Shown here: positions 1 to 64,000 of the stretch, one piece after another
How the letters are laid out: every line of letters begins with the position of its first letter
Numbering within the stretch: the first letter of the stretch is position 1
From: Bacteroidota bacterium
GTDB lineage: Bacteria > Bacteroidota > Bacteroidia > UBA4408
DNA: 64,000 nt
Reading direction: 5' to 3'
NCBI GenBank assembly: GCA_040385525.1
Contig: JAZKHE010000005.1
Coordinates: 96,910 to 160,909, forward strand
Made by a program: the position numbers and the translations under genes
The notes under the pieces: generated by a model
Told to the model about the DNA's origin: nothing
Databases searched by the model: none
The model's input: only the letters and a program-made list of their open reading frames with translations

Positions 1-84
1 CATGGGTAACCACATTCCTTCGTCGGCTTTTGAAGAACCGATAATTCCGGTAATAATTGCAATCGATAAAAAAATCTTTTTCAT
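1..84 (-). CDS. 5' end (28 codons) of an S46-family dipeptidyl-peptidase (DPP7/DPP11-like); the gene continues beyond the window edge
   Basis: Reverse complement of 1-84 translates MKKIFLSIAIITGIIGSSKADEGMWLPM. This is a signal peptide followed by the DEGMWLP motif typical of S46 peptidase N-termini. ATG at 84..82. Confidence 0.45.
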   Translation of the reverse strand, partial: MKKIFLSIAIITGIIGSSKADEGMWLPM

Positions 85-188
85 TGTAAAATTATAGTTG
101 TTGTGTAAATCTAAAATTTAATAGTTGAATTTAAAGTCAATTTACGCTAAAAATCGACCAAAAAGGCAATATCAAAGCTAAACGGGGC

Positions 189-803
189 TTAAAATAATCC
201 GTTTATTTCTGCATCAATTTTATTAATAACTGTTCCTAAGCCTTCTGGTGTTTCGGCAAAGTTTACAGTATCAACATCAATTATTAGCAATTTACCTTGG
301 TTGTAGGTAGAAATCCAAGCTTCGTAACGCTCGTTTAATCTTTTTAAATAATCTAAACGAATTGAGTTTTCGTAATCTCTACCTCGTTTTTGAATTTGAT
401 TTACCAAGGTTGGAACCGATGCACGTAGATAAATTAATAAATCGGGTGATTGAATAAAACCATCCATCAAATTGAATAACGAAAAATAGTTTTCAAAATC
501 GCGGGTGGTCATTAAACCCATTGCATGAAGGTTTGGCGCAAAAATAAATGCATCTTCATAAATGGTTCTATCTTGAATAACGTTTTTACCACTTTTACGA
601 ATTTCCATTATCTGTGTAAAACGAGAGTTAAGGAAATAGATTTGCAAGTTAAACGACCAACGTTGCATGTCTTCGTAAAAGTCATTTAGGTAAGGATTGT
701 CGTCTGCATCCTCAAAATGTGCTTGCCAGTTATAATGTTTTGCTAAAAGAGTTGTTAAGGTTGTTTTTCCAGAACCAATGTTCCCTGCTACTGCTACATG
801 CAT
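189..803 (-). CDS. deoxynucleoside kinase (dAK/dCK/dGK family)
   Basis: 204 aa. P-loop GNIGSGKTT at the N-terminus. Length and motifs typical of the deoxynucleoside kinase family. Confidence 0.8.
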   Translation of the reverse strand: MHVAVAGNIGSGKTTLTTLLAKHYNWQAHFEDADDNPYLNDFYEDMQRWSFNLQIYFLNSRFTQIMEIRKSGKNVIQDRTIYEDAFIFAPNLHAMGLMTTRDFENYFSLFNLMDGFIQSPDLLIYLRASVPTLVNQIQKRGRDYENSIRLDYLKRLNERYEAWISTYNQGKLLIIDVDTVNFAETPEGLGTVINKIDAEINGLF

Positions 804-880
804 AATTCTTTGCTTAATTTTGGTCTAAAATACAAATTCTATTTTGTATTGCAAAGTTTTAAACAAGCTATGGTTAATTT

Positions 881-1672
881 TTATTGAATCTCGTTTATAT
901 CGAAGTAGTTTTTATACTGAAGTATTAAACGATTTTTTTCAACATTGGCTTTAACTAAACCCGTGTCTGATTCAGCAATAATAGATGCTTTAAGACTTTT
1001 TAAGTTAAAAGTTCCTACTTTATTTTTTTGTATAAAAACAATATCATCGTCTCTAACCTGAAACGAGCTTAAGCCTTTAATAGGAATTGTTTTGTAGTAA
1101 GTTCCAAACGAATCGAACACTAAAATACCTGTTTCTGGATTGTTTAAGTATAAAAAATTGTTGTGTTGCAACATAAAATTTGGCGCCATGTTTATCGCTA
1201 AAACTTGTCCTAAGTTACCTGTGCGATTTGTAATTTCGAGTGTTTGTGCTAAACGAATTAACTCAAAATTTAGTTGATTAAAAATCCAAATGCCATTGTT
1301 GTGCGACGAGCAGGCTAACTGTGTTTGCTCTAACCCAAGTTTTTCTAAAAATATGGTGCTACCTGTTTGTCCAAGCATATTATCTAAAAAAATAATTTTA
1401 GAAAAATCTTTATAAAACACCAATATTTTTAGCGGATTACTTGCATCAAGATGGTGTATTGCACCCCAAGTTTTGTCGCTAAATTTGCTAAAATATTTTC
1501 CGTCAGAATCATACTTTACAATTTCGTTATTAGCAACAGAATAAATGTTGTTTAAGTTGTCGGCGTAGGTGTGTTGTAAACCTTCTACCTGAATTTTTTT
1601 AATCAATTTGTTTGTTGCAGGAACAAACGCAAAAAGAAACAATGTTAAAAAAAGTAGAATTAAATTTTTCAT
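881..1672 (-). CDS. hypothetical secreted protein
   Basis: 263 aa with an N-terminal hydrophobic signal peptide (MKNLILLFLTLFLFAFVPA). No recognisable catalytic motif. Confidence 0.45.
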   Translation of the reverse strand: MKNLILLFLTLFLFAFVPATNKLIKKIQVEGLQHTYADNLNNIYSVANNEIVKYDSDGKYFSKFSDKTWGAIHHLDASNPLKILVFYKDFSKIIFLDNMLGQTGSTIFLEKLGLEQTQLACSSHNNGIWIFNQLNFELIRLAQTLEITNRTGNLGQVLAINMAPNFMLQHNNFLYLNNPETGILVFDSFGTYYKTIPIKGLSSFQVRDDDIVFIQKNKVGTFNLKSLKASIIAESDTGLVKANVEKNRLILQYKNYFDINEIQ

Positions 1673-1674
1673 TA

Positions 1675-3195
1675 TTATGAGTTTTTTATTTGTTGTAAAA
1701 TTTCTTCTATAAAAATTCGGTTGTTCGATAAACGTGGCACTTTGTTTTGTCCGCCTAGTTTGTTTTTTGCTTTTAGCCAGTTATAAAATGTATGTTGAGG
1801 TACGGATATAATTTCTGGATTTTGCAAAATCATATCTTTATACCTTTTCGCTTCATAGTCCGAATTTAGTGATTTTAATGCATTATCTAACATCGTGCCA
1901 AAAAATTCTATGCTATCGGGTTCTTTTTCAAACTCAATTATCCATTGGTGTGCACCTTGTTTACTATTACTGGTGTATATAGGAGCTGCAGAATAATCAG
2001 TAATTACAGCCTGAGTTTTATCGCAAGCAATTTTGAGTGCTTTTTCTGCATTGTCAATTATTAATTCTTCGCCAAACGCATTTATAAAATGTTTTGTTCT
2101 GCCCGTAATTTTTATTCTGTAAGGTGTAAGTGAAGTAAATTCTACTGTATCGCCAATTTTGTATCGCCACAAGCCTGCATTGGTACTTATTAAAATGGCG
2201 TAATTTATTCCTTTTTCTACTTCGTTAATTGTATATGTTTTTGGGTTGTTTGAGTTTATTTCTGCAACAGGAATAAACTCATAAAAAATTCCATAATCTA
2301 ACATTAAAAGTAATTCGTTGCTATTTAAAACATCTTGTATTCCAAAAAAACCTTCTGAAGCATTATAGGTTTCTAAATATTGCATTTCTGTGCTTGGAAT
2401 TAAAGCTTTAAATTGTTCGCGGTAGGGATCAAAATTTATTCCTCCATGAAAAAAAACTTCTAAGTTTGGCCAAACTTCTGATATGTTTTTTTTGCCTGTT
2501 TTTTTAAGAATGTGTTTTAATAAAAGTAGCAACCAACTTGGTACTCCGGCTAAGCTAGTAACGTTTTCGTTTATAGTAGATTCTGCAAGTTTTTCAATTT
2601 TACTTTCCCACTCATTCATTAATGCAATTTCTCTACTTGGAGTTCTAACGGCTTCAGCAAGTAGCGGTAAATTTTGTAAAATTATTGCCGACAAATCGCC
2701 CGTATAAAATTCATTTTCTCCATCAGAAAAATATTGATGACTTCCACTCAAGGCTAAATTTTTTCCTGTAAATAATTTAGCATCTTCAACACTATTGCAA
2801 TAAATGGAAAGCATATCTTTTCCGCCTTTTAAGTGGCATTCTTCTAGGCTTTCGGGACTAACAGGAATAAATTTACTTTTATCGGAAGTGGTGCCCGAGG
2901 ATTTTGCAAACCATTTAATTTCTGATGGCCACAAAATATTTTTTTCTCCTTTTTGAATTCTTTCTACAAAAGGTTTAACATCATCGTAATCTTGTATTGG
3001 GACTCTGTTTTTAAAAGAATTATAATTGTCGATTGATGTATAATTATATTGTTTGCCCCAAAGCGTGTCTTTAGAAGTATTTATTAATTTATTAAACACA
3101 TCTTGTTGCACTTCTCCAGGATATTTCATAAAAAGCTCAATTTGATGCATGCGCTTTTTTATTACCCAAGTTGCTATGGAATTTATTATTGGCAA
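1675..3195 (-). CDS. GH3 auxin-responsive promoter family protein (acyl-adenylate-forming enzyme superfamily)
   Basis: 506 aa. Overall resemblance to the bacterial GH3-family proteins common in Bacteroidota. Start is 2 nt after the stop of the preceding gene on this strand. Confidence 0.7.
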   Translation of the reverse strand: MPIINSIATWVIKKRMHQIELFMKYPGEVQQDVFNKLINTSKDTLWGKQYNYTSIDNYNSFKNRVPIQDYDDVKPFVERIQKGEKNILWPSEIKWFAKSSGTTSDKSKFIPVSPESLEECHLKGGKDMLSIYCNSVEDAKLFTGKNLALSGSHQYFSDGENEFYTGDLSAIILQNLPLLAEAVRTPSREIALMNEWESKIEKLAESTINENVTSLAGVPSWLLLLLKHILKKTGKKNISEVWPNLEVFFHGGINFDPYREQFKALIPSTEMQYLETYNASEGFFGIQDVLNSNELLLMLDYGIFYEFIPVAEINSNNPKTYTINEVEKGINYAILISTNAGLWRYKIGDTVEFTSLTPYRIKITGRTKHFINAFGEELIIDNAEKALKIACDKTQAVITDYSAAPIYTSNSKQGAHQWIIEFEKEPDSIEFFGTMLDNALKSLNSDYEAKRYKDMILQNPEIISVPQHTFYNWLKAKNKLGGQNKVPRLSNNRIFIEEILQQIKNS

Positions 3196-3248
3196 AATAA
3201 ATTTTTTGTTTGTTACAAAGTAAAACTAATTTTTAAAAGTACAAAATT

Positions 3249-4505
3249 TTATGCTTTTGTTTTTTCTTCCCAAATAGCAGCTAAATTAACTATTGTAGCT
3301 ACTGCTTTTTCCATGTCTTGAACAGAAACCCATTCGTATTTAGAATGAAAAGCATGCTCACCAGCAAAAATATTTGGGCAAGGCAAGCCCATAAACGATA
3401 AGCGCGAACCATCAGTTCCGCCTCTAATACTAGTTAGTTTGGGCTCTATTCCAGTTCTTTTTACCGCTTCAATTGCATAGTCTGCAACTTCTGGATGTTT
3501 ATCTAAAACATCTTTCATATTTCTGTATTGTTCGGTTACAATAAAATCGAAACTTGATTTTTTATACGTTGAAATTATTTTTTCTACAATTTTATTTAGC
3601 TCATCTTCTAAGTGATTTAAGCCTTTTGTGGTAAAATCTCTAATTATAAATTTAATTTCAGCTTTTTCTATCGTTCCGCTAATTGATGTAGGGTGGATAA
3701 AACCTTCTTTTTGTTCTGTTGTTTCGGGCGACATTGTATTTTTAGGTAGTTGTGCTATAATTTCAGATGCAATTTTTATTGCGCTTTCCATTTTGTTTTT
3801 TGCAAAACCAGGGTGCGTGCTTACACCATAAATAGTAACACTTACGCCGTCAGCTGAGAAAGTTTCGTTTTCGATATGACCTAATTCTTCGCCATCAATA
3901 GTGTATCCAAAATCTGCATTTAATTTTTTTATGTCGAGCATTTCAACACCTCTTCCAACTTCTTCATCTGGTGTAAACAAAACACGAATGTCGCCATGCT
4001 TTATTTCTGGATTTTTTATTAAATGATGCATAGCATCCATTATCTCAGCAACACCAGCTTTGTTATCTGCGCCCAACAAAGTGGTTCCGCTTGCAGTAAT
4101 AATATCGTTACCAATTTGTTTTAATAGTGAAGGATGTTTTTTAGAAGATAAAACAATACTTGTGTCGTCGGGCAAAACAATATCGTCGCCATTGTAATTG
4201 TTGTGTACAATTGGTTTTACGTTTTCGCCACTACAATCGGGCGATGTATCCATGTGCGAACAAAAACAAATAGTAGGAATTTTTTTTGAAGAATTGCTTT
4301 TTAATGTTGCAAAAACATAACCATGCTCATCCATGTGAGTATCGGTTAAACCCATTTCTAAAAGTTCAGCAACAAGAATTTTAGCAAGATTTTTTTGCTT
4401 TTCAGTACTGGGGAAAGAGGTTGAATCTGGATTAGATTGTGTATCAATAGTAACGTAGTTTAAAAAACGTTTTGTTACTGTATTGGTGTAGTTTTGAAGT
4501 GACAT
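3249..4505 (-). CDS. pepT: peptidase T (tripeptide aminopeptidase, M20B)
   Basis: 418 aa. M20 family metal-binding motifs (HMDT...D...GADNK..EE). Size typical of PepT. Confidence 0.8.
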   Translation of the reverse strand: MSLQNYTNTVTKRFLNYVTIDTQSNPDSTSFPSTEKQKNLAKILVAELLEMGLTDTHMDEHGYVFATLKSNSSKKIPTICFCSHMDTSPDCSGENVKPIVHNNYNGDDIVLPDDTSIVLSSKKHPSLLKQIGNDIITASGTTLLGADNKAGVAEIMDAMHHLIKNPEIKHGDIRVLFTPDEEVGRGVEMLDIKKLNADFGYTIDGEELGHIENETFSADGVSVTIYGVSTHPGFAKNKMESAIKIASEIIAQLPKNTMSPETTEQKEGFIHPTSISGTIEKAEIKFIIRDFTTKGLNHLEDELNKIVEKIISTYKKSSFDFIVTEQYRNMKDVLDKHPEVADYAIEAVKRTGIEPKLTSIRGGTDGSRLSFMGLPCPNIFAGEHAFHSKYEWVSVQDMEKAVATIVNLAAIWEEKTKA

Positions 4506-4559
4506 AGAAAATCATTTGATGTATAAATATACAAAATTTAATTTTCTAATGGCTTCAAA

Positions 4560-5276
4560 TTATTTTTGATGTTTGCTAATTATTTTTTCAAAGTCTTCTT
4601 TAGAAATATAACCTACGTGTTTCCATACTTCTTTTTTGTTTTTGTATAAAAACAAAGTAGGTAAGGCTTCTATTTGCATTGCTTTTGCAATGGCTTCATT
4701 TTCGTCAGCATTTATTTTATGAATTGCTAAAACTGCTTTTTTTTCTTCGCTCATTTCAGCTAAATAGGGCGCCATTTTTTTGCATGGACCACACCAAGGC
4801 GCATAAAAATCAATTAAAACTAAACGTTCATCATTTAAAAAATTAGCGTATTCTTTTTCGTTCATGCCTTTTGATTTTTCTGCAACAGGCAGAACTACTT
4901 TTTTGTTGGCGTTTTTCCATTGCATAATTCCGCCTTGCATATTGTAAACTTCTTTAAAACCTAAATCAATAAGTTTTTGGCTAGCGGCAGCGCTTCTTCC
5001 GCCGCTTAAACAATAAACAAATACTGGTTTTGTTTTCTCAAGTTTGTTGGCTTCTGTTACAAAACTATCACCATTCCAATTTATGTTTTTTGCATTTTCT
5101 ATGTAACCCGATGCAAATTCTCCTTCGGTTCTTACGTCAATTAGCTGAGCGTTAGTTGTTGCATTTACTTTAGTTTCAAACTCATTATTTGGAATGTTTA
5201 AAAAACTATTTTGTGCAGTAACAAAACCAATTTGCGCGACTAGTACTAATAATAAAATGCGAAGTGAGTTTTTCAT
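4560..5276 (-). CDS. secreted rhodanese-thioredoxin fusion protein
   Basis: 238 aa. Signal peptide, rhodanese active-site loop CLSGGRS, and a C-terminal thioredoxin fold with WCGPCK. Confidence 0.75.
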   Translation of the reverse strand: MKNSLRILLLVLVAQIGFVTAQNSFLNIPNNEFETKVNATTNAQLIDVRTEGEFASGYIENAKNINWNGDSFVTEANKLEKTKPVFVYCLSGGRSAAASQKLIDLGFKEVYNMQGGIMQWKNANKKVVLPVAEKSKGMNEKEYANFLNDERLVLIDFYAPWCGPCKKMAPYLAEMSEEKKAVLAIHKINADENEAIAKAMQIEALPTLFLYKNKKEVWKHVGYISKEDFEKIISKHQK

Positions 5277-5278
5277 AA

Positions 5279-5590
5279 TTAACTGTGTTTTTCAATAATT
5301 TGTTTTAAGTAATCTGCAGGCACAACACCCGATTGACGCCAAACAATTTGTCCGTTTTTAAACAATGCAAGTGTTGGAACGCCTTGTATTTGGTAAAAAG
5401 CCGCTGCTGATGGATTTTTGTCTACATCTACCTTAATAATTGTTGCTTTGTCGCCAATTTTAGTTTTTAAATCATCTAAAATGGGTTTCATTGTTTTGCA
5501 AGGACCACACCACTCGGCAAAAAAATCGACCAAGGTTGGTTTATCACTAGAAATAATTGTGTTAAATGAATTTGCTGACATATTTGACAA
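5279..5590 (-). CDS. trxA: thioredoxin
   Basis: 103 aa with canonical WCGPCK active site. Confidence 0.85.
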
Positions 5591-5605
5591 GTATAAAGTT
5601 ACACG

Positions 5606-5851
5606 TTATTTTACTTCTTCAAAATCAATTTCATGTGTTGATTTTGTGTTTTCTTTTTTTGTAAAGTTTGTATTGCATGAGTTTACACCACAACAGCCCC
5701 AATTAAATAGCGCTTGAACTAATAGCAATGTGCAAATTAAAATTACTGGTAAATCATAATTTACAATTGCGCCAACTCCAAAAAACAAACCTGCTACAAG
5801 TCGTAACCAGCGCATAAAATGCCATGGCGTATTTATAATTCTGTCTATCAT
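5606..5851 (-). CDS. DUF2892 (YgaP-like) small membrane protein
   Basis: 81 aa with two transmembrane helices and a C-terminal Cys-rich NWGCCGVNSC motif, as in rhodanese-associated YgaP C-terminal domains. Overlaps the upstream rhodanese gene by 4 nt. Confidence 0.55.
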   Translation of the reverse strand: MIDRIINTPWHFMRWLRLVAGLFFGVGAIVNYDLPVILICTLLLVQALFNWGCCGVNSCNTNFTKKENTKSTHEIDFEEVK

Positions 5852-6165
5852 CTTAACTTGCTATTTAAACTAAACCAACTTCCGCCATTGTAAACCTGTG
5901 TATAGCCATTGTTTTTTAACATCGATTTTGCCATGCCACTTCTCATACCTGATGCACAACAAGTAATAATAACTTTGTTTTTATCTTTAAGTTTAGCAAG
6001 ATTTTTCCCTAATGAATCTACAGGTATATTTATAGAACCTTTTATGCTTCCGCTTGCATATTCACCTGCGCTTCTTACATCAAGAATAATTGCGCCATTT
6101 TTTGCTAATTCAGCATAATTTACTTTTGGGCTTAAGCCAAAAATTCTTTTTAACGTATCTAACAT
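5848..6165 (-). CDS. single-domain rhodanese (sulfurtransferase)
   Basis: 105 aa. Active-site CASGMRS loop. Confidence 0.8.
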   Translation of the reverse strand: MLDTLKRIFGLSPKVNYAELAKNGAIILDVRSAGEYASGSIKGSINIPVDSLGKNLAKLKDKNKVIITCCASGMRSGMAKSMLKNNGYTQVYNGGSWFSLNSKLR

Positions 6166-6460
6166 GTTTTTTAAGTTTATAATGCAAAGTTACAGTGTCC
6201 TTATCTTAAATTAAGGTACAATTGTTACACATCTTTTAAGTTTTGTGCATTTTTTCTAAAATGACCTAGAATGTTAAATAAATTTAATGTTATTGTTTTT
6301 TGAAACATTTGAAACATTTTAGCGTTTCACTAATACATTCTTTTTAAATTATAATAGTGAATTTTAAATTGATAGTCAAGCAAAAAAGCAAAAATGTTGA
6401 AAACTATTTTTCTTGACTTGTAACGATGAGTTGTTTATTTTTGTCTACGAAACCTAAAAA

Positions 6461-6655
6461 TTGAAAGCTATGTACGAAATGACCAAACACATTTTAGAGA
6501 AGGTTAGTTTTGATAAAAGCCTTTTCCGCAAGGAGCTTTTTAAAGCACGCAAGTTTTTAAAGAAGGATGAATTGTTGTTGCTTAGGTTATGGTGTTTAAC
6601 AACCTTTGGACACCTTTATCAAGACGTTATTGTTGAGGCCTTGGATTTGGCTTAA
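6461..6655 (+). CDS. hypothetical small helical protein (uncertain)
   Basis: 64-aa ORF in an otherwise empty 300-bp intergenic space. Its 3' end overlaps the queG 3' end convergently by 29 nt. Confidence 0.2.
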
Positions 6656-7571
6656 TAAACTCTAAATTTCTTTTAAAGCCTTTAAATTTTGTCCTACTTA
6701 ATGGAGAATTTTTAAAGGCTTTTTTAAATACTTCTTCTGTCATTTCTTCCCAATCTTTGTAATTGTTGTTTTTAATTAAAGGATTTATAGAAAACAATGG
6801 TTCTGCTGTTGGTTTAGAAAACCGATTCCACGGGCAAATATCTTGACAAATGTCGCAACCAAATGCCCAATCGTTAAATTTGCCTTTCATTTCTGTTGGA
6901 ATATTTTCTTTTAACTCAATAGTAAAGTAAGAAATACATTTGCTTCCATCAACAACATAGGGTTCAATAATAGCATCGGTAGGGCAGGCATCAATACATT
7001 TTGTGCATGTGCCACAATAATCTTTTATTGGTGAATCATAATCCAATTCTAAATCAATAATAAGTTCTGCTATAAAAAAATACGAGCCATTGTTTTTAGA
7101 AATAATGTTGCTGTTTTTTCCTTGCCAACCCAAACCACTTTTTTTTGCCCAAGCTTTGTCCATTACCGGTGCAGAATCAACAAAAGCACGTCCGCTAATT
7201 TCTCCAATTTGTTCTGAGATAAAGTTGTGCAATTCAAATAGTTTATTTTTTATTACGGTGTGATAATCTGTTCCGTAAGCGTATTTAGAAATTTTTTGGC
7301 TATCCGAATTTTGAATTTGGTTGGGATAATAATTGAGTAATAATGAAATTACAGATTTAGCTCCATCAACCAATAGTCTTGGGTCTAGGCGTTTATCAAA
7401 ATAATTCGCCATATAATTCATTTCGCCGTTGTGATTATTATTTAGCCATTTTTCTAAACGCGGCGCTTCTTCTTCTAAAAATTCAGCTTTAGAAATGCCA
7501 CAAAAATCAAAGCCTAAGCGCTTTGCTTCTTGTTTAATAAGTTGTGTGTTTTTTTCTTTTTGATTGAACAA
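6627..7571 (-). CDS. queG: epoxyqueuosine reductase
   Basis: 314 aa. 4Fe-4S ferredoxin motifs ([23 protein letters not shown]). N-terminus typical of QueG. Confidence 0.85.
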
Positions 7572-7592
7572 AGCGAGATAAATAATTGAGAA

Positions 7593-8627
7593 TTATTCTT
7601 CTCTATCGAAAAGACTTCCTTTAAATGCTTTTGGAATTTTGCCTAAATGTTTGTAGGCTAAATCTGTTGCTTCTCGTCCGCGAGGTGTACGCATCAAATA
7701 ACCTTCTTGTATTAAAAAGGGTTCGTACACTTCTTCTATCGTATCAGATTCTTCGCCTACAGCGGTAGAAATTGTGTTTAAACCGACAGGGCCACCTTTA
7801 AATTTATCAATTAATGTAGAAAGGATTTTTATATCCATTTCGTCTAATCCATTTTTATCTACATTTAGTGCGTTTAGTGCAATTTGAGCAATTTCAATAT
7901 CAATTGCGCCATTCCCTTTTACTTGCGCAAAATCTCTAGTTCTGCGTAACAACGCATTTGCTATACGTGGCGTTCCTCGGCTACGGCGTGCAATTTCGTA
8001 TGCAGCCACTTCATCAATGTTTACGTTTAGTATATCTGAAGAACGGGTTACAATACCAGTAAGTAATTTAGAATCGTAATATTCTAATCTCGAATTAATA
8101 CCAAAACGCGCACGTAGCGGAGATGTGAGTAAGCCAGAACGTGTTGTTGCACCAATTAATGTAAAAGGATTTAAACCAATTTGTATGCTGCGTGCATTTG
8201 GTCCGCTATCTAACATAATATCTATGCGATAATCTTCCATAGCAGAATACAAATACTCTTCTACAATTGGGCTTAAACGATGAATTTCATCAATAAATAA
8301 AATATCGTTGGGTTCTAAATTAGTAAGCAAACCTGCTAAATCGCCTGGTTTATCTAACACTGGGCCCGATGTAATTTTTATGCCTACACCTAAATCGTTA
8401 GCAATAATATTTGCTAAAGTTGTTTTTCCTAAGCCTGGAGGGCCGTGTAACAAAACGTGATCTAAAGCTTCTTTACGTTGTTTTGTTGCGCTAACAAATA
8501 TTTTTAGATTTTCTACTACTTTATCCTGTCCCAAAAAATCGTCGAATGATAGTGGGCGCAACGCCTTATCAACTTCTTTTTCGGTTGGAGAAAAGTTTTC
8601 GTTAGTAGGATCTAAATTTTCATTCAT
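7593..8627 (-). CDS. ruvB: Holliday junction branch migration helicase RuvB
   Basis: 344 aa. Walker [15 protein letters not shown]+ fold, RuvB-type C-terminal region. Confidence 0.95.
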
Positions 8628-8708
8628 ATTACAAAGATAGAACTTATAGTAATTGCGAATGAATTCGTTTAATATTTATTCTGATAAACAAATGCAAAGT
8701 TTACTTTA

Positions 8709-8823
8709 CCACATAGTTACATAGCAAATTATTGCTGTATGTTAGAAAGTAGTACATAGAAATTTTCGCTTGCGAAAATCTATGTTAACTTTTATCTTTA
8801 ATGGATCCTATGTTTCTATGTGG
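8709..8823. repeat. MITE-like palindromic intergenic repeat, copy A
   Basis: Termini CCACATAGTTACATAG ... CTATGTTTCTATGTGG are inverted. Central palindrome TTTTCGCTTGCGAAAA. A second copy lies at 37753-37871. Confidence 0.6.
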
Positions 8824-8879
8824 TGAAAAAGAATAGTACTTATGCTTGTTAGACTGCTTCGTTCCTCGCAGATAAAAAA

Positions 8880-9503
8880 CTACAAGTACTTATTGTATTT
8901 CGATTTTGGGAAAAGCGTTTTATACAAAATATCCCAATAGATAAGCGTTTTAAAAGTGTAGGTTGGACTTTGAAATTCGTTACCTAATTCTTTGTTTTTT
9001 ATAATGTAGTACCTAAATCCTAAATCTAAACCAATACCAAACCATTTTATAATTTTATATTGGCCTGCAATGCTTGGCTCGTATAGCATTACAAATTTTT
9101 GATTAGTATTTGCGTTTGGATATTTTATATACGAGTTGCCTAAACCTATTTGAACAGGAATTGCAAACTCCCATTTGCCTTTGTTGTAAAAAACATAATC
9201 GGCAAAAATGTGGAAATAATCAATATTGTGTGTGCCAATTTCGCCTAAGCTGTTGGTAAACTGTTTACCATCTTTTAAATAGCTGTAACCAATTCCGTAA
9301 CGTGTTCGTCTATTAAACGAAAGCCCTAATTTAACGCCCGAAAACTGATTTATTTTACCATCAATAAACGTGTTTCTGCTGTCTAATTTGGCTACAATTC
9401 CTGGTCTACGTTTTAAATCTTTGTTAATAGTATCTAACAATTGTGCTTTAGCGGAAAGGCTTGCTAAAACAAAGATTACGAATATAAAACGCTTTGCTGT
9501 CAA
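8880..9503 (-). CDS. putative outer-membrane beta-barrel protein (hypothetical)
   Basis: 207 aa. Signal peptide, alternating aromatic/hydrophobic pattern with Y/F/W-rich strands, C-terminal aromatic-rich end. Confidence 0.45.
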   Translation of the reverse strand: MTAKRFIFVIFVLASLSAKAQLLDTINKDLKRRPGIVAKLDSRNTFIDGKINQFSGVKLGLSFNRRTRYGIGYSYLKDGKQFTNSLGEIGTHNIDYFHIFADYVFYNKGKWEFAIPVQIGLGNSYIKYPNANTNQKFVMLYEPSIAGQYKIIKWFGIGLDLGFRYYIIKNKELGNEFQSPTYTFKTLIYWDILYKTLFPKSKYNKYL

Positions 9504-9589
9504 TTGAAAATAATTTTATGCAAAAGTAACAGCAAAAGCGTTTAAATTCTAATGCAACACAAAAATTAATTCAAAATATGCGTCATTGC

Positions 9590-9626
9590 ATAAAACAAAA
9601 AACCTCCCAATTTGGGAGGTTTTTGT
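9590..9626. terminator. bidirectional rho-independent terminator
   Basis: Hairpin CCTCCCAA-TTT-GGGAGG with an A-run on one side and a T-run on the other. Lies just downstream of the minus-strand lipoprotein gene that ends at 9653. Confidence 0.6.
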
Positions 9627-9652
9627 AAAAGATTAGAAATTTAAATTTCTAA

Positions 9653-10762
9653 TTATTTTGTTAAAGTGATAGTATAAGTATCAGTGTAAGATAAATCAGC
9701 TGTAGTACCATCGCCATCACAATCGTTAGAATCTTTTTCAACTCTTTCTAAAACGATAGAAGTTGCAGAAGCAGATTTAACAACATAAACACGATCATTA
9801 TCTTCACCCATTTGGTTAGAAGATGTAATGCTTGTGTTAACAAAGAAATCAGCACTAACTCTAACATGAGTTTCGTCAATTACAGTAAAAGAACCTTGAC
9901 CACCTAAAACGTTTCCAGCAATTGCAGTAGAGTTAGAACCACCTTGGTTAGCCCAAATTGCAGAGTAAATGTTTCCATCGTTGTTAACAGAGATAGAAGA
10001 TAATCTAGCTGATAAAGTACCAGCAGCACCACAACCAGGGAAAGCAGCATAAGCTGAACCAGTTAATGAAGCTGAAGTAGCTACTGACCATTTACCATTT
10101 AACATTTCTGATAAATTATAAGCATTAGAACCAGTTACAGTAACATCAGATGAAATCATAGTTTTGCTTTCACCTTGGTAAGCATATAAAGTAACTTTAT
10201 ACGCTCCAGAAGTTTGAGGAGTCCAAGAGAAAGAATTAGTGTTTGAGTTCCAAGAATCAACTTCAATCCAAGTTGGACCTTGAATTACTAATTGGTAATC
10301 AACGTTATAGCCTTTGTTAGCAGACTCATCAGTTGTATTTTTAATAACAACTGCTTGACCTGTGCTTGGAGAAGCAACAGATAATTCCATAGTAGGAGCA
10401 ACTGTTTGAATAGTTACTGTTGCAGAACCAACATAAGTTTTACCAGAACGTTTTTGGATGTTTCCAGTTTTCATTACTTGTTGAGTAATAGTGTAAACAC
10501 CAGCTTTTTCGTAAGTGTGAGTTGGGTTGATTTGAGAAACTCTGCTCCAGTCACCAATTTCGTTTGATTGAGAACCATCACCAAAATCGTAAACAACTAC
10601 TGTATTTTTTTTGTATTTTTCGTTGTTGTCTTTAACTTTTACTGGCTCACCAACCCAAGCAGTTGGGTTTTCAACTGTAAAATCAGTTTCTTTTTTACAA
10701 GCAACCAATGCCATAGATGCTAATAGCACTAATGACGTTCCTTTTAAAATATTTTTTTTCAT
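9653..10762 (-). CDS. PKD-like domain lipoprotein (paralog 2 of a tandem pair)
   Basis: 369 aa. Lipoprotein signal (LVAC), YDFGDGS PKD-type motif. The first ~30 aa are identical to the upstream paralog. Confidence 0.55.
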   Translation of the reverse strand: MKKNILKGTSLVLLASMALVACKKETDFTVENPTAWVGEPVKVKDNNEKYKKNTVVVYDFGDGSQSNEIGDWSRVSQINPTHTYEKAGVYTITQQVMKTGNIQKRSGKTYVGSATVTIQTVAPTMELSVASPSTGQAVVIKNTTDESANKGYNVDYQLVIQGPTWIEVDSWNSNTNSFSWTPQTSGAYKVTLYAYQGESKTMISSDVTVTGSNAYNLSEMLNGKWSVATSASLTGSAYAAFPGCGAAGTLSARLSSISVNNDGNIYSAIWANQGGSNSTAIAGNVLGGQGSFTVIDETHVRVSADFFVNTSITSSNQMGEDNDRVYVVKSASATSIVLERVEKDSNDCDGDGTTADLSYTDTYTITLTK

Positions 10763-10797
10763 ATTAGTCTTAATTATAAATTAATAATTGGGTTTAA

Positions 10798-11910
10798 TTA
10801 CTTAGTTAAAGTAATTGTATAAGTGTCATTGTAAGTATCAGCAGCTGCAGTACAGAATGAATCACCTTTAGTAACTTTTTCTAAAACGATAGATGTAGCA
10901 GAAGAAGATTTAATTGTATATAAACCATTAGCTCCAGTATTGTAGTTAGATGCAGTTGTGCTAGTGTTTACAAATAAACCATTTTGTTCAGTTGTAATAC
11001 CTTTATTGTTAAAGCTTACGTTAACTAAACCAGCATCAGTTACATAAATTGAACCTAAACTTTCTTCAACGTTACCAGCAACTGTAGTAGAGCTAGCTCC
11101 ACCTTTGTTTGCCCAAACACCTGAATAGATATTTCCATCGTTATTTAAGCTAATAGAAGAATACATTGGAGCATAAGTTGCAGCTAAACAACCAGCACCA
11201 TAAGAAGCACCTGTTAAAGAAGCAGTTGCAGCAACTGACCATTTACCATTTAATAATTGAGCAACACCATCAGCTCTGTCACCAGAAACAGTAAAGTCAG
11301 CACTTATCATAGCACGACCTTGACCTTGGAATGCATACATAATCATTTTGTGAGCACCAGAAGTAGATGCAGTCCAAGAAATTGGCCTTGTATCATTAGC
11401 ACTACCTACCCATTGAGTACCAGTTGGAGTTTCTACCCAATATTGGTAAGATGGAGTTGAACCTAAATTAGCAGACTCATCAGTAGTGTTTTTAATCCAA
11501 ATACCTTGGTCAGTGTTAACTGCAGTAGAAGATAATTCCATTGTTGGAGTTACCATTTGAATTGTTACTGTTTGAGAACCAGCGTAAGTTTTTCCAGAAC
11601 GTTTTTCAATGTTTCTAGATTTCATTACTTGTTGAGTAATTGTGTAAACACCTGGTTTGTTGTAAGTGTGAGTAGGGTTGATTTGCGCAATTCTGCTCTC
11701 ATCACCAATGTTTGTAGACGAACCATCGCCAAAATCGTAAAATACAGCTGTATTTTTTTTGTATTTTTCGCTGTTGTCTTTAATAACAACTGGTTCTCCA
11801 ACCCATGCAGTAGCATTAACCACTGTAAAGTCAGTTTCTTTTTTACAAGCAACTAAAGCCATAGATGCTAAAAGCACCAACGACGTTCCTTTTAAAATGT
11901 TTTTTTTCAT
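10798..11910 (-). CDS. PKD-like domain lipoprotein (paralog 1 of a tandem pair)
   Basis: 370 aa. Same N-terminus and domain layout as 9653-10762. The 5' ~90 nt of the two genes are nearly identical. Confidence 0.55.
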   Translation of the reverse strand: MKKNILKGTSLVLLASMALVACKKETDFTVVNATAWVGEPVVIKDNSEKYKKNTAVFYDFGDGSSTNIGDESRIAQINPTHTYNKPGVYTITQQVMKSRNIEKRSGKTYAGSQTVTIQMVTPTMELSSTAVNTDQGIWIKNTTDESANLGSTPSYQYWVETPTGTQWVGSANDTRPISWTASTSGAHKMIMYAFQGQGRAMISADFTVSGDRADGVAQLLNGKWSVAATASLTGASYGAGCLAATYAPMYSSISLNNDGNIYSGVWANKGGASSTTVAGNVEESLGSIYVTDAGLVNVSFNNKGITTEQNGLFVNTSTTASNYNTGANGLYTIKSSSATSIVLEKVTKGDSFCTAAADTYNDTYTITLTK

Positions 11911-12221
11911 AATATTTTTCGTTTTTGATTAATTTGACGCAAATGTAAGTCAATTTTTGATAACGAGTCCAATTTTTTTATTCAAAATTGTATAGTTTAT
12001 ACTTATTTTAAATATAAATATCTGATAATCAGATATATAAAATGAATATAATTTGTTTTTTTGGTAAGATTTTTTAGTTTTTGGTGCTTTTTTTTACACA
12101 TTTAATAGATTAATAATACCAGTTTAACGATTGATATAATTAAGAATGTCTGTAAGGTTTAAGCTTTAATTTTAAATACAAGCAAACTTCATTTAATATA
12201 ACGCTTACAATTTTATATCTT

Positions 12222-14393
12222 GTGCTTTGTAATAATTTAGAATTTATGAAACATACTCGTTTATTTATTAGTCTACTTTTTGTAGTTGGTTTTACAACGG
12301 CACAAAACAAAACATTTACAATGGAAGAAGCGGTGCTAAAAGGTAGAACTGTTTTATCGCCAAAAAGATTAAATCAACTCAATTGGATAAAAAATTCAAA
12401 TAGTTACTATTATTATAATGATGCTGGTACAGAAATTTATAGAGGAAGTTTTTTAGCTGCGCAAGACGATAAATTACTTGTGTTAGAAGATTTTAATGGA
12501 CAGTTAGAACCTGTTGCTGGAGAAAAGGTAGATAAAATTCCTGCAATTACTTGGAAAAGCGATTTTGTATTTAGTTTTATGCTGAAAGAAAAAAAATACG
12601 ACTATAATGTTTCTACTAAAAGATTAGTTTTAGCTAAAGATGCCATAATTCCTTCTTTTGAAAATGAAGATAAAGCTGCAAATGGAGCAATTGCGTACAC
12701 CGAAAAAAACAATTTGTTTATTTACAAAGACAGCAAATCAATACAAGTAACTTTTGATGGAACCGAAAACAATGATATTGTAAACGGACAAGCAGTACAT
12801 CAACAAGAATTTGGAATTTATAAAGGAACATTTTGGAGTAATGATGGAAATCAGTTGGCTTTTTACAGAATGGATCAAAGCATGGTAACCGATTATCCTG
12901 TTATTGATTGGAGCGTGAAGCCAGCAAAAAATCAAAACAAAAAATATCCGTTTGCAGGCAATGCGAGTCATCATGTAACGCTTGGTGTATATGATGTAAC
13001 TACTGGCAAAACCGTTTTTATAAAAACAGGCGAACCTAAAGAACAATACTTAACCAATATCGCATGGAGCCCGAACGGAACAAGAATTTACATTGCGGTA
13101 TTAAACAGAGATCAAAATCATTTAAAATTAAATCAATACAATGCACAAACTGGCGAATTTGTAAAAACACTTTTTGAAGAAAAAGACGAAAAATTTGTTC
13201 AGCCACTAAACGCAATGTTGTTTATAAAAAACAATGCTAGTCAATTTATTTGGCAGAGTAACAGAGATGGATTTAATCATTTGTATTTGTATGATGCAGA
13301 AGGGCAAATGCTAAAACAATTAACCAAAGGCAATTGGGAAGTTACTGCTGTAAATGGTTTTGATGAATTAGGAAGTAATTTATTTTTTCATTCAAACATT
13401 GGTAATCCAACCGAGCAACAATTTTGTATGGTAGATGTAAAAAGCGGAAAAATGAAACAACTTACAAAAACTAAAGGAGTTCACAACTGCTTATTAAACG
13501 ATAAAGCAACAGATTTTATTGATAATTTTAGCAACATTACAACGCCGCGATTAATTGATGTGTATGATGTGAAATCAGCAAAATCAAAAAATCTTCTTAC
13601 TGCAGAAAATCCTGTTAAAGAGTATAAATTAGGGCAATTGAATTTATTTACCGTTAAGGCAGATGATGGAACCGATTTGTGGTGTCGTATGTTTAAACCA
13701 GCAGATTTTGATAGCACAAAAAAATATCCTGCCATTGTTTATGTGTATGGTGGGCCAGGAGTTCAACTGATTACAAACTCATGGTTAGGTGGTGCCGATT
13801 TATGGTATCACTACATGGCGCAACGCGGCTATATTGTTTTTACAGTTGACAACAGAGGAACAAAAGGTAGAGGAAAAACTTTTGAGCAAGCTACTTTCCG
13901 TCAGTTAGGGACAGTAGAAATTTCTGATCAAATGAAAGGCGTTGATTATTTAAAATCGCAAAAATATGTTGATGCAAAACGCTTAGGTGTTGATGGTTGG
14001 AGTTTTGGTGGATTTATGACAACATCGATGATGACGCGCACTCCCGATGTTTTTAAAGTTGGTGTTGCTGGTGGACCAGTAATTGATTGGAGTTATTACG
14101 AAATCATGTACACAGAGCGTTATATGGATACACCACAAACCAATAAAGAAGGTTTTGAAAAAAGTAATTTGCTGAATTATGTTGGCGATTTAAAAGGAAA
14201 ATTAATGTTAATACATGGCGCAAGCGACGACGTAGTGGTTTGGCAACATAGTATGATGTATTTAAAAAAGGCTGTAGACAAAGGAGTTCATCTCGATTAT
14301 TTTGTTTATCCAGGTCATTATCATAATGTAGTAGGAAAAGACAGAGTACATTTAATGCAAAAAATTGCTGATTATTTTATTACGAATTTATAG
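12222..14393 (+). CDS. dipeptidyl-peptidase IV (S9B prolyl oligopeptidase family)
   Basis: 723 aa. Signal peptide (true start probably the second Met at 12246, MKHTRLFISLLF), beta-propeller region, catalytic Ser in GWSFGG, and an Asp/His pair at the C-terminus. Confidence 0.85.
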   Translation: MLCNNLEFMKHTRLFISLLFVVGFTTAQNKTFTMEEAVLKGRTVLSPKRLNQLNWIKNSNSYYYYNDAGTEIYRGSFLAAQDDKLLVLEDFNGQLEPVAGEKVDKIPAITWKSDFVFSFMLKEKKYDYNVSTKRLVLAKDAIIPSFENEDKAANGAIAYTEKNNLFIYKDSKSIQVTFDGTENNDIVNGQAVHQQEFGIYKGTFWSNDGNQLAFYRMDQSMVTDYPVIDWSVKPAKNQNKKYPFAGNASHHVTLGVYDVTTGKTVFIKTGEPKEQYLTNIAWSPNGTRIYIAVLNRDQNHLKLNQYNAQTGEFVKTLFEEKDEKFVQPLNAMLFIKNNASQFIWQSNRDGFNHLYLYDAEGQMLKQLTKGNWEVTAVNGFDELGSNLFFHSNIGNPTEQQFCMVDVKSGKMKQLTKTKGVHNCLLNDKATDFIDNFSNITTPRLIDVYDVKSAKSKNLLTAENPVKEYKLGQLNLFTVKADDGTDLWCRMFKPADFDSTKKYPAIVYVYGGPGVQLITNSWLGGADLWYHYMAQRGYIVFTVDNRGTKGRGKTFEQATFRQLGTVEISDQMKGVDYLKSQKYVDAKRLGVDGWSFGGFMTTSMMTRTPDVFKVGVAGGPVIDWSYYEIMYTERYMDTPQTNKEGFEKSNLLNYVGDLKGKLMLIHGASDDVVVWQHSMMYLKKAVDKGVHLDYFVYPGHYHNVVGKDRVHLMQKIADYFITNL

Positions 14394-14484
14394 AACACAA
14401 GGTTTTAAAGTTAGAAAGTTTTAACGTTGGAAACCATTACCAAAAACTATTAACCGTAAACCAAAAACTGAAAACCAAAAAGAA

Positions 14485-16110
14485 ATGAAATACACAATAG
14501 AAGCCAATTTAATTGATGTTGTTGCAAAGCGCATTTTTGCTGCGCGAGTTGAGGTAATTGATGGCAAAATATTTTCGATTGAGGAGTTAGATAAAAATTT
14601 AGACAACTATATTTTACCAGGTTTTGTTGATGCGCATATTCATGTAGAAAGTTCTATGCTTATACCGAGTGAGTTTGCACGATTAGCAGTAGTGCACGGA
14701 ACGGTAGGAACCATTTCTGACCCGCACGAAATTGCCAATGTAGTTGGAATTGAAGGTGTTGATTATATGATTGGAAACGGGAATAAAGTTCCGTTTCATT
14801 TTTATTTTGGAGCACCATCTTGCGTGCCTGCAACCAGTTTTGAAACGGCAGGTGCAACCATAGATAGCAAAGGAATTGAAGAATTATTAAAGCGAGATGA
14901 AATTGTTTATTTAGCTGAGATGATGAATTTTCCGGGAGTAATTTTTGGAGATGGAGAAGTACATAAAAAATTAGCCATTGCTAAAGCTTTAAATAAACCA
15001 ATTGATGGTCACGCGCCAGGTTTACGAGGCGAAGATATGCGTAAGTATTTTTCGGCAGGGATTACAACCGACCACGAATGTTTTAAATACGAAGAAGCTT
15101 TAGAGAAATTACAAATCGGTGTAAAAGTGTTGATTAGAGAAGGAAGTGCTGCCAAAAATTTTGAGGAATTAATTCCACTTTTAAAACAATTTCCTGAGCA
15201 AATAATGTTTTGTAGTGATGATAAACATCCTGATAGTTTGTTAGATAATCATATAAATGATTTAGTAAAGCGTGCGCTTAAAAAAGGAAACGATTTGTTT
15301 GAGGTTTTACGTGCAGCATCTTACAACGTTATAAAACATTATAACTTAAAAGTTGGTTTGTTGCAACAAGGAGATAATGCCGATTTTATTGTGATTGACA
15401 ACCTAAACGATTTTACAATTAAAGAAACCTATATTAGCGGAGAGTTAGTTGCTAAAAACGGAAAATCGTTAATAGAAAAAATTTCAGAAAAAATTATTAA
15501 TCAGTTTGATTGTAGTTTAAAATCGCCAAAAGATTTTGAATTAAAATCGGATGCAAAAAAAATACGTGTAATAGAAGCCTTAGATGGACAATTAATTACA
15601 CACGAATTAATTGAAGAATCACTTTTAGTAAACGGAAATTTAGAATCGAATACGCAAAGCGATGTGTTAAAAATAGCTGTGGTAAACCGTTACAGCGATG
15701 CATCCACTGCAATTGCTTTTATAAAAAATATTGAACTAAAACATGGCGCAATAGCAAGTTGTATCGCACACGATAGTCATAATATTGTTGCGGTGGGAAC
15801 TAACGATTTGGATATATGCGAAGCCGTAAATTTAATTATTAAAAACAAAGGCGGAATTTCGTTAGCCAATGGCGAACAAAAATTAAGTTTAGCCTTGCCA
15901 GTTGCTGGAATTATGACAAATGGTGATGCTTACGAAACAGCTAATTTGTATATTGAAATTGACAAGCAAGCAAAAGCATTGGGCACTAAATTACGTGCAC
16001 CTTTTATGACTTTATCGTTTATGGCTTTGCTCGTAATACCCGAACTAAAACTAAGCGACAAAGGTTTGTTTGACGGCAAGAGTTTTAAATTTACAAGTGT
16101 TGAGGTTTAA
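14485..16110 (+). CDS. ade: adenine deaminase
   Basis: 541 aa. Amidohydrolase HIH metal-binding motif ([14 protein letters not shown]) near the N-terminus and COG1001-like architecture. Confidence 0.75.
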
Positions 16111-16120
16111 ATTATTTGTT

Positions 16121-16867
16121 ATGTTTTTGTTTACATATACTGATTTTTTAATAAAACAGATTGTTATTTCTCTTCTATTGTTTTGTTCAACTGAACATCT
16201 CTTTTGTCAAGAAATTATTGTGTTGAAATCATACAGTGATAGAAACATTCAAAGACAAAATGGTTTCTATTATTTGAATGATAGTTTAATTTCAAAAAAA
16301 ATAATTCCAATTGCTCAACTTAAAATTACAGACGTTGATGTTAAAACTAATATTGAGAAATTGACCAAGACTATTGCAGTAAAGTCTAATTCGATTGGAG
16401 CCAATTCATTTAAAATATTAGAATATAATGATTCACTAAATTTTTTTCTAATTGAGGTTTGTTTCTTAACTGAAGAATTGGTAGCTGAAAACAAGATGTT
16501 ACAAGAAAAAAATATGATTTATGTTTTTGGGAATGTAAAGAGATTAAACAAGAATTGGAATTTTAAACATAACAAATTAAAGATTAGTATTAAAAGTGGT
16601 CAGTATTATAAAATTGATAATAATAAAGAACATTCAACTCGTTTAAACAAAGGAGGTTTTACTGGATCAACAGTTTGGTTAGAGTCTTCACCCAATAAAC
16701 CTTCATCTTATTTTACAATGAGTGGTTTTGGCTTAGTCGATATTTATTCCACTAATTCTCCTTATTATCATAGCGCTACAGGAATAATGTTTACAACGGG
16801 CAAATTAAGATATTTAGATGAAAGTGCTTCAAGACTTTTGATGAAGATGCTATATGAAATGAAATAG
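16121..16867 (+). CDS. hypothetical secreted protein
   Basis: The ORF opens at 16070 inside ade. The first Met that clears the overlap is at 16121 (MFLFTYTDFL...), followed by a hydrophobic N-terminus. Confidence 0.4.
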   Translation: MFLFTYTDFLIKQIVISLLLFCSTEHLFCQEIIVLKSYSDRNIQRQNGFYYLNDSLISKKIIPIAQLKITDVDVKTNIEKLTKTIAVKSNSIGANSFKILEYNDSLNFFLIEVCFLTEELVAENKMLQEKNMIYVFGNVKRLNKNWNFKHNKLKISIKSGQYYKIDNNKEHSTRLNKGGFTGSTVWLESSPNKPSSYFTMSGFGLVDIYSTNSPYYHSATGIMFTTGKLRYLDESASRLLMKMLYEMK

Positions 16868-16873
16868 TGTTAT

Positions 16874-16919
16874 AAAAAAACGCCTCGTTCCGATAGTTAT
16901 CGGAATCGAGGCGTTTTTT
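16874..16919. terminator. bidirectional rho-independent terminator
   Basis: A-run, then a GC-rich nested hairpin CGCCTCG-TTCCGATAgtTATCGGAA-TCGAGGCG, then a T-run. Sits between convergent genes (16121-16867 on + and metK on -). Confidence 0.65.
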
Positions 16920-16938
16920 ATTGAATTATTTACAACAA

Positions 16939-18219
16939 TTAAGCGATAGCTTCTTGTTTTTCAGTAATGTTAAACTCTTTACGTAAAGCATCTACTTGGT
17001 CTAATTTTTCCCAACCAAATGTCTCGTATTTTTTACCGTTTACTTCTACAACTCCAGGAACTCTTCCCATGTGTCCGTAAGCAGCAGTTTCAGCATAAAT
17101 AGGGTTTTTTAAACCAAAACGTTTTACAATTGCACTTGGGCGCATATCAAATATTTTAGCAAAACGAACTGAAATTTCTCCGTCACTTAATTTTTTACCT
17201 TCTTTATCTTTTACTTTTCCAGTTCCGTAAGTATTTAAATATAAACCTACAGGCTCAGCAACACCAATTGCATAAGCAACTTGCACTAAAGCTTCGTCGC
17301 AAACACCAGCAGCAACTAAGTTTTTAGCAATGTGGCGAGTAGCATAAGCAGCAGAACGATCTACTTTTGAAGAATCTTTTCCAGAGAATGCGCCACCACC
17401 GTGAGCACCACGTCCGCCATAGGTATCAACAATAATTTTTCTTCCTGTTAAGCCAGTATCACCGTGTGGTCCACCAATAACAAATTTACCTGTTGGATTA
17501 ATGTGGTACTGAATATCATCACCAAATAATTTTTTAATACGTGGAGGTAATAATTTTTTAACTCTTGGTATTAAAATGTTTATCACCTCGTCTTTAATTT
17601 GTGCTAACATAATATCATCAGTAGCAAAATCATCATGTTGAGTAGATAAAACAATAGTTTCAATTTTTTCTGGTTTACCTTTATCAGTATATTGAATAGT
17701 TACTTGCGATTTTGCATCTGGACGTAAGTATTTCATTTTTTTACCTTCTCTACGAATTGCAGCTAACTCTTTTAATAATAAATGAGAAAGCTCTAACGGT
17801 AAGGGCATATAGTTATCTGTTTCGCGACTAGCATAACCAAACATCATACCTTGATCGCCAGCACCTTGCTCTTCGTCTTTAGCACGTTCAACACCTTGAT
17901 TAATATCTGATGATTGTTCGTGCAAAGCATTTAAAATTCCGCATGAAACAGAATCGAATTGATATTCTGATTTAGTGTAGCCAATTTTTGCAATTACGCC
18001 ACGAGCAATTTTTTGAACATCAACTTTAGCCTTAGCTAAATCGTTGCATTTAATTTCGCCACCAATAACAACAAGTCCAGTAGTTACAAATGTTTCGCAA
18101 GCTACTTTCGCAGTAGGGTCGTAAGTTAAAAATGCATCAATAATTGCATCAGAAATTTGATCTGCAACTTTATCAGGATGTCCTTCAGAAACAGATTCAG
18201 AGGTAAATAAGTATGACAT
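16939..18219 (-). CDS. metK: S-adenosylmethionine synthetase
   Basis: 426 aa. MetK signature motifs including GGGAFSGKD and the DxGxTGRKII region. Confidence 0.95.
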
Positions 18220-18283
18220 AATTGTTTTTTAAAAATTAGACAACGAAGATAGTCTTTTTAGATAAAAAAAAGCAAAAAACGAA

Positions 18284-19189
18284 CTATTTTGTTAGTTTTT
18301 GGAAAATTTCTTCTAAAGTTTTCTCTTCTTTTTGCATTCCAAGTACTGTTAAATTGTTTTTTATTGCGTATTGAAATAGCTCTTTGCGCACATCAATGTG
18401 TTTTTCGGCTTTAATCATCCATGTATTATTTTCGGTGTTTACAGCATCTAAAACTCCAGCAATACTGCGTAATTGTTTTTTATCAGTGGCTTTATCAAAC
18501 TCTATTGAAACATAAGCATAATCGTCGCTATTGCTTTGCAATTGGCTTGTTTCGTCGTTTGCAACCAATTTACCTTGTTTAACAATAATAACTTTATCAC
18601 AAATGGCCTTTACTTCTTGCATAATGTGGGTAGAAAAAAGTACTGTTTTTTCTTTACCAATTTGCTTTATTAAGTTTCGTATTTCTGTAATTTGGTTAGG
18701 GTCTAAACCAGTTGTAGGCTCATCTAAAATTAACACTTTTGGATTGTGAATCATAGCTTGAGCTAAACCAACACGCTGACGATAGCCTTTTGATAAAGCA
18801 CCAATTTTTTTATTTTGCTCTACTTGCAAACCAACCGTTTCAATCATTTTTTTAACTTGATTCATTGGTTTGTCAATTTTATGAAGCCCAGCAATAAATT
18901 CTAAATATTCCTTAACGTACATATCTAAATACAAAGGATTGTGCTCTGGCAAGTAACCAACAATTTTGCGTACTTCCATTGATTGCTCCATCACATCAAA
19001 ACCACAAACACTTACGCTACCCGATGTTGGCGGAATAAAGCAAGTAATGATTTTCATCATGGTTGATTTTCCTGCACCGTTTGGCCCCAGAAATCCTACA
19101 ATTTGACCAGCGTTAACATTAAAAGAAACATCGTTCAATGCTTTTTGATTTCCGTATAGTTTTGATATGTTTTTTACTTCTATTGACAC
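18284..19189 (-). CDS. gldA: gliding-motility ABC transporter ATP-binding protein GldA
   Basis: 301 aa ABC ATPase (Walker A GPNGAGKST, signature LSKGYRQR, Walker B ILDEPT). The N-terminus MSIEV.NISK.YG.QKAL closely matches flavobacterial GldA. Confidence 0.65.
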   Translation of the reverse strand: MSIEVKNISKLYGNQKALNDVSFNVNAGQIVGFLGPNGAGKSTMMKIITCFIPPTSGSVSVCGFDVMEQSMEVRKIVGYLPEHNPLYLDMYVKEYLEFIAGLHKIDKPMNQVKKMIETVGLQVEQNKKIGALSKGYRQRVGLAQAMIHNPKVLILDEPTTGLDPNQITEIRNLIKQIGKEKTVLFSTHIMQEVKAICDKVIIVKQGKLVANDETSQLQSNSDDYAYVSIEFDKATDKKQLRSIAGVLDAVNTENNTWMIKAEKHIDVRKELFQYAIKNNLTVLGMQKEEKTLEEIFQKLTK

Positions 19190-19533
19190 TTTTTTTATTT
19201 TTTTAATTCCTAATAAATAAAAACAATCATTTAGGAAAAATGACTAGTACGAAGTTAGCGTTTTTTGTAATAATATCATAAACGCACTTTCTGCTATAAT
19301 AATGAATGTATGAACTAAACATTCTATCTAATTTTTTTACGAGTCGCTGTATCTTTTTTTTGTTTTTGCATTATGTAGTTAAAATCATCAATAATGAAAA
19401 AACAATTGAATAGAATAATGCTTTTGCCACCTTAGGTTTTATTGCATTGCGGATGATACAAAATCGCAGCATGTATCTAAAAAATTATAGAATAAAAAAC
19501 AAAATAGTATTTACAATTTAAAAAATAGAAACC

Positions 19534-21237
19534 ATGGCAACAGGAGGCTCACCCCGCGATAAAATGATTGGTATGATGTATTTAGTTTTAACCGCTTTAT
19601 TGGCGATGAATGTATCTAAAGACATTTTAAATTCTTTTATAGTTGTTAACGACGGCTTATCAAAAACCAATCAAGGATTTGAAAATAAAAACGCAGATAC
19701 TTACAATCAGTTTTCTAAATTGAGCGAAAAAGATGCAAAAGCAAAACCTTATTTCGATAGGGCGCAACAAGTGCAAAAGTTGAGTAAAGAAATGCGCGAT
19801 TATATTTTCGATATTAAGAAAAAACTATTGATGGTAATTGATAAAAAAGATGATACGGCCGCTGTTCGTATTCTTAAAACAAATATGTACGAAATAGATT
19901 CGAAAGATAATTATGACGAACCAACTCGTTTGTTAGGTTTGGGCGAGCCTACAAACCCAGCAAAAAAACCTGTTCAAGCTAATGGGCCAAACACAGCTTT
20001 TCAATTAAAAACTAAAATTGACGAAACAAGAGAAAAATTTTTAAAGCTAATTGCAGATGGCAATGGTGTTAAACTTTTGGCTACAGAAAAAACCGCTCTT
20101 GAAAAATCAATTAAAACCATTTTAAATACAGATGTTAAACGTATTGATAATGGTGTTGAAGAAGATTGGAGCGCAATTAATTTTTATCATATTCCGTTAG
20201 TTGCTGCAATAACCAACTTAACAAAAATGGAGTCGGATATAAACAATGCCGAAGCAGATATGGTAAAAACATTAATAGGTGCAGTTGGTGCAAACGATGT
20301 TAAATTCGATCAGTTTGAAGCACGTGTTTTAGCCGGCACAACTTATGTTTTACAAGGCGAAGAATTTAAAGCTGATGTAATACTTGCTGCAAGTAGTTCA
20401 ACACAAAAAAATAAAATGATTGTTGGTAATGTTGATACTGTAAAAAAAGAATTAATAGGCAACGGAACTGAGTTACAAATTGTAAGAGGTTTGGGAAAAT
20501 ACGCTGTAAAAACAACAGGCGAAGGTTTACAAAAATGGGGCGGTATTATTGAAGTAAATAAGCCTGATGGAACGGTAGAAAAATATCCGTTTCAACATGA
20601 GTATATTGTTGCTCGCCCAGCAGCAGCAACCTTTTTAAAAAAGATGAATGTTTTTTATATTGGCGTTGACAATCCAATATTAATAAGCGCTGCAGGTATT
20701 GCCGAAACAAATTTGCAGTACACAATTACTGGCGGTGGTGGAACTATAAAAAAAGGGAAAGACGAAGAAGGCAAAGATTGCTGGATAGCAAGGGTAACAA
20801 CACCCACGCAAAAACCCAATTTTGTAACCATAACCGTTAGCGATAAAACAAGTAAAAAAGTATTAGGCACTTTTAATTTTAGAGCAAAATCGTTGCCAAC
20901 ACCAACAAGTGTTTTGGGTGGACAAAGTGGTACTTTTCCAATGAGAAAATCGTTGTTAAGTGCTTTATCAGGTGTAACTGCTAAAATGGAAAATTTTGAT
21001 TTTGAATTCCCAATTAAAATTGTAAGTTTTAAGTATGAAAATTTTAGTGGTGCTAATTCAGCTTCTTATTCAAGCGAAACTAACGACAAAGGTGTAGCCG
21101 TTATGAGTGTAAAAATGAAAGACGACATAAGTAAATTAAAGGCAAATTCAAAAATTTATTTTACTGAAATAAAAGCTTTAATGCCCGATGGAAAAACACG
21201 AACACTGCCAGATATAGGCGTAAAAATTATTTTATAA
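19534..21237 (+). CDS. GldM/PorM-like protein (type IX secretion / gliding motility family paralog)
   Basis: 567 aa. N-terminus MATGGSPRDKMIGMMYLVLTALLAMNVSKDILNSF matches the conserved GldM/PorM N-terminal cytoplasmic stub plus single transmembrane helix (consensus ...PRQKMINLMYLVFIAMLALNMSKEVL). Long periplasmic region. No gldK/L/N adjacent. Confidence 0.55.
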   Translation: MATGGSPRDKMIGMMYLVLTALLAMNVSKDILNSFIVVNDGLSKTNQGFENKNADTYNQFSKLSEKDAKAKPYFDRAQQVQKLSKEMRDYIFDIKKKLLMVIDKKDDTAAVRILKTNMYEIDSKDNYDEPTRLLGLGEPTNPAKKPVQANGPNTAFQLKTKIDETREKFLKLIADGNGVKLLATEKTALEKSIKTILNTDVKRIDNGVEEDWSAINFYHIPLVAAITNLTKMESDINNAEADMVKTLIGAVGANDVKFDQFEARVLAGTTYVLQGEEFKADVILAASSSTQKNKMIVGNVDTVKKELIGNGTELQIVRGLGKYAVKTTGEGLQKWGGIIEVNKPDGTVEKYPFQHEYIVARPAAATFLKKMNVFYIGVDNPILISAAGIAETNLQYTITGGGGTIKKGKDEEGKDCWIARVTTPTQKPNFVTITVSDKTSKKVLGTFNFRAKSLPTPTSVLGGQSGTFPMRKSLLSALSGVTAKMENFDFEFPIKIVSFKYENFSGANSASYSSETNDKGVAVMSVKMKDDISKLKANSKIYFTEIKALMPDGKTRTLPDIGVKIIL

Positions 21238-21249
21238 GTTAAAAATAAA

Positions 21250-21285
21250 AAAAAGTCTGAGCGCAAGTTCGGACTTTTTTTATTG
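21250..21285 (+). terminator. rho-independent terminator after the gldM-like gene
   Basis: AGTCTGAGCGCAAGTTCGGACT hairpin followed by TTTTTTT. Confidence 0.45.
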
Positions 21286-21316
21286 AGGTATTTTGAAATT
21301 ACGTTAACTTTGAACT

Positions 21317-22249
21317 ATGACGGGAACAGTAATAAAATCTACAGGCAGTTGGTATCAAGTAATGATAGCTGATAATAAAATTTACGATTGCAAAATTAGA
21401 GGAAGCTTTAGAATAAAAGGAATAAAAGCAACCAATCCAATTGCAGCTGGAGATATTGTAGATATTGAGCTAGAGCCAGATGAGATGATTGGGAATATTG
21501 TGAAAATTCACGAAAGAAAAAATTATATCATTCGTAAATCAATCAATTTATCTAAGCAAGTACATATTCTTGCAGCCAACATCGATCATGCTTATTTGGT
21601 AGGAAGTATTGCACAACCAAAAATTAAATTTGGATTTATAGATCGCTTTTTGGTAACAGCTGAAGCTTATCATATTCCTGCTACAATTATTTTAAATAAA
21701 ACAGATGCTAATACCGAAGAAGATAATGAGTTGATGAAACATTATAAAGAGATGTACGAAAAAATTGGTTACGAAGTAATTTGTATGTCGGCTTTTAATA
21801 ATGAAGATGTTGAGCGTTTAAAAATAAAATTGAAAGGAAAAATAAATTTATTTTCGGGCAACTCAGGTGTTGGTAAATCAACATTAATAAATAAAATGGA
21901 GTTGCAATTAAATTTAAAAACAGCTGAAATATCTACTTCAAACGAAAAAGGAACGCACACCACTACATTTGCAGAAATGCATCCACTAACGTTTGGCGGC
22001 TATATAATTGATACACCAGGTATTAAAGAATTGGGTGTTGTTGATATTGATAAAAAAGAAGTAAGTCATTATTTTTTAGAAATGCGCGAACGTTTAAACG
22101 ATTGTAAGTTTAGCAATTGCACGCATATTAACGAACCGGGTTGTGCAATTAAAAAAGCGGTAGAAGCTGGAGAAATATCGCCTACACGCTACAGTAGTTA
22201 TTTAGATGTTTACGAAAATAGAGAAGAAGAAGAGGATAATAAGTATTAA
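21317..22249 (+). CDS. rsgA: ribosome small-subunit-dependent GTPase A
   Basis: 310 aa. Circularly permuted GTPase (NKTD before GNSGVGKSTLIN) and a C-terminal Zn-binding CKFSNCTHINEPGC motif. Confidence 0.85.
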   Translation: MTGTVIKSTGSWYQVMIADNKIYDCKIRGSFRIKGIKATNPIAAGDIVDIELEPDEMIGNIVKIHERKNYIIRKSINLSKQVHILAANIDHAYLVGSIAQPKIKFGFIDRFLVTAEAYHIPATIILNKTDANTEEDNELMKHYKEMYEKIGYEVICMSAFNNEDVERLKIKLKGKINLFSGNSGVGKSTLINKMELQLNLKTAEISTSNEKGTHTTTFAEMHPLTFGGYIIDTPGIKELGVVDIDKKEVSHYFLEMRERLNDCKFSNCTHINEPGCAIKKAVEAGEISPTRYSSYLDVYENREEEEDNKY

Positions 22250-22333
22250 GTTTCAAGTTTATAGTTTTTGGTTTACTGTTTTTAGTTTTGAAATTGTCTA
22301 AAATCTAATATCTCACGTCTAATATCTCATAAC

Positions 22334-22786
22334 ATGCGAATAATAATTCAACGAGTAAAAAAAGCATCGGTAACAATTAACGATAAATTATTTTCTGAAA
22401 TTGAAAATGGTTTGCTGGTGTTGTTGGGTGTTGAAGATGCTGATGGCACAGAAGATATTGAGTGGTTAGCAAATAAATTAGTGAGCCTGCGCATATTTTC
22501 AGACGAGAAAGGTTTGATGAATTTATCTGTAAAAGATATTGATGGAGGAATTTTACTAGTGAGTCAGTTTACACTTTTTGCAAGTACAAAAAAAGGAAAT
22601 CGCCCATCATTTATTCGTTCTGCAAAACCAGAAATTGCAATTCCTTTATACGAGAAATTTATTATCGAAACACAAAAGCTAATTGCTAAGCCAATTAAAA
22701 CCGGAGTGTTTGGCGCCGATATGCAAATTGAATTAATTAACGATGGCCCTGTAACTATTGTAATTGATAGTAAAAACAGAGAGTAA
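22334..22786 (+). CDS. dtd: D-aminoacyl-tRNA deacylase
   Basis: 150 aa. MRIIIQRV... and SQFTL motifs typical of Dtd. Confidence 0.9.
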   Translation: MRIIIQRVKKASVTINDKLFSEIENGLLVLLGVEDADGTEDIEWLANKLVSLRIFSDEKGLMNLSVKDIDGGILLVSQFTLFASTKKGNRPSFIRSAKPEIAIPLYEKFIIETQKLIAKPIKTGVFGADMQIELINDGPVTIVIDSKNRE

Positions 22787-22993
22787 TTTAAAATTCAAAA
22801 ATAAATCCAATAGAAGGAATAACTGATAAGTTTTCATTTTTTTAAACTACTGGTATTCCGTTTGAACCATCTGCTTTTAAAGCCTATGAAAATTAGTATG
22901 CAGAAATTTAAAATTAATTAAAGTATAATTTTATAAACTTTTTCAGCTAAATTGCGTTAGAATTAACATTGTTAATAGATAAATAGATATGCT

Positions 22994-23455
22994 ATGAAAA
23001 AATTACTTGTTTTATTGTTTGCAATTTTTGCAATTAGTTCGTTTAGAAGTTTGGCTCAAACCGCTCCCACAGAAGGAGATAAGATGTTAGGTGTATGGGA
23101 AGTAGGTAGCGGAAAAGCTAGAGTAAAAGTTACAAAATATGGCGATAAATACGCTGGTAAAATAGTGTGGTTAAAAGAACCTAAATACGAAGACGGAACC
23201 AACAAACGCGACAAAAATAATCCTGATGAAACCAAACGAAATGTGCCATTATTAGGCTATTCTAACTTACTTGGTTTTGTTTACACAGGAAATAATACTT
23301 GGGAAGAAGGCACAATTTACGACCCAGAAAGCGGAAGTACATACAATTGCACCATTAAATTAATTGACGAAAACACCTTAGATGTTAGAGGTTATATTGG
23401 TGTGCAAATGTTTGGACGTACCGACACTTGGAAACGTATGCAAGTAAAAAAATAA
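22994..23455 (+). CDS. DUF2147 family secreted protein
   Basis: 153 aa. Signal peptide, GVWE...GKIVWLKEP...YDPESG...Y.C.I.L pattern characteristic of DUF2147. Confidence 0.6.
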   Translation: MKKLLVLLFAIFAISSFRSLAQTAPTEGDKMLGVWEVGSGKARVKVTKYGDKYAGKIVWLKEPKYEDGTNKRDKNNPDETKRNVPLLGYSNLLGFVYTGNNTWEEGTIYDPESGSTYNCTIKLIDENTLDVRGYIGVQMFGRTDTWKRMQVKK

Positions 23456-23481
23456 TTTATTTAAAGTTGTTTTAGCACTTT

Positions 23482-24498
23482 ATGAAAAAATACATTGTTC
23501 TTGGTTTTGCTTTGTTTTCAATTAACGCTTTTGCACAGCAAGATACTGCAGAAGTTGAAGATTTTAGCATGTATGCCGATATGGATGCATCGCCTAGTAA
23601 AACCTATTGCACATCAAAAATTATTGGTAACGCGCCATCAAAATTAGTTTCGTTAGGATTTGATTTTGAAGGACCTTATGATATGAAAATAGGGAATGGT
23701 GGTGTAAATAATGAAGTTGCGTACAATTATGGATTGCGTGGAAGTGCAAATTTTCCGGTAATATCTAATACAAAATGGTTGGTAAATTTAGGTGTAAATT
23801 ATTTAGATCATAAATATGCTTTTAAAAATCCATCAGCTTTAAGCAATTTGTTTACTCAATCTCTTTCTGAAACTGGTTTAAGAAGTATGGGGGCAAACTA
23901 CACCATTTTTAAGCCTTTAAACGAAAAACATTTTTTGTTGCATCAAAGTAATTTTGATTTGAATGGAGATTATAGTTTCACCAATTTTCAAAGCGTTAGT
24001 ACAGTAAAATTTCAAACAGCAGTTTTGTTTGGTTGGAAAAAACACGACCGCAGGCAATTTGCAATTGGTGCGAGCAGAACATATAGAGGCGGTGAATCTT
24101 TAATAATTCCTGTTGTTTTATACAACTATACTTTTCCTAATCGTAAGTGGGGAATTGAAGCACTTGTACCTGCAAGAGCTGCGGTTAGATACACCATTAA
24201 TTCGCGAAACATTATTTTAGGCGGCTTTGAATTAGAAGGTGCTTCGTATTATTTAGGTAATATGCTAAAAAATAATGCTACAATTCCTTATTCGCAATTG
24301 GAGTTACGCCGTTCTGAGTTAAGAAATAAAATTACGTATGAGTTTTCGGTTTATAAATTTATTTGGATGTCGCTGCAAGTTGGTTACATCTACAACTACA
24401 AGTTTAAGGTAGATGATGGCGGAAGTACTCCAGTTTACCACAATAAACTAAGTAGTCCGTTTTATGCTAATGTTTCAATAAATTTGGTTTCGCCATAA
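23482..24498 (+). CDS. hypothetical outer-membrane/secreted protein
   Basis: 338 aa. Signal peptide, beta-strand-like alternating pattern. No catalytic motif. Confidence 0.4.
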   Translation: MKKYIVLGFALFSINAFAQQDTAEVEDFSMYADMDASPSKTYCTSKIIGNAPSKLVSLGFDFEGPYDMKIGNGGVNNEVAYNYGLRGSANFPVISNTKWLVNLGVNYLDHKYAFKNPSALSNLFTQSLSETGLRSMGANYTIFKPLNEKHFLLHQSNFDLNGDYSFTNFQSVSTVKFQTAVLFGWKKHDRRQFAIGASRTYRGGESLIIPVVLYNYTFPNRKWGIEALVPARAAVRYTINSRNIILGGFELEGASYYLGNMLKNNATIPYSQLELRRSELRNKITYEFSVYKFIWMSLQVGYIYNYKFKVDDGGSTPVYHNKLSSPFYANVSINLVSP

Positions 24499-24535
24499 AT
24501 TGAAACGCCTATTTTTAGGGCTAAACAAAAATTTG

Positions 24536-24576
24536 AAATGGAAAAATATGGAATTCAATTCCAAATTTTTCCATTT
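24536..24576. repeat. 41-bp imperfect palindrome (copy 1)
   Basis: AAATGGAAAAATATGGAATT-C-AATTCCAAATTTTTCCATTT. Nearly identical to 25738-25778. Confidence 0.6.
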
Positions 24577-25725
24577 TTAAAGTAAATATTCTCTCCAATT
24601 TTGTATTTCAAAACCGTTGCTTCGATTTTGATTTTGAGTGCCAGCATAAAGAATTAAAGCTTTTTTATTTCCACTTAATTTATTCCAATAATCAATATTT
24701 TTAAAAAACTCGGCGGTAATGGTTTTGCCCGATTTTATTTCTATTGGCAAAATGCTGTTTTTTTCTTCTGATAAAATATCTACTTCGTGACCAGTTTTAT
24801 CGCGCCAATAATACAGGTTAATAGGCGAGCCCAAATTTGTGCGTTGTTTTATTAATTCTGTTACCAACATTGTTTCAAAAATAGCACCACGCAAAGGGTA
24901 ATTGGCTATTTGTTTTGCGTTTTGTATTCCTAATAAAGAGCAAACTAAAGCTGTGTCGTAAAAATAAAGTTTTGGTCGTTTTACAATTGTTTTGTTGTAG
25001 TTTTTATAATAAGGTTTTAGCAGATAAATAATGTAACTGCTTTCTAAAATTCCTATCCACGATTGTATCGTTTTTACATCAACACCCGTTTCAATAGAAA
25101 ACGAACTATAATTTAATTCTTGTCCGCTTCTACCTGCTAATAAACGCATAAAGCGCTCAAACAAAAGCAAATCGCTAATGTTTTTTATTTGCCGAACATC
25201 GCGTTCAATGTATGTTTTTATGTAGTTAGCGCACCAATCGCTAGCCGGAATTTTTTGATCGTAAATTGGAGGATAAAATCCTTTAAACAAAATTTCGTCG
25301 TCGGTTTTTGCTAATAGTTTTTTGCTGTTTAATTCGGCAACAGAAAATGGTAATAAACTTAAATAACCAACTCTACCAGCTAAAGATTGCGATATGGTTT
25401 CTTGTAATAAAAAATTGTTAGAACCAGTTAGAATAAATAGTCCTTTCTTTTTAGAATTATCTAAAATCTCTTGCAGGTACGAAAAAAGTTCGGGTGTGCG
25501 TTGTACTTCGTCTAATATAGCTCCTTGTGGGAATTGCTCTAAAAAACCTCTTGGGTCGGACAAAGCAAAATTCCGAGTGTCTAAATTTTCGAGAGAAATG
25601 TAAGGTTTGGTTTTAAAAAGTTTTTTAACCAAAGTTGTTTTGCCCGATTGCCTTGCGCCAACAACAGCTACAGCTTTAAATGTTGCTGCAAGTTTTAATA
25701 GCCTTTTCTCTGCAATTCGGTTTAT
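24577..25725 (-). CDS. AAA+ ATPase, DUF4143/COG1373 family
   Basis: Walker A VGARQSGKTTL near the N-terminus, DUF4143-like C-terminal region. Likely start is Met23 of the ORF (MINRIAEKRL), outside the flanking palindrome. Confidence 0.7.
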   Translation of the reverse strand: MNRIAEKRLLKLAATFKAVAVVGARQSGKTTLVKKLFKTKPYISLENLDTRNFALSDPRGFLEQFPQGAILDEVQRTPELFSYLQEILDNSKKKGLFILTGSNNFLLQETISQSLAGRVGYLSLLPFSVAELNSKKLLAKTDDEILFKGFYPPIYDQKIPASDWCANYIKTYIERDVRQIKNISDLLLFERFMRLLAGRSGQELNYSSFSIETGVDVKTIQSWIGILESSYIIYLLKPYYKNYNKTIVKRPKLYFYDTALVCSLLGIQNAKQIANYPLRGAIFETMLVTELIKQRTNLGSPINLYYWRDKTGHEVDILSEEKNSILPIEIKSGKTITAEFFKNIDYWNKLSGNKKALILYAGTQNQNRSNGFEIQNWREYLL

Positions 25726-25737
25726 CATAAAACAAAT

Positions 25738-25778
25738 ATATGGAAAAATTTGGAATCCAATTCCAAATTTTTCCATTT
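25738..25778. repeat. 41-bp imperfect palindrome (copy 2)
   Basis: ATATGGAAAAATTTGGAATC-C-AATTCCAAATTTTTCCATTT. Confidence 0.6.
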
Positions 25779-25783
25779 TGTTT

Positions 25784-26587
25784 TTACTCACAATCTTTTT
25801 CGGGAGTACAAACTTTGCCTTCTGTAATTTCTAAATCAGAAATTTTATTTTGTGTTTTCCATTCGCTAAACGATTTGTTTAGTACATCTAAAAAAGCACT
25901 ATCGGGTTGTGCACCAGACACGCCGTATTTTCTATTAAAAACAAAAAACGGAACACCTTGCACACTAATTTGTTGTGCCATTGCAATATCGTTTTTTACT
26001 TCGGTGCTATACGCATCGCTGTTTACTACTTTGCTTACCTCTTCTTCGTTTAAACCAATTTCTTTTCCTAATTTAATTAGTGTAGCGGCATCACTAACAT
26101 CAGCGCCTTCGGAAAAATAAGCTTTAAAAAAACGTTCTTCTGCTTCGTCGCCCAAGTTGTGTTTTTTAGCTAACTGAATTACTCTGTGTGCATCAAACGA
26201 ATTGGCAACAACTGCAATATCAAAATTGTAAGTTAAGCCAGCTTCTTGCGCCATACTAATTACGTTTTTGTGCATTGCTTCTGATTGTTGTTTGCTAATG
26301 CCTTTACGTTGCGCTAAATATTCGTACACATTTATTTTTTCGGTTTGTTTGGGAATGCTTGGGTCTAGTTGATAGCTGTGCCACTCTAACTCAATGTGTT
26401 TTGCAAAAGCAAATTGCGAAAGCGCTTTTTCGTAATGACGTTTGCCTATATAACAAAACGGACACATTATATCCGACCAAATTTCTACTTTCATTTTTTC
26501 TGATATCATTCTTGTATCTTTTTTAGTTTGCGCTTGAATATTAAATGAGAAAGCAATTAAAATGAATAGGGCTTTTGATATGTGCAT
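25784..26587 (-). CDS. DsbA-family (FrnE-like) thiol:disulfide oxidoreductase, secreted
   Basis: DIMCPFCYIGK active site. Probable start MHISKALFIL... (signal peptide) at 26587, immediately after the stop of the upstream LRR gene. Confidence 0.7.
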   Translation of the reverse strand: MHISKALFILIAFSFNIQAQTKKDTRMISEKMKVEIWSDIMCPFCYIGKRHYEKALSQFAFAKHIELEWHSYQLDPSIPKQTEKINVYEYLAQRKGISKQQSEAMHKNVISMAQEAGLTYNFDIAVVANSFDAHRVIQLAKKHNLGDEAEERFFKAYFSEGADVSDAATLIKLGKEIGLNEEEVSKVVNSDAYSTEVKNDIAMAQQISVQGVPFFVFNRKYGVSGAQPDSAFLDVLNKSFSEWKTQNKISDLEITEGKVCTPEKDCE

Positions 26588-26588
26588 T

Positions 26589-28196
26589 TTAGTTGATATA
26601 TGAACATCCAGTAATTGGCCATTTCTTTTCCATGTAATTAGCGTCATCAACTTTAATTGTTTTTAGAAGTTTATTGCCCTCAGTTTTAAAAATTTCGAGA
26701 TTAATATTATTGTTATTTTTAATGGATAAGAATTCGAGTTTATTGTAACTACAATCTAGATTAATTAACTTTTTGTTTTTCTCTAAATCAAGTTCAATTA
26801 GCATGTTTTCTGCACAATTTAAGGCTTCAAGGTTTAAAAAAGCGCTTACATCTATAAAGGTTAAAGGATTTTTTTTACAGTTTAATCTAACTAGATTTTT
26901 TGAATTACTCAGTTTTATTAAATTAACATTGTTGTAGCTAAAGCTCAATGATTCTAATGATGTGCAATTCTGAATATCCAAATAACTAATGTTATTAAAG
27001 TCTGCACTTACAAATTGCAGGTTTTTATTTTTAGATAAATCCAAATTAGTTACTATATTATTATTACACCCCAATTTTTTCAACAATTTGTTGTTGTTTA
27101 AATCTAAAAATTTTATATAATTATTAGCACAGGTTAATACAAATAGTTTTTTGCAGTTTTTTACATTAAGCTCTTGTATCAAGTTGTAATTACAAGAAAT
27201 ATATTCAAGTTTTTTGTTTTTTGAAACATCTAATTGTTTTAAATGGTTCATTGAGCATTCTAAATATTTAAGATGGTTTAATTTTTTTATATCTAATTCT
27301 TCAAGTTGATTTTGAAAACAATGTAATTCTTCAAGTTTTAAGTTGTTTTGTAAATTAATACGTGATATTTTATTAGAGTTGAAATAAAGTAACTTAAGTT
27401 TGGTATTATTTTCTACGTTCAAATCACGTAGTTTATTATTATAACAAACTAAATAATACAGATTTTTGTTATTTGTTGTGTTTAACTGTGAGATATTGTT
27501 TTCAGCAAGTTCAAGTTTAAGCAAATTTATATTGTTTGATACGTCTATTACTTCTATTTGATTTTCGCGACACGAAAGATATTGTAATTTTTTTTGTTTA
27601 GAAAAATTTATTTCTTTTATTTGGTTGCGGTCGCAATTTAATAGTGTAGTTTCTCCTAAATCTGATAATTCAAGAGAAGTTAGTTGATTTCCTGCACAAC
27701 AAATAATTACTAAACTATCATTTAAGTTTAACTCATTTATGATGTTTGATGTGCAATCTAAATATTTTAAATGAGAATTGTTTTTTGTATTTAAAAAACG
27801 CAAGCCATTATTTCCACACGTTAAAGAACTTAGATTGGTTGCTTCTTCCAAATGTATTTCTGCAATATAATTCCAAGAGCAGTCTAGAGATGTTATGTTT
27901 TTAAAAAAGTTTATACCTGTAAGACTTTCAATTTGCAAACTTGAAATATTAAGTGCACCATTATAATTTTCTGCTTCAAAAACATCAATTTCGTTATCAC
28001 AATTTAAATTGATTTCGCCATTATTAAGCAAAGCACTTTTAAAATTTGTGTCTGGAATATAAACTATTTGAATATTATTTTCTGTTTGTGCATAGAGTTC
28101 AAGTCTTGCAAAAACAAATAATAAAGCGCATGCAAAGATTATTCGGTAAAATTTATTCATACAGTATAAAAAAATTGTTTGCCACTTGCGCAACAA
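26589..28196 (-). CDS. leucine-rich repeat (LRR) secreted protein
   Basis: 535 aa. Signal peptide followed by about 20 tandem about 22-aa LRR units (L.xL.C..N.L..LD...N..L). Confidence 0.7.
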   Translation of the reverse strand: MLRKWQTIFLYCMNKFYRIIFACALLFVFARLELYAQTENNIQIVYIPDTNFKSALLNNGEINLNCDNEIDVFEAENYNGALNISSLQIESLTGINFFKNITSLDCSWNYIAEIHLEEATNLSSLTCGNNGLRFLNTKNNSHLKYLDCTSNIINELNLNDSLVIICCAGNQLTSLELSDLGETTLLNCDRNQIKEINFSKQKKLQYLSCRENQIEVIDVSNNINLLKLELAENNISQLNTTNNKNLYYLVCYNNKLRDLNVENNTKLKLLYFNSNKISRINLQNNLKLEELHCFQNQLEELDIKKLNHLKYLECSMNHLKQLDVSKNKKLEYISCNYNLIQELNVKNCKKLFVLTCANNYIKFLDLNNNKLLKKLGCNNNIVTNLDLSKNKNLQFVSADFNNISYLDIQNCTSLESLSFSYNNVNLIKLSNSKNLVRLNCKKNPLTFIDVSAFLNLEALNCAENMLIELDLEKNKKLINLDCSYNKLEFLSIKNNNNINLEIFKTEGNKLLKTIKVDDANYMEKKWPITGCSYIN

Positions 28197-28223
28197 ACAA
28201 TTTATAATTTTAAAACTAAATTA

Positions 28224-29111
28224 TTAAGCACTAATTGCTTCAACGCTTGGTTCTACTTTTTTAACCAAACCTTGTAATACTTTTCCTGGTCCAACTTCTG
28301 TAAAATGCGTTGCACCATCTGCTACCATTTGTTTTACAGTCTGCGTCCATTTTACTGGTGCAGTTAATTGTATAATTAAGTTGTTTTTTATTTCATCAGG
28401 ATTTGATACCGCACTTGCTGTTACGTTTTGGTAAACAGGACAAATAGGATTGCTAAAATGCGTTGCTTTAATTGCTGCTTCTAATTCTAGTTTTGCAGGT
28501 TGCATTAATGGTGAGTGAAACGCTCCACCAACTGGTAAAACTAATGCGCGTTTTGCGCCTGCTGCTTTTAATTTTTCGCAAGCAATGTTTACGCCTTCAA
28601 TACTTCCAGAAATTACTAATTGTCCAGGGCAGTTATAGTTTGCAGCCACTACAATATTTCCTGCTGCTGAAATTTCTGCGCAAATATCTTCAACTACTTT
28701 ATCATCTAAATTTAATATAGCAGCCATTGTTGATGGATTTAACTCGCACGCTTTTTGCATAGCCATAGCGCGTGAGTAAACTAATTTAAGTGCATCTTCA
28801 AACAATAGTGTTTTGTTAGCCACTAATGCAGAGAACTCACCTAAAGAGTGACCAGCCACCATATCTGGAGAAAAAGTATCGCCAAGTGTTGCTGCTTTTA
28901 TTACAGAATGTAAAAATATAGCAGGTTGCGTAACTTTAGTTTGTTTTAATTCTTCATCAGTACCAGCAAACATAATATCGGTAATTTTATAACCTAAAAT
29001 AGCGTTTGCTTTTTCAAACATTTCTTTTGCTAGGGCAGAAGATTCGTATAAATCTTTTCCCATACCACTAAACTGCGAACCTTGTCCTGGAAATACGTAT
29101 GCTTTTTTCAT
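28224..29111 (-). CDS. fabD: ACP S-malonyltransferase
   Basis: 295 aa. GQGSQ and GHSLGE(F)SAL active-site motifs. Confidence 0.9.
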   Translation of the reverse strand: MKKAYVFPGQGSQFSGMGKDLYESSALAKEMFEKANAILGYKITDIMFAGTDEELKQTKVTQPAIFLHSVIKAATLGDTFSPDMVAGHSLGEFSALVANKTLLFEDALKLVYSRAMAMQKACELNPSTMAAILNLDDKVVEDICAEISAAGNIVVAANYNCPGQLVISGSIEGVNIACEKLKAAGAKRALVLPVGGAFHSPLMQPAKLELEAAIKATHFSNPICPVYQNVTASAVSNPDEIKNNLIIQLTAPVKWTQTVKQMVADGATHFTEVGPGKVLQGLVKKVEPSVEAISA

Positions 29112-29153
29112 AAGTTTGAATTATAGTTTTTGTAAAAATAAGAAGTATCTGTT

Positions 29154-29196
29154 AAAAAACAAGAGCCTCGCTTAGGCAAGGCTCTTGAAATTTTTA
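29154..29196 (-). terminator. rho-independent terminator of the 29210-29950 gene
   Basis: CAAGAGCC-tcgcttaggcaa-GGCTCTTG hairpin. On the minus strand it is followed by TTTTTT. Confidence 0.6.
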
Positions 29197-29209
29197 TTGT
29201 TTAGAAAAT

Positions 29210-29950
29210 TTATTTTCTATCGCCAAATAAACGCAATAACATTAAGAATAAGTTAATGAAATCTAAGTACAAGTTAAACGCACCCATAATGGCTAATTTA
29301 GAGCCTGTTGCACCATCTAACTCAGTTCCTGTACCAATGTTTTTTAGTTTTTGCACATCGTAAGCGGTTAAGCCTGTAAACACAACTACACCAATAATGC
29401 TAATGATGTATTCCATTGCGCTCGATTTTAAAAAGAAGTTTACCAAACTCGCAATAATAATACCAATTAAACCCATCATCATTATTTTACCAAAGCTGGT
29501 TAAATCTTGTTTAGTAGTGTAACCCAACACAGCCATAACGCCAAACATACCTGCAGCAATTGCAAATGTTTTAAAAATAGATGCAGCGGTATATGCTAAA
29601 AATATAAAGCTAAAACTAACTCCGTTTATTGCTGCATAAGCTAAAAATAAAGTTAGTAAAACAGGATAAGAAAGTTTATTAAAAGCAAAACCCATAATTA
29701 ATGCAAAGCCCAATGGAGCAAACATTACAACCCATCCTAAAATGCTTAAACCAGTTCCGTCAGCTTTAATTAAAGGTTGCATCATAGATAAATCGCTGCT
29801 AAACCAATATGCTATAACTGCTGTAATGGTAAGCGCTGCAAACATCCACGAAAAGACATTTGCCATAAATGTTTTAGACATTGACGATGAATCTGAACCC
29901 GAAATTGATTGCGAGTTTGATTGCGAAAAATTCCAATTATTGTTTTCCAT
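29210..29950 (-). CDS. Bax inhibitor-1/YccA family membrane protein
   Basis: 246 aa. Ser/Asn-rich N-terminus then 7 predicted transmembrane helices and a charged C-terminal tail typical of the BI-1 family. Confidence 0.7.
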   Translation of the reverse strand: MENNNWNFSQSNSQSISGSDSSSMSKTFMANVFSWMFAALTITAVIAYWFSSDLSMMQPLIKADGTGLSILGWVVMFAPLGFALIMGFAFNKLSYPVLLTLFLAYAAINGVSFSFIFLAYTAASIFKTFAIAAGMFGVMAVLGYTTKQDLTSFGKIMMMGLIGIIIASLVNFFLKSSAMEYIISIIGVVVFTGLTAYDVQKLKNIGTGTELDGATGSKLAIMGAFNLYLDFINLFLMLLRLFGDRK

Positions 29951-30072
29951 AGTTTTTATAGTTTATGTAAAGTTATGCAATTTCTGTACCATTGACAAGT
30001 TGGCAGATTTAAAGTTCAAAGTTGCAGGTTTAAAGAACTCGCCGAACTTGAAACCTTAAACTTGAAACTATT

Positions 30073-30672
30073 TTAATGTAAGTTAGCACCAATCAATCTA
30101 ATAAATTCGCTACGTGTTGTGTCTTTTAAAAACTCGCCAGTAAAAGCTGATGTAGTTGTAACCGAGTTTTGTTTTTGAATGCCGCGCATTTGCATACATA
30201 AATGCGAACATTCTATTACAACCGCAACACCAATTGGGTTAAGGGTTTCTTGTATGCAATCTCTAATTTCGGTAGTTAAACGTTCTTGCACTTGCAGTCT
30301 GCGAGCAAAAGCATCAACCACACGCGGAATTTTACTTAAACCAACAATATGTCCGTTAGGAATATAAGCAATGTGCGCTTTTCCAAAAAATGGCAATAAA
30401 TGATGTTCGCAAAGCGAATAAACTTCTATGTCTTTTACAATTACCATTTGTTTGTAATCTTCGGCAAACATGGCGCTTTTTAAAATGTCGCTTGGATTTA
30501 AATCGTAACCGTGTGTTAAAAATTGCATGGCTTTAGCAACACGCTCGGGTGTTTTAAGTAAACCTTCGCGGTTGGGATCTTCGCCAATATCTTTTAAAAC
30601 TTCTTTGTATTGCGCAGCAATTTTGTCAATTAGCTCAGGATTGTACTGGTCTTTTTTTTCGTATCCGTTCAT
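30073..30672 (-). CDS. folE: GTP cyclohydrolase I
   Basis: 199 aa. CEHHLLPF and QERLT motifs. Confidence 0.9.
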
Positions 30673-30730
30673 TGTAACGAGTATTTGTACAAATATAGTT
30701 TGTTTAAAGCAAAAAAGGTATTTTTACTGC

Positions 30731-31381
30731 ATGAACTTATTGCTTGTTGCTGCCACTCGTTTTGAAATTGAACCTTTGCTTAAAAAATTTGCAAAGCAAA
30801 ATTCGTTATCGTTTACCATTAATAATATAGACGTAGATGTGTTGTTAACCGAAGTAGGAATGGTGAGTGCAGCAATTTTTTGTACAAAAGCACTTTGCTC
30901 AAAAAAATACGATTTTGCATTGCAAGTTGGCATTGCTGGAGCTTTTCATAAAGAATTAAAAATTGGGGAAATTGTAAATATTACAGAAGATTGTATTGCA
31001 GAATTAGGTGCCGAAGATGATGATAATTTTATTCCGTTTACAGAAATGAATTTGCCAGGAAAAAATAAATTTGTAAATACAACTGTTTTTAAGAACAATG
31101 TTTTGCAAAATATTCCGCAAGTAAATGCAATTACTGTAAACAAAGTGCATGGCAACGAAGCCGCAATAAATAAAATATGGAATTTGTTTCATGCTTACAC
31201 CGAAAGTATGGAAGGCGCTGCTTTTGCTCAAGTATGCGAAGAGTTTAAAATATTTTATGCACAAATAAGAAGTATTTCTAATTACGTTGAAAAACGAAAT
31301 AAAAATAACTGGGACATTTCTTTGGCTATTGAAAATTTAAACAAAAAAACAGCAGAAATTTTATTGAGTTTTAATCAATAG
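30731..31381 (+). CDS. purine nucleosidase-fold protein (MTA/SAH nucleosidase or futalosine hydrolase-like)
   Basis: The ORF opens at 30527 overlapping folE. The plausible start is MNLLLVAATRFEIEP at 30731. PNP/UDP-1 fold features (GIAGA...E). Confidence 0.5.
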   Translation: MNLLLVAATRFEIEPLLKKFAKQNSLSFTINNIDVDVLLTEVGMVSAAIFCTKALCSKKYDFALQVGIAGAFHKELKIGEIVNITEDCIAELGAEDDDNFIPFTEMNLPGKNKFVNTTVFKNNVLQNIPQVNAITVNKVHGNEAAINKIWNLFHAYTESMEGAAFAQVCEEFKIFYAQIRSISNYVEKRNKNNWDISLAIENLNKKTAEILLSFNQ

Positions 31382-32501
31382 ATTGTTCTTTATTGGCGTT
31401 GCTCATAATTTCTTGTTGACGACGAATAGATTCTTCGTGAACCAAATCAAACAAACGGGTTAAAAAAGTTTTATCTAATCCTAAAGATTCGCCCTTACCA
31501 GTTCTTGTATTTAAAACTTCAAACCAGCGTTCCATTTGAAGTATAGTAACATTATTTTCTTTTTTGTGCTCGCCAATTTTATCAACTATTTCCATGCGCT
31601 TAGCAATAGCTTCAATTAAATCAACATCAACTCTGTCAATAATATTTCTTAATTCTTGAATTTGATGATCGAAAATAACATTGTCGCTATCTTCAGTTTT
31701 ATAAATAATTCTTGAAAGTATTTCGGCAAAATTGTTTGGTGTAACTTGTTGTTTGGCATCGCTTAAAGCTGCATCAGGATTGTTGTGTACTTCAACAATA
31801 AATCCGTCCATATTTAAATCAACAGATTTTTGAATTACATCTAACAACAAATTTCTTTTTCCTGCTATATGACTTGGGTCACATATTATCGGAAGGTTAG
31901 GGATTAATAATTTTAATTCAATGGGTATACTCCACATCGGCGCATTTCTGTAAACGCCTTTTGCTAAGGTGGAAAAGCCTCGATGAATTGCAATTAATTT
32001 TTTTATACCCGCTTGATTAAATCTTTCCAGAGCACCAATCCATAAATTTAAATCGGGATTAACCGGATTTTTTACCATTACCGGAATGTCAGTTCCTTTT
32101 AAAGCATCAGCAATTTCTTGAACAGTAAAAGGATTTACGGTTGTTCGAGCGCCAATCCATAAAATATCAATGTTGTGTTTAAGCGCTTGTTCTACATGCT
32201 CGGCAGTTGCCACTTCGGTTGTTGTTAGCAAACCCGTTTCTTTTTTTACTTGTTGCAACCATTTTAATCCAACAGTACCAACACCTTCAAAAGAATTTGG
32301 ACGTGTGCGTGGTTTCCAAATCCCAGATCTAAAAATTTGAACCTGATTATTTTTACTTAATTCAATTGCGGTTTGCATTACTTGCTCTTCGGTTTCGGCA
32401 CCGCAAGGACCAGCAACAATAATTGTTTTTTTATAATTAGGAAGCCAAAGCGAAGGCGAAATTATGTCTAAATCTACTTTCATTACAATATTAGAGTACA
32501 A
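31371..32501 (-). CDS. bifunctional 3-deoxy-7-phosphoheptulonate synthase / chorismate mutase
   Basis: 376 aa. N-terminal DAHP/KDO8P-synthase-like TIM barrel (IVAGPCGAE, KPRT) and a C-terminal AroQ chorismate mutase helix bundle. Confidence 0.75.
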   Translation of the reverse strand: MYSNIVMKVDLDIISPSLWLPNYKKTIIVAGPCGAETEEQVMQTAIELSKNNQVQIFRSGIWKPRTRPNSFEGVGTVGLKWLQQVKKETGLLTTTEVATAEHVEQALKHNIDILWIGARTTVNPFTVQEIADALKGTDIPVMVKNPVNPDLNLWIGALERFNQAGIKKLIAIHRGFSTLAKGVYRNAPMWSIPIELKLLIPNLPIICDPSHIAGKRNLLLDVIQKSVDLNMDGFIVEVHNNPDAALSDAKQQVTPNNFAEILSRIIYKTEDSDNVIFDHQIQELRNIIDRVDVDLIEAIAKRMEIVDKIGEHKKENNVTILQMERWFEVLNTRTGKGESLGLDKTFLTRLFDLVHEESIRRQQEIMSNANKEQSID

Positions 32502-32565
32502 AGCTACCTTAAAATAACTAAAAATAGAAAGGAATGTTTAAATTAGGACTTTGTAAATGTAAATT

Positions 32566-34221
32566 ATGAGTTCAACTACTTCAACAGCTAAACATCCAAA
32601 AGGATTAAAATATTTGTTTTTTGCCGAAATGTGGGAACGTTTTGGCTATTATTTAATGATAGGCATTTTTGTTTTGTACATGACCGATACAGACAAAGGA
32701 GGTTTGGGATTAGAGCGTGCAAATGCATCAGATATTTTTGGAACTTTTATTGCTTTGGTTTTTTTAACGCCTTTTTTGGGAGGAATTTTAGCCGATAGAC
32801 TTTTGGGTTACAGAACAGCCATAACCATTGGCGGAATTTTAATGGGATTGGGTTATTGCGGTTTGGCAATACCTGGCGAAACATCATTTTATATTTCGAT
32901 GTTATTAATTATTGTGGGCAATGGATTTTTTAAACCAAATATTTCTACGCTTTTAGGAAACCTTTACAATGAACCACAGTTTAAAGAAAACAAAGATGCG
33001 GGTTATAATATTTTTTACATGGGAATAAATATTGGCGCATTTATTTGTAATTTTTTTGCAGCTTATTTACGTAATAGTTTTGGTTGGGGATATGCATTTA
33101 TTGGTGCAGGAGTTGGCATGTTTTTAGGAGTAATTATTTTTTGGATTGGTATGAAACACTATCGTCATGCAGATGTTAAAAAGCCTGCGCAACCTGGTGA
33201 TACGCCACTTTCAAAAGTACTATTGTATGTAATTGTTCCTGCTTTTGCAGTAGGTATTGGGGCTTGGTTAATACCGGGTAATATTTTTGGAACAGATAGT
33301 ACTGATGCTTTTATTTTTGGCTCATTGCCAGTTTTATTGTTCTATGTGTCTTTATATGCTCGTGCCGAAGTAAATGAGAAAAAACCAATTGGTGCCATGC
33401 TTGCCATATTTGCTGTTGTAATTGTATTTTGGGCAGTGTTTAAACAAAACGGAACAGCACTTACTACATACGCACAATATTATACAGATAGAGAGATACC
33501 AACTGTTGTAGAAGGAGCAGCTTCTTCTTTAAAATTAGTTGAAACAGTAAGTATTAAAAAAGATAGCGTAATTGCATTTGATAATCAGTTTAGAAAAATT
33601 AAAGACGCAGAAGGTAATGTTGTTAAAGAAATTGGCTACGAACCGTATTTAAAAAACGTTTCGCAACAAACTATACAACAAAATGATGGCGGAGAATTAA
33701 AATTAGTTTCTACCGAATTATTTCAATCGATAAATCCATTTTTTGTGGTTGTACTTACGCCAGTTGTTGTTGCCTTTTTTGTGTTTTTACGAAGAAGAAA
33801 AAAAGAACCATCTACACCTGCAAAAATTGCGTGGGGTTTAGTTATTAGTGGATTGTCTACTTTGGTTATGGTTGCTGCGGTCTACGTAAGTAGTAATGGC
33901 GCAGTAAAAGCTAGTCCGCTTTGGTTATTTGGTTGCTATGGAGTTATAACGGTTGGGGAATTGTTTTTGAGCCCGATGGGTTTGTCGTTAGTAAGTAAAT
34001 TGAGTCCGCCGCGTTTTACCGCTTTAATGATGGGAGGTTGGTTTTTATCAACTTCTATTGGAAATAAATTATCAGGAATTTTAGCAGTGTTGTGGGATGG
34101 TTATGATAATAAAGCGAATTATTTTTTAGTGAATATGATATTATTAGGCGCAGCAGCTATTGTAATGTTTTTATTATTAAAACGTTTAAACAAAGTTTTT
34201 GCCGAATACGGTGGAAATTAA
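32566..34221 (+). CDS. proton-dependent oligopeptide transporter (POT/PTR2 family)
   Basis: 551 aa. FFAEMWERFGYY PTR2 signature, 12+ transmembrane helices. Confidence 0.85.
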   Translation: MSSTTSTAKHPKGLKYLFFAEMWERFGYYLMIGIFVLYMTDTDKGGLGLERANASDIFGTFIALVFLTPFLGGILADRLLGYRTAITIGGILMGLGYCGLAIPGETSFYISMLLIIVGNGFFKPNISTLLGNLYNEPQFKENKDAGYNIFYMGINIGAFICNFFAAYLRNSFGWGYAFIGAGVGMFLGVIIFWIGMKHYRHADVKKPAQPGDTPLSKVLLYVIVPAFAVGIGAWLIPGNIFGTDSTDAFIFGSLPVLLFYVSLYARAEVNEKKPIGAMLAIFAVVIVFWAVFKQNGTALTTYAQYYTDREIPTVVEGAASSLKLVETVSIKKDSVIAFDNQFRKIKDAEGNVVKEIGYEPYLKNVSQQTIQQNDGGELKLVSTELFQSINPFFVVVLTPVVVAFFVFLRRRKKEPSTPAKIAWGLVISGLSTLVMVAAVYVSSNGAVKASPLWLFGCYGVITVGELFLSPMGLSLVSKLSPPRFTALMMGGWFLSTSIGNKLSGILAVLWDGYDNKANYFLVNMILLGAAAIVMFLLLKRLNKVFAEYGGN

Positions 34222-34531
34222 TACTGATGTGCTAATGCTTTAATTTGAAAATGTGCTAATTTGAATCAATAAAAGTAATCGTAAGTTTACCACAAAACTA
34301 AATGAATAAGTTTGGCGTAAATTCGATAGGCGAGCGTAAGCCCGACAAAACGCGAGGCAGACTGGATAGTGCGTAAGCAATCGTTTTGTCTTGACTTTTT
34401 TTGGTTCTTTTTTGTGTCAAGACAAAAAATGAACGTAAAGACCTACGCTAGTTTGTGACATAGAGTTACTGTTTAATTAAATGAGATTGGTTAGTTTTAA
34501 ACTATTCAAACGAATCATTAGTAAATCTTTT

Positions 34532-36304
34532 TTAAATACGAACTCCAATTACCAACACATCATCAACTTGTTCGTGTTGCCCTTTCCAAATGCTATAGTG
34601 GCTGTTTAGCTCGTTGTGTTGCGCCTGCATCGATTTTTCTTGCAGATTTACAACAATGTCTTTAAAGCGTTTAGTCATCATTTTTTTACCTTGTTCTCCA
34701 CCAAACTGATCGGCAAAACCATCGCTAAATAAATAGATTGTGTCGTTAGTGTTTAGTTCTAATTCGTGTTGTGTAAATTTTCTGTCTTCATCAGGCTGAA
34801 AACCACCAATAGGATTTTTATCGGGTTTAATTTCAGACAGTTCGTTATTACGAACTAACCAAAGCGGGCGGTTGGCACCAGCATATTTTAAAATGGTATT
34901 CTTATCTTTTTTCTCTAAAGAAATTAAAGCTACATCCATTCCATCACGATTTTGATTTTGATTTTGTTTTAGTGTATCACAAACACCTTTATTTACTTCG
35001 TTTAAAATTTGTGCAGGTTCAATTTTGTTTTTTTCTACCACAACTTGTTTTAAAACATTGCTTCCTATTAAACTCATAAATGCGCCAGGCACACCATGTC
35101 CGGTACAATCGCAGGCGGCTAGAATGTGGTGATTAGAATTTACAGAATGAAAAAAGTAAAAATCGCCACTAACAATATCTTTAGGTTGGTACAAAATAAA
35201 CGATTGTTTTAATGCAGCATAAATACTGTCTTGCTCAGGTAAAATTGCTTTTTGAATGCGTTGTGCGTAGTTTACTGAATCTACAATTTCTTGTTTTTGA
35301 TGTTCTATTAAATGGTTTTTTAATTCGATTTCGTTTTTTTGTTTTTGAAGTAAAGTGTTTGCTTTTTTGCGCAAGTAATTGGCGCGAATCACAAACAAAA
35401 TTAGAATAGAAACAATAATTAATACGATAATAAAAATAGAAATGGTTTTTTTAGTTTGATTTATTTCGGCATCTTTAGCTTCTAATCGTGTATTGTTTAA
35501 TTCTTTATCTTTTTGTAATAACGAAATTTCTTTTTCTTTTTTTTCTGTTTCGTATTTCATTGATAAATCTGCTAATTGAGCAGCAATATTGTTTTTGTTA
35601 TTGCTGTTTGCTTTGTTAAATAATTCGTTTAAAACCAATTGTTCGCAATAACGAACATCAGCTTCTAATTGCGTAAGAAAAGTTACACATTTGCTTAAAG
35701 ATACGTGGTCGAAATTATACATCTCCCATGAACTAATCCCGTCATATTCAGTTTCAACGTCATTCAAATTAAGCGTGATTGATTGTTTAATTTGTAATCT
35801 AGTCTCCTCGGGCGTTAGATTTATTATTGAATCAATAAACTGATTAAGTTTATACTTAATGAAGACTGCCGAATTTGTATCCTTAATACTTAGTGATGAT
35901 ACTCTTTTATAATCAGATTCATTTTTACCTTCTAGCTTTGTATCTCCAATTAAAATCCAACCAGGTACATCATAGTTATCTTTGGCAACAATATTTTTAA
36001 AAGAAATTGTATCTGCCACTTCAAATGGAATGTTATCCGTTGTATGAATTAAAAATGTACGAATTCGCTTTAGATTATTGGATAAATTATTGGATAAAGA
36101 ATATAGTTTTAGTGAATTCTGATATTCATTATTCTCCTGTTCTTTACTGCTGAATATTTTTGAAAAGGCTTCGTAAACAAATTTATTTTTGTTTGTGTAT
36201 GCGTTTAAATTTTTTTGTGCGTTTTCAAACCCAGAAGTATCAGAATTCAAAATGTTGCTTGTTATTACTCTGTTTTGAATCCCTGATAAAACATAGGCAA
36301 ACAT
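34532..36304 (-). CDS. PP2C-type (SpoIIE/RsbU-like) serine phosphatase with N-terminal sensor region and one transmembrane helix
   Basis: 590 aa. C-terminal PP2C motifs (GDFYFF, DCTGHGVPGAFMS, DG..D). Transmembrane helix ISIFIIVLIIVSILILFVI, then a coiled-coil. Confidence 0.7.
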   Translation of the reverse strand: MFAYVLSGIQNRVITSNILNSDTSGFENAQKNLNAYTNKNKFVYEAFSKIFSSKEQENNEYQNSLKLYSLSNNLSNNLKRIRTFLIHTTDNIPFEVADTISFKNIVAKDNYDVPGWILIGDTKLEGKNESDYKRVSSLSIKDTNSAVFIKYKLNQFIDSIINLTPEETRLQIKQSITLNLNDVETEYDGISSWEMYNFDHVSLSKCVTFLTQLEADVRYCEQLVLNELFNKANSNNKNNIAAQLADLSMKYETEKKEKEISLLQKDKELNNTRLEAKDAEINQTKKTISIFIIVLIIVSILILFVIRANYLRKKANTLLQKQKNEIELKNHLIEHQKQEIVDSVNYAQRIQKAILPEQDSIYAALKQSFILYQPKDIVSGDFYFFHSVNSNHHILAACDCTGHGVPGAFMSLIGSNVLKQVVVEKNKIEPAQILNEVNKGVCDTLKQNQNQNRDGMDVALISLEKKDKNTILKYAGANRPLWLVRNNELSEIKPDKNPIGGFQPDEDRKFTQHELELNTNDTIYLFSDGFADQFGGEQGKKMMTKRFKDIVVNLQEKSMQAQHNELNSHYSIWKGQHEQVDDVLVIGVRI

Positions 36305-36384
36305 AAATCCGAAAATAAATTGCTGTTTAATTGAAGCTGTAAAATCTTTGTTTTTAAAAAGATACTTTACTAGTAAATAATATA

Positions 36385-36879
36385 TTAAAAGTAAAACAAA
36401 GAAAAACTTGAACTATAACCAAGTTTGTTTGCCCATGGCCAATGTTGAGATTTAAATAAGTAATGAACTAACATTAAACCTAGCGCACTACAAAAAATTA
36501 AATAGAAATACTTGTCGATTTTACTTTTATTTTTCCATTGATAATAAAACCAAAATGGTAAATAATTGACAGTAAAAATAAATGTTCCAATTACTCCTAA
36601 TGCACTTCCTCCCGGCCAATGGAACATTCTAAAGATTAGGGCAAGCACTCCAAATGAAATCCCAGTTAAACCTGCATAGTTTAACCATTTAACACTTTCC
36701 TTATTGTTACTTTTGATTTTATCAAGAAGAATTGTAGGAAAGTATAGACAACAGAAGACAAATATGTCAACAACAATTATAAGAACACCATTTTCTGATT
36801 CAAAAACTGTTAAGAGAACTAACCCAATTATAAAAATTGAAATTAGTGTCAAAAGTCCGTATTTAATAAAACCTTTCAT
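36385..36879 (-). CDS. hypothetical polytopic membrane protein
   Basis: 164 aa with 4-5 predicted transmembrane helices. Directly upstream of the phosphatase gene. Confidence 0.4.
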   Translation of the reverse strand: MKGFIKYGLLTLISIFIIGLVLLTVFESENGVLIIVVDIFVFCCLYFPTILLDKIKSNNKESVKWLNYAGLTGISFGVLALIFRMFHWPGGSALGVIGTFIFTVNYLPFWFYYQWKNKSKIDKYFYLIFCSALGLMLVHYLFKSQHWPWANKLGYSSSFSLFYF

Positions 36880-36938
36880 GTTTAATCGCTCTATGTTAAA
36901 TCAAATATATAAATTTGTTTGGAATAAACAATTTCACA

Positions 36939-37733
36939 ATGGATTTTACAACTTCAGATAATAAGAAACTATTTTATGATTATCATTTAATAGATAACAC
37001 AAAACCAACATTGGTTTTTTTAAATGGTTTAACGCAAAGCACAATTTCGTGGGCAATGTTTAAGCCGTATTTTGAAGCCTCTCATAATATTCTGTTAATG
37101 GATTTTGTGTTTCAAGGTCAAAGTGATAAAAATGCTGAAGTAAGAAATTTTGATTTACATGCGCAAGATGTAAAAGAGTTACTTGGTTTTTTGCATTTAG
37201 ATAATCCTATCTTGTTAGGAATATCTTATGGTAGTTTGGTGGCACAACACTATGCCGTAAACTATTCTGATAATTTAAGTAAACTTATTTTACTTTCAAC
37301 TTTTGCTAAGAAAAATGAATTTTATAAAGCAATTGAACTTTCGTGGCAACGTGCTTTAGATGCTGGTGGCTACGAGTTGATGTTAGATATTATGTTGCCT
37401 TATGTATTAAGTGATGTGTATTTTCAAAATCCATTAATGCCTATTGATTTAATGAAATCGATGCGTAAAGATTTACACCCAAATTCTGAGCACATAAAAA
37501 AACTTATGCAAGCTACCCAACAACGTGCAGACTATATTGAAAATTTACAAAATGTAAAAGTACCAACATTGGTTATTCAAGGAGAAAAGGATTTGCTTTT
37601 CCCACCTTTTATGGCTAAAGAAGTTGCTAGTGCAATAAAAAATGCCCAGCTAGAAATAATACAAAACGCAGGGCACACGCTTAATTTAGAAAAAACAGAT
37701 AAAGTTATTGAAGCTATTAAAAAGTTTTTATAA
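36939..37733 (+). CDS. alpha/beta-fold hydrolase
   Basis: GxSxG nucleophile elbow (GISYGS), Asp/His near the C-terminus. ORF opens at 36915; likely start MDFTTSD at 36939. Confidence 0.65.
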   Translation: MDFTTSDNKKLFYDYHLIDNTKPTLVFLNGLTQSTISWAMFKPYFEASHNILLMDFVFQGQSDKNAEVRNFDLHAQDVKELLGFLHLDNPILLGISYGSLVAQHYAVNYSDNLSKLILLSTFAKKNEFYKAIELSWQRALDAGGYELMLDIMLPYVLSDVYFQNPLMPIDLMKSMRKDLHPNSEHIKKLMQATQQRADYIENLQNVKVPTLVIQGEKDLLFPPFMAKEVASAIKNAQLEIIQNAGHTLNLEKTDKVIEAIKKFL

Positions 37734-37752
37734 CCACTTTTTTTGTTTTCCA

Positions 37753-37871
37753 CCACATAGAAACATAGAAAATTTTAGGTTTATAGGTTAACATAGTTTT
37801 TCGCTTTGCGAAAAATGCTATTGTTTACTATGTTTTCTTTTTTAATACTCAATTGCTATGTGCCTATGTGG
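37753..37871. repeat. MITE-like palindromic intergenic repeat, copy B
   Basis: Termini CCACATAGAAACATAG ... CTATGTGCCTATGTGG. Central TTTTTCGCTTTGCGAAAAA palindrome. Related to 8709-8823. Confidence 0.6.
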
Positions 37872-37884
37872 TTAGAGTTTTTAT

Positions 37885-38988
37885 CTATAACCACTTTTTT
37901 CTTCTAAAATAAATTAATAAACTTATCATTATTGCTAACATAACAGCCCATGTTGCAGCATACCCATAAGGACTTTCTAATTCGGGCATAAATTTAAAAT
38001 TCATACCATAAACACCTGCAATAAAAGTAACTGGGATAAAAATGGTTGAAATAATGGTGAGCACTTTCATCACTTCATTCATTTTGTTACTCATGCTGCT
38101 CATGTATAAATCCATCATGCCTGCTACCAAATCGCGGTAACTTTCTGTTGTTTCAATTACACGTAAACTATGGTCGTACACATCTCTAAAAAACAGTTGC
38201 GTGTCTTTCGTTATTAAATTCGAGTCGCTTCTTTCAATGCTTGAAATTAGTTCTCTAATGGGCCAAATAGATTTGCGAAGTGCAATCATTTCGCGTTTCA
38301 TGTAATATAATTTTTGTAACGTTTCGGGCGTAGGCTTTATAATTAATTCTTCGTCTAAATCTTCTAAACGTTCACCGATTTTTTCTAGAATAATAAAATA
38401 AGCATCTACAATACAATCGATTAATGAATAGGCTAAATAATCGGCGCCAAACTTTCTTATTTTTAAGTTTTCTTGTTTAAGCCTTTGTCTTATTGGGTCA
38501 AAGGCATCTTTTCCTTCTAATTCTTGAAAGGTAATAACTAAGTTATCTTTAAGAATAATTGATAGTTGTTCAGAATATATTTTGCTATCAAATTCATACA
38601 ACATTTTCATAAAAGTCATATCGTAATCATCGTAGCTTTCAAATTTAGGACGTTGGTCTGGACTAATTACATCTTCTAAAGAAAGCGCATGTATGTTAAA
38701 TATTTCTCCAATTTTTTTTACAATGGCTGTGTCATGAATTCCTTCAACGTTAATCCATTTTATTTTTTTTGAATGCTTAAACGCTGTGCAGTCATCAATG
38801 TTATCTAAAATTACTTCATTGTAACTTGTTGCGTCGTATTCAATAACAATTATTTTTGTTTCAGGTGCTGTTTCTCCTGTAATTCTTTGAATTAAGGTTC
38901 CAGGAGGTTGGTGAACATTTTCCTTTTTATCAGGAAATAATTTTAATTTTTTATTTCTAATATAATTTTTACTCATGTTTTCCTTCAA
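37885..38988 (-). CDS. corA: magnesium/cobalt transporter CorA
   Basis: 367 aa. YGMNF (GMN) motif before two C-terminal transmembrane helices. Confidence 0.85.
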   Translation of the reverse strand: MKENMSKNYIRNKKLKLFPDKKENVHQPPGTLIQRITGETAPETKIIVIEYDATSYNEVILDNIDDCTAFKHSKKIKWINVEGIHDTAIVKKIGEIFNIHALSLEDVISPDQRPKFESYDDYDMTFMKMLYEFDSKIYSEQLSIILKDNLVITFQELEGKDAFDPIRQRLKQENLKIRKFGADYLAYSLIDCIVDAYFIILEKIGERLEDLDEELIIKPTPETLQKLYYMKREMIALRKSIWPIRELISSIERSDSNLITKDTQLFFRDVYDHSLRVIETTESYRDLVAGMMDLYMSSMSNKMNEVMKVLTIISTIFIPVTFIAGVYGMNFKFMPELESPYGYAATWAVMLAIMISLLIYFRRKKWL

Positions 38989-39643
38989 TTATAATTACTA
39001 TTTCTCCTTTTGCTGGATGTGCAGTATAATAAGCTAAAACATCTTTTGCTGTACCTCTTTTATATTCTTCGTGCATTTTAGAAATTTCTCTGCACACAAC
39101 TACATATTTTTCTTCGCCCATAAACTTAATGATTTGTTCTAAACATTTGTTTAAACGATGTGGCGATTCGTATAAAACTACAGTTCGCGTTTCTTCTGCA
39201 ATAATTTTTAAACGAGTTTCTCTGCCTTTTTTTTGAGGCAAAAATCCTTCAAATACAAATTTATCACAAGGTAAACCAGAAGCTACAAGTGCAGGTACAA
39301 AGGCTGTTGGACCTGGTAAACATTCTACTTCAATTCCGTTTTTAACGCATTCTCTTACCAATAAAAATCCTGGATCAGAAATTCCTGGTGTGCCTGCATC
39401 AGAAACCAAAACTACATTTAGTCCTTCTTTAATTTTTTCTGCAATGCTCTCAACTGTTTTGTGTTCGTTGTGCTGATGGTGCGCCCAAATTTTTTTTTCT
39501 ATGCCTAATAAGCGAAACAAATTCCCGGTTGTTCGAGTGTCTTCTGCTAGCACAATATCAGCTTCTTTAAGAATACGCAATGCTCTAAGCGTTATATCTT
39601 CTAAATTGCCTATTGGTGTTGGAACTAATATAAGTTTTGACAT
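38969..39643 (-). CDS. rsmI: 16S rRNA (cytidine1402-2'-O)-methyltransferase
   Basis: 224 aa tetrapyrrole-methylase-fold protein with an RsmI-type N-terminus (LYLVPTPIGNLEDIT). Confidence 0.8.
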   Translation of the reverse strand: MSKLILVPTPIGNLEDITLRALRILKEADIVLAEDTRTTGNLFRLLGIEKKIWAHHQHNEHKTVESIAEKIKEGLNVVLVSDAGTPGISDPGFLLVRECVKNGIEVECLPGPTAFVPALVASGLPCDKFVFEGFLPQKKGRETRLKIIAEETRTVVLYESPHRLNKCLEQIIKFMGEEKYVVVCREISKMHEEYKRGTAKDVLAYYTAHPAKGEIVIIIEGKHE

Positions 39644-39648
39644 GCTTT

Positions 39649-40911
39649 TTAATTTTGAATTGTGTTTGAAAAATCAATTAATAGTTTAAACAAATTATTG
39701 AAATTTTCCAAAGGTAAAGTTTCTCTTACATCATATACATCGTGGTAGTGCATACGTGCGCCGTTTGCATAAATAAAAAACGAAGGCACTCTTTTTTCTG
39801 TAAACCAATAATGGTCGCTATTAGCAGCTTTGCCTCTTTTTTTAACTTCTTTAATGTATTTTTTTTCTGAATTAATTTTTTGAAGCGCTTCAAATTCTTG
39901 TTTGTATTCTGTTGCATTTACAACAGTTACGCCATCATCTCCAGTTCCCATTAAATCTAAATTCACTAAAAATTTTATTTTAGATAAATCGAATAAAGGA
40001 TTTTCTGTGTAGTATTTAGAACCAATTAATCCTGCCTCTTCTCCAGCAAAGGCCATAAAAATGATGGAGTAGTTGGGTTTGTTTTCTGGTTTAGCATAAT
40101 AATTAGCTAAACTTAAAAGCATTGCAGTTCCGCTAGCGTTATCGTTTGCACCTGGGAAAATTGCATTACCCATTTTTCCTAAATGGTCGTAATGGGCAGT
40201 AAAAACAATACAGGTATCTGACTTAGATTTGCCTTTAATTTTTGCAATTACATTTTGTGTTTTGTGTTTTGCAATAAACTGATTTTGTAATTTTATTTTT
40301 ATTTGTTTTGTGTTAGCGGGTAACAGAGAGTCAATTATTTCAAGTAAGGCTACACTTTTTGTTTCAGTTGCAACCGACCATGTTAATTTTTTCTTTGTAA
40401 GAATAATTGCTGCGGGTTTAAACTTTAAACTATTTACTTCTTCTAAAACAGAGTTGAGTTGCTTGGTGTTGCTGGTTGTGATGCAAAGTATTTTGCGGTA
40501 AAAAATACCAGTAAATAAATCTTCAATAAATTTATTAGAAGCAAAAACGCTATCATTTATAAAAATTAATTCACCATCATATTCAAGAGAAGTTGATGAA
40601 GGAGAAAAAATGTAATGTTTTCCTTCAGTTAATGTATCGTTAACTAAAATAACTAAACTTGCATTTGGAAATGTGTTAACAGGAAAAGAAAAGTTTTGAA
40701 AATAACTAAGTTTTACTTTTTTAAGTTTTAAATTTTTGAATTCAGATTTAATGTAATTTGCAGCTTTTTTGTCGCCGTTTTCTACATAACCTCTGCCAGC
40801 CATATATTTGCTTGCAAGTGTATCTACAATTTTTTTTGCATAGCTAACATCTTGTGCATTTATAGTTACACAAAAAAATAAAAATACAATTGTTGATTTT
40901 ATTTTAAGCAT
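39649..40911 (-). CDS. M28 family zinc aminopeptidase
   Basis: 420 aa. Signal peptide, M28 metal ligands (HYDHLG, NDNASG, AGEE, H...). Confidence 0.75.
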   Translation of the reverse strand: MLKIKSTIVFLFFCVTINAQDVSYAKKIVDTLASKYMAGRGYVENGDKKAANYIKSEFKNLKLKKVKLSYFQNFSFPVNTFPNASLVILVNDTLTEGKHYIFSPSSTSLEYDGELIFINDSVFASNKFIEDLFTGIFYRKILCITTSNTKQLNSVLEEVNSLKFKPAAIILTKKKLTWSVATETKSVALLEIIDSLLPANTKQIKIKLQNQFIAKHKTQNVIAKIKGKSKSDTCIVFTAHYDHLGKMGNAIFPGANDNASGTAMLLSLANYYAKPENKPNYSIIFMAFAGEEAGLIGSKYYTENPLFDLSKIKFLVNLDLMGTGDDGVTVVNATEYKQEFEALQKINSEKKYIKEVKKRGKAANSDHYWFTEKRVPSFFIYANGARMHYHDVYDVRETLPLENFNNLFKLLIDFSNTIQN

Positions 40912-41584
40912 TAAATCGTTTGTGTATGTATCGTTTAAGAGTTAAAATGGTTTCATCGTCATTTTTCCATGCATGTTGTTTTGCAATAGTTTCGTAATAG
41001 TAATTTGCATCTTGAAAAGTGTAGAACGAATTTATTTTATCAGTAAAATTTGAAAAATCTAAAGCAACATTTCCAAACAATTGGTTTTGAAACAATAATC
41101 TGTCATTTATCGACATTAGTTTTTTTATGTCAGGTAAATTTGAATTATTTACTACTATTGGGTTAACAGGAGTTTCAATTATCTTTTTTTCTTCAACTAC
41201 TGCAATTGTTTTTTCTTCAATAATAACTGTTTCTAGTTTAGGTGTTTCTGTAATTATTGCGCTAACTTTTTCTTCAACAATAGTTGAAGTAATTGTAGTT
41301 GGGTTTGAGTTGATTGACGGACTAACTTCAAATGCTTTGCTTTTTAATTCTTCTATTTTATTTAATTTATTATTTTCAATATCAATTTTCTCGTTTTTAA
41401 AACTGCCTTCGTTTTCGTTTAAAAATTTAAAAACAGCAATTTTTTCGTGCAGTTTTGATACTTTCGATGAAATAACATCTAATTCAATATTTGGGATTCT
41501 TGCATTGTTTTCAACATCAACAAAATGGTTGTTAATGCTTATTAATAAATCCTCAATCTCTGTAACTAGTTCTTGTTTTTTCAT
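40904..41584 (-). CDS. hypothetical protein
   Basis: 226-aa ORF overlapping the M28 gene start by 8 nt (operon with M28-rsmI-corA). Low-complexity middle region. Confidence 0.4.
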   Translation of the reverse strand: MKKQELVTEIEDLLISINNHFVDVENNARIPNIELDVISSKVSKLHEKIAVFKFLNENEGSFKNEKIDIENNKLNKIEELKSKAFEVSPSINSNPTTITSTIVEEKVSAIITETPKLETVIIEEKTIAVVEEKKIIETPVNPIVVNNSNLPDIKKLMSINDRLLFQNQLFGNVALDFSNFTDKINSFYTFQDANYYYETIAKQHAWKNDDETILTLKRYIHKRFNA

Positions 41585-41741
41585 TTTTACTGTTTTGTTT
41601 AAATTAACTAGAGTTTAATTCAATTGTTAGGTTGAATAAAAGTTTGTAACAATTCGTATTTTAATGGCTTAAATTTAATGCTTTTTAATAGTTTTGTATT
41701 AAAATCGAAATCAAAGTTACCAACAACAAAAATTAACAAAA

Positions 41742-42323
41742 ATGTTTCTCGAGAATACCGTAAATCATAATAAGAAAAGAGGTTGTATTGAAGTTATTTG
41801 CGGCTCAATGTTTTCGGGAAAAACGGAGGAATTAATTCGTAGATTAAAGCGCGCTAAATTTGCCAAGCAAAAAGTAGAGATTTTTAAGCCTGCTATCGAT
41901 ACTCGCTATCATGATGAAGAGGTAGTTTCTCACGATTCAAACTCCATCCATTCAACTCCAGTCCCTTCTTCTTCAAATATTTTATTATTGGCTAATAATG
42001 TTGATGTAGTTGGTATTGATGAGGCTCAGTTTTTTGACGAAGGTATTGTTAGTGTTTGTAATCAGTTAGCAAATTCAGGAATTAGAGTTATTGTTGCTGG
42101 TTTAGATATGGATTATTTAGGAAAACCTTTTGGTCCAATGCCAGCTTTATTAGCGGCCGCAGAATATGTTACAAAAGTGCATGCGGTTTGTGTTAGATGT
42201 GGCAACTTAGCAAATCATTCACACAGAACTACTAGTAACGATTCGCTTGTATTACTTGGTGAAACTGACAGTTACGAGCCATTGTGCAGAGATTGCTTTT
42301 TTGATGCATTAGAAAAAAAATAA
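41742..42323 (+). CDS. tdk: thymidine kinase
   Basis: 193 aa. [15 protein letters not shown]-loop, C-terminal Zn ribbon CxxC...CxxC. Confidence 0.9.
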
Positions 42324-42328
42324 TTCCC

Positions 42329-44818
42329 ATGTTGAGCTCAATCTATTCTGTTTCTTCAATTGCAAGTATAATAGATGCTTTTAAATCGCATATAAAAGAA
42401 AGTGAGCAAGCTATTCAGTATTTAATTATTGATAGTAGAAAAGTTAATTTTCCAGATAAATCATTGTTTTTTGCTATTAAAGGCGAAAGAAATAATGGAC
42501 ACGATTACATAAACGATTTGTACCAAAAAGGTGTAAGAAATTTTGTTGTAAGCGAAAAAGAATTAAATCTTACATTATTTCCAGAGGCATCTTTTTTGTT
42601 TGTGGAAAACACATTACAAGCATTGCAAAAATTAGCAGCACATCATCGCAAACAATTTTCTATTCCTGTAATTGGTATAACGGGCAGCAATGGTAAAACG
42701 GTTGTTAAAGAATGGTTGTTTCAGTTACTTCGCGAAGATAAAAACATCGTCCGAAGTCCAAAAAGTTTTAACTCTCAAGTTGGCGTGCCTTTAAGTGTTT
42801 GGGAATTAAAATCTGATAATGATTTAGCCATTTTTGAGGCGGGTATTTCTCGTCCAAATGAAATGCTTGAGCTTGAAAAAATTATACAGCCAACTATTGG
42901 TTTGTTTACAAATATTGGTCAGGCACATGCCGAAAATTTTGACACGCTCATTCAAAAAGTAAACGAAAAATTATTACTTTTTAAAAATGTAGAAACACTT
43001 ATTTATTGCAAAGATTATTTATCGATTTGTGATTCAATAAAACAACAAGACGTTTTTTTAAACAAAAAAATATTTTCTTGGTCAAAGCGTTCAAAAGCCG
43101 ATTTGCAAATTGGTAGAGTAAACAAAGCAGATGGCGCAACCAATATTCAAGGTATTTACAATAATTCATTTATTGATATAACAGTTCCTTTTTCTGACGA
43201 AGCATCTATAGAAAATTGTATACATTGTTGGGCAATTTTATTGTTTTTAGGATATAAAAACGAAGATATTTCTCCTCGCTTTAAATTGCTTACTCCTATT
43301 GCAATGCGTTTAGAATTAAAAGAAGGAATTAATAATTGTTCGGTAATAAACGATTGTTATAATTCTGATTTCGGCTCTTTACAAATTGCCTTAGATTTTT
43401 TAAATCAGCAAAAGCAACATCCCAACAAAACATTAATTTTATCTGATATTTTACAAACTGGTAAATCAGAAGAGGAACTTTATTCAGAAGTTGCTCAATT
43501 GGTTGCTCAGAGTGGCGTTCAAAAAGTAATTGGAATAGGAGAAAGCATTAGCCGACAAAAAAATAAGTTTGCTAAAAACACAGAATTTTATGCCACTACC
43601 GAACAATTTTTAGCCGAAGTAAATACAAGTTTATTTAAAGACGAAACAATTTTAATTAAAGGAGCTCGCTCGTTTGGTTTTGAAAGAATAAGCAAATACA
43701 TTCAGCAAAAAGCACACGAAACTGTTTTAGAAATTAACTTAAATTCTTTAGTAAGTAATTTAAATTATTACCGATCTCTTTTGCAACCAAAAGTAAAAGT
43801 AATGGCAATGGTAAAAGCATTTTCTTACGGCAGCGGAAGTTTTGAAATTGCAAATGTGCTTCAGTTTAATAGAATAGATTATTTGGCTGTTGCTTATGCC
43901 GACGAAGGAGTGGAGTTGCGTATGGCAGGCATTAAAACGCCAATAATGGTTATGAATCCTGAGGAGCAAAGTTACAACTCGATTGTGAAATGGGATTTAG
44001 AACCAGAAATTTACAATTTTAGAATTCTTTCTTTTTTTAGCGACACATTATTAAAAAGCACTGCTAATGCAGGTACTATTAATGTGCATATAAAGCTCGA
44101 TACAGGTATGCATCGTTTGGGTTTTGATGAACATGAGATAAACGAACTTATTGTAAGAATAAAAAACAATAAAAAAATTAAAATCAAATCTGTGTTTAGC
44201 CATTTAGTAGCTAGTGATGAAGCAGAACACAATGATTTTACAAAACAACAAATACAACGCTTTAAGGCTATGAGCGATTTAATATTGTCTCATTTCGATT
44301 ATCCAATTATTCGACACATCTCTAATTCTGGTGGTATTTCTAAGTTTCCAGAAGCTCAGTTTGATATGGTACGACTAGGAATTGGTATGTATGGTGTAGC
44401 AAGTAGAGATTATGAGCAAGTTAATTTACAGAATGTTGCGACATTAAAAACTATTATTTCTCAAATTAAAAATCTTAATAAAGGAGAATCCGTAGGATAT
44501 AGTAGAAGAGGAGTTTTAGCTCGTAACTCACGTATTGCAACAATTCCAATAGGTTATGCTGATGGTTATAATCGTAAATTAGGTAATGGTGTAGGCTTTG
44601 TTATAATTAATGGGAAAAAAGCTGTTACTGTTGGAAGTATCTGTATGGATATGACGATGGTAGATGTTACAGATATTGATTGTAATGAAGGTGATGAAGT
44701 AATGATTTTTGGAGAAGCGCCTACAATAGCAGATATAGCAGTACAAATGGGAACAATTCCTTACGAAGTATTAACAACAATTTCGCGCAGAGTAAAACGC
44801 GTTTATTTTCAAGAATAA
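42329..44818 (+). CDS. bifunctional UDP-MurNAc-tripeptide--D-Ala-D-Ala ligase (MurF) / alanine racemase (Alr)
   Basis: 829 aa. N-terminal Mur ligase (GITGSNGKT). C-terminal PLP alanine racemase (VKAFSYGSG, catalytic Y region). Confidence 0.8.
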   Translation: MLSSIYSVSSIASIIDAFKSHIKESEQAIQYLIIDSRKVNFPDKSLFFAIKGERNNGHDYINDLYQKGVRNFVVSEKELNLTLFPEASFLFVENTLQALQKLAAHHRKQFSIPVIGITGSNGKTVVKEWLFQLLREDKNIVRSPKSFNSQVGVPLSVWELKSDNDLAIFEAGISRPNEMLELEKIIQPTIGLFTNIGQAHAENFDTLIQKVNEKLLLFKNVETLIYCKDYLSICDSIKQQDVFLNKKIFSWSKRSKADLQIGRVNKADGATNIQGIYNNSFIDITVPFSDEASIENCIHCWAILLFLGYKNEDISPRFKLLTPIAMRLELKEGINNCSVINDCYNSDFGSLQIALDFLNQQKQHPNKTLILSDILQTGKSEEELYSEVAQLVAQSGVQKVIGIGESISRQKNKFAKNTEFYATTEQFLAEVNTSLFKDETILIKGARSFGFERISKYIQQKAHETVLEINLNSLVSNLNYYRSLLQPKVKVMAMVKAFSYGSGSFEIANVLQFNRIDYLAVAYADEGVELRMAGIKTPIMVMNPEEQSYNSIVKWDLEPEIYNFRILSFFSDTLLKSTANAGTINVHIKLDTGMHRLGFDEHEINELIVRIKNNKKIKIKSVFSHLVASDEAEHNDFTKQQIQRFKAMSDLILSHFDYPIIRHISNSGGISKFPEAQFDMVRLGIGMYGVASRDYEQVNLQNVATLKTIISQIKNLNKGESVGYSRRGVLARNSRIATIPIGYADGYNRKLGNGVGFVIINGKKAVTVGSICMDMTMVDVTDIDCNEGDEVMIFGEAPTIADIAVQMGTIPYEVLTTISRRVKRVYFQE

Positions 44819-44823
44819 TTTTT

Positions 44824-46065
44824 GTGATTAAAAATTTGTGGAGTAATATTAAATCGATTGGTGTAAATGATAATTTAACGATTGAAAAAAAGCGTCAAGT
44901 TGTTTTAACCAACCAATTTGCTACAGTTAGTGGCTTAGCTTTAATTTCGGGCGGTATAGTAGATTTATTTATTGGAGAGTTATTGTTAGGAATAATTGTT
45001 GCATTATGCGGGCCACTACAATTAATAACTCTTTTATTAAATAAGTTTCAGAAACACAATCTAGCATCATTTGTTTCGATGTTGATGGTAAATTTTGCCA
45101 TATTTTATTTTTCGTCGTACTGCGGATTTGAGGCAGGAGTTTATTTATATTACTTGCCATATATGGTTGGCATTGCTATAATGTTTGAATTAAATAGTAA
45201 TAGATTACAGTTTTTAGTGCATTTTTCTTTAACTATTTTTTTCTTGTTTGTTTTAAATCTCACAAGAGAAGGTTTGTTTTTTAATGCAATGTTATCAGAG
45301 TATTCTTTGCGAATGATGTTCTTTAACAACTCAATTGCAAGCACAATATTAATTGCCTATTTTATTTTTGTTATCAATAAATCTAACCTAGAGTTTAATG
45401 AAAATTTGCAACAAATTTTAGCTCAAAAAAATCAAGCAGAATTTGTTTTAAAAACATCACTTACAGAAAAAGAAACTTTGTTAGCAGAAGTTCATCATCG
45501 AGTAAAAAACAATTTGGCTGTTGTTACAAGTTTATTGAGTTTAAAAATGGATTCGGTTAGCAATCCTTATACAAAACAAGTATTACTTGAGTGCAGAAAT
45601 CGTGTTATGTCTATGTCTTTAATACATGAAAAACTATACAGAACAAAAGATTTTAGTAATCTAAATTTTAGAATGTATGTTGATGAATTAATTGAAGAAA
45701 TAAAAAAATCATATCCGTTAGAAGATAAAAAAATAACAATTAATGTAGTTTCGCAAAATATTTTTTTAGACTTGCCCGCTGCAATTCCTTGTGGTTTGTT
45801 GCTTAACGAGTTGGTTACAAATTCCTACAAGCACGCATTTAAAAATAGCGATAGTGGAGAAATTAATATTTCGGTTACTCAAAAAGATAGTGAAATAGAA
45901 TTAATTGTATCCGACAACGGTATTGGTTTTAATGCTGATGCTGATGATTCACACAGTCTTGGATTAATTTTAGTTGAATCGCTTACAGAACAATTAGATG
46001 GTAAAGGAGCTTTTATATTTAGCGAAGGAACAAAATTTATTCTTACGTTTAATATAAAAGAGTAG
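44824..46065 (+). CDS. membrane sensor histidine kinase (HisKA_2/HWE-type)
   Basis: 413 aa. About 6 N-terminal transmembrane helices, H-box HHRVKNNLAVV, HATPase_c motifs (NELVTNSYKHAF, DNGIGF). Confidence 0.7.
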   Translation: MIKNLWSNIKSIGVNDNLTIEKKRQVVLTNQFATVSGLALISGGIVDLFIGELLLGIIVALCGPLQLITLLLNKFQKHNLASFVSMLMVNFAIFYFSSYCGFEAGVYLYYLPYMVGIAIMFELNSNRLQFLVHFSLTIFFLFVLNLTREGLFFNAMLSEYSLRMMFFNNSIASTILIAYFIFVINKSNLEFNENLQQILAQKNQAEFVLKTSLTEKETLLAEVHHRVKNNLAVVTSLLSLKMDSVSNPYTKQVLLECRNRVMSMSLIHEKLYRTKDFSNLNFRMYVDELIEEIKKSYPLEDKKITINVVSQNIFLDLPAAIPCGLLLNELVTNSYKHAFKNSDSGEINISVTQKDSEIELIVSDNGIGFNADADDSHSLGLILVESLTEQLDGKGAFIFSEGTKFILTFNIKE

Positions 46066-46073
46066 TTAAAAAA

Positions 46074-47846
46074 CTACTCTATTTTTACTCTAATATTTAA
46101 TTCTTTTAATTGCTCATCTGTTATTGGCGAAGGAGAATCAATCATAACATCTCTACCCGAATTATTTTTTGGGAACGCAATAAAATCTCTAATACTTTCT
46201 GCACCACCAAATAAAGAACATAATCTGTCGAAACCAAATGCTAAACCACCATGCGGAGGTGCGCCATATTCAAAAGCACTCATTAAAAAGCCAAATTGTT
46301 TTTGCGCTTCTTCGTCGGTAAAGCCCAATAATTCAAACATTTGAGCCTGTAGCGTTTTGTTGTAAATACGAATACTTCCTCCTCCAACTTCTACACCATT
46401 AATTACCATATCGTAGGCGTTTGCTCTAACGCTTCCTGGATTGGTTTTTAATAATTCAATATCTTCTGGTTTTGGAGAAGTAAACGGATGATGTTTTGCA
46501 TGCCATCTTCCTGCTAACGATGCTAATAAATTTGGATCACCATCGTTCCATTCTAACAAAGGAAAATCAATTACCCATAAACAACTGTAAGTGTTTTTAT
46601 TGCGCAAGCCTAATTTAGTTCCCATTTCTAAACGAAGCTCGCTCATGGCTTTTTGTGTTTTTTCTAAACCACCAGCTAACACTAGCATTAAGTCACCTTT
46701 TTCTGCACCAAAATGTTGCGACCAAATTTTTAATTCGTCTTCGTTATAAAATTTATCTACAGATGATTTTATAGTTCCATCTGCATTGTATCTTGCATAA
46801 ACTAATCCTGTTGCGCCTATTTGCGGACGTTTTACCCATTCTGTTAATTCGTCTAACTGTTTGCGCGTATACTCTGCAGCACCTTTAGCACAAATACCCA
46901 CAACAAATTCTGCATCATCAAAAACTTTAAAACCTTTATTTTTTACAACGTTGTTAAGTTCAACAAATTTCATTTCAAAACGAGTATCAGGCTTATCGTT
47001 ACCATAAAATTTCATAGCATCAGCATAAGTCATACGAGGCATTTTTTCAATATCAACGCCTTTTACTGTTTTAAATAAGTGTTTTACCAATCCCTCAAAC
47101 GTATTTAAAATATCTTCTTGTTCTACAAAACTCATTTCGCAATCTATCTGCGTAAATTCTGGCTGACGATCTGCACGCAAATCTTCATCTCTAAAACATT
47201 TTACAATTTGGTAGTATCTATCAAAACCACCAACCATAAGCAATTGCTTAAAGGTTTGTGGCGATTGCGGTAATGCATAAAATTCACCCGCATTCATTCT
47301 GCTTGGCACAACAAAATCTCGTGCACCTTCTGGAGTCGATTTAATTAAAACAGGCGTTTCTACTTCTAAAAAATTAAGTTTATCTAAATAGTTTCTTGTT
47401 TCAATTGCCATGCGATGGCGCAATTCCATGTTTGCTCTAACATTATTTCTTCTTAAATCTAAATAACGATATTTCATTCTTAAATCGTCGCCTCCATCTG
47501 TATTGTCGTCGATTGTAAATGGTGGTGTTTGCGACACATTTAAAATAGTAAGTTTTTCAACAATAATTTCTATTTCTCCTGTTGCTATTTTTAGGTTTTT
47601 GCTACTTCTTTCAATTACCTTCCCTGTAACTTGTATCACAAATTCTCTTCCTAGTTTTCTTGCGGATTCGCACAATTCAGCATTTGTTTCCATATTAAAA
47701 GCTAATTGAGTTATACCATATCTGTCTCTTAAGTCAATAAAAGTCATTCCGCCCAAATCTCTCGATTTAGCAACCCAACCGCTTAATGTAACTATAGTGT
47801 TTAACTGCGATATATTTAATTCGCCGCAAGTGTGTGTACGCAACAT
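46074..47846 (-). CDS. aspS: aspartate--tRNA ligase
   Basis: Class II aaRS motifs ([25 protein letters not shown]). The ORF extends to 47882 but [10 protein letters not shown] at 47846 matches AspS N-termini. Confidence 0.95.
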
Positions 47847-47925
47847 AATTTTAATTTTATAGCACGAAAATACTAAAAACACTTTACTTTTAAGTTTTAA
47901 CTTCGCAATTTATCTTTATTACCAT

Positions 47926-48375
47926 ATGGAACTGAACATTTTTACTGACGAGTATTTTATGCGAGAAGCTTTAAAAGAAGCTAATTTGGCTTTTTCTGAA
48001 GACGAAATACCTGTGGGCGCTGTAATTGTTTGCGACAACAAAATAATTGCTAGGGCACATAACTTAACGCAGCGATTAAATGATGTTACAGCTCATGCCG
48101 AAATGCAAGCTTTTACATCGGCTGCCGAATATTTAGGGGGTAAATATTTGCGAGATTGCACCTTGTATGTTACGTTAGAACCTTGTGTAATGTGTGGTGG
48201 AGCTGCTTATTGGACCCAAATTAGCAAAATAGTATTTGGAGCAACAGACGAAAAAAGAGGAGCTGGATTAATTGAAAAATCTATATTTCATCCTAAAACA
48301 AAAATTGTAGGCGGTGTTTTAAAAGAAGAATGCGGGCAATTAATGACAGATTTTATGCGCTCGAAGCGAAAATAA
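47926..48375 (+). CDS. tadA: tRNA-specific adenosine deaminase
   Basis: 149 aa. HAEMQAF and PCVMCGGA zinc-binding motifs. Confidence 0.85.
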   Translation: MELNIFTDEYFMREALKEANLAFSEDEIPVGAVIVCDNKIIARAHNLTQRLNDVTAHAEMQAFTSAAEYLGGKYLRDCTLYVTLEPCVMCGGAAYWTQISKIVFGATDEKRGAGLIEKSIFHPKTKIVGGVLKEECGQLMTDFMRSKRK

Positions 48376-48378
48376 AAA

Positions 48379-48408
48379 AGCCTTTCAAAATTTTACTTCT
48401 GAAAGGCT
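48379..48408. terminator. hairpin downstream of tadA (possible terminator)
   Basis: AGCCTTTC-...-GAAAGGCT stem. The T-run is on the minus-strand side only, so a terminator role for tadA is uncertain. Confidence 0.3.
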
Positions 48409-48626
48409 AAAAAATCAACATTTACTAACTAAACTTCACTTATGAATTTCAGTACAATTAGTGAACGCAAATGTCTTAATTTTGTTTTGTAATTCGCTCT
48501 TAAAATAAGTTAAAATGTTTTTTTTTAGACACAGTAGCTTTTTTCAAAGATTAATACACTATTATTTATATATTAAGATTTCTAAGCCTATCAATATTTT
48601 ATATATTTGTAATAAATAATTGAATT

Positions 48627-49343
48627 ATGAAAAAAACACTATCACTATTGTTGTTGTTAATTGTTACTGCAACCGCTTATTCTCAATCAAATGTAGTTTG
48701 TCAAGTTATTGACTGGAGTTCTAAAACAGCTAAGTTCGACTCAAGCGAAAAATTAGCTTATGAAACAGAAGAAATAAAAGTAACTTATAATTTTTGGTCA
48801 GATATAAAATTTGTTAGTTTCACAATATATAACAAAACGGATAAGCCTGTTATTATTGACTGGGCAAAATCGCATATAATTTTACAAGATTATTCAAATG
48901 ATTATTTTGGTTCGTCTTCTACTTTTAGCAGAAATTCAAATGGTGTTGGCTCTAGTTTAACGCATCTGCCCCCAAAGAGCTACATAGAAGAAAATTTCAC
49001 AAATAACACAGAGCTATACTTCTCGTGCACAAGTTATTTTAAAAAGATGAAAAAGGGTGATGTAGTAACTAATGATTATAAAGAAGATAACAGTATTTAT
49101 AAAATGAGAAATTACATTACTTATCTTACATCTGACAATAAAGAAAAGGTAGTTGATAACGATTTTTATGTTTCTCAATTACTAAGAATGAGTAAAGAAA
49201 CATTTTTAGGTGTAAAGAATAAAAATGAAATTTGTGATGCTCTTGGTAAAAAGAAGATTACTTATGATTATAGTTATCCTTATTTTAAAATTAACAGAAG
49301 TTATCAATATAAAATACTTCCTAGTTCTGGATGTTGCATGTAG
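48627..49343 (+). CDS. hypothetical secreted protein
   Basis: 238 aa. Signal peptide MKKTLSLLLLLIVTATAYSQ. Confidence 0.4.
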   Translation: MKKTLSLLLLLIVTATAYSQSNVVCQVIDWSSKTAKFDSSEKLAYETEEIKVTYNFWSDIKFVSFTIYNKTDKPVIIDWAKSHIILQDYSNDYFGSSSTFSRNSNGVGSSLTHLPPKSYIEENFTNNTELYFSCTSYFKKMKKGDVVTNDYKEDNSIYKMRNYITYLTSDNKEKVVDNDFYVSQLLRMSKETFLGVKNKNEICDALGKKKITYDYSYPYFKINRSYQYKILPSSGCCM

Positions 49344-49419
49344 TAGTTTAAACCCAAAACAATTACTACCTTTGCACCAACAATTTAATAGTTAGTAATC
49401 TTTTAAATTATTTTAAACT

Positions 49420-49833
49420 ATGTATCCAGAAAATTTAGTATTGCCAATGAAAGCGGAGCTTACCTCTGCTGGTTTTAAAGACTTAACAACACCAGAACAA
49501 GTTGATGCTGCTATTAAAGATAGCAAAGGAACAGTTTTGTGTGTAGTAAATTCGGTTTGCGGTTGTGCTGCGGGAGCGGCTCGTCCGGGTGTAAAATTAG
49601 CTGTTCAGCACAGTAAAAAACCAGATGTAATAACTACGGTTTTTGCAGGTTTTGATGGCGAAGCGGTGGCTCAAGCGCGTAAGCATTTTTTGCCTTACCC
49701 TCCTTCATCACCATGTGTAGCGCTTTTTAAAGACGGTAAATTAGTTCATTTTATTGAGCGTCATCATATTGAAGGCCGTTCAGCTCAAATGATTGCTGAT
49801 AATTTAAAAATGGCATTCGATCAGTTTTGCTAA
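49420..49833 (+). CDS. BrxA/BrxB (YphP/YqiW, DUF1094) family bacilliredoxin-like protein
   Basis: 137 aa. Thioredoxin-like fold with a CGC redox motif (VNSVCGCAAG). Confidence 0.55.
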   Translation: MYPENLVLPMKAELTSAGFKDLTTPEQVDAAIKDSKGTVLCVVNSVCGCAAGAARPGVKLAVQHSKKPDVITTVFAGFDGEAVAQARKHFLPYPPSSPCVALFKDGKLVHFIERHHIEGRSAQMIADNLKMAFDQFC

Positions 49834-49959
49834 TATTAAAAAGCATTTAAAAACTGTTGTTATACAAAACAGCAGTTTTTTTTGTGCTAAAAATTCTAAA
49901 TTAAAATACTAAAACGCTTAAAAAAACGTTTTTGTTAGTTTAGTTGATAAAAGTAGAGG

Positions 49960-51483
49960 ATGAATATTTATTCGCAAAAGCAGCAGTGGAAACTTGTGTT
50001 AATGGTAATAGGATTTATTATTGTTGCAGGGTCTTTGTGGTACACCAATAATATTGTAAAACAAATTGCGAACGAAGAAAGAAAGCAGGTTGAATTGTGG
50101 GCGCAAGCCATTCAGCGAAAAGCAAACTTAGTAAAATACACCAACGATTTATTTGAAAAACTAAAAAAAGAAGAACGCAAACGTATTGAAACTTGGGCCG
50201 AAGCAACTAAAATGCTAGTGCTTTCAAATAGCGAAAACGATTTAACTTTTTATTTAAAAATTGTTCAAGACAACACAACTATTCCTGTAATATTAACCGA
50301 CGAAAAATTAAACATTAGTAGCTGGATGAATTTAGATTCTATTCCCAACAATAGCTACAGTAATGCTAGTCCTCAGCAAAAAGAAAGTGTTTCTAAAATT
50401 TTAAAATCCTTTGCCGAAAAACAAAATCCGCTAGAAATTAACTATTACAAAAATTACAAAAACAAAGTGTTTTATGGCGATACAAAATTGTTTATTGAAC
50501 TAAAAACGGTTCTAAACGATTTAATACAATCTTTTATATCAGACATTGTTAGCAACGCAGCATCTAGTCCTGTAATATTTATTAGTCAAGATAAAAAAAG
50601 AATAATCGCATCGAGCAATGTGCGCGATGAACTAATATATGCGGCCGATTTACGCGATAAAACAATTCAAGATTTTGAAAAATCGAATACGCCAATTTTA
50701 ATTGAATTAGGTACAGGCGAAAAAGATTTAATTCTATACAAAGATTCGGCTTTGCTAACCACATTAAAATATTTCCCAATAATTCAGTTTTTAATTATAG
50801 GTGTTTTTTTATTTATTGCTTATAGTTTATTTAGCACTGCGCGTAAAGTGGAGCAAAATCAGGTTTGGGTTGGTATGAGCAAAGAAACTGCTCATCAGTT
50901 AGGTACGCCACTTTCATCATTAATTGGCTGGGTTGAATTATTAAAAGCAAAAGGAATGCAATCTGAAACAGTAGAAATAGAAAAAGACATTGCTCGCTTA
51001 AATACTATTGCAGAACGTTTTTCTAAAATTGGTTCTCAACCCAATTTAGTAAACGAAAATGTAAGCAAAATAATTACGGCTTGTATAGCCTATATGCAAG
51101 TGCGTAGTTCTCAAAATGTAAATTTTATTTTTTCTCCAGATAAAGATTATTTTGTAAAAGTTAATCCGCAATTGTTTGAATGGGTTATCGAAAACCTTAT
51201 TCGCAATGCTATTGATGCTATGGAAAATAAGGGGAAAATTAAATTTGAAATTTCTCAACAAGGTTCAAAATTAATTATTGATGTAGAAGATTCTGGAAAA
51301 GGTGTTCCGAAAAATAATTTTAAAACAATTTTTGAACCGGGTTACACCACCAAAAAAAGAGGTTGGGGTTTAGGTTTGTCTTTAAGCAAAAGAATTATAG
51401 AAGAATATCATAACGGAAAAATTTCTGTAAAACATTCGGAAGTTAACGAAGGCACAACCTTTAGAATTGTTTTAAACGCTTAG
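49960..51483 (+). CDS. membrane sensor histidine kinase
   Basis: 507 aa. Two transmembrane helices flanking a periplasmic domain, HisKA H-box (AHQLGTPLSSLIGWVELL), HATPase_c N/G1/G2 boxes. Confidence 0.75.
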   Translation: MNIYSQKQQWKLVLMVIGFIIVAGSLWYTNNIVKQIANEERKQVELWAQAIQRKANLVKYTNDLFEKLKKEERKRIETWAEATKMLVLSNSENDLTFYLKIVQDNTTIPVILTDEKLNISSWMNLDSIPNNSYSNASPQQKESVSKILKSFAEKQNPLEINYYKNYKNKVFYGDTKLFIELKTVLNDLIQSFISDIVSNAASSPVIFISQDKKRIIASSNVRDELIYAADLRDKTIQDFEKSNTPILIELGTGEKDLILYKDSALLTTLKYFPIIQFLIIGVFLFIAYSLFSTARKVEQNQVWVGMSKETAHQLGTPLSSLIGWVELLKAKGMQSETVEIEKDIARLNTIAERFSKIGSQPNLVNENVSKIITACIAYMQVRSSQNVNFIFSPDKDYFVKVNPQLFEWVIENLIRNAIDAMENKGKIKFEISQQGSKLIIDVEDSGKGVPKNNFKTIFEPGYTTKKRGWGLGLSLSKRIIEEYHNGKISVKHSEVNEGTTFRIVLNA

Positions 51484-51484
51484 T

Positions 51485-52648
51485 ATGGCAGGAATATACA
51501 TTCACATTCCGTTTTGCAAACAGGCTTGTTATTATTGCGATTTTCATTTTTCAACTTCAACAAATAATGCGCAACAAATGGTTGATGCAATTATTTTAGA
51601 ATTAAAATTGCAAAAAAACTTTTTTCAAACCACCGATATAATAAATACAATTTATTTTGGAGGTGGCACTCCTTCTATACTTCCAACCGATTCAATTTCT
51701 AAAATAATAGACACGGTAAACAAAACATTTAACGTTGCTACGGATGCAGAAATTACTTTAGAAGCAAATCCTGATGATTTATCGACTGTAAAAATTCGCG
51801 AGTTAAAATCTACGCCAGTAAATCGTTTTAGTATAGGAACGCAATCTTTTATTGAAGAAGAATTAAAATGGATGAACCGAGCACACAATGCACAGCAAGC
51901 CGATTATTCTATTAAAGCTGTTCAAGATGCTGGTTTTACCAATATTACTATCGATTTAATTTATGGTCTTCCGCAGCAAAGCAATCACAATTGGTTGTTT
52001 TCTTTGCAAAAAGCTTTCGATTTAAATGTGCCTCATTTATCTTGCTATTGCTTAACGGTTGAAGAAAAAACTGCACTTCATCATTTTATAAAAACAAAAA
52101 AGTACAATAATATTAGCGATAAAATTGGTGAGGCTCATTTTCAATTATTAATAGAACAATCGCAACTAAATAATTTTGAGCAATACGAGATTTCTAATTT
52201 TGCTAAACAAGGATTTCAATCAAAACATAATAGCAATTATTGGAAAGGAGTTTCGTATTTAGGTGTTGGTCCTTCTGCACATTCGTTTAACGGAGAAAGA
52301 AGATTTTGGAATGTAAAAAACAATAGTTTGTATATAAATAGTTTGTTGCAAGATGGAAAAATTCCAAACGAATTTGAAGTTTTATCTACCAAAGATTTGT
52401 ACAACGAATACGTTATGACCAACTTGCGAACCGTTTGGGGTTGCAGTTTAAATAAAATTGAACAAAGCTTTGGAAACGAAGTACATACATATATTTTAAA
52501 TAATGCCAGACCTTATATTGAAAATAATAGTTTGATTATAAAAGAAAATAATTTATATTTAACCAACCAAGGTAAATTGTATGCAGATAAAATTGCATCA
52601 GATTTATTTTTGATTGATGATATAAATGAAGGCCACCATAAATACTGA
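51485..52648 (+). CDS. hemW: radical SAM heme chaperone HemW (oxygen-independent coproporphyrinogen-III oxidase-like)
   Basis: 387 aa. CxxxCxxC (CKQACYYCDF) at the N-terminus, HemN_C-like tail. Confidence 0.8.
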   Translation: MAGIYIHIPFCKQACYYCDFHFSTSTNNAQQMVDAIILELKLQKNFFQTTDIINTIYFGGGTPSILPTDSISKIIDTVNKTFNVATDAEITLEANPDDLSTVKIRELKSTPVNRFSIGTQSFIEEELKWMNRAHNAQQADYSIKAVQDAGFTNITIDLIYGLPQQSNHNWLFSLQKAFDLNVPHLSCYCLTVEEKTALHHFIKTKKYNNISDKIGEAHFQLLIEQSQLNNFEQYEISNFAKQGFQSKHNSNYWKGVSYLGVGPSAHSFNGERRFWNVKNNSLYINSLLQDGKIPNEFEVLSTKDLYNEYVMTNLRTVWGCSLNKIEQSFGNEVHTYILNNARPYIENNSLIIKENNLYLTNQGKLYADKIASDLFLIDDINEGHHKY

Positions 52649-53384
52649 TTTCGCTAGTTTTGAGGTTGATTTAAACCAGCCTGTTGATATTTCTATACCC
52701 ATTTCTAATTCTCCAAAATCGCCAAAAGCTTGGTATGTAGATGCAGTTAAAATTGAACCCGTTATGACGGAACATTTTACAGGCGATGTAAATTTGGGCG
52801 GTACTGTAAATTTTAGAAATATTTTTTTTAATCCGCATGGAAATGGCACACACACTGAATGTGTTGGGCACATTAGCAAAGAATTTTATTCGGTAAACGA
52901 TGTAAAACAATTCTTTTTTTTAGCCCAACTTATAAGTGTGACGCCTAATAAAAAAGAAAACAATGATTTGGAAATTGGTGCAAATCAAATTTCTGATATT
53001 CAAAAAAACGTTCAAGCTTTGGTTGTAAGAACTTTGCCAAACGTAGATTCTAAATTAAATAGAGATTACTCCAATACAAATCCTGCTTATTTTACAAGCG
53101 AAGTTGCTGAACTTTTAAATAAAAAAAACATTGAACATTGGTTGGTAGATTTGCCATCGGTTGATAAAGAATTAGATGGTGGCGTTTTAGCATGTCATCA
53201 TGTTTTTTGGAATTATCCGCAACAACCTGCACTACACAAAACAATAACTGAATTTATTTTTGTTCCTGATGAAGTTTCAGACGGATTATATTTATTGAAT
53301 TTACAGTTTGCACCATTTGTAAACGACGCATCACCTAGTAAACCATTACTTTTTAAAATACATAACTATGTTTCTAAATCCTAA
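52626..53384 (+). CDS. cyclase family protein (kynurenine formamidase-like)
   Basis: 252 aa. HGNGTHTECVGH resembles the HxGTHxDxPxH cyclase signature. Confidence 0.55.
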   Translation: MKATINTDFASFEVDLNQPVDISIPISNSPKSPKAWYVDAVKIEPVMTEHFTGDVNLGGTVNFRNIFFNPHGNGTHTECVGHISKEFYSVNDVKQFFFLAQLISVTPNKKENNDLEIGANQISDIQKNVQALVVRTLPNVDSKLNRDYSNTNPAYFTSEVAELLNKKNIEHWLVDLPSVDKELDGGVLACHHVFWNYPQQPALHKTITEFIFVPDEVSDGLYLLNLQFAPFVNDASPSKPLLFKIHNYVSKS

Positions 53385-53844
53385 CCTCGACAAAATTGAC
53401 ATGCAAATTTTACGAATTTTGCAAGAAAACGGACGTATTACCAACTTACAATTATCAAACGAAATTGGCTTGTCGCCAGCACCAACATTAGAACGTGTAA
53501 AGAAGTTAGAAAACACAAATATAATTAAAGGATATCATGCTGATGTGGATAGCACACAAGTTGGTGTAGGAATTATGAGCATTATGTTGGTTACTTTGGC
53601 GCGTCAAAAAGATAATGCGATACAAAATTTTAAAAAGCATATTGTAAAATTACCTGAGGTAACAGAGTGCTACCAAGTAACTGGCGATTACGATTATTTA
53701 TTAAAAACAATGACACCAGATATTGCTGGATTTGAAAAATTAATTTCTGAAAAGTTGAGCAAAATAGAAGAAATAGGTAACATGAAAACAATGGTTATTT
53801 TATCAGAAGTAAAAGACACTAAAGTTTTACCTGTTACTTATTAA
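53368..53844 (+). CDS. Lrp/AsnC family transcriptional regulator
   Basis: 158 aa. N-terminal HTH (DKIDMQILRILQENGRITNLQLSNEIGLSPAPTLERVKKLE) and a C-terminal RAM domain. Confidence 0.85.
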   Translation: MFLNPNLDKIDMQILRILQENGRITNLQLSNEIGLSPAPTLERVKKLENTNIIKGYHADVDSTQVGVGIMSIMLVTLARQKDNAIQNFKKHIVKLPEVTECYQVTGDYDYLLKTMTPDIAGFEKLISEKLSKIEEIGNMKTMVILSEVKDTKVLPVTY

Positions 53845-53847
53845 TAC

Positions 53848-54207
53848 ATGTTTGCCGACGAAATAAGAGATTATTGCATTGCAAAAAAGGGAGTAACAGA
53901 AAGTTTTCCTTTTGATGAAACTACACTAGTATTTAAGGTGATGAACAAAATGTTTTTGTTGGTTGCCTTAGATGAAAGTCCTGTGCGATTTAATGCAAAG
54001 TGCGATCCAGAAAAAGCAACTGAGTTACGTGAGCAATATCCAGATGCTGTTTTACCAGGCTACCACATGAATAAACAGCATTGGAACACCATAATTTGCA
54101 ACGATTTTTTAAGTGAAAAACAAACCAAGCAAATGATTGACGATTCTTATAATTTAATTATTGAGTCGTTGCCTAAGAAAGTTAAAGCAGAGTTGGAGAG
54201 TTTATAA
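53848..54207 (+). CDS. MmcQ/YjbR family DNA-binding protein
   Basis: 119 aa. N-terminal pattern IRDYCIAKKGVTESFPFDETTLVFKV characteristic of the family. Confidence 0.65.
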   Translation: MFADEIRDYCIAKKGVTESFPFDETTLVFKVMNKMFLLVALDESPVRFNAKCDPEKATELREQYPDAVLPGYHMNKQHWNTIICNDFLSEKQTKQMIDDSYNLIIESLPKKVKAELESL

Positions 54208-54254
54208 ATGCTAATAAAGAAAAAAAATAATAATAGCTTTAGTAAACGAATAAA

Positions 54255-54950
54255 CACAAGCGGACGCTTGCGCCAGAGTGAGTATTATTAAACGGAATAT
54301 TTCGGTATTAAACTACTACTATGAGAATATTTAAAATTAAAACAGATGTTAATAACGTTCAATTAATCCAACCATCAAATCATTTAAATATTACATTAGA
54401 AAGGTTCAGGTTTGATTGTAAAACTAAAATGAAGGATTTTGCAGATATTGAGTTTTATGTATACAATCCAAAATTAAAACCGAAAAATTTTTATTCAACA
54501 AGCGGGGGGTGTTTAGTTTTTGACAGAAAAACATCTGAATTATGTAGAACAGTATTTGAGATGAGCGGTGAGGTTATCCCAATTAAAATGGAAAGAGATG
54601 GCGAGTTATATATACTAAATGTTTTAGAATGCATGAATGGATTAGATTATGAAAATACAAAATGAGATTATTATGATAATGGAACAAAAGGCAGAATTTT
54701 AGAATATGTATTTTTAAAAGAACGAGTAATCAATGAATCAACAATTTTTAAGATTCCAGAAACTAGTAAAACTGATATTTTTTGCTACTCTGATGTAAAA
54801 GATAGACAAGATGAATTCTATCATATTTATCATGATAATAATTTAACAGGTTTAATTTTCGAAGAAATCAAAACGAATTAAAGGTGTTTTTTATGAAAAC
54901 CCTTAGCTAGCGAGGGCTTGCCAATTGTCTGGCGCAAGCGTCCGCTTGTG
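54255..54950. mobile_element. about 700-bp cassette bounded by perfect 23-bp inverted repeats (MITE-like cargo element or invertible segment)
   Basis: CACAAGCGGACGCTTGCGCCAGA at 54255-54277. Its exact reverse complement is at 54928-54950. The repeats are 61% GC in a roughly 30% GC context. The element contains only one small ORF. Confidence 0.45.
54321..54665 (+). CDS. small hypothetical protein (immunity-protein-like); possibly the 5' part of a 186-codon gene disrupted by an in-frame TGA
   Basis: 114-aa ORF. The same frame stays open for 71 more codons after TGA at 54663-54665, ending at TAA 54878-54880, with no new ATG. Confidence 0.4.
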   Translation: MRIFKIKTDVNNVQLIQPSNHLNITLERFRFDCKTKMKDFADIEFYVYNPKLKPKNFYSTSGGCLVFDRKTSELCRTVFEMSGEVIPIKMERDGELYILNVLECMNGLDYENTK

Positions 54951-54990
54951 CTAAATGTTAAGAAACTTATTTAGTATAATATTCTTACTT

Positions 54991-56325
54991 CTATCTGTCA
55001 AACTCTAATCGCATACCACGGCTGCTTTCATCAAAAATTCCGTTGTGGTAAACTAGTTTCCCGCTAACTATTGTAGTTTTTATTTGTGAGTTAAAAGTCG
55101 TTCCTTCAAAAGGACTCCATTTGCATTGCGATAGAATGTTTTCTTTTGTTACAGTTGTTTTACTATTTAAATCAACTAAAACTAAATCTGCATAATAACC
55201 TTCTCTAATATATCCGCGTTTGTTTATGCTAAACATATCTGCAACATTGTGTGCGGTTTTTTGAGCAATTTTTTCTAAACTAATTTTACCTTGTTTGTGC
55301 ATTTCAATTAATGCAAGTAACGAGTGTTGTACTAGCGGTCCGCCAGATGGTGCGTTTAAATAACTTTGGTTTTTCTCTTCAATTGTATGCGGTGCGTGGT
55401 CAGTTGCTATTACGTCAATAGTATCATTTAAAACTGCTTTTAAAATAGCATCTCTATCTGTTTCTGATTTAATTGCCGGATTCCATTTTATAAAATTACC
55501 TTTTGTTGCATAATCTTTATCACTAAACCATAAATGGTGCACGCAAGCTTCGGCAGTAATTCTTTTTTCTTTTAAAGGAATTTTATTTGTAAATAATTCT
55601 AACTCTTTTTCAGTTGAAATGTGTAAAATATGTAAACGTGTATTGTGCTTTTTTGCTAAGTTAACTGCAAACGAAGATGAAGCGTAGCATCCATCAGCAT
55701 TACGAATTATAGGGTGCATTTCTGCACCAATGTTTTCTCCTAATTTATTTTTTAGTGTCTCAAGATTTTTTTTAATCATGCCGTCATCTTCACAATGGGT
55801 TGCGATTAATAGTTTAACGTGTTTAAAAACATTTTCTAATGCTTGTTTGTCATCAACGACTAAATTACCTGTAGACGAACCCATAAATATTTTTACACCA
55901 CAAACATTTTTAGGATTTGTTTTTAAAATATCTTCTAAGTTAGTATTTGATGTTCCGATGTAAAATGAATAATTGGCAAGCGAATTTTTTTCTGCTATTT
56001 TATATTTATCTTCTAATAATTCTTGTGTTAGTGCAGCAGGCACTGTGTTTGGCATTTCCATAAAAGAAGTTATTCCGCCTGCAACGGCAGCTTTTGCTTC
56101 ACTATAAATTGTTCCTTTATGTGTTAAGCCTGGTTCTCTAAAATGCACTTGGTCGTCAATTAAACCAGGAAATAAATGCAAACCTTTTGCATCTATAACG
56201 TGCTGTGCCTTTTCGTTAATTTCGTTTTCTGAAATTTTTTCAATTAAACCATTATTTATTAAAATATTGGCAATACAAATTTTGCCTTCGTTAACTACAG
56301 AGGCGTTTTTAATTAAAATATCCAT
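54991..56325 (-). CDS. pyrC: dihydroorotase (multifunctional-complex type)
   Basis: 444 aa amidohydrolase. DDQVHFREPG metal-binding motif, dihydroorotase-length. Confidence 0.75.
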   Translation of the reverse strand: MDILIKNASVVNEGKICIANILINNGLIEKISENEINEKAQHVIDAKGLHLFPGLIDDQVHFREPGLTHKGTIYSEAKAAVAGGITSFMEMPNTVPAALTQELLEDKYKIAEKNSLANYSFYIGTSNTNLEDILKTNPKNVCGVKIFMGSSTGNLVVDDKQALENVFKHVKLLIATHCEDDGMIKKNLETLKNKLGENIGAEMHPIIRNADGCYASSSFAVNLAKKHNTRLHILHISTEKELELFTNKIPLKEKRITAEACVHHLWFSDKDYATKGNFIKWNPAIKSETDRDAILKAVLNDTIDVIATDHAPHTIEEKNQSYLNAPSGGPLVQHSLLALIEMHKQGKISLEKIAQKTAHNVADMFSINKRGYIREGYYADLVLVDLNSKTTVTKENILSQCKWSPFEGTTFNSQIKTTIVSGKLVYHNGIFDESSRGMRLEFDR

Positions 56326-56331
56326 AAAATA

Positions 56332-57045
56332 TTAGTTAATTTTTTTAAAGCGCATTTGCAAAACGCCTAAAAAGGCTTCTTTAAAAATGCTCGTGCTCAT
56401 TTTAGAAACACCTTCTTTTCTATCGATAAAAGTGATAGGAACTTCAACAACTTTAAAACCTTTTTTAATGGCTGTATACTTCATTTCAATTTGAAAAGCA
56501 TAACCAATAAATTTTATTTCGTCAAGTTTAATACTTTCTAAAACCTTTCGTTTGTAGCATTTAAAGCCTGCGGTTGTATCTTTTATAGAAATCCAAAGTA
56601 CAATTCTAACATAAACTGAAGCGAAATACGACATTAAAATTCTGCCAATTGGCCAGTTACTTACTTTACCACCTTTTACGTAGCGCGAACCCACCGAAAC
56701 ATCAGCTCCATCTTCGCAAGCTTTTAATAAGCGAGGCAAGTCTTCTGGGTTGTGAGAAAAATCGGCATCCATTTCAAAAATAAAATCGTACTGATTTTTT
56801 ATTCCCCACTTAAAACCATGTATGTAAGCAGTTCCTAAACCTAATTTTCCTTTTCGTTCTTCAATAAAAAGACGACCATCAAATTCGCTTTGTAATTTTT
56901 TTACAATGGAAGCAGTACCGTCGGGCGAATTATCCTCAACTATTAAAATATGAAGTGGAGTTGGTAAAGAAAAAACCTTTCGAATGATTTTTTCGATATT
57001 CTCTTTTTCATTGTAAGTAGGAATAATTACGAGGTTTTTCGACAC
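56332..57045 (-). CDS. GT2 polyprenyl-phosphate glycosyltransferase (Dpm1/ArnC-like)
   Basis: 237 aa. N-terminal IIPTYNE...DDNSPDGT motif and DAD. Confidence 0.75.
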   Translation of the reverse strand: MSKNLVIIPTYNEKENIEKIIRKVFSLPTPLHILIVEDNSPDGTASIVKKLQSEFDGRLFIEERKGKLGLGTAYIHGFKWGIKNQYDFIFEMDADFSHNPEDLPRLLKACEDGADVSVGSRYVKGGKVSNWPIGRILMSYFASVYVRIVLWISIKDTTAGFKCYKRKVLESIKLDEIKFIGYAFQIEMKYTAIKKGFKVVEVPITFIDRKEGVSKMSTSIFKEAFLGVLQMRFKKIN

Positions 57046-57140
57046 TGTTAATTTTTTTACGAAGATAATCTAAAGCCATTAAACTAACAATTTTTAATTT
57101 ATTTCGTACAAATACTCAAAATGCTTATTTTAGCTACTTA

Positions 57141-57542
57141 ATGAGGCAATTTAAATATATATTACTATTAGCTTTAACATTAATTAACTGGTGTTATGCG
57201 CAGCCTTATAAGCATAAATTAAAGGGAACGGCCAGTTATTACCACAATAAATTCAATAATAGAAAAACATCATCGGGCGAAACTTTTCACAACATAAACT
57301 ATACCGCAGCGCACAAAACAATGCCTTTGGGTACTTGGGTAATTGTTACACGCTTAAGCAATCGTTTGTATGTTATTGTAAAAGTAAACGATAGGTTACC
57401 GCCAGATTCTAAACGAACAATTGATTTAGCGCAAGCAGCAGCCCGGAAATTAAAAATGATTGAACGCGGTTTGGCAAAAGTAAAAATTGAAGTAATTCCT
57501 CGTTACTCCATTAAAATGATAATGCCTATAAGTAATAATTAG
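57141..57542 (+). CDS. RlpA-like (DPBB-domain) septal-ring lytic transglycosylase family lipoprotein
   Basis: 133 aa. Signal peptide, GTASYYHNKFNNRKTSSGETF and MPLGTWVIVT DPBB motifs. Confidence 0.75.
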   Translation: MRQFKYILLLALTLINWCYAQPYKHKLKGTASYYHNKFNNRKTSSGETFHNINYTAAHKTMPLGTWVIVTRLSNRLYVIVKVNDRLPPDSKRTIDLAQAAARKLKMIERGLAKVKIEVIPRYSIKMIMPISNN

Positions 57543-58960
57543 GGCTTTGCAAATAATTGAAAGCGACTTAGTTTTAAATTTATTTTTGTGTAACCTTTAG
57601 GAATTTCAGCATGATTTCCTGAGTCGTATAAATAAAACCGATGCAAGTTACCTTGATTATAATCTAAACTGATGTTTCCAAACCTAGAAAAATAAGCGTA
57701 AACAGTCCAACTTTGAGCTTGTTCTATTGGAATTGTAATGATTTCTCCTTGAGGAACATTTTTACATATTTCGAATATATCTTTTAAAACTATTTCGTCT
57801 CGTTCAAAATGTTTGTATTTACTAGCCGAAAAAACGATTGACGATATTAATATTAAACCAGCTAAGCCACTTACTATTTTCAATTTTTTTGAATTGGAAT
57901 TTAATTGATTAAACCAAAAATGTATTTGCGGAAAAATTAGTTGAGAAAAAGCAAGTGCAAAAAAGGGATAAGCACACAATGCGTAGTAACCAGATTGTCT
58001 GGGACTCAATAAAATTGGTAATGTTGCAGATAAGGCAATGAATAAAAAAAACTTTTTTTTTGTATTAGTTAAAATAGAAAGTTGCTTTTTAAAATACGAG
58101 ATTAAAAAAACAATTAAGCAAATACTAAAAATTGGAATTAATTCTAAAAATGTTTTTGTAACAATAAAAAACCTAGCATTGTCGGCACCTCTACTACCAT
58201 CTATACTTGTAACAACTTGTTTATTGAAATAGTTTGTTAAAAATTTATTAGAATCTTTGTAGAGAAATAAAATCATGCTGAAACAAAAAACAAAAAAGAA
58301 CAATAATAAAGTGTGTATTGTCAATTTTTTTAAATTCATTTTATCGAAAAATAATGAATAAAAAAACGGAATTGATAGCGGGAATAAACCTGTAAATCCC
58401 TTTGATAAAAAAGCTAAAATAATTAATAATGCTGCGGGAATAAGATAAACGAGTTTGTTTTTTAATTGTGCTTTTAAGATAAAATAAACACTAAAAACAC
58501 AGAAATAAGACATAGTGTTTTCTAACATATTATTTTTAAAAGCCCAGCCAATTAATAGTACTGAAAGATAAAGTGTTGCGGGGAGCCACCAATAGTTTTG
58601 TAATGTTTTATCTTTTTGATAAATAAGTTTCCAAATAAAACAGATGCCCGTAATATTTAAAAACAAGGCAAGTAACGAGTATAATTTATCTATTATAAAA
58701 GATTCTGAAATAGAGTAAAATAATGAGTGTATAAAAATGGCTAATGGTGGATGTTCGTAAAAATTACTGAATAATGTTTTAGAAAAAATTAAATTCCACA
58801 CACTACCATTATTTATTGCAATGTTTTTTGCGATGGCAGAATACATCTTGCCATCCATAAACATTCCGTATTGAAACACACTTGGCAACACAAGCCACAG
58901 TGCTAGAGAAATGCTAAAAAGTTTAAATGGCAAATGCCATTTATTATTTAATTGCTCCAT
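57539..58960 (-). CDS. ArnT/PMT-like (GT39/GT83) polytopic glycosyltransferase
   Basis: 473 aa with 11+ transmembrane helices. First periplasmic loop contains FYEHPPL, resembling the ArnT/PMT (E/D)KPPL signature. Confidence 0.6.
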   Translation of the reverse strand: MEQLNNKWHLPFKLFSISLALWLVLPSVFQYGMFMDGKMYSAIAKNIAINNGSVWNLIFSKTLFSNFYEHPPLAIFIHSLFYSISESFIIDKLYSLLALFLNITGICFIWKLIYQKDKTLQNYWWLPATLYLSVLLIGWAFKNNMLENTMSYFCVFSVYFILKAQLKNKLVYLIPAALLIILAFLSKGFTGLFPLSIPFFYSLFFDKMNLKKLTIHTLLLFFFVFCFSMILFLYKDSNKFLTNYFNKQVVTSIDGSRGADNARFFIVTKTFLELIPIFSICLIVFLISYFKKQLSILTNTKKKFFLFIALSATLPILLSPRQSGYYALCAYPFFALAFSQLIFPQIHFWFNQLNSNSKKLKIVSGLAGLILISSIVFSASKYKHFERDEIVLKDIFEICKNVPQGEIITIPIEQAQSWTVYAYFSRFGNISLDYNQGNLHRFYLYDSGNHAEIPKGYTKINLKLSRFQLFAKP

Positions 58961-60839
58961 TTTTTATTTCATCAACCACAGCTGGGTCTAATAATGTGGA
59001 AGTATCGCCTAAATTGTTTAACTCACCTTCTGCCACTTTGCGTAATATTCTGCGCATAATTTTCCCAGAACGAGTTTTAGGTAAACCGCTAACAATTTGT
59101 ATTTTATCGGGTTTAGCAATTGGGCCAATAATTTTATTTACTTCAGCAATAATTTCTTTGCGCAACATTTCGTCATGCTTTTCAGAATTTGTACAAATTA
59201 CGTAAGCATAAATTCCTTGTCCTTTAATGTCATGCGGATAGCCAACTACAGCACTTTCTACAATATCAGGGTGCATATTAATTGCACTTTCTACTTCGGC
59301 AGTTCCAATTCTATGGCCCGATACATTTATAACATCATCAACTCTACCTGTAATTCTGTAATACCCATCTGCATCGCGTTTGCAACCATCGCCAGTAAAA
59401 TATAAATTTGGGTAAGTTGCAAAATAATTTATGCGGCAACGTTCGTGATCGCCATAGGTTGTGCGAATCATAGCTGGCCATGGAAATTTAATACATAAAT
59501 TTCCTTCAACATCATTGCCTAAAATTTCGTTTCCTTTATCGTCAACTAAAATGGGTTGCACGCCAGGCAATGGAAGTGTAGCATAACCCGGTTTTGTTTT
59601 TGTAACTCCAGCAATTGGAGAAATAAGCATTCCGCCAGTTTCGGTTTGCCACCACGTATCAACAATTGGACATTTTTCTTTACCAATATTTTTATTGTAC
59701 CAGTTCCAAGCTTCTTCGTTTATAGGTTCTCCAACAGAACCTAAAACTCTTAAACTCGACAAGTCGTGGTTTTTAACAAAGTCCAAACCAGCTGCTTCTA
59801 AAGCACGAATTGCTGTAGGTGCAGTGTAAAAAATGCTTACTTTGTATTTATCAATTACTTGCCAAAAACGAGATGCGTCGGGATAAGTAGGTACACCTTC
59901 AAAAATAATTCCAGTAGCGCCAGCTAATAAAGGCCCGTAAACTATATACGAATGACCTGTTATCCAGCCAATATCGGCAGTACACCAGTAAATATCGTTT
60001 TCTTTGTATTGAAAAACATTTCTAAATGTATATTCTGCAAAAACCATATATCCCGCAACAGTGTGCACAACGCCTTTTGGTTTTCCTGTGGATCCAGATG
60101 TGTAAAGCAAAAACAACATGTCTTCTGCGTCCATAGTTTCTGCTTCGCAAGTTGTTGATGCGTTTTTCATTTCATCGTGCCACCAAAAATCTCTGCCTTG
60201 TTGCATGTTTGTGTTAGAGCCTGTTCTTTTAACTACAATTACAGAATTAATAGAAGGACAAACTTCTAACGCTTCGTCAACTAACGTTTTTAATGGAATA
60301 TCTTTATTTACTCTAAAAGAACCATCAGAACATATAACAACAGAGCACTCGCTATCTTGTATTCTGCTTGATAAAGATGAAGCAGAAAAGCCACCAAAAA
60401 CTACAGAATGTATTGCACCTATTCTTGCGCATGCTAAAACAGAAATGGCTAATTCAGGAATCATAGGCATGTATAAACAAACTCTATCACCTTTTTTTAC
60501 ACCTTTATTTTTTAACACATTGGCTAGCTTACAAACTTCGTCTAACAATTGTTTGTAAGTAATTTTTATTTCTTTTTCATTTGGATTGTTAGGTTCCCAG
60601 ATGTATGCTATTTTATTAGGGTTTGTGGCAACGTGTCTGTCTAAACAATTTTCTGTAATGTTTAATTTACCGCCACAAAACCAATTTATTTTTGGTTCCG
60701 AAAAATTCCAATCTAAAACTTTATCCCACTTTTTTTTCCAAATAAAACTATCTGCTTTCTCGCCCCAAAACTGTTCAGGATTTTCAACACTTAATTTGTA
60801 TTCTGATAAATATTCGTCAAAAGAATTAATAGTTTTCAT
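58944..60839 (-). CDS. acs: acetyl-coenzyme A synthetase
   Basis: AMP-binding signature YTSGSTGKPKG, the conserved C-terminal catalytic lysine (GKIMRR), ACS-type N-terminus. The ORF extends to 60902; MKTINSFDEY at 60839 is the likelier start. Confidence 0.9.
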   Translation of the reverse strand: MKTINSFDEYLSEYKLSVENPEQFWGEKADSFIWKKKWDKVLDWNFSEPKINWFCGGKLNITENCLDRHVATNPNKIAYIWEPNNPNEKEIKITYKQLLDEVCKLANVLKNKGVKKGDRVCLYMPMIPELAISVLACARIGAIHSVVFGGFSASSLSSRIQDSECSVVICSDGSFRVNKDIPLKTLVDEALEVCPSINSVIVVKRTGSNTNMQQGRDFWWHDEMKNASTTCEAETMDAEDMLFLLYTSGSTGKPKGVVHTVAGYMVFAEYTFRNVFQYKENDIYWCTADIGWITGHSYIVYGPLLAGATGIIFEGVPTYPDASRFWQVIDKYKVSIFYTAPTAIRALEAAGLDFVKNHDLSSLRVLGSVGEPINEEAWNWYNKNIGKEKCPIVDTWWQTETGGMLISPIAGVTKTKPGYATLPLPGVQPILVDDKGNEILGNDVEGNLCIKFPWPAMIRTTYGDHERCRINYFATYPNLYFTGDGCKRDADGYYRITGRVDDVINVSGHRIGTAEVESAINMHPDIVESAVVGYPHDIKGQGIYAYVICTNSEKHDEMLRKEIIAEVNKIIGPIAKPDKIQIVSGLPKTRSGKIMRRILRKVAEGELNNLGDTSTLLDPAVVDEIKNGAIK

Positions 60840-60967
60840 ACGCAAATAAATTTGAAGGTTTTTAACAAGCATAAATCTAATTAAAATAAAAAGTGATTGC
60901 AACTTTATATAAAAAATTACGTTTCTTGCAGTAATATTTCTATTTTTGAAATTCTAATAAAAAGATT

Positions 60968-61702
60968 GTGAAGAAGTTATTGCTTTTAATTTTAAGTTTT
61001 TTGAGTGTAAATGTCTTAGCGCAAGATATGGATACTGCATTGTATAATTCTATTGAACGTTATCATGCTCAAAAAAACGCTAGATTTAATGGCTATTACA
61101 AAGGAATTGATGTTTCTAAATATCAGCATGAAATTGAATGGAATAGTTTAGATACAACATTGCATTTTATAATTTGCAAAGCAACCGAAGGAACTACTTT
61201 GGTGGATAAAAAATTTAAGCAAAACTGGCAACAAATTGATGATAGGTATAAAAAAGGTGCGTATCATTTTTTTAGACCAGATAAGCCTGGAAAGGAGCAA
61301 GCACAGCTTTTTTTAAAAACTGTAAATTTTGATTGCGGACATATTTTACCCATTATAGATGTAGAATACACGCGAGGTTATAGAAGAACAAACCCAAGAA
61401 TAATGGCTGCCAATTTACATAAGTTTATTGCAGAAATAGAATTGCAGTTGGGTGTAAAGCCTATTATTTATACCAATGGTAAGTTTTGGGAAAAATATAT
61501 AAATCCTTATTTTAAATACAAAGAAAGTGATTTTCAGCTATGGATTGCCGATTACCGCCAGAGAGAAAACCCAGGTATTCATAAAGATTGGCAAGACTGG
61601 ACAATGTGGCAACACAGTGCCAAAGGATGTGTAGATGGTATAAATTGCGAAGTAGATTTAAACGTTTGTAAAAAACCTTTAGAAGAAATTATTATTAAGT
61701 AA
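60968..61702 (+). CDS. GH25 family lysozyme (muramidase)
   Basis: 244 aa. Signal peptide, GIDVSKYQ..I.W and catalytic D/E-containing beta-strands typical of GH25. Confidence 0.75.
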   Translation: MKKLLLLILSFLSVNVLAQDMDTALYNSIERYHAQKNARFNGYYKGIDVSKYQHEIEWNSLDTTLHFIICKATEGTTLVDKKFKQNWQQIDDRYKKGAYHFFRPDKPGKEQAQLFLKTVNFDCGHILPIIDVEYTRGYRRTNPRIMAANLHKFIAEIELQLGVKPIIYTNGKFWEKYINPYFKYKESDFQLWIADYRQRENPGIHKDWQDWTMWQHSAKGCVDGINCEVDLNVCKKPLEEIIIK

Positions 61703-61754
61703 AAGTTAATTAACAATTTCTTTTTTTATTTCTAAATGCATTTTATTAATTTCA

Positions 61755-62717
61755 ATGAAAAATAAATTTACCATGAAAAAATCAATCAAGCTATTCTCTT
61801 TATTATTATTGAGTAGTGTAATAATTTTATCTTCATGTAAAAAGAAAAAAGAAGAAGAGGAACAATTAAAGCAAGACGAAGCTACTTTACAAACTGAAAA
61901 CGAAAGCCAGAGTAAAGACCAATCGCAAGTTCAAACCGAAACAAACAATGCTTTTGATGATGCTAACTCCGCTTTTTCTGGTACATCAGCTGGCAAGTCT
62001 ACTAACGCTTTAAGCATATGTGGTGCAGCAGTTGATACAAGTTCTATTGCAGCAAAAATTATTTTTATAAATTATGATGGCACAACAACATGTACTGGGT
62101 ACAAAAAATCGGGTAAAATAAAAGTGCAATTAATTTCGGGCACATCGTGGCGCAATGCAGGAGCAACTGTTCAGTTAACCTATTTAGATTATAAGGTTAC
62201 AAAAATTGCAACCGATAAATCAATTGTAATTAATGGTACGCAAAATGTTACAAAACAAAACGCAATAGATTGGATAACATTTCTTACATCGGGAACAGGT
62301 TCTGTAAGTTACAAAACAAGAGCTAATAATATGAGTATAACTTTTGATGAAGGTACAACAAGAACATGGAGTGCAGCCCACACATCATCATATTCTGTTG
62401 CTTCTGGAGTTGTAACTGCTTCGCATAGCGGTGATACAACAATTACAGGAGTAAGTTCAGTTTCTCACTGGGGAACAAATCGTTTTGGAAAAACATTTAC
62501 AACTGCAATTACTAGTTCAATTGTATCTAACAATACTTGTGGTTGGTGGAAGCCAGTTTCTGGAGTTGTTTCTCACTCGGTTAACACTAAATCTTTTTCT
62601 ACAACCTTTGGTGTAGCATCTGATGGAGTTCCTGTTTCGACAGGATGTGCTTATGGTTTTAAAGTAGATTGGACTGGAGTTGAAGGAACTGCAAAACAAG
62701 CAATAGTTAGTTATTAA
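61755..62717 (+). CDS. hypothetical lipoprotein
   Basis: 320 aa. Lipobox (ILSSC), then a KKKKEEEEQLKQ low-complexity linker, then a Ser/Thr/Gly-rich beta-rich domain. Confidence 0.45.
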   Translation: MKNKFTMKKSIKLFSLLLLSSVIILSSCKKKKEEEEQLKQDEATLQTENESQSKDQSQVQTETNNAFDDANSAFSGTSAGKSTNALSICGAAVDTSSIAAKIIFINYDGTTTCTGYKKSGKIKVQLISGTSWRNAGATVQLTYLDYKVTKIATDKSIVINGTQNVTKQNAIDWITFLTSGTGSVSYKTRANNMSITFDEGTTRTWSAAHTSSYSVASGVVTASHSGDTTITGVSSVSHWGTNRFGKTFTTAITSSIVSNNTCGWWKPVSGVVSHSVNTKSFSTTFGVASDGVPVSTGCAYGFKVDWTGVEGTAKQAIVSY

Positions 62718-62742
62718 TTGAAAGTTGTTTTTCATAAAAAAA

Positions 62743-62777
62743 CCTCAAAGAATTTCTTTGAGGTTTTTTATTTTTAT
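62743..62777. terminator. bidirectional rho-independent terminator
   Basis: AAAAAA-CCTCAAAGA-att-TCTTTGAGG-TTTTTTATTTTT. Sits between convergent genes. Confidence 0.65.
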
Positions 62778-62834
62778 AAATGTATAGTAAACCAATTCAC
62801 TAATCAACTAATTTACCAACTCTCAACTCAAAAA

Positions 62835-63809
62835 TTACCAACCTAACACCCACGAAAAAATAAGAGGTGCAACAATTGTAGCATCACTTTCTACAATAAA
62901 TTTAGGCGTATTAATATCTAATTTACCCCAAGTAATTTTTTCGTTGGGAACAGCTCCTGAGTATGAGCCGTAGCTAGTTGTAGAATCTGAAATTTGACAG
63001 AAATAGCTCCAGAAAGGAATGTTTTCCATTTCCATATCTTGGTACAACATGGGCACAACACAAATTGGAAAATCGCCAGCAATACCGCCACCAATCTGAA
63101 AAAATCCAACGCCTTTACCTTCAGAGTTTTTTACATACCAATCAGCTAACCAAGCCATGTACTCAATACCCGATTTCATGGTTGTTGCTTTAATTTCGTT
63201 TTTAATAACGTAAGATGCAAAAATGTTTCCCATAGTCGAATCTTCCCAACCCGGAACTACCATCGGTAAATTGCGTTCAGCAGCAGCTAACATCCACGAG
63301 TCTTTAGGATCTATTTCGTAATATTGTTTTAATTCTCCACTTAACAATATTTTGTACATAAACTCATGCGGAAAAAAACGTTCGCCAGCAGTATCGGCAT
63401 CTTTCCATATTTTGTGAATGTGTTTTTGTAATCTTCTAAAAGCTTCTTCTTCAGGAATACAAGTATCTGTAACACGATTGTAGTGGTTTTCTAACAAATC
63501 CCACTCGTCTTGCGGCGATAAATCGCGATAATTAGGAACTCTTTTGTAGTGGCTATGCGCAACTAAGTTCATAATATCTTCTTCTAGGTTAGCGCCTGTG
63601 CAAGAAATAATATCTACTTTACCTTGACGAATCATTTCTGCCAACGATTTACCTAACTCAGCAGTACTCATAGCGCCAGCAAGTGTTACCATCATTTTGC
63701 CACCTTCGGTTAAATGTGTTTCGTAGCCTTTAGCAGCATCAACAAGAGCAGCTGCATTAAAGTGTTTGTAATGTTTTTCAATAAATTGAGAAATAGGTCC
63801 TTTATTCAT
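62835..63809 (-). CDS. deoxyhypusine synthase-like protein
   Basis: 324 aa. NAD-binding TLAGAMSTAELG and SCTGANLEED motifs of the deoxyhypusine synthase family. Confidence 0.75.
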   Translation of the reverse strand: MNKGPISQFIEKHYKHFNAAALVDAAKGYETHLTEGGKMMVTLAGAMSTAELGKSLAEMIRQGKVDIISCTGANLEEDIMNLVAHSHYKRVPNYRDLSPQDEWDLLENHYNRVTDTCIPEEEAFRRLQKHIHKIWKDADTAGERFFPHEFMYKILLSGELKQYYEIDPKDSWMLAAAERNLPMVVPGWEDSTMGNIFASYVIKNEIKATTMKSGIEYMAWLADWYVKNSEGKGVGFFQIGGGIAGDFPICVVPMLYQDMEMENIPFWSYFCQISDSTTSYGSYSGAVPNEKITWGKLDINTPKFIVESDATIVAPLIFSWVLGW

Positions 63810-64000
63810 GTTTTGTGTTTTTATTTTGTCTTAATTAGGTGCAAAAATAATATCAATTTTAAGAATACGAGATAAAACTTGCTAAAAGTGCGAGTGTTTC
63901 GTATTTTTGTATAGGTTAAAAGATAAAACGATAAATAAATGAAAGTATTATTAAATATTAAAGACACCAAAGCAGAATTTGTAATGTAGCTTTTAAAAAA

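Follow-up and report, generated by a model that had tools for sequence, protein, structure and literature searches.

Intergenic CATAG-repeat palindromes of Bacteroidota and the GxxExxY cassettes that share their arms

The stretch of DNA considered here, called the window, is 64,000 nt long and holds two diverged copies, A and B, of a short palindrome built from CATAG units. Both are intergenic, lying between ORFs. Copy A is flanked by two minus-strand genes: it sits 56 nt past the stop of a 207-aa ORF and 81 nt ahead of the start codon of ruvB, whose identity, as proposed in the first-pass annotation, is confirmed by Pfam. Copy B separates two convergent genes, an alpha/beta-hydrolase gene on the plus strand and corA on the minus strand, and is 19 nt and 13 nt from their respective stop codons. 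The features of the locus are as follows.

8705..8827, no strand: copy A, whole element including its 4-nt outward inverted-repeat extension
8709..8724, plus strand: left arm of copy A, CCACATAG-TT-ACATAG, two CATAG units
8754..8759, plus strand: inner (third) ACATAG unit of copy A
8763..8778, no strand: central hairpin palindrome of copy A, TTTTCGC-TT-GCGAAAA
8780..8785, minus strand: inner CTATGT unit of copy A, complement of the inner ACATAG
8808..8823, minus strand: right arm of copy A, CTATGT-TT-CTATGTGG
37753..37871, no strand: copy B, whole element
37753..37768, plus strand: left arm of copy B, CCACATAG-AA-ACATAG
37791..37796, plus strand: inner ACATAG unit of copy B
37798..37814, no strand: central hairpin palindrome of copy B, TTTTCGC-TTT-GCGAAAA
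37828..37833, minus strand: inner CTATGT unit of copy B
37856..37871, minus strand: right arm of copy B, CTATGT-GC-CTATGTGG
7593..8627, minus strand: ruvB, host gene downstream of copy A (Pfam); context only
37885..38988, minus strand: corA, host gene with its stop codon 13 nt from copy B; context only
approx. 8655..8879, no strand: block including copy A, missing in close relatives at this intergenic site

Copy A starts with CCACATAGTTACATAG (8709-8724) and ends with CTATGTTTCTATGTGG (8808-8823). These termini had been described as exact reverse complements; the coordinates and the inverted arms stand, while the exactness does not, as the arms pair at 14 of 16 positions and the 2-nt spacers, TT on both sides, are unpaired. 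The spacers of copy B are likewise unpaired. In copy A the inverted repeat reaches 4 nt farther out on each side (8705-8724 and 8808-8827). The count of three units per side, CATAG on the left and CTATG on the right, is correct for copy A and holds for copy B as well, and the central palindrome is, as reported, TTTTCGCTTGCGAAAA at 8763-8778 in copy A; its counterpart in copy B is TTTTCGCTTTGCGAAAA, and in both central hairpins a T run precedes the stem. The interiors measure 83 nt in copy A and 87 nt in copy B. The second, diverged copy with the same termini and center was found where the first-pass annotation had put it, at 37753-37871, and the two align over their full length, block by block: the arms, the inner CATAG pair and the central hairpin are conserved, and the spacers have diverged.

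Both copies match the arm definition of the family, CACATAG-NN-ACATAG ... CTATGT-NN-CTATGTG, with no mismatch, and both have A at position -2 of the left arm (TTTAC ahead of CACATAG in copy A, TCCAC in copy B). Within the window, CCACATAG occurs four times, solely at the four termini, against 0.86 occurrences expected, and none of 100 shuffles reaches four; the center motif occurs twice against an expectation of 0. On either strand, the predicted fold of each copy is a single long, imperfect hairpin (z -5.0 to -6.6), in keeping with the earlier description. The arms would form a stem of 14 bp plus an internal loop in the window elements and one of 21 bp in the Flavobacterium consensus. Given their unpaired 2-nt spacers, copies A and B may be old, decaying members of the family.

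How widespread is this family? The pattern CACATAGNNACATAG-N70-100-CTATGTNNCTATGTG, run against contigs from one genome per species, matched at least 120 stretches in the genomes of other species, which bears out the suggestion of a dispersed repeat family that gene annotation misses. Most of the matches listed are from Flavobacterium. The matches listed also include Saprospiraceae, Chitinophagaceae, Sphingobacteriaceae/Pedobacter, Cytophagales, Algoriphagus, Cecembia and Fluviicola, together with Epilithonimonas, Chryseobacterium, Paludibacter, Prolixibacteraceae and Bacteroidales MAGs. Among the matches listed the distribution is patchy, with many from Flavobacterium and none from Bacteroides or Prevotella. 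The same two-arm pattern had no match in 2.9 million viral contigs, and BLAST with two copies found no match among plasmids.

Conservation and layout were computed from 129 collected copies, whose arm consensus is TTTAA(A/C)CACATAG(AA)ACATAG. Outside the search pattern, A is found at position -2 in 128/129 left arms and 126/129 right arms, and T at position -5 in 112/129 left arms and 104/129 right arms. T at -4 and A at -3 each occur in only about two thirds of copies, and the next position inward is 99% conserved. The consensus flank is TTAA on both sides and is itself palindromic; the outer boundary takes the form AAC ... GTT in about 40% of copies. The members are intergenic palindromes of 100-130 bp, each arm repeating CACATAG in tandem every 8-9 nt, usually with TTTAA(A/C) ahead of the run. 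The commonest layout is the one seen in the window, three CATAG plus three CTATG (64/129). The third pair of units is either contiguous with the arm, or abuts at the center (in Flavobacterium, ACACATAG directly followed by CTATGTGT), or flanks the central hairpin as in the window; when near the center, it encloses one or two short hairpins.

The same 1.02 Mb of loci contains about 24 further copies and 24 single arms. The density of further copies in these ascertained loci is roughly one per 25-40 kb, which agrees with the two copies in the 64-kb window. Clusters of copies in tandem also occur (loci L005, L050, L060 and L113).

A single Saprospiraceae genome is informative with regard to constraint. 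Its copies are homologous over their full length and occur in both orientations; their interiors are ∼65% identical (by eye), and their 24-nt arms are nearly identical. This difference is more than an effect of ascertainment, because the third repeat and the outer flank lie outside the search pattern, and it indicates that constraint is much stronger on the arms than elsewhere in the element. The stronger constraint could be due to selection in place, or to the multiplication of only those lineages that have intact arms. Between lineages, the interiors are unrelated. Literature searches with the consensus arm in its CACATAGAAACATAG form and its variants, with Flavobacterium REP/MITE and with GxxExxY found no description of the family, and general surveys of MITEs and REPs list Bacteroidota genomes only in bulk. 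The CATAG heptad-repeat palindromes are a real and large family, ordinary in kind, being small intergenic palindromic repeats, and apparently undescribed.

Who keeps the arms intact? One answer would be the host. The element would then be REP-like and maintained for its use, either because a host protein binds CACATAG or because the hairpin stabilizes or terminates the upstream mRNA, and the GxxExxY genes discussed below would merely borrow such hairpins. Arms far better conserved than interiors suit this explanation, and so does the lack of matches on plasmids and in viral contigs, but the patchy set of taxa among the matches listed, without Bacteroides or Prevotella, speaks against it. The position of the copies relative to genes bears on the same alternative. 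Are they always intergenic, as both window copies are? Almost: 2/129 lie inside crudely called ORFs, though 84% of the sequence is coding. The densities by type of intergenic DNA are:

convergent intergenic DNA: 2.5 copies per kb
tandem intergenic DNA: 1.27 copies per kb
divergent intergenic DNA: 0.65 copies per kb

The more gene 3' ends a region has, the higher is the density. The median copy in a tandem context is 31 nt past the upstream stop and 70 nt ahead of the next start. This enrichment near 3' ends would suit an element that serves the host through its mRNA, although 14-16 copies, depending on the count, are located between divergent genes, where no transcript ends. Among the genes flanking copies, no association with a particular gene family was seen, and no transposase lies between the paired copies of loci L002 and L039, where the intervening genes are housekeeping ones.

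A subfamily of 54 Flavobacterium copies has an asymmetric interior, composed of a box, GTGAAACGCC, and a small hairpin of varying sequence. Its orientation relative to the flanking genes is the same in 30/35 tandem contexts, another point in favor of a host function. The strand that is usually antisense has a weak hairpin followed by a T run, and copies in the opposite orientation may for this reason be selected against inside operons, which explains the bias incompletely.

The presence of the elements varies between close relatives. L213, with 93% nucleotide identity to the window over 8.5 kb, and L124 are both without the block that includes copy A, and only 19-25 nt separate the 207-aa gene from ruvB in them. 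The surplus of the window at this site, about 213-225 bp, exceeds the 115-bp element in length and has other repeats in it; L121 and L122 have a different repeat-bearing insertion there. Since the region upstream of ruvB in relatives is either compact or occupied by other repeats, the exact junctions are unreadable and there is no clean empty site. At the site of copy B, the corA stop of a relative whose CorA is 83% identical is immediately followed by a decayed copy, CCACATAGTAGCGTAG ... TTGAAGCTAAGCTTCAA, whose central hairpin differs from that of copy B. A Flavobacterium site is polymorphic between L074 and L111, a different repeat occupying it. Persistence is also seen: in Flavobacterium, ten pairs of different species have a perfect-arm copy between the same two genes, with flanking-protein identities of 49-98%, the pairs having been ascertained on perfect arms in both species.

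These ten pairs are what host maintenance would predict, but their ascertainment on perfect arms weakens them as evidence, and close relatives that have no copy A, or a different repeat in its place, point the other way. A role in transcription termination, in addition, would call for a T tract. No terminator-like site and no T tract of that kind are present in 8550-8950, and a canonical terminator adjoins the element in only 2/54 oriented copies on each side. Taken together, a host-maintained REP-like element seems unlikely to be what these palindromes are.

The first-pass annotation had raised the possibility of a 2-bp TA target duplication, and this did not hold up. There is no excess of direct repeats at boundary offsets 0-8 and lengths 2-8; the inverted signal is clear, and the flanks of the element prolong the inverted repeat and do not form a direct one. 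This result is relevant to a second alternative, the classical MITE, that is, an internally deleted insertion sequence mobilized by a DDE transposase that acts on terminal inverted repeats and duplicates a TA or TTAA target. CATAG elements do have terminal inverted repeats, are small, numerous and intergenic, and vary in presence between relatives, and the palindromic TTAA flank on both sides could hide a duplication. Against this are the absence of a direct-repeat signal at any offset or length and the frequencies at T -4 and A -3, present in only some two thirds of copies as opposed to 99% one position inward. The arms, moreover, are tandem heptads and not a single transposase-binding end. 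To these points must be added the content of the longer elements described below: with arms scanned up to 600 bp apart, the sole ORF found between them encodes a 136-aa PD-(D/E)XK-family protein, and the arms left without a partner in the loci come from elements that are decayed, are truncated or contain GxxExxY, and not from transposase genes. A classical MITE origin is improbable on this evidence.

Could the function lie in the fold of an RNA? A regulatory RNA conserved for its structure, whether a small RNA or a cis-acting element, would account for the folding z scores of -5 to -6.6, and some other data are in its favor: folding of the interiors (mean z -1.46) is somewhat stronger than that of random genomic segments (-0.24), the Flavobacterium subfamily has small hairpins of different sequence at the same position, and its copies show the orientation bias noted above. 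However, Rfam gave no match, whether for the whole window at gathering thresholds, for the element at E up to 10 (the best sub-threshold score was 25 bits against a threshold of 90) or for 20 of the cassette loci discussed below. RNAalifold on 54 aligned Flavobacterium copies recovered the terminal, outer stem only, with almost no compensatory change, and by partition-function folding ∼50% of the interior is left unpaired, whichever strand is taken. Folding is as good for the antisense strand as for the sense strand (mean difference +1.0 kcal/mol, the sense strand being more stable in 34/79), so that there is no G-U signature of selection on RNA. The small inner hairpins of the Flavobacterium subfamily are weak, at -1.8 kcal/mol against -1.0 for shuffles. 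With interiors unrelated between lineages and copies not tied to a particular gene family, the structured RNA element suggested earlier is a very remote prospect.

Several known signals were compared with the element and set aside. An intrinsic terminator does not fit, there being no GC-rich stem with a T tract, and the T run of the central hairpin precedes its stem. By eye, a DnaA box conflicts with the invariant A at -2, and a parS half-site, a XerD arm and a Bacteroidetes -7 promoter box are single half-sites or depend on a variable spacer.

The arms of the family are also found around a gene. Next to two single CATAG arms, a small ORF starts within about 10 nt. A motif search of ∼1 Mb of Bacteroidota loci yielded four GxxExxY ORFs, each with CATAG arms at most about 330 nt away, and three with an arm no more than ∼35 nt from the start codon. 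The two full-length proteins belong to TIGR04256, 'GxxExxY protein', and Pfam PDDEXK_3 (E about 1e-38 to 1e-39). When arms were scanned up to 600 bp apart, GxxExxY was the sole ORF found between them. A further sample, 80 metagenome loci encoding GxxExxY relatives, extends the picture: most of them have three to four tandem units of ∼8 nt just upstream of the ATG, often with AAC first, and an inverted set after the stop. The layout of such a cassette is arm, 10-115 nt, ORF of about 136 aa, 1-125 nt, inverted arm. The repeat units are the following.

CACATAG: loci L138, L159, L173, L184, L191
CACAATAG: loci L155, L157, L158
CATATAAG / CATAAAAG: loci L142, L145, L153, L156
CACTAAG / CACTTAAG: loci L165, L166, L171, L172, L174
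CATTAAG: locus L179
CGCAGAG, CACGGAG, CGCCGAG, CACGAAG, CACAGAG, CACAGAT: loci L175, L180, L182, L185, L186, L188, L192-196, L200-206, L208

The type of unit tracks the protein clade, as read from the tree, and not GC content; for example, the CGCAGAG and CACAGAG types are found on contigs of 38-41% GC. An upstream tandem 6-mer with a 7-12-nt period is present in 51/68 loci with enough flank, compared with 97/400 random placements, and 36/68 GxxExxY loci have both the upstream tandem repeat and its reverse complement downstream, compared with 8/400. The inverted-repeat score between the upstream and downstream flanks of the same locus has a median of 14.75, and that of mismatched pairs is 8.0. 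All 15 complete GxxExxY ORFs of 135-140 aa that stand behind a CATAG arm are followed by CTATGT repeats. Two Flavobacterium cassettes illustrate the arrangement.

L210: CCACATAGATACATAG, 58 nt, ATG, 137 codons, TAA, 3 nt, CTATGTATCTATGTGG
L212: CCACATAGAGACATAG, 9 nt, ATG, 140 codons, TAA, 1 nt, CTATGTTTCTATGTGG

The first of these is inside a pyrimidine-catabolism operon. In general, the neighbors of GxxExxY genes are mostly co-directional with them (48/58 upstream, 52/60 downstream). The Flavobacterium orthologues are 78-94% identical, the named ones are annotated as 'GxxExxY protein', and one orthologue has its context preserved across three assemblies. Three residues, D70, E80 and K82, are invariant in 25 of these orthologues and probably correspond to the D...ExK signature of PD-(D/E)XK nucleases. 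In the 2012 survey of that superfamily the function of GxxExxY/PDDEXK_3 was listed as unknown (PMC3424549). The AlphaFold model of the protein is poor (pLDDT 52), as only close homologues were available as input, and a sequence search for a relative in the PDB found none.

Smaller versions of 55-75 nt, consisting of arms and a short loop only, stand directly upstream of several GxxExxY genes. The arms common to the palindromes and to the GxxExxY cassettes indicate that the window elements are ORF-less miniatures of such cassettes. Searched with tblastn, the 64-kb window contains no GxxExxY sequence. The interior of the Flavobacterium subfamily, with its box GTGAAACGCC and small hairpin, is absent from the Flavobacterium cassettes examined, so that a simple deletion within those cassettes does not account for these miniatures. 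The link of the intergenic repeat to the GxxExxY cassette, and the IVS-like construction of both, are well supported. The sequences demonstrate the anatomy, the family, the arms in common with the cassettes, the position near 3' ends and the variable presence between relatives, whereas transcription, processing by RNase III and mobilization by the nuclease are inferences. As a whole, the best explanation is that the ORF-less palindromes of Bacteroidota are miniatures of GxxExxY cassettes and work as outlined below; we give this reading a probability of about 0.6.

The term IVS refers to the intervening sequences of 23S rRNA. Salmonella and Campylobacter have short versions without an ORF, and database descriptions of both the GxxExxY and the S23p families mention members inside 23S rRNA IVS. 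The Coxiella burnetii IVS, by comparison, is 428 nt long, has a 28-bp terminal stem and carries an S23p ORF, which encodes a small four-helix-bundle protein of unknown function (PMC4990558). Its 5' arm contains three tandem heptamers, GACAGAT, directly before that ORF, and the first of these is where RNase III cuts the stem (PMC4990558). How 23S rRNA IVS arise and move has been an open question since about 1990 (PMC4990558).

How might a CATAG element work? In the mechanism proposed here, the element would insert just behind a host gene and be transcribed by read-through, after which the arms would close a long RNA stem that acts as a processing site or a 3'-end structure in the host mRNA. The proposal of such a site is based on the layout of the stem, which is that of the terminal stem of the RNase III-cut, ORF-bearing 23S rRNA IVS. 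By this analogy, transcription with the upstream gene, closure of the arm stem and either cutting by RNase III or protection of the 3' end are possible, at somewhat less than even odds. RNase III, on the other hand, needs only double-stranded RNA, for which the heptads would not have to be conserved, and a conserved unit argues against a purely RNA-level role. The lack of strand asymmetry in folding counts against such a role as well.

Persistence and multiplication would then require something that recognizes the heptad units, and the best candidate for it is a GxxExxY nuclease acting in trans and encoded by a cassette at another place in the genome; for the window copies such a source is assumed. 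Like RAYT with REP, the nuclease might move or maintain cassettes and miniatures alike, a proposal we regard as less likely than not. In Coxiella an unrelated ORF, that of S23p, lies between similar arms, and the arms may hence not be read by the product of the ORF they enclose; this observation is also one that favors the host-maintained REP-like element. That none of the genes in the 64-kb window encodes GxxExxY counts against a nuclease acting in trans.

The preferred reading, cassettes with ORF-less miniatures, has a bolder extension. A single widespread class of selfish hairpin, so far unrecognized, might comprise CATAG palindromes, the GxxExxY cassettes found in many phyla and those 23S rRNA IVS that bear an ORF. 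Its arms would be arrays of a C-N-C-N-N-A-G-type unit, and the small PD-(D/E)XK protein encoded between them would recognize the units and move or maintain both cassettes and miniatures. We regard this as rather doubtful. GxxExxY/PDDEXK_3 proteins are numerous in bacterial genomes, and if the extension were true, a protein family without a function would gain a role and the spread of rRNA IVS would receive a concrete candidate answer. The link itself joins a very abundant, unannotated intergenic repeat of Flavobacterium and other Bacteroidota, a nuclease-family gene and the layout of an rRNA IVS. CATAG elements mark many gene 3' ends and intercistronic regions, and they should be annotated because they can affect the processing of operon mRNA and break up assemblies.

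Where do these elements stand among known systems? They had been called REP/MITE-like, and this is right in one respect, as they are short ORF-less elements with the termini of a longer ORF-bearing one, and wrong in others, since there is no known transposase partner and the features of REP/RAYT systems are absent. Bacterial MITEs, such as Correia/NEMIS of Neisseria, RUP of Streptococcus pneumoniae and ERIC/IRU of enterobacteria, are likewise imperfect palindromes of 100-150 bp with conserved termini, present in tens to hundreds of intergenic copies that are often co-transcribed with their neighbors; their presence varies between relatives, and they share their termini with a longer ORF-bearing element. 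CATAG elements differ from them in having no detectable target-site duplication, in arms that are arrays of a 7-nt unit, in an ORF-bearing partner that encodes no known transposase, and in an arm sequence common to several classes of one phylum.

The REP/REPIN-RAYT systems also combine many short extragenic palindromes with a nuclease-type gene flanked by the same repeats, and they too show a gene kept at orthologous positions, clusters of tandem copies and placement at gene 3' ends. However, the CATAG arms are direct heptad arrays rather than palindromes, there is no GTAG-headed REP hairpin, and the repeat is constant across genera instead of being species-specific. The partner protein is of the PD-(D/E)XK superfamily and not an HUH Y1 transposase, and no Y1 (HUH) transposase was seen among the genes beside copies. 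The attC sites of integrons are comparable in being imperfect palindromes, of 57-141 bp, with a variable center and often an AAC ... GTT outer boundary. In the CATAG family, by contrast, the palindrome of the cassette form encloses its ORF instead of adjoining it, neither an integrase nor a cassette array is present, the copies are dispersed among housekeeping genes, and the arms have tandem heptads, which are not a feature of attC.

The last comparison, with the 23S rRNA IVS, is the one on which the proposed working draws. The window elements stand between protein-coding genes and not in helix 9, 25 or 45; Rfam finds no rRNA in the window, and the flanking genes are protein-coding, so that the elements are IVS-like in construction without being members of the IVS. 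They have no ORF, and CACATAG repeats in them every 8-9 nt; their relatives encode the PD-(D/E)XK-family GxxExxY protein and not the four-helix-bundle S23p. Cutting by RNase III is a property of the Coxiella IVS and a prediction for the window elements. In other respects the resemblance is one of construction. Both are transcribed within a host transcript, presumably so in the case of the window elements. The GxxExxY cassettes have, like the IVS, a small ORF of unknown function in the loop. Terminal inverted repeats form a long stem with tandem heptamers in the IVS as in the window copies, and in the IVS and the cassettes the heptamers stand directly before the ORF, reading GACAGAT in Coxiella and CACAGAT in the cassette of locus L205.

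The site between the 207-aa gene and ruvB, where copy A of the CATAG elements (intergenic palindromes with CACATAG arms) lies, holds further repeats. The block of extra bases that includes copy A, and that has no counterpart in the relatives L213 and L124, is bracketed entirely by an imperfect 16-nt direct repeat (13/16 identical), which could be chance or a trace of the route by which the block was inserted. Two direct copies of the 9-nt sequence AGTACTTAT stand on either side of a 41-nt segment that includes CTGCGAGGAACGAAGCAG. This 21-mer recurs, inverted and with one mismatch, at the orthologous site upstream of ruvB in two other relatives, L121 and L122. The insertion that holds it there is a different one, ~200 bp long, with two copies of TTACGTAGCTCGT(T/C)ATTGCGATA. 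A further small element, mobile or invertible, may be involved here.

Window 8639-8654 and 8885-8900: imperfect 16-nt direct repeat, AGAACTTATAGTAATT and AGTACTTATTGTATTT
Window 8836-8894 (core 8854-8871): direct repeat and enclosed segment; counterpart at L121 ~3760-3790

Elsewhere in the window, a near-perfect palindrome of ~40 nt, AAATGGAAAAAT(A/T)TGGAAT(T/C)CAATTCCAAATTTTTCCATTT, occurs three times inside 5 kb and is a second repeat family, unrelated to the CATAG elements. Two adjacent paralogous genes, the first with a PKD domain, share 80-84% nucleotide identity over aligned segments.

Window 20983-21015, 24536-24577 and 25738-25779: ~40-nt palindrome (repeat families D6, D11, I3)
Window 9653-10762 and 10798-11910, minus strand: paralogous genes of 369 and 370 aa (repeat families D1, D2)

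In other genomes, CATAG elements are also found as tandem or concentric clusters.

L092 650-900: multiple left arms, then multiple right arms, with separators ATTTTTGGA(A/T) and TTCCAAAAAT
L005 5200-5650: cluster; a GxxExxY gene (a small PD-(D/E)XK-family ORF) adjoins three tandem copies
L050 7578-8000: cluster with a period of 174-176 bp
L060 6840-7180: cluster
L113 1354-1640: cluster

Because the period at L050 includes the flanks, it points to tandem duplication of the units rather than separate insertions. At L089 (7684-7826), the palindrome extends without mismatch 15 bp into each flank (TCGTGTTGATTTAAC ... GTTAAATCAACACGA) and the inner stem is perfect over 19 bp; this copy has the look of a long palindrome that arose, or was homogenised, recently.

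Palindromes of the same construction, but with CACGAAT(T) as their unit (GCCACGAATTGCACCAATTATCACGAATT ... AATTCGTGTAATTCGTGGC), also occur in intergenic regions of Flavobacterium, and the GxxExxY gene of L196 is bracketed by CACGAAG units; together, these suggest several sister families inside one genus. Yet another recurrent intergenic palindrome of Flavobacterium, GTCAGGCTGAGCGGAATCGAAG ... CTTCGACTTCGCTCAGGGTGAC, adjoins CATAG elements.

L111 5735-5825, and the element flanks in L002, L055, L065 and L096: CACGAAT(T) palindromes
L074 ~4040-4110, L047 ~1940-2000 and L043 ~5540-5620: GTCAGGCTGAGCGGAATCGAAG ... CTTCGACTTCGCTCAGGGTGAC palindrome

Perfect CATAG elements are also present at L023, L102 and L108, on MAG contigs labelled Pyrinomonadales (Acidobacteriota) and Candidatus Nitrotoga (Betaproteobacteria). 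Are these mis-binned Bacteroidota contigs, or do they reflect transfer beyond the phylum? They could be either.

A last point concerns the arms of the GxxExxY genes, several of which have a single left arm and two candidate right partners.

L151 1129-1629, L210 2427-2933, and L133, L148, L176 and L177: GxxExxY loci with two right partners

The proximal partner gives a mini-hairpin before the ATG, and the distal one lies after the stop. The two pairings would be mutually exclusive: with the proximal partner the loop would exclude the ORF, with the distal one it would enclose it, and such alternative pairing could constitute a candidate switch.

What the first reader, a model, noticed from the sequence alone, without database searches (positions are those of the whole stretch)
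18284..21237. Orphan GldM/PorM-like gene divergently adjacent to gldA, with no gldK, gldL or gldN
The 567-aa product has the unmistakable GldM/PorM N-terminus (…PRDKMIGMMYLVLTALLAMNVSKDIL…, a single transmembrane helix) and a long periplasmic region. In known systems gldM lies in a gldKLMN/porKLMN operon, because the GldL-GldM pair forms the proton-driven motor. Here the gene is monocistronic with its own terminator. It is divergent from gldA (an ABC ATPase) across a 344-bp AT-rich shared promoter region. That fits a GldM paralog with a diverged role, for example a second rotor/stator-like periplasmic shaft used without GldL, or an accessory type IX secretion or gliding component.
Basis: partly seen in the sequence, partly recalled or inferred. 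Interest (0 to 1): 0.5.

Follow-up and report, generated by a model that had tools for sequence, protein, structure and literature searches.

The report
Second stand-alone GldM motor-shaft paralog
Besides its normal gldKLMN gliding/secretion operon, this uncultured Bacteroidota genome has a second, intact and selectively maintained gldM gene sitting alone next to gldA; it keeps the membrane helix that plugs into the GldL proton motor but has a remodelled outer end, so it probably links the same motor to a modified target.

Summary
Window 19534-21237(+) encodes a full four-domain GldM (TIGR03517 293 bits, cutoff 180). It is divergent from a true gldA across 344 bp, ends in a conserved terminator, and no porP, gldK, gldL or gldN lies anywhere in the 64 kb.

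It is a second copy, not the genome's only gldM. The window's proteins are GenBank MES2837400-402 and MES2837423 on a 282-kb MAG contig. A canonical gldL-gldM-gldN (MES2838396-398, 332-kb contig) occurs in the same sequencing run with identical GC and tetranucleotide usage.

The two GldMs are 60% identical, with a gradient: TMH region 92% (helix identical, Arg8 kept), D1 64, D2 68, D3 52, D4 39. The copy is under purifying selection (dN/dS 0.06; D3 has 0 nonsynonymous and 24 synonymous changes). Every domain traces to the genome's own canonical lineage.

Best reading: an alternative rotor/shaft that uses the same GldL stator but has a specialised distal end.

The type was seen in only two datasets. 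GenBank already names the gene GldM, but I found no report of duplicated gldM. Moderate interest.

The parts
18284..19189 (-). gldA, the ATP-binding subunit of the gliding-motility ABC transporter (GenBank MES2837400.1). Divergent neighbour of the second gldM.
   Evidence: TIGR03522 equivalog 451.2 bits, cutoff 402.6. PF00005. Accession. dN/dS 0.017 against the 96% relative.
19190..19533 (.). 344-bp AT-rich spacer between gldA and the second gldM; presumed to hold the promoters of both genes. Fully conserved blocks at 19346-19385, 19466-19483 and 19498-19518.
   Evidence: 76.8% identity overall to the relative's spacer, with blocks of about 40 nt at 100% although flanking dS is about 0.36. No exact TAnnTTTG motif; sigma-70-like matches are below shuffle expectation. 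Promoter function is inferred, not shown.
19534..21237 (+). Second gldM ('W'; GenBank MES2837401.1), 567 aa: a full-length GldM/PorM-family motor rotor and periplasmic shaft.
   Evidence: phmmer matches to PorM 7cmg (1.6e-39) and GldM 6ys8/7sau. AF2 mean pLDDT 80.5. Top Foldseek PDB hits are PorM/GldM. dN/dS 0.062.
19534..19647 (+). Cytoplasmic N-terminus plus the single transmembrane helix (residues 1-38), including Arg8 (codon 19555-19557), the equivalent of Fjo GldM Arg9.
   Evidence: Residues 6-35 are identical to the canonical paralog. Arg8 aligns with R9 of 6ys8. 26 of 27 near-invariant positions are kept. 0 nonsynonymous changes against the relative.
19648..20283 (+). D1, helical periplasmic domain (residues 39-250), with a lineage-specific insertion at residues 143-148.
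   Evidence: PF12081 113.8 bits. Helices span 7-253 in the AF2 model. 64% identity to the canonical copy. omega 0.03.
20284..20619 (+). D2, first Ig-like domain (residues 251-362).
   Evidence: PF21601 75 bits. 68% identity to the canonical copy. omega 0.02. 4 conservative changes at otherwise >=90% conserved sites.
20620..20892 (+). D3, second Ig-like domain (residues 363-453). It is unusually diverged (52% to the canonical copy, while canonical orthologs keep 98%), has insertions at 402-407 and 427-430, and holds the protein's only Cys (C416).
   Evidence: PF21602 50.5 bits. Identities. 0 nonsynonymous versus 24 synonymous changes against the relative. Insertions.
20893..21234 (+). D4, the C-terminal domain (residues 454-567) that contacts PorN/GldN in PorM. 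39% identity to the canonical copy; insertion at 519-523.
   Evidence: PF12080 42.7 bits. Identities. omega 0.16, compared with 0.12 in canonical D4. Role of D4 from PMC12421860. The best relative of D3-D4 among 1.84 billion representatives is still the sister canonical clade (149 bits, next best 116).
21247..21281 (+). Intrinsic terminator of the second gldM (A8, GUCUGAGC-GCAA-GUUCGGAC, U7).
   Evidence: The weak Rfam MicC/Thr-leader matches at this position are explained by the hairpin.
21317..22249 (+). rsgA, the downstream neighbour. Together with gldA it probably formed the original junction into which the second gldM was inserted.
   Evidence: TIGR00157 238.6 bits. In metagenome locus L121 a true gldA(-) and rsgA(+) are divergent neighbours 61 bp apart with no gldM between them.

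Best explanation
The gene is a second, functional gldM ('GldM2') in a genome that also has a complete canonical gldKLMN operon on another contig. It arose from the same lineage as the resident canonical gldM, before that lineage's last sampled speciation, and now sits as a single-gene unit in a gldA|rsgA junction. Its product keeps everything needed to be the rotor of the GldL5GldM2 proton motor: the transmembrane helix, the coupling arginine, and the helical D1 followed by three Ig-like domains. Its distal domains D3-D4, the end that reaches the GldK/GldN ring or track under the outer membrane, have been remodelled and then fixed by selection. The most likely mechanism is that GldM2 dimers (or GldM/GldM2 mixed dimers) assemble in trans with GldL from the canonical operon. 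This would give a second class of motor units whose periplasmic tip engages a modified or different outer-membrane-proximal partner. Shown: identity as GldM, second-copy status (strong but indirect), purifying selection, the divergence gradient, and the retained fold. Inferred: GldL use, a different distal partner, and the insertion history.
For: Family membership. Second copy: W, GldA and RsgA are MES2837401/400/402 and the window's MurF-Alr is MES2837423 on a 281,982-bp contig, while canonical GldL/M/N are MES2838396-398 on a 332,079-bp contig with the same organism name. All three contigs are present in run SRR26324626. L094 has GC 0.320, the same as the window, and TNF r=0.991. The canonical proteins pass their equivalog cutoffs and GldL keeps the TMH2 Glu. 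No second GldL from that accession block appeared among those NCBI-sourced GldL hits whose accessions could be read. Function retained: dN/dS 0.062 overall, and by domain TMH 0, D1 0.03, D2 0.02, D3 0, D4 0.16; 107 of 116 highly conserved positions kept. GldL coupling: the TMH is identical to the canonical copy and Arg8 is kept; the Arg9-Glu49 pair is described as conserved in GldLM/PorLM structures (bioRxiv 10.1101/2022.01.28.478170). Distal specialisation: W versus canonical copy is 92/64/68/52/39% by domain, against 100/80/96/98/79% between canonical orthologs; W's branch is longer than its sister's; D4 is the PorN-binding domain (PMC12421860) and motors push on GldN (PMC12635249). Origin: (W, P0001) is sister to the canonical clade; shared-derived sites are C+P0004 24, W+C 3, W+P0004 1; every domain's best hit is that same clade. 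Arrangement conserved in a second sample (L006).
Against: The assembly itself could not be inspected, so two related organisms binned together is not excluded. W-type genes were found in only two datasets. They were not found in several samples that carry the sister canonical lineage, so the paralog is either often lost or the history is more complex than a simple duplication. No candidate alternative distal partner was identified: the 286-aa gene after gldN is not a GldN paralog. Faster D4 evolution is also seen in canonical GldM (omega 0.12), so part of the D4 divergence may be neutral drift. There are no expression or interaction data.
Confidence: 0.55

Rival explanations
1. Same-function isoform: GldM2 does the same job as the canonical GldM on the same GldK/GldN partners. 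It is kept because it is expressed separately (own promoter next to gldA, own terminator), for example for dosage or under other conditions. The D3-D4 differences would be tolerated drift plus co-adaptation.
For: Independent transcription unit. All family-defining features are retained, and its TIGR03517 score (293 bits) is nearly equal to the canonical copy's 306. Canonical D4 also evolves relatively fast, omega 0.12.
Against: D3 is 96-98% conserved between canonical orthologs and 72% to a more distant canonical GldM, but only 52% in W. Yet W's D3 shows 0 nonsynonymous against 24 synonymous changes. That is a shifted constraint, not a relaxed one. W also has four lineage-specific insertions and has lost all three Cys of the canonical copy.
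Confidence: 0.2
2. Binning artefact: the two large contigs come from two related organisms in the same sample. The window's gene would then be the only gldM of its organism, an ortholog moved out of the operon, with gldK/L/N elsewhere.
For: This was my working hypothesis up. W's nearest relatives are all operon-encoded and W branches as sister to them. Composition cannot separate close relatives: the JGI relative L002 also gives TNF r=0.989. Samples with the sister canonical lineage lack W-type genes.
Against: The two loci share the same run, the same organism name and an accession distance of only 996 proteins. No second GldL from that block appears among the top 120 GldL hits. In the GldL tree, the only sequence branching next to the canonical lineage's GldL (P0125) sits beside its own canonical gldM. 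No second MurF-Alr at 66-79% identity comes from NCBI. The 52% identity in D3 is far below what orthologs at this depth show.
Confidence: 0.12
3. GldL-independent shaft or accessory protein: the paralog no longer works with GldL and acts as a passive periplasmic strut or with another energiser.
For: No gldL is adjacent. The window holds a weakly GldL-like 164-aa membrane protein at 36385-36879.
Against: The TMH is identical to the canonical copy, Arg8 is kept and the region has zero nonsynonymous change. The 164-aa protein is 15 kb away, scores only 8.7 bits against a GldL profile and lacks the TMH2 glutamate.
Confidence: 0.05
4. Decaying or recently acquired non-functional duplicate.
For: Orphan location and narrow phylogenetic distribution.
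Against: The reading frame is intact in two strains with dS 0.36 and dN/dS 0.06. The terminator and upstream blocks are conserved. The predicted four-domain fold is confident. GC and GC3 match the genome.
Confidence: 0.02

Closest known systems
GldM (Flavobacterium johnsoniae) / PorM (Porphyromonas gingivalis), the rotor and periplasmic shaft of the GldL5GldM2 / PorL5PorM2 proton motor of the type IX secretion and gliding machinery
   Same: Single N-terminal TMH with the conserved Arg, helical D1 and three Ig-like domains. Equivalog-level HMM score. Best sequence and structure matches in the PDB are 7cmg, 6ey4, 6ys8, 7sau and related entries.
   Different: It is not in a gldKLMN/porKLMN operon. 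It is a second copy alongside a canonical one. D3-D4 are strongly diverged from the co-resident canonical copy, with four lineage-specific insertions and a different cysteine pattern.
Paralog pairs already known in the machinery: GldN/GldO and GldK/GldJ of F. johnsoniae (PMC9127263; PMC12635249)
   Same: Duplication of a core ring or track component followed by partial redundancy (GldO) or a new structural role (GldJ in the gliding track). This is a precedent for functional splitting within this machine. Tandem gldN paralogs were also seen here in L004, L036, L041, L116 and L117.
   Different: Those duplications affect the outer-membrane-proximal ring or track, and gldO lies next to gldN. Here the duplicated part is the inner-membrane motor rotor itself, and the copy lies far from the operon. 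I found no report of duplicated gldM/porM in five literature searches.
Dual stator sets of flagellar motors (e.g. MotAB/MotCD in Pseudomonas, PomAB/MotAB in Shewanella); from my own knowledge, an analogy only
   Same: One rotary machine served by two interchangeable paralogous force-generating or force-transmitting modules encoded at separate loci.
   Different: In flagella the whole stator (both subunits) is duplicated. Here only the 2-copy inner subunit (GldM, the MotB/ExbD-position partner) is duplicated while a single GldL is apparently shared. The families are not homologous at the sequence level tested here.
Cassette-associated GldM-like proteins of uncultured Bacteroidales
   Same: Full four-domain GldM homologs with the Arg and TMH, encoded away from porK/L/N.
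   Different: They have an independent origin, forming a clade nested in Bacteroidales PorM. They are always the last gene of a conserved 263-aa / 897-aa / 164-aa cassette, are not next to gldA, and are about 33% identical to the window's protein.

Membership tests
GldM/PorM (TIGR03517; Pfam PF12081, PF21601, PF21602, PF12080) | Whole-protein match to the curated equivalog model above its cutoff | tested here: met
   292.6 bits against a cutoff of 180, covering residues 5-566. The canonical copy in the same MAG scores 306.4.
GldM/PorM (TIGR03517; Pfam PF12081, PF21601, PF21602, PF12080) | Architecture: N-terminal TMH, helical D1, three Ig-like domains D2-D4 | tested here: met
   All four Pfam domains are above their gathering scores. 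AF2 mean pLDDT 80.5 with helices at 7-253 and beta domains at 263-360, 364-452 and 458-566. Foldseek top hits are PorM 7cmg (9e-27), GldM 6ey4, 6ey5/6ey6 and the GldLM motor structures.
GldM/PorM (TIGR03517; Pfam PF12081, PF21601, PF21602, PF12080) | Conserved arginine at the cytoplasmic end of the TMH (Fjo GldM Arg9), proposed to form a salt bridge with GldL Glu49 | tested here: met
   Arg8 aligns with R9 of 6ys8 ('SPRDKMIGMMYLV' against 'TPRQKMINLMYLV'). It is >=90% conserved in 58 sequences. Its role is described in bioRxiv 10.1101/2022.01.28.478170.
GldM/PorM (TIGR03517; Pfam PF12081, PF21601, PF21602, PF12080) | Encoded in a gldK-gldL-gldM-gldN (porKLMN) operon | tested here: not met
   Neighbours are gldA(-) and rsgA(+), and no K, L, N or PorP lies in the 64 kb. 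Most other loci surveyed do have the operon. This is a contextual feature, not a molecular one, so it does not remove the protein from the family.
GldM/PorM (TIGR03517; Pfam PF12081, PF21601, PF21602, PF12080) | Forms a 5:2 complex with GldL/PorL and transduces the proton-motive force | not testable with these tools
   Only indirect evidence is available: the TMH is identical to the canonical paralog and has zero nonsynonymous change, and a GldL with the TMH2 Glu exists in the MAG.
GldM/PorM (TIGR03517; Pfam PF12081, PF21601, PF21602, PF12080) | C-terminal D4 docks onto PorN/GldN of the PorKN/GldKN ring (PMC12421860) | not testable with these tools
   The D4 fold is retained but its sequence is only 39% identical to the co-resident canonical D4 and carries an insertion at 519-523. 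No multimer modelling tool was available.
GldA (TIGR03522), for the divergent neighbour | Equivalog match above cutoff; ABC ATPase with Walker and signature motifs | tested here: met
   451.2 bits against a cutoff of 402.6, plus PF00005. 'LSKGYRQR' is present in the translation, the signature quoted for Fjo GldA in PMC9127263.

The most novel reading that the evidence does not exclude
Natural division of labour inside the type IX/gliding motor: one GldL stator pool serves two different GldM rotors. The operon-encoded one would drive one output, for example the GldKN secretion hub. The stand-alone one, transcribed beside gldA, would have a re-tooled D3-D4 tip that drives another output, for example the gliding track or a specific carrier. 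Mixed GldM/GldM2 dimers with two unlike tips are an alternative. Together with the independent cassette-borne GldM-like clade in Bacteroidales, this would mean the GldL-GldM motor is a modular engine that evolution has re-coupled to new periplasmic loads more than once.
Probability: 0.27. Interest if true: 0.7.

Novelty: new variant of a known kind. Interest (0 to 1): 0.45.

Why it matters
How one GldLM motor type powers both protein secretion and adhesin movement is an open question in the field (PMC8986121, PMC12635249). A genome that naturally carries two rotor variants, with the same membrane part and different distal ends, offers defined sequence differences in D3-D4 and four insertions. 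These can be grafted into F. johnsoniae GldM or modelled against GldN, GldK and GldJ to ask which contacts specify which output. It also shows that 'gldM outside gldKLMN' should not be read as a broken system or a mis-annotation. The limits are that the organism is uncultured, the type is known from only two datasets, and the functional split is inferred, not shown.

Tried and rejected
(1) 'Only gldM of the genome, relocated from the operon'. This was my leading idea through, because all near homologs are operon-encoded. I abandoned it when accession numbers and the run identifier placed a canonical gldLMN in the same MAG and run.

(2) Guessing the organism's gldL from the GldL hit list. P0124 and P0125 came from other samples and sit in canonical operons. 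A GldL tree gave no further candidate. Cluster listings give no Logan sample names.

(3) Species-genome scan. The nearest named genome is only 38% identical, so the lineage is absent or masked there.

(4) Mosaic origin of D3-D4 by recombination. Rejected because every domain's best hit is the same sister clade, both locally and among 1.84 billion representatives.

(5) The 286-aa gene after gldN as a hidden GldN paralog and partner. There is no similarity; it is a lipoprotein.

(6) The downstream 164-aa and 590-aa pair as a second gldLM. It is not one: it is a GldM-D1-like sensor domain fused to a PP2C phosphatase, plus an HWPG membrane protein lacking the motor glutamate.

(7) Promoter motifs. 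No exact Bacteroidota -7 consensus was found, and sigma-70-like hits are below chance.

(8) Rfam. Only sub-threshold hits, explained by the terminator hairpin.

(9) Metagenome scan for other gldA-adjacent copies. None were found.
Full report
OBSERVATION. Window 18284-19189(-) is a true gldA: TIGR03522 scores 451 bits against a cutoff of 402.6. Window 19534-21237(+) encodes a 567-aa protein that matches all four Pfam GldM domains above threshold. It also matches the TIGR03517 PorM/GldM equivalog model over residues 5-566 at 292.6 bits, cutoff 180. phmmer against the PDB aligns it end to end with PorM 7cmg (1.6e-39) and with GldM from the GldLM motor structures. An AlphaFold2 model (mean pLDDT 80.5) shows a TMH running into a helical D1, followed by three beta domains. 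Its best structural matches are PorM and GldM. The neighbours are metK and gldA on one side and rsgA and dtd on the other.

The 79-bp spacer after the gene contains a clean intrinsic terminator at 21247-21281 (dG -21.9 kcal/mol, z -3.8). Neither tblastn with sister-lineage proteins nor profile HMMs against all six-frame ORFs find porP, gldK, gldL or gldN, or remnants of them, anywhere in the 64 kb.

IS IT THE ONLY gldM OR A SECOND ONE? The nearest homologs with readable context (58, 57, 48, 43 and 41% identity) all lie in porP-gldK-gldL-gldM-gldN operons. A 96% relative from another sequencing run has the same gldA / gldM-rsgA-dtd arrangement (L006). Most of the 79 genome loci and 54 metagenome loci surveyed have the operon. 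For a while the simplest reading was therefore a canonical gldM moved out of its operon.

That changed when a housekeeping protein of the window, MurF-Alr, turned out to be 100% identical to GenBank MES2837423.1 on a 281,982-bp MAG contig. The window's GldA, GldM and RsgA are MES2837400.1, MES2837401.1 and MES2837402.1 on the same contig. A canonical GldL, GldM and GldN are MES2838396.1, MES2838397.1 and MES2838398.1 on a 332,079-bp contig with the same organism name, 996 accession numbers away.

The same three pieces occur as separate contigs of one sequencing run, SRR26324626. The canonical-operon contig (L094) has the window's exact GC (0.320) and a tetranucleotide correlation of 0.991, as high as the window's own fragments. 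The canonical GldL, GldM and GldN all pass their equivalog cutoffs, and that GldL keeps the TMH2 glutamate. No second GldL or second MurF-Alr from that accession block was seen among the hits whose accessions could be read.

I conclude, at roughly 85% confidence, that one genome holds both genes and that the window's gene is a paralog. GenBank already names both proteins 'gliding motility protein GldM'.

HOW THE COPY DIFFERS. The two co-resident GldMs are 60% identical overall, with a marked gradient by domain:
- N-terminus plus TMH: 92%, and the helix itself is identical
- D1: 64%
- D2: 68%
- D3: 52%
- D4: 39%

Between the canonical copy and its ortholog in a sister species the same domains are 100, 80, 96, 98 and 79% identical. 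D3 is thus normally very conserved and has shifted specifically in the stand-alone copy.

The copy retains 107 of 116 positions that are at least 90% conserved across 56 other GldMs. Its 9 changes are mostly conservative, against 0-2 in the canonical sequences tested. It carries insertions at residues 143-148, 402-407, 427-430 and 519-523. It lacks the three cysteines of the canonical copy and has one of its own in the D3 insertion.

It is not decaying. Against the 96% relative, dN/dS is 0.062 overall, compared with 0.10 for rsgA and 0.25 for dtd. By domain the values are TMH 0, D1 0.03, D2 0.02, D3 0 (0 nonsynonymous versus 24 synonymous changes) and D4 0.16; canonical D4 is 0.12.

ORIGIN. 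In a neighbour-joining tree the copy and its 96% relative form the sister group of the canonical clade that includes the genome's own operon copy. Its branch is longer, about 4-6 identity points further from every outgroup. At sites polarised by outgroups, the canonical copy and its sister-species ortholog share 24 derived states. The stand-alone copy shares 3 with the canonical copy and 1 with the ortholog. The split therefore predates that speciation.

Each domain taken alone finds its best match in the same clade. An exhaustive search of 1.84 billion representatives with D3-D4 also returns that clade first, at 149 bits against 116 for the next hit. The distal end thus diverged in place and was not swapped in. 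GC and GC3 match the genome.

In one metagenome locus (L121) a true gldA(-) and rsgA(+) are divergent neighbours only 61 bp apart, about 2 kb from a gldKLMN operon. This suggests, from a single example, that the copy was inserted into a pre-existing gldA|rsgA junction.

W-type genes were found only in two runs. They were not found in samples holding the sister canonical lineage. That implies loss in relatives, sparse sampling, or a more complex history.

MECHANISM. Established knowledge is as follows. GldM/PorM dimers sit inside a GldL/PorL pentamer, and a conserved Arg (Fjo Arg9) faces GldL Glu49 (bioRxiv 10.1101/2022.01.28.478170). GldL Glu49 is required for motor function (PMC8986121). D4 docks onto PorN (PMC12421860). 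The motors push on GldN subunits of the PorKN ring or the GldJKN track (PMC12635249).

The stand-alone copy keeps Arg8, the equivalent of Arg9, an unchanged TMH, and strongly constrained D1-D2. The end that meets the ring or track is remodelled and then held fixed. The best-supported reading is a second rotor/shaft that uses the same GldL, supplied in trans, but presents a different tip. That gives a second class of motor unit, or mixed dimers. GldL use and a distinct distal partner are inferences; no partner was identified.

Three rivals remain: a same-function, separately regulated isoform; a two-organism bin in which this is a relocated ortholog; and a non-functional duplicate, which the selection data effectively exclude.

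REGULATION. The 344-bp spacer is 77% identical to the relative's. Fully conserved blocks at 19346-19385, 19466-19483 and 19498-19518 are more conserved than synonymous sites. No exact Bacteroidota -7 motif was found, and sigma-70-like matches are below chance. A divergent promoter region shared with gldA is plausible but not shown. [quoted passage not shown]

COMPARISON AND NOVELTY. The protein is a member of the GldM/PorM family by every molecular criterion I could test. Only the contextual criterion, operon membership, fails. Paralog pairs are known for the ring and track components (GldN/GldO and GldK/GldJ; PMC9127263). Five literature searches found no description of a duplicated gldM/porM; the 'two GldM' hits refer to subunit stoichiometry. 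I rate it a new variant of a known kind, of moderate interest. The gene is already annotated as GldM, the lineage is narrow and uncultured, and the functional split is inferred.

SIDE FINDING. An independent clade of GldM-like genes occurs outside porKLMN in uncultured Bacteroidales. These genes always end a conserved cassette of 263-aa, 897-aa and 164-aa proteins, in 16 genome loci and 10 metagenome contigs. Re-use of the GldM shaft outside the classical operon has therefore happened more than once.

Noticed in passing
L023:5841-11590 (also L022, L025, L026, L028, L029, L032-L035, L038-L040, L042, L047, L048; metagenome loci L104-L108, L111, L114, L115, L118, L119): In uncultured Bacteroidales a full four-domain GldM/PorM homolog (535 aa, Arg and TMH kept in all but one 5'-truncated ORF call) lies with no porK/L/N within 6-10 kb. 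In loci long enough to show it, it is the last gene of a conserved cassette: a 263-aa protein (no Pfam), an 897-aa protein (only weak prealbumin/CarboxypepD_reg-like C-terminus) and a 164-aa protein (no Pfam), often with extra 164-aa-like paralogs upstream. The GldM-like proteins form one clade nested inside canonical Bacteroidales PorM. This is possibly a GldM-type shaft coupled to a different envelope complex. Whether these genomes also have porKLMN could not be tested.
   Followed up: partly
window:34532-36412 (-) and window:36385-36879 (-): A 590-aa protein combines a GldM-D1-like domain (PF12081 44 bits; 76 bits to my GldM profile), a coiled coil, a TM helix and a SpoIIE/SiaA-like PP2C phosphatase domain. 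In frame upstream of its ATG the sequence reads KQQFIFGFMFAYVLSGIQNRV, which resembles the GldM TMH, so the true start may be non-canonical. Directly upstream is a 164-aa membrane protein with two GldL-like 'F(R/K)xxHWPG/W' helices but no motor glutamate. It looks like a signalling module built from motor-derived parts.
   Followed up: partly
L121:5983-12612: In one freshwater-type metagenome contig, porP-gldKLMN is followed by a 656-aa ABC-type gene and then by gldA(-) and rsgA(+) as divergent neighbours 61 bp apart. Here gldA sits about 2 kb from the motor operon, and the gldA|rsgA junction is intact where the window has the extra gldM.
   Followed up: partly
window:9653-11910 (-): Two tandem paralogous lipoprotein genes (368/369 aa, 60% identical, first 29 aligned residues identical including the lipobox region), each with a PKD domain. 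This is a recent tandem duplication of a probable surface protein.
   Followed up: partly
L004:9673-12426; also L036, L041, L116, L117: Some Flavobacteriales loci carry two or three tandem gldN paralogs after gldM (comparable to gldN/gldO of F. johnsoniae). The window's MAG has a single gldN followed by an unrelated conserved 286-aa lipoprotein.
   Followed up: partly
window:18220-18283 and L006:4619-13077: gldA is followed on the same strand, after only 64 bp with no obvious terminator, by metK, so the two may be co-transcribed. In the 96% relative, synteny with the window ends right after dtd (window ~22885). It continues there with a TonB-dependent receptor and gldD, so this neighbourhood is rearranged between close strains while gldA-gldM-rsgA-dtd is kept.
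   Followed up: no
window:21208-21290: Sub-threshold Rfam matches to MicC and the Thr leader (E 0.19 and 0.52) coincide with the gldM terminator hairpin and are explained by it.
   Followed up: yes

Follow-up and report, generated by a model that had tools for sequence, protein, structure and literature searches.

A gene-specific palindrome at the predicted promoter of Bacteroidota AAA_14–DUF4143 genes: a candidate operator with an occasional second copy

In a 64,000-nt stretch of Bacteroidota DNA (the window), a gene for a COG1373/DUF4143-type AAA+ ATPase is bracketed by two near-identical palindromes of 41 bp, which raises the question of what these palindromes are and whether they belong to the gene. 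The preliminary description offered a dispersed REP-like hairpin family acting as terminators or insulators, twin operator sites for a dimeric regulator, or recombination sites flanking a 1.2-kb module. Sequence comparison points to a gene-specific cis element, with evidence for and against each of these readings.

The bracketed gene and its two palindromes

Palindromes of the window: the bracketing was borne out; in register (24538–24577 against 25740–25779, spacing 1202) the copies are 95% identical over 40 nt, above the roughly 90% first claimed. On the gene's strand copy 2 reads AAAATGGAAAAATTTGGAAT-TGG-ATTCCAAATTTTTCCATAT; the arms of the two copies, first described as 20 bp in each, are given in Table 1. 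The positions at the stop and just upstream of the start were likewise confirmed: the stop codon (TAA, 24577–24579) abuts copy 1, and the true start (ATG, 25728–25726) lies 10 nt after copy 2. Copy 1, a direct (and inverted) repeat of copy 2 with the shape of a bidirectional terminator, lies 38 nt beyond the end of the convergent DUF6268 gene. A palindrome search of the 64-kb window allowing ≤3 mismatches returned these two copies only, and 100 dinucleotide-preserving shuffles of the window returned none; they are the longest hairpin-type palindromes in it. An assembly artefact is unlikely, because a close relative from an independent assembly (L008, 98% amino acid identity) has the same neighbours and both palindromes in the same orientation. 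An Rfam search with the palindrome gave sub-threshold generic hairpin matches only.

Table 1. Features of the locus (positions in the window)
Feature	Position	Strand	Remarks
DUF6268 outer-membrane-type protein	23482..24498	+	convergent with ATPase
Palindrome copy 1 (downstream)	24536..24576	.	AAATGGAAAAATATGGAATT-C-AATTCCAAATTTTTCCATTT; 20-nt arms, 95% complementary
ATPase-nuclease gene	24577..25728	-	383 aa + stop; AAA_14 P-loop ATPase, predicted winged helix, DUF4143
-7 promoter box TATATTTG (TAnnTTTG, Bacteroidota)	25733..25740	-	overlaps last bases of palindrome copy 2
Palindrome copy 2 (upstream)	25738..25778	.	core of 17 nt perfect; arms reach 26 nt at 85%
dsbA-family oxidoreductase	25784..26587	-	upstream of ATPase, co-directional; stop 5 nt before copy 2

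ATPase-nuclease: the proposed identity was supported by Pfam, which gave AAA_14 (4e-29) and DUF4143 (1e-49) and nothing else; the DUF4143 part is a PD-(D/E)XK nuclease-like domain (motif EVD...IEIK), and the protein matches the PADLOC HMMs of candidate PDC-S01 (ATPase fused to PD-(D/E)XK). PDC-S01 (AAA_14 + DUF4143) is reported to rank fourth in frequency among prokaryotic candidate defence genes, validation of its anti-phage activity being pending (PMC12988326); the window gene is thus of a candidate anti-phage type, widespread in Bacteroidota. In the AF2 model a putative ArsR/MarR-like winged helix-turn-helix (wHTH) lies between the ATPase and the PD-(D/E)XK fold; this middle domain matches ArsR/SmtB/MarR wHTH proteins with probability 0.9–0.99, but with E of about 0.02–0.08. 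The whole chain is weakly similar to ORC subunits and to the archaeal AAA+ proteins PAB2304 and SSO1545. A PDB sequence search gave no relative and an NCBIfam search nothing meaningful. Exact-protein look-ups of the ATPase and DsbA were empty because the called starts differ; the window dsbA product matches NCBI MAG protein P0121 at 100%.

Reading frame and surroundings: some gene callers give extended ATPase ORFs of 402 aa, and in many database entries the N terminus is falsely extended by 16 aa, the translated palindrome. The variants of palindrome–ATG spacing are not multiples of 3; the 402-aa ORFs are therefore not real and the palindrome is non-coding. The gene lies among the core genes gldM, rsgA, dtd, dsbA and fabD; no recombinase, transposase, integrase or invertase was found near it in the window, in agreement with the earlier remark that no invertase is present. 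The nearest dsbA homologues (≤70% identity; L128–L132) share no synteny with this locus; L008, with its two palindromes, is the one close relative available for comparison.

Distribution and promoter geometry

Copy number: the scan of species-representative genomes yielded 119 palindrome stretches from 118 assemblies, almost all Bacteroidota, with one locus per genome in 117 of the 118; one genome combines an occupied locus with a solo palindrome at another site (L066 and L116). Dyadobacter sequences of 6.6–7.9 Mb (L027, L068, L083) contain single matches, and 2.9 M viral contigs contain no true match (one chance GC-rich match only). The palindrome lies directly 5' of the same ATPase gene family in 67 of 122 copies; the neighbouring genes differ between lineages, and the ATPase is the only constant partner. 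Phage and plasmid homologues of the ATPase are ≤49% identical, those on plasmids carrying other dyads. With a single locus per genome there is no regulon. Each copy is palindromic and intergenic, as members of a REP/BIME-like dispersed family would be, but a chance position of the ATPase between two such members is hardly credible with two copies in 64 kb, about one stretch per assembly and over half of the copies at one gene family; the hundreds of unrelated intergenic occurrences that would have marked a generic repeat were not found. REPtrons, in which REPs flank a RAYT gene, are likewise a single-copy gene bracketed by palindromes on which its product might act; REPs, however, occur tens to hundreds of times per genome, the gene flanked here has no Y1 (IS200/IS605-like) transposase domain, and most members of the ATPase family have the upstream copy only.

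Family conservation: in 75 homologue loci (49–74% identity) sampled by protein and not by palindrome, the 90 nt ahead of the start reach a palindrome score ≥13 in 71% of cases; among 500 control genes the share is 0.8%. Of 59 family loci, 32 have a co-directional and 27 a divergent upstream neighbour, and the palindrome is retained in both arrangements; terminating the upstream gene is therefore not its primary role. The dyad measures 33–41 bp, with the half-site GGA-nnn-AT-nn-GGAAT and two GGA blocks 10 nt apart; the blocks GGA..AT..GGAAT are conserved across orders, and the variable positions are almost all A/T (G·U versus A·C strand-asymmetry comparison). Palindrome types follow clades. Arm covariation was high (91% of cells paired; 15 of 18 pairs changed on both sides; reached by 0 of 500 shuffles) in an alignment whose centring on the palindromes biases it towards the structure. 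Between L165 and L185, L186, L166 and L080, whose proteins are 86–88% identical, the arms carry a mirrored double change, a pattern more suggestive of arm homogenisation, hairpin-driven or templated, than of protein–DNA co-evolution.

Dyads of more distant paralogues and subfamilies: L030, L081, L215 and L216 have the dyad yTATGyAAAT-N17-ATTTrCATAr directly before the ATG; L089 has two copies of TACTCAATATATTGAGTA at the dyad position; L164 and L017 have GGAAAAGTGT...ACACTTTTCC at the same place; Allochromatium L213 has TTACAGATTGAA-N9-TTCAATTTGTAA. Such differences favour a gene-specific operator.

Promoter: the -7 box has its G 4 nt ahead of the ATG, and the transcript is therefore predicted to start at the A of the start codon (leaderless). 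The published Bacteroidota -7 box spans -12 to -5, with 4–5 nt to the transcription start (PMC6847099), and the family geometry agrees with it: the box is exact in 62 and one-off in 18 of 84 unique family promoters, and its G stands 3–5 nt from the ATG throughout, at 4 nt in 49 cases. The palindrome core ends 12–13 nt (41 loci) or 21–23 nt (16 loci) before the ATG, the box following directly or 9–12 nt beyond. Across the family the dyad occupies roughly -46 to -14 of the predicted leaderless promoter, the box ending 4 nt before the ATG (window copy 2: about -50 to -12). Dyad symmetry thus recurs at a fixed position over the core promoter elements, as in an operator that overlaps its promoter.

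Second copies, solo palindromes and rival readings

Second copies: a downstream palindrome occurs in about 8–10% of the loci, in several deep lineages. It lies 0–17 nt after the stop in L008, L053, L047, L071, L145/L020, L146 and L191 and farther away in L034 and L205. It is of the locus's own variant type in the window, L008, L053, L146 and L191; the two copies differ in the inner 5-mers in L034, L047 and L145. Only in the window is the downstream copy followed by a one-off -7 box. Descent of downstream copies from a tandem second ATPase is not supported, there being no tandem pair of the same family in about 200 loci; nor were cassette arrays found among the 200.

Solo palindromes: the ATPase is absent between the same neighbours, with one gene-less palindrome left at the orthologous site, for example in Dyadobacter, in L035 and L104 (occupied counterpart L076) and in L014, L024, L040, L048, L100 and L111 (occupied: L114, L065, L095). 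These solos are often perfectly symmetric although the gene is lost. The exact -7 box is kept in only 1 of 34; derivation of solos as promoters left by deletions inside the gene was discarded for this reason. At the empty site of L081 the -7 box and ATGATAG remain; at that of L125 the downstream small ORF does. An apparent inversion of the palindrome flank between L024 and L065 turned out on sequence comparison to be only homologous palindromic extension.

The palindromes might be recombination sites, either passively, as direct repeats between which the gene is deleted or amplified, or in a strong sense, palindrome and gene forming a cassette that excises as a circle of ~1.2 kb and integrates at a resident palindrome, possibly with its own PD-(D/E)XK nuclease cutting the extruded cruciform. 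The occupied and empty orthologous sites speak for such a role, and so do the two-copy loci, which in at least seven lineages form a compact unit of 1202–1217 nt with the second copy 0–17 nt from the stop. Relative to occupied orthologues, breaks lie within 0–10 nt of the palindrome far above the expectation for random deletion, for which the operator model alone gives no explanation; the solos were found via palindrome search, however, so that deletions that took the palindrome away stay invisible. Solos L067 and L018 combine the left flank of the L146 upstream copy with a G+T-run right flank like that of its downstream copy, and solo flanks in general resemble those of downstream copies. Other direct repeats bracket the unit in L114 (123 nt, 99%) and L001 (54 nt, 89%); no tRNA lies at either, and tRNA-targeted integration was dismissed. 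On the other side, more than 90% of the occupied loci have one palindrome only, L059 and L087 are ordinary internal-deletion pseudogenes, and the core-gene context without recombinase, the viral contigs without copies and the divergent plasmid homologues with other dyads count against it as well. ATPase divergence in Dyadobacter tracks flank divergence, hence descent is vertical, and no two empty sites there share a right-hand junction; a site-specific cassette is unsupported because of this vertical inheritance and these irregular junctions, though it may still apply to the two-copy loci. Of the module first proposed, the empty sites with a single palindrome stood (in other lineages), whereas Dyadobacter and the lack of a nearby recombinase tell against it, and the reading as a whole is unlikely. 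Integron cassettes are similar in the imperfect palindrome flanking an ORF at the cassette boundaries, the compact unit and the one-palindrome empty site; the ATPase locus, however, has no integrase, attI or array, its palindrome lies 5' of the ORF and contains the gene's promoter, in contrast to the 3' attC of cassettes, which as a rule have no promoter, and its perfect stems lack the extrahelical bases typical of attC, besides the vertical inheritance. As in hix/gix and Bacteroides invertons, two dyad-symmetric sites, inverted (and direct), flank a DNA segment; unlike those, they are 41-bp perfect palindromes rather than 26-bp imperfect crossover sites, with no invertase or enhancer near, and inversion of the segment would switch nothing because the gene's own promoter travels along.

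Strong intrinsic (bidirectional) terminators or insulators, as RNA hairpins with neither a protein partner nor a tie to the ATPase, are a somewhat more doubtful alternative. A terminator scan flags the upstream copy (25740–25776) on both strands; all four strand foldings of the window hairpins are stable (-18.7 to -24.5 kcal/mol) and followed by U-rich tracts, copy 2 folding as RNA at -24 kcal/mol (z -5 to -7). These stem-loops with U-tracts stand after the stops of dsbA, the ATPase and DUF6268, copy 1 lying between convergent genes, as do most solos (10 of 34 flanked by an A-run and a T-run), and a hairpin predicts the symmetric covariation. Placement and shape thus agree with the terminator part of the preliminary description, though not with its dispersed family: a genome has hundreds of terminators and one locus of this kind, a structure-only element does not need the conserved GGA..AT..GGAAT blocks, the end of an upstream unit leaves the palindromes next to divergent genes unexplained, and neither the fixed spacing to -7 box and ATG nor the lack of an Rfam match fits. 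It is more improbable still that the dyad is the target of a factor encoded elsewhere, or a protein-independent cruciform that senses supercoiling or replication stress, and switches the gene on. The fast, mirrored change of the arms between close relatives, the perfectly symmetric solos without gene and the genome with both an occupied locus and a solo would suit this; a trans factor dedicated to one site per genome, kept throughout the phylum among changing neighbours, is, however, less economical than autoregulation, and the paralogue-specific dyads would need one factor each.

The dyad as a candidate operator and its meaning

The reading preferred here, held at about even confidence, is that the palindrome is a gene-specific cis element or operator of one orthologous Bacteroidota AAA_14-wHTH-PD-(D/E)XK family and the downstream copy an occasional duplicate. 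As operator, the dyad would control expression of a potentially harmful nuclease. Its binder is most likely the gene's own product, through the winged helix predicted in the structural model, since no other protein is consistently linked to the site. The operator reading first offered, with twin sites for a dimeric regulator, suits the upstream copy best, this copy being family-wide and at a fixed distance to -7 box and ATG; the twin arrangement itself is confined to the minority of loci with a second copy. The second copy at the stop codon would be a duplicate of the same element and may serve as second binding site. In the window the hairpins would terminate dsbA upstream and the ATPase and convergent DUF6268 genes downstream, together insulating the ATPase; as a by-product, recombination between the 40-bp direct repeats could amplify the gene or remove it, with a single palindrome staying behind. 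Counted against the operator are the mirrored changes of the L165 group, the persistence of symmetric solos and the inner 5-mer differences within L034, L047 and L145; to our knowledge, no AAA+-nuclease of this type has been described as a transcription factor.

Operators through which toxic or defence genes regulate themselves are familiar from the C-boxes of the C proteins of restriction-modification systems and from the operator palindromes of type II toxin-antitoxin systems. There, as here, the binder is (or, here, is proposed to be) the product of the gene whose promoter the dyad overlaps; each genome has one such dyad, which goes with its gene, and paralogous systems have different ones. 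The present site is much longer (33–41 bp, four GGA blocks), and in place of a small HTH protein an AAA+ ATPase-nuclease is proposed to bind it; the predicted leaderless mRNA, the fast arm homogenisation and the occasional 3' second copy also set it apart. Archaeal Orc1/Cdc6, an AAA+ winged-helix protein encoded beside the inverted repeats that it binds (origin recognition boxes), is a parallel to the ATPase with its predicted winged helix; the window, however, has no origin features (no AT-rich unwinding element, no skew change), the ATPase carries a nuclease domain and the similarity of fold is weak.

Beyond the operator reading, a more speculative and rather improbable proposal is that palindrome and ATPase-nuclease form a self-contained module whose protein acts on its own palindrome as DNA and not just as operator, binding or cutting the extruded cruciform or cutting beside the dyad. 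This would explain the breaks at the palindrome, the recurrent two-copy units of 1.2 kb, the solos and the fast homogenisation of the arms. If true, PDC-S01-type genes would represent a novel class of cassette, delimited by palindromes and open to excision or amplification, or else a defence nuclease that a self DNA structure licenses.

For PDC-S01, the phylum-wide gene-specific dyad is a first concrete and testable handle: a defined DNA ligand, a predicted autoregulatory circuit and a sequence signature by which the genes may be found and annotated, including the exposure of spurious N-terminal extensions in database entries. The dyad is built into a promoter of the rare, leaderless type, and paralogous subfamilies have analogous but different dyads. 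In natural populations, solo palindromes and two-copy loci may mark where the gene has been gained, lost or possibly changed in copy number.

The palindrome pair and the ATPase gene

The ATPase gene of the window was described preliminarily as bracketed by two near-identical palindromes; this proved correct and far beyond chance (no copies in 100 shuffles of the window), the identity, put at about 90%, being 95% over 40 nt in register at a spacing of 1202 nt. At up to 3 mismatches the 64-kb window held just these 2 sites, the longest of its hairpin-type palindromes. Both, with the same dsbA and DUF6268 ends, recurred in L008, a relative at 98% identity that was assembled independently (L-numbers denote homologous or palindrome-bearing loci of other genomes, P-numbers homologous proteins). 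The stop codon (TAA, 24577–24579, minus strand) abutted copy 1, and the conserved start (MINRIAEK...; ATG, 25728–25726) lay 10 nt from copy 2; the 404-aa ORF listed for the gene was rejected, since it arises from read-through of the palindrome. Folding energies were −19 to −24.5 kcal/mol and the tails U-rich; a terminator scan of the window flagged copy 2 alone, on both strands. Copy 2 plausibly terminates dsbA, and copy 1 plausibly both the ATPase gene and DUF6268.

Pfam domains: AAA_14 and DUF4143; PADLOC model PDC-S01: match, E 1e-100; motif EVD...IEIK seen in the sequence; AF2 model: pLDDT 72 overall, 80–92 in the C-terminal half, the modelled middle domain resembling ArsR/SmtB/MarR winged helices. 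DUF4143 belongs to the PD-(D/E)XK superfamily, function unknown (PMC3424549); PDC-S01 is an abundant, unvalidated defence candidate (PMC12988326). The neighbours were core genes (gldM, rsgA, dtd, DUF2147, DUF6268, dsbA, an LRR protein, fabD and a Bax1-I family protein), and neither a recombinase among them nor a compositional anomaly around the gene was found in the window. The leucine-rich-repeat gene (26589–28196, minus) had a markedly low G+C of 0.22–0.26 at 26700–27600, vs ~0.32 for the window.

Coordinates of palindromes, dyads, repeats and related features (positions are those of the locus named)
Feature	Locus	Position	Details
Palindrome copy 1 (downstream)	window	24536–24576	AAATGGAAAAATATGGAATT-C-AATTCCAAATTTTTCCATTT; 20-nt arms, 95% complementarity
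Palindrome copy 2 (upstream)	window	25738–25778	perfect 17-nt palindromic core
Spurious N-terminal extension	window	25729–25791, minus	MEKFGIGFQIFPYICF-M
ORF, palindrome read-through	window	25740–26120, plus	
Subfamily dyad yTATGyAAAT-N17-ATTTrCATAr	L030	~3170–3208	ends exactly at ATG
Same dyad	L081	~2440–2476	ends exactly at ATG
Same dyad	L215	~364–400	ends exactly at ATG
Same dyad	L216	~356–394	ends exactly at ATG
ATPase pseudogene	L059	~835–1448	deletion of aa ~35–214
ATPase pseudogene	L087	~151–426	deletion of aa ~13–218
Variable islet	L027	970–2250	Dyadobacter
Variable islet	L125	2000–4330	Dyadobacter
Direct repeat	L114	2869–2991 and 4232–4354	123 nt, 99% identity; Algoriphagus sp. A40
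Direct repeat	L001	4861–4914 and 6330–6383	54 nt, 89%; uncultured Bacteroidota lineage

A promoter element of the gene family

Homologues at ~73% identity numbered thousands, and the first clue to the palindrome as a family trait was an N-terminal extension of 16 aa (MELFGIQFQIIPYIYI-M or the like) annotated in many of them; it is the same palindrome translated, with mirrored changes, as confirmed in the DNA of such loci. Gene callers often chose an ATG inside the palindrome, giving 402-aa products; the extension was carried by P0008, P0016, P0018, P0031, P0036, P0038 and others.

A degenerate-palindrome scan, one genome per species, gave at least 119 stretches from 118 different assemblies; among the matches listed almost all were Bacteroidota, at least 67 palindromes stood directly 5' of an ATPase homologue (57–76% identity), at least 34 were solos (palindrome without the gene) and 21 were too close to a block edge for assignment. 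In a protein-based sample unbiased as to the palindrome (80 metagenome loci, 49–74% identity), 71% of loci scored 13 or more for a palindrome within the 90 nt upstream of the start, vs 0.8% of 500 control genes. More distant members had co-varied versions, e.g. GGACAAATCCGGAAT-N3-ATTCCGGATTTGTCC; in an alignment of 48 distinct sequences, each centred on its own palindrome, 91% of cells pair and both sides change in 15 of the 18 pairs, none of the shuffles and slid registers coming near. The single match in viral contigs was a GC-rich chance match, and Rfam gave no match. The Pseudorhodoplanes match (L010) likewise arose by chance, in coding DNA rich in G+C. Palindrome-bearing contigs were also binned in MAGs labelled Akkermansia (L034), Bifidobacteriaceae (L029) and Limnohabitans (L065); these labels are probably binning errors, since L065 is 90–92% identical to contigs labelled Spirosoma/Cytophagales.

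A dispersed REP-like family, one of the readings first offered, is refuted by 2 sites in 64 kb and one palindrome locus per genome among the matches listed, Parapedobacter soli (L066 occupied, L116 solo) excepted. Retention beside upstream genes both co-directional (32 loci) and divergent (27 loci, among the matches listed) means that terminating the upstream gene cannot be the main purpose. The distance from core end to ATG was 12–13 nt in 41 loci and 21–23 nt in 16 (among the matches listed); the palindrome is not coding, because these variants are not multiples of three. The Bacteroidota −7 box, TAnnTTTG, was exact in 62 and one-off in 18 of 84 unique promoters, its G 3–5 nt (mostly 4) upstream of the ATG. 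This box lies at −12 to −5 with 4–5 nt between it and the transcription start, and leaders <10 nt occur in just ~4–6% of Bacteroidota mRNAs (PMC6847099, PMC7366714, PMC9723704). By inference from sequence, transcripts of the family would begin on the A of the ATG, so that the palindrome would span about −46 to −14, outside the mRNA.

At this position distant paralogues and subfamilies had different dyads. Dyadobacter paralogues and the plasmid copies of Runella and Emticicia had an inverted repeat of 10 nt with a 17-nt spacer, ending at the ATG; L089 had two 18-bp palindromes before the paralogue gene, L164 and L017 another composite dyad, and an Allochromatium plasmid copy a dyad with 12-nt arms. 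A second DUF4143 subfamily (table), on chromosomes and Runella/Emticicia plasmids, is 31–49% identical to the window ATPase, its dyad showing compensatory changes between species. Because the dyads are family-specific, the site is single per genome and the neighbours change, the most economical candidate binder would be the ATPase itself.

A clear downstream palindrome was present in ~8–10% of loci in both samples (window, L008, L020/L145, L034, L047, L053, L071, L146, L191, L205), usually 0–17 nt past the stop, the unit then being 1202–1217 nt, and between convergent genes in all observable cases. In several loci, deep-branching L191 included (GGACAAATC.GGAAT), it was the locus's own variant; in L034, L047 and L145 the two copies were unlike in the inner 5-mer, each internally symmetric. 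The operator reading is best supported for the upstream copy, a promoter element found throughout the family; the twin arrangement recurs, but in a minority of loci.

Gene loss, breaks and repeats

The third early reading took the palindromes as recombination sites around a 1.2-kb module, to be checked by seeking the gene's absence between the same flanks with a single palindrome left. Such sites were found in other lineages, in three groups: Dyadobacter (nine occupied, about eight empty species among the matches listed), L076 vs L035 and L104, and an Algoriphagus-like group. In Dyadobacter, ATPase identity followed flank identity and no two right-hand junctions of empty sites were alike; L081 retained the −7 box + ATGATAG, L125 the small ORF downstream of the ATPase, and L027 and L125 contained other toxin-antitoxin or defence-like genes. 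L059 and L087 were internal-deletion ATPase pseudogenes. The Dyadobacter picture is one of vertical descent with repeated gene loss, which, with the differing junctions and the pseudogenes, argues against site-specific excision; the module reading is not supported as a site-specific system, but may apply to two-copy loci.

The slot beside the palindrome in Dyadobacter is a small variable islet, occupied in some species by the ATPase and in others by a 190-aa protein resembling SocA/Panacea plus small ORFs, or by a 337-aa protein resembling HipA and its 216-aa partner (judged by eye from translations). The two pseudogenes are independent; both deletions stop shortly ahead of the wHTH segment TIQSWIGILESS, and the codons of this segment (TGGAATGGGATTC) are similar to the palindrome centre. 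In L116 (Parapedobacter soli KCTC 12984) a one-off −7 box comes after the solo, with the spacer of occupied L066 (acaattcatta.attt), which suggests a remnant of a lost second gene copy.

In ~36 solos (among the matches listed) the break with the occupied orthologue fell 0–10 nt from the palindrome, a clustering far above random deletion endpoints even given the scan's limitation to palindrome-retaining loci. An exact −7 box was retained in only 1 of 34 solos (among the matches listed). Recombination between copies in two-copy ancestors is possible: the left flank of two-copy L146 is 91–93% identical to those of one-copy L067 and L018, whose arrangement looks like the product of such an event, the right flank being too short for proof. 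Palindrome-stimulated breakage is another possible cause, as is selection against truncated genes still carrying the promoter.

Close relatives (86–88% aa identity) differ by a double substitution mirrored between the two arms, a sign that the arms homogenise rapidly. Quasi-palindromes are known to mutate by templated correction, and this weakens the covariation as an argument for selection. In L114 and L001 the palindrome + ATPase unit is flanked by other direct repeats (table). That of L114 comprises the final 84 nt of the upstream gene and its GC-rich terminator hairpin, is single-copy in relatives and looks like a recent duplication or single-crossover integration; no tRNA is involved at that of L001.

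For a candidate defence gene that is very common but uncharacterised, the palindrome provides a new and well-defined cis motif, and the interest of the element would grow if the ATPase protein proves active on the palindrome as DNA.

Follow-up and report, generated by a model that had tools for sequence, protein, structure and literature searches.

In the 64,000 nucleotides of Bacteroidota DNA analysed here (the window), the 783-bp block that separates yjbR from a pyrC-like dihydroorotase gene is a presence/absence polymorphism in which an orphan immunity module, derived from an AHH-nuclease polymorphic-toxin locus, is bracketed by two mirror-image copies of a REP, the small imperfect hairpin that serves REP-associated tyrosine transposases (RAYT, HUH/Y1) as recognition site. 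The module was probably formed beside a RAYT unit and later relocated together with its REPs. The features of the locus are listed in Table 1.

Table 1. Features of the yjbR-pyrC interval, with positions counted from the first letter of the window
Feature	Position	Strand	Basis or remark
yjbR, left border of insertion site	53848..54207	+	Pfam PF04237 YjbR, E=1.9e-31
Whole inserted block, 783 bp	54208..54990		In L121, 4 bp (CTAA) instead, separating the stop codons of yjbR and pyrC
Left outer flank, 47 bp, AT-rich	54208..54254		Inside indel, outside repeat; absent from L121
REP copy	54255..54277	+	CACAAGCGGACGCTTGCGCCAGA; hairpin core CAAGC-GGAC-GCTTG; usual 5' GG replaced by AA
3' remnant of AHH-nuclease toxin gene (VLLNGIFRY*), starting 4 bp from left REP	54282..54311	+	Translation; DNA homology
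Orphan Imm11-family immunity gene, 186 codons, pseudogene	54321..54881	+	Pfam PF07791, E=4.9e-6; TGA 54663-54665 for TGG
Spacer of 46 bp, Imm11 stop to right REP	54882..54927		First ~18 bp alignable with the L125 region downstream of the toxin-linked homologue
REP copy	54928..54950	-	Reads TCTGGCGCAAGCGTCCGCTTGTG on + strand, where a G.T wobble replaces the A.C mismatch
Right outer flank, 40 bp, AT-rich	54951..54990		Inside indel; absent from L121
Dihydroorotase (pyrC-like), right border of insertion site	54991..56325	-	Homologues named dihydroorotase, with PF01979/PF12890

A repeat search bore out the initial annotation in its description of a perfect 23-bp inverted repeat around one small ORF; the arms are 23 nt long, 100% complementary, and 650 nt apart, and the complementarity ends at 23 nt with no extension beyond. 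In the 64-kb window, these are the only two copies of the 23-mer with up to three mismatches allowed, against a chance expectation of 0.01 and 0/100 shuffles with two or more copies, and the G+C content of the arms (14/23, 61%) compares with 32% in the window, so the repeat was rightly taken to be non-chance. The position between yjbR and pyrC was likewise confirmed by the YjbR domain match and the dihydroorotase homologues. The sole ORF between the arms contains a single in-frame TGA, and no transposase or recombinase is found inside the inverted-repeat segment, as had been stated. No RAYT homologue was detected by tblastn anywhere in the 64-kb window, and no recombinase occurs among the gene calls spanning ~6 kb on either side of the cassette; the genes around it encode AsnC, YjbR, dihydroorotase, and a glycosyltransferase. 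The Rfam scan of 53800-55300 (E<=1) matched no family, tRNA genes are absent from the 64-kb window, the 23-mer was not present in the viral contigs searched, the 783-bp block had no plasmid match, and a full-text literature search for the repeat sequence gave no relevant result. A sigma-70 and terminator scan returned nothing above shuffle expectation; its one terminator-like match is the left REP, on the minus strand.

The presence/absence polymorphism was revealed by comparison with L121, a relative with ~93% DNA identity. In blastn, window 52000-54207 corresponds to L121 8547-6340 (94.2%) and 54991-57500 to L121 6335-3826 (92.2%), while no part of the window interval between 54207 and 54991 aligns to L121. 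In L121, the stop codons of yjbR and pyrC, which converge on one another, are just 4 bp apart, so that all 783 bp of the block constitute an indel, made up of 47 bp, REP, module, REP, and 40 bp in that order. The borders of the indel are the two stop codons and not the REPs, and neither a target-site duplication nor a known cleavage motif is visible there. Of the comparisons proposed in the initial annotation, that of the mmcQ-pyrC interval found the cassette missing from L121 and present in L120, whereas the search for target-site duplications found none at the junctions with L121; the accessory part of its "accessory, fast-evolving locus" stands on this empty site in a close relative. The empty site is known from this one relative, so that an insertion in the window and a deletion in L121 are not formally distinguished. 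In L122/123, the same junction holds a different insertion, a 1055-aa MmeI-like restriction-modification gene, and L122 has neither REP nor Imm11 trace at the site. The outer flanks of 47 and 40 bp were also considered as former spacers of REP doublets; this is not claimed, as their likeness by eye to the REP-doublet spacers of L088 was non-significant against shuffles (P=0.09-0.75).

The exact 23-mer of the arms is present in 48 Bacteroidota genome records, in at least 119 stretches. These records belong to Cytophagales, Sphingobacteriales, Chitinophagales, Bacteroidales, Flavobacteriales, and Balneolaceae; the Pontibacter and Rufibacter records have many copies per genome, and two copies are known in the source genome, a count from the 64-kb window only. 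The 23-mer is thus the common dispersed repeat that the initial annotation had named as a ground for abandoning its proposal, and is so in Bacteroidota generally, yet it is tied here to a presence/absence polymorphism. Elsewhere, it is found mostly as singletons, as short doublets 39-80 bp apart, or around RAYT genes; among 50 adjacent pairs of the "- then +" order within 2.5 kb, 20 are doublets with a spacing of 39-80 bp. The window pair is "+ then -" with its CCAGA ends inward, opposite in orientation to the doublets and RAYT-flanking pairs, which are "- then +", and therefore forms no canonical REPIN or REPtron unit.

Each REP folds as GGCACAAGC-GGAC-GCTTGCGCC into a hairpin with a 9-bp stem, with an energy of -6.5 kcal/mol on the strand with the A.C mismatch versus -8.4 kcal/mol (z=-4.0) on the G.T wobble strand. 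REP variants preserve the pairing: the GC pair at position 1/22 is changed to AT in 10 copies, and the variant of L165 (CACGAGCG...CGCTCGCG) also keeps it. In the sequence flanking 129 copies, a 5' GG is the only common feature, and its absence from both window copies counts against the main reading. The tetranucleotide GTAG (or CGTC) conserved at the hairpin foot of REP systems is missing, as neither foot of the 25-nt unit carries GTAG or CTAC.

REP copies in inverted orientation flank 182-aa ORFs in L028 (twice), L049, L083, L088, L091, L116, and L032, and likewise a RAYT gene in L165. The ORFs of L028 and L091 match Pfam Y1_Tnp, and their proteins match NCBIfam NF047646, "REP-associated tyrosine transposase", with 101-104 bits (cut-off 80). 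The 23-bp repeat is accordingly read as a dispersed REP flanking RAYT genes rather than as a transposon terminal repeat or invertase site. The RAYTs associated with the REP are 182 aa long and have the motifs SH[MV]H, FWQQ, and YIHENP/YIHDNP/YLHDNP/YLHNNP; those flanked by the identical 23-mer share just 43-72% identity, while the 23-mer is unchanged across several orders. RAYT subclass 2.6 (Quentin et al., 2018; group 5 in Bertels et al., 2017) comprises proteins of ~179 aa with WQ and YIH[QN]NP motifs and the HuH motif NH[LIV]H, mostly from Bacteroidetes, whose genes have "atypical" flanking hairpins with further copies elsewhere in the genome (PMC6006769). By comparison of motifs and length with the published table, the present RAYTs are candidate members of subclass 2.6 or group 5, the FWQQ and YIHENP-type motifs and the 182-aa length fitting the signature, with a HuH motif that differs (SH[MV]H vs. 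NH[LIV]H). The missing GTAG/CGTC is consistent with the "atypical secondary structures" published for this subclass.

This identity of the arms bears on the MITE-like, non-autonomous, cargo-carrying element first put forward for the segment. What stands is that the arms, as REPs, are the substrate of a trans-acting RAYT; the overhangs of 47 and 40 bp, the missing duplication, and the reversed arms do not fit. A classical MITE, that is, a deletion derivative of a DDE-type IS with terminal inverted repeats and target-site duplication, would account for the inverted repeats, the lack of an internal transposase, and the presence/absence polymorphism. It is extremely improbable here, since the repeats are non-terminal within the indel, the junctions have no duplication, the repeat has the form of a 23-bp hairpin unit, with no sequence beyond the GG common to the flanks of 129 copies, and it is tied to Y1/HUH RAYT genes and not to DDE transposases.

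The cargo is the immunity-like ORF of the initial annotation, which the HMM search assigned to Imm11 (PF07791) with 26.4 bits, above the cut-off of 22.1. The match covers residues 92-185 and spans the TGA with Trp placed there; NCBIfam has no model for it. Its homologues (n=84) are mostly 183-190 aa long, and the TGA column is Trp in 16/17 of those aligned. The gene is inactivated by a nonsense change, TGG to TGA, at a conserved Trp. The alternative of a recoded TGA read as Trp was rejected, as no other real gene of the window has an internal TGA and every Trp codon is TGG; TGA is used as a stop in the window, though rarely.

The origin of the module is recorded between the left REP and the Imm11 ATG, where the last nine codons of the toxin gene remain. 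From 54284 onward, the DNA is homologous to the 3' ends of the toxin genes of L125 and L130 (...ELLNGTFPY*), and the blastn alignment with L125 continues to 54899. The window copy is an orphan because its toxin is reduced to this nine-codon tail. Imm11 homologues lie directly 3' of AHH toxin domains, after a gap of 6 nt, in L125/126, L130-134, L163/164, L169, and L173-176, and the toxin-linked homologues show 42-80% identity. Similarly, the AHH toxin domain directly precedes the homologue in most of 28 metagenome Imm11 loci. These positions are in agreement with the Imm11-Tox-AHH pairing already published, and orphan Imm11 modules and homogeneous Imm11 arrays have been described (Zhang et al., 2012, PMC3482391).

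The arrangement REP(+)-toxin tail-immunity gene-REP(-) recurs in two further places. In L165-168, four contigs from four samples, the order is RAYT, REP(+) variant, 55-aa AHH tail, Imm11 (75% identical), REP(-) variant, RAYT, and REP(+). In L088 (Pedobacter), which has the exact 23-mer, a CdiA_C tail and a 153-aa ORF lie between REP(+) and REP(-) and adjoin a RAYT; this toxin tail is unrelated to the AHH tail of the window. The gene polarity relative to REP(+)/REP(-) is identical in the window, L165, and L088. In L127-129, L151, L163/164, and L165-168, AHH/Imm11 modules have RAYT-like genes, four different lineages in all, as immediate neighbours, and the REP(-) of L165 and L151 follows the Imm11 stop by 33-46 bp, the position that it has in the window, with right-junction spacers too diverged in sequence among the three to prove common ancestry. 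A second copy of the window cassette was not found, the 23-mer occurs in 0/28 of the metagenome Imm11 loci, and no 23-mer REP surrounds the Imm11 homologues of L125-134; among the Imm11 homologues searched, the variant REP pair is present only in L165-168. Orphans with short toxin tails and no REP are found in L170-172. A perfect inverted repeat of 101-104 nt around the Imm11 homologue of L148 was set aside, as it reaches the contig end and most likely reflects a fold-back in the assembly.

An on/off inversion switch is not supported for the element. The inverton proposed initially, a 650-bp segment flipped by a trans-acting invertase that would switch gene expression, draws on the perfect inverted repeat around ~0.65 kb in a Bacteroidota genome and on possible read-through from yjbR in one orientation and pyrC in the other. 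It is very improbable, because the arms are the REP of 48 genomes, dispersed over the phylum mostly as singletons, short doublets, or RAYT-flanking copies, the gene calls ~6 kb to each side include no recombinase, and the bracketed gene is a pseudogene. The check for both orientations, as run in assemblies, showed a single one in both assemblies of the locus (window and L120) and in the four L165-168 contigs, and the constant gene polarity relative to REP(+)/REP(-) in the window, L165, and L088 also speaks against flipping.

The following history of the module is the most likely. A RAYT unit, or its REPs, would have settled directly beside a toxin-immunity pair, a state still seen in L151; the toxin tail and the immunity gene would then have become bracketed by REPs, as in L165-168 and L088; and the REP-bracketed piece would finally have moved to the yjbR-pyrC site, through the action of a trans-acting RAYT on the REP hairpins or else through horizontal transfer followed by recombination. 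We infer that a RAYT catalysed the relocation. Counted against this reading are the absence of a RAYT from the 64-kb window, which makes an in-genome mobilising enzyme hypothetical, the REP orientation reversed relative to RAYT-flanking pairs, the indel borders 47 and 40 bp outside the hairpins, the single empty-site relative, the lack of a second cassette copy, and the REP-less orphans of L170-172. The wider statement that Bacteroidota RAYT/REP systems, beyond multiplying their own hairpins, capture modules of toxin tail and immunity gene at polymorphic-toxin loci and relocate these within the chromosome as REP-bracketed cassettes is tentative and, on the present evidence, on the doubtful side.

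Two other histories were weighed. The block could have been assembled elsewhere in the population and, once transferred horizontally, have entered by recombination, whether illegitimate or homologous, with no part for a RAYT and with the REPs as mere hairpin-forming neighbours, perhaps transcript ends or insulators; this history is rather unlikely. Such passive passengers would agree with a general hotspot at yjbR|pyrC, empty in L121 and occupied by the Imm11 block here and by the MmeI-like gene in L122/123, with indel borders at stop codons rather than REPs, with a 64-kb window that has no RAYT, and with the existence of REP-less orphans with toxin tails. They leave unexplained the recurrent REP(+)...REP(-) bracket around modules in L165-168 and L088 and the four RAYT lineages beside AHH/Imm11 modules, a genome being reported to contain about 1-2 RAYT copies (PMC6006769). 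Alternatively, two REPs could have inserted independently on either side of a pre-existing orphan Imm11 gene, and L121 would then have deleted the interval. REPs are intergenic by nature and often single, and one genome only has the empty site. This history is nevertheless distinctly unlikely, as the sole two REPs in 64 kb stand in mirror orientation on the two sides of one 561-bp gene, the left REP lies 4 bp from the truncated toxin tail and so marks the module breakpoint and no later addition, L121 has a clean 4-bp junction, neither REP nor Imm11 has left a trace in L122, and the bracket is also found in other lineages. Formation beside a RAYT unit, followed by relocation with the REPs, is the reading preferred here.

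REPs and RAYTs are usually seen as a closed system in which the transposase copies only tiny hairpin doublets, and its benefit for the host is an open question. In the window, a REP pair encloses a real gene within a presence/absence block, and the same bracket surrounds other modules of toxin tail and immunity gene, suggesting that the transport of genes may be within the reach of REP systems. Should the link prove mechanistic, these systems would gain a concrete role in the shuffling of defence genes against bacterial toxins, and a REP-marker-REP construct with a RAYT in trans would be a simple test system. If the capture of cassettes is true, no "domesticated" REP transposase system would have been known to carry cargo genes before this one, and there would be a second route to orphan immunity genes besides the rAID recombinase arrays. 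REPs are also commonly pictured as specific to a lineage and co-evolving with their RAYT, and the single 23-nt REP, unchanged over several orders beside transposases that have diverged to about 50-70% identity, runs against this. For annotation in Bacteroidota, GC-rich 23-bp inverted repeats of this sequence should be read as REPs and not as invertons.

Among known systems, the repeat resembles the REP/REPIN-RAYT units ("REPtrons") as a dispersed extragenic, short imperfect hairpin, often in inverted doublets, that flanks a single ~180-aa Y1/HUH gene. It differs from them by the lack of a GTAG or CGTC head, by the HuH motif SH[MV]H in place of NH[LIV]H, and by one 23-mer constant across orders with RAYTs of 43-72% identity; the window copies, in addition, are 650 bp apart in reverse orientation, enclose a non-RAYT gene, and have no RAYT within 64 kb, whereas a REPIN consists of inverted REPs with a short spacer that form one long hairpin. 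The IS200/IS605 family has Y1/HUH enzymes and subterminal recognition hairpins, both read on the same strand, with borders tens of bases outside them and no target duplication. The window block is similar to this family and its non-autonomous hairpin-ended derivatives (PATEs) in the Y1/HUH family of the enzyme tied to its REPs, the offsets of 47 and 40 bp, and the absent duplication, but its hairpins are mirror images, it has no tnpA or tnpB inside, and no conserved cleavage tetranucleotide was identified. In the invertons of Bacteroidales, invertases of the Mpi/Tsr type flip segments that contain promoters or genes. Their inverted repeats of 10-30 bp around a few hundred bp are like those of the window, where, in contrast, the repeat is a dispersed REP with no invertase found and no second orientation seen.

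The rAID-1 arrays consist of a XerD-like tyrosine recombinase followed by at least two co-oriented orphan immunity genes (2019, bioRxiv 10.1101/471110). Like the window block, they associate orphan immunity genes of Bacteroidota with intergenic sequences that are repeated and with an enzyme that putatively mobilises them (bioRxiv 10.1101/471110); they differ in that an HUH/Y1 transposase is the enzyme to which the window repeat, a hairpin, belongs. Membership in rAID-1 was rejected, since the block has a single gene, no array, and no XerD-like recombinase. Orphan toxin-tip/immunity and polyimmunity loci (PMC3482391) share with the block an Imm11 gene preceded by the 3' remnant of its cognate Tox-AHH; the window module is unlike them in being single, far from a toxin gene, between housekeeping genes, bracketed by REPs, and inactivated. 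Orphans or Imm11 arrays are also found in L137, L169, and L170.

The 783-bp block between the yjbR and pyrC genes resolves to a REP-bracketed (short hairpin repeat) orphan immunity pseudogene inserted as one piece, and the feature is real. Its two arms are 100% complementary over 23 nt, with 650 nt between them and a match that ends exactly at 23 nt, and they are the only copies of the 23-mer in the 64 kb at up to three mismatches. The number expected by chance is 0.01, and 0 of 100 shuffles gave two copies, which confirms the GC-rich inverted repeat (61% G+C, window 32%) as a non-chance feature. An Rfam scan of the interval matched no family, and the window contains no tRNA genes.

Features of the yjbR–pyrC interval (window positions)
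Feature	Position	Strand	Remark
YjbR-family gene	53848-54207	+	preceded by an AsnC/Lrp regulator gene
Block	54208-54990		without counterpart in L121
Left arm	54255-54277		REP(+)
Toxin remnant	54282-54311		translates as VLLNGIFRY*
Single interior ORF	54321-54881		Imm11; in-frame TGA at 54663-54665
Right arm	54928-54950		REP(-)
Dihydroorotase (pyrC)	54991-56325	-	right neighbour of the block

In a scan of one genome per species, the exact 23-mer was found in at least 119 stretches (L001-L119) from 48 genome records (our count), spanning Cytophagales, Sphingobacteriales, Chitinophagales, Bacteroidales, Flavobacteriales, and Balneolaceae; hosts among the matches listed include Pontibacter, Rufibacter, Pedobacter, Mucilaginibacter, Chitinophagaceae, several Bacteroidales, Cyclobacteriaceae, Flavobacteriales, and Balneolaceae. 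When 129 copies were aligned with 90 nt per side, their flanks shared only a preceding GG, and the unit is therefore approximately 25 nt long, GGCACAAGC-GGAC-GCTTGCGCC-AGA. Its 9-bp hairpin contains an A.C mismatch when one strand folds (-6.5 kcal/mol) and a G.T wobble when the complementary strand does (-8.4 kcal/mol), and base pairing is retained in variant copies. Among 225 approximate copies, 50 adjacent pairs in the order "- then +" lie at most 2.5 kb apart, 20 of them being doublets of 39-80 bp. Seven stretches (L028, L032, L049, L083, L088, L091, and L116) carry a 182-aa ORF between two inverted copies 612-688 bp apart; those of L028 and L091 match Pfam Y1_Tnp and score 101-104 bits against the NCBIfam equivalog "REP-associated tyrosine transposase" (RAYT; cut-off 80). 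The dispersed hairpin copies, doublets, and RAYT-enclosing pairs therefore identify the arms as REPs of a RAYT system. The inverton, a segment flipping between its repeats, that was proposed in the initial annotation is rejected, since the arms are a dispersed REP, gene calls within ~6 kb on either side of the cassette include no recombinase, and all assemblies (the window locus and L165-168) have a single orientation. rAID-1 was likewise rejected, since it would require an array and a XerD-like recombinase, and neither is present here.

Members of the Bacteroidetes-specific RAYT subclass 2.6 (group 5) have ~179 aa, WQ and YIH[QN]NP motifs, and flanking "atypical secondary structures" that occur elsewhere in the genome as well (PMC6006769). 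The REP-flanked RAYTs found here fit its published description in length and motifs. REPs are normally lineage-specific, and it is unusual, and new, that one 23-mer is invariant across orders while the RAYTs flanked by it are 43-72% identical to one another.

With Trp placed at its TGA, the ORF matches Pfam Imm11 above threshold across the stop, so the earlier description of one small immunity-like ORF, stopped in frame, holds. A protein search returned 84 homologues, mostly of 183-190 aa and up to 80% identical. The TGA column is Trp in 16 of 17 aligned homologues and Phe in the other, and the stop is therefore a TGG>TGA change; an identical sequence is present in the Logan assembly of run SRR26324626. 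The window Imm11 gene is a dead pseudogene. A recoded sense TGA is not supported: no other real window gene has an internal TGA, and two genes end in TGA. In the homologous loci L125/126, L130-134, L163/164, L169, and L173-176, a gene for a toxin with the AHH nuclease domain ends a few bases before the Imm11 homologue, an order shared by most of 28 metagenome loci. Zhang et al. (PMC3482391) described this pairing of Imm11 with Tox-AHH. DNA homology to these loci extends upstream of the window ATG to 54284, where the remnant resembles toxin ends elsewhere (...ELLNGTFPY*). As this remnant begins 4 bp after the left REP, the cargo is an orphan module of AHH toxin tail and immunity gene, its toxin truncated at that REP. 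The remnant also places the origin of the module at a toxin locus, not at yjbR|pyrC.

The interval varies between relatives, as anticipated. In L121, whose dihydroorotase is 95% identical and flanking DNA 92-94% identical to those of the window, 4 bp (CTAA) separate the pyrC and yjbR stop codons, and L121 has no REP-like sequence. The indel therefore covers the module, its two REPs, and the AT-rich DNA beyond them (47 + 40 bp); the similarity of these outer flanks to doublet spacers was not significant. The block is thus an indel between the window and L121; its direction as an insertion rests on one empty-site genome and is not formally proven. The target-site duplication sought at the junctions with the empty site was not seen. 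Of the MITE-like element with cargo suggested earlier, the presence/absence block and the cargo gene stand, and a classical MITE is rejected, as the repeats lie inside the indel borders and no target duplication accompanies them. In the more distant L122 (2722-5889) and L123 (86% PyrC identity), a 1055-aa MmeI-like (N6_Mtase/Eco57I) restriction-modification gene occupies the site, overlapping and truncating the yjbR 3' end. Three related lineages thus have three different states at yjbR|pyrC, a recurrent landing place for accessory DNA.

The REP(+)/REP(-) bracket around such a module recurs. For instance, four contigs from four samples (L165-168), with Imm11 75% identical to the window ORF, have a RAYT 3' end, a REP(+) variant GGCACGAGCGAGACGCTCGCGCTAG, a 55-aa AHH tail, Imm11, a REP(-) variant, a second, disrupted RAYT, and REP(+), in the polarity of the window and with compensatory changes in the hairpin. 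In Pedobacter fastidiosus (L088, exact 23-mer), the same bracket encloses a module of an unrelated toxin family. A large protein and a small ORF precede a REP doublet; next is a 52-aa ORF that begins at the REP(+) end and whose match covers the final 47 positions of the CdiA_C toxin domain. A 153-aa ORF, another doublet, a RAYT, and a third doublet complete the order. The three doublets (4650-6870; 72-74 bp apart) have conserved spacers and a conserved left extension (ctatctggtttaaggttactctag) and separate successive cassettes, namely a 158-aa ORF, the CdiA_C tail with the 153-aa ORF, and the RAYT. In L151, an AHH toxin-Imm11 pair is intact, and a REP(-)-like sequence lies 37 bp beyond it, with a RAYT next; this REP(-) (1585-1670) is apparently split by an insertion of ~50 nt into its loop (CTGGCGCAAGCGTC ... 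CTTGTG), immediately upstream of the RAYT. The RAYT that adjoins an orphan tail and Imm11 in L127-129 has a different REP, with inverted repeats of 73 nt, and the AHH-Imm11 pair of L163/164 is followed by a distant RAYT-like gene that has inverted repeats of its own (31 nt). RAYTs of four lineages thus lie no more than a few hundred bp from AHH/Imm11 modules among ~30 distinct loci, a post hoc enrichment against the ~1-2 RAYT copies reported per genome (PMC6006769). REP/RAYT systems and orphan immunity modules are already known; the REP pair with such a cargo and the repeated adjacency of RAYTs and toxin loci are new, and a literature search found no paper linking the two.

Resembling a composite transposon, L028 (1181-3450) has two tandem RAYT units, 99.5% identical and each with exact REPs, around a 912-bp cargo, which holds a cNMP-binding fragment and a 135-aa lipoprotein-like ORF; the Bifidobacteriaceae label of this contig is probably a binning error.

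REPs and RAYT units may have settled beside a toxin-immunity pair, as in L151; most of the toxin would then have been lost through a further REP or RAYT unit or a deletion between REPs (as in L165 and L088), and the bracketed piece could have moved into the yjbR|pyrC gap, for which a RAYT acting in trans would be an attractive agent. The block matches a RAYT unit in size and symmetry, and it shares with single-strand transposition of the HUH/Y1 (IS200/IS605) type borders tens of bases outside the hairpins and no target duplication. However, the window pair runs "+ then -", the reverse of RAYT units and doublets, the 64-kb window has no RAYT homologue, and no second copy of the cassette was found. 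These three points count against RAYT mobilisation, which leaves recombination after transfer, the REPs being passengers, as a serious rival.

REP-free orphans with toxin tails also occur (L169, L170-172, and the L137 array). L137 (1-3819) contains no REPs and is a homogeneous polyimmunity locus, where at least five units of ~695 bp, each with a ~33-aa AHH toxin tail and an Imm11 paralogue, lie in tandem. L148 has a 101-nt perfect inverted repeat (2881-2981/3683-3783) around an Imm11 homologue; its second arm stops where the contig does, which suggests an assembler fold-back, and it was rejected as a biological parallel.

A GGGG run often lies 1-5 nt past the CCAGA end in many non-Pontibacter REP copies (e.g., L025, L046, L053, L070, L098, and L114), equivalent to CCCC before - copies, as in L165 and L151, and suggests that the functional REP is longer than the 23-mer; both window copies lack it. 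Pontibacter loci (e.g., L005, L026, L039, L058, L067, and L111) have the REP inside larger composite clusters with AGTATAAA/GTATAGCC-type short repeats and a second hairpin (GGCTTTTCAAGCCAG...GAGTCACAGACTCGAC), reminiscent of BIME-type mosaics. In two Bacteroidales MAGs (L025, 256-2251; L114, 1741), direct REP copies 0.9-1.1 kb apart, each with the same ~45-nt conserved upstream segment (cattttgc...cctttac...aaacaaagg), enclose genes on the opposite strand and may represent a different kind of cassette array. As for stop codons, TGA is very rare: it ends one (51485-52648) of 56 long window ORFs tallied (43 TAA, 12 TAG) and one further 105-aa ORF (5848-6165), each with an in-frame TAA/TAG within the next 1-3 codons.
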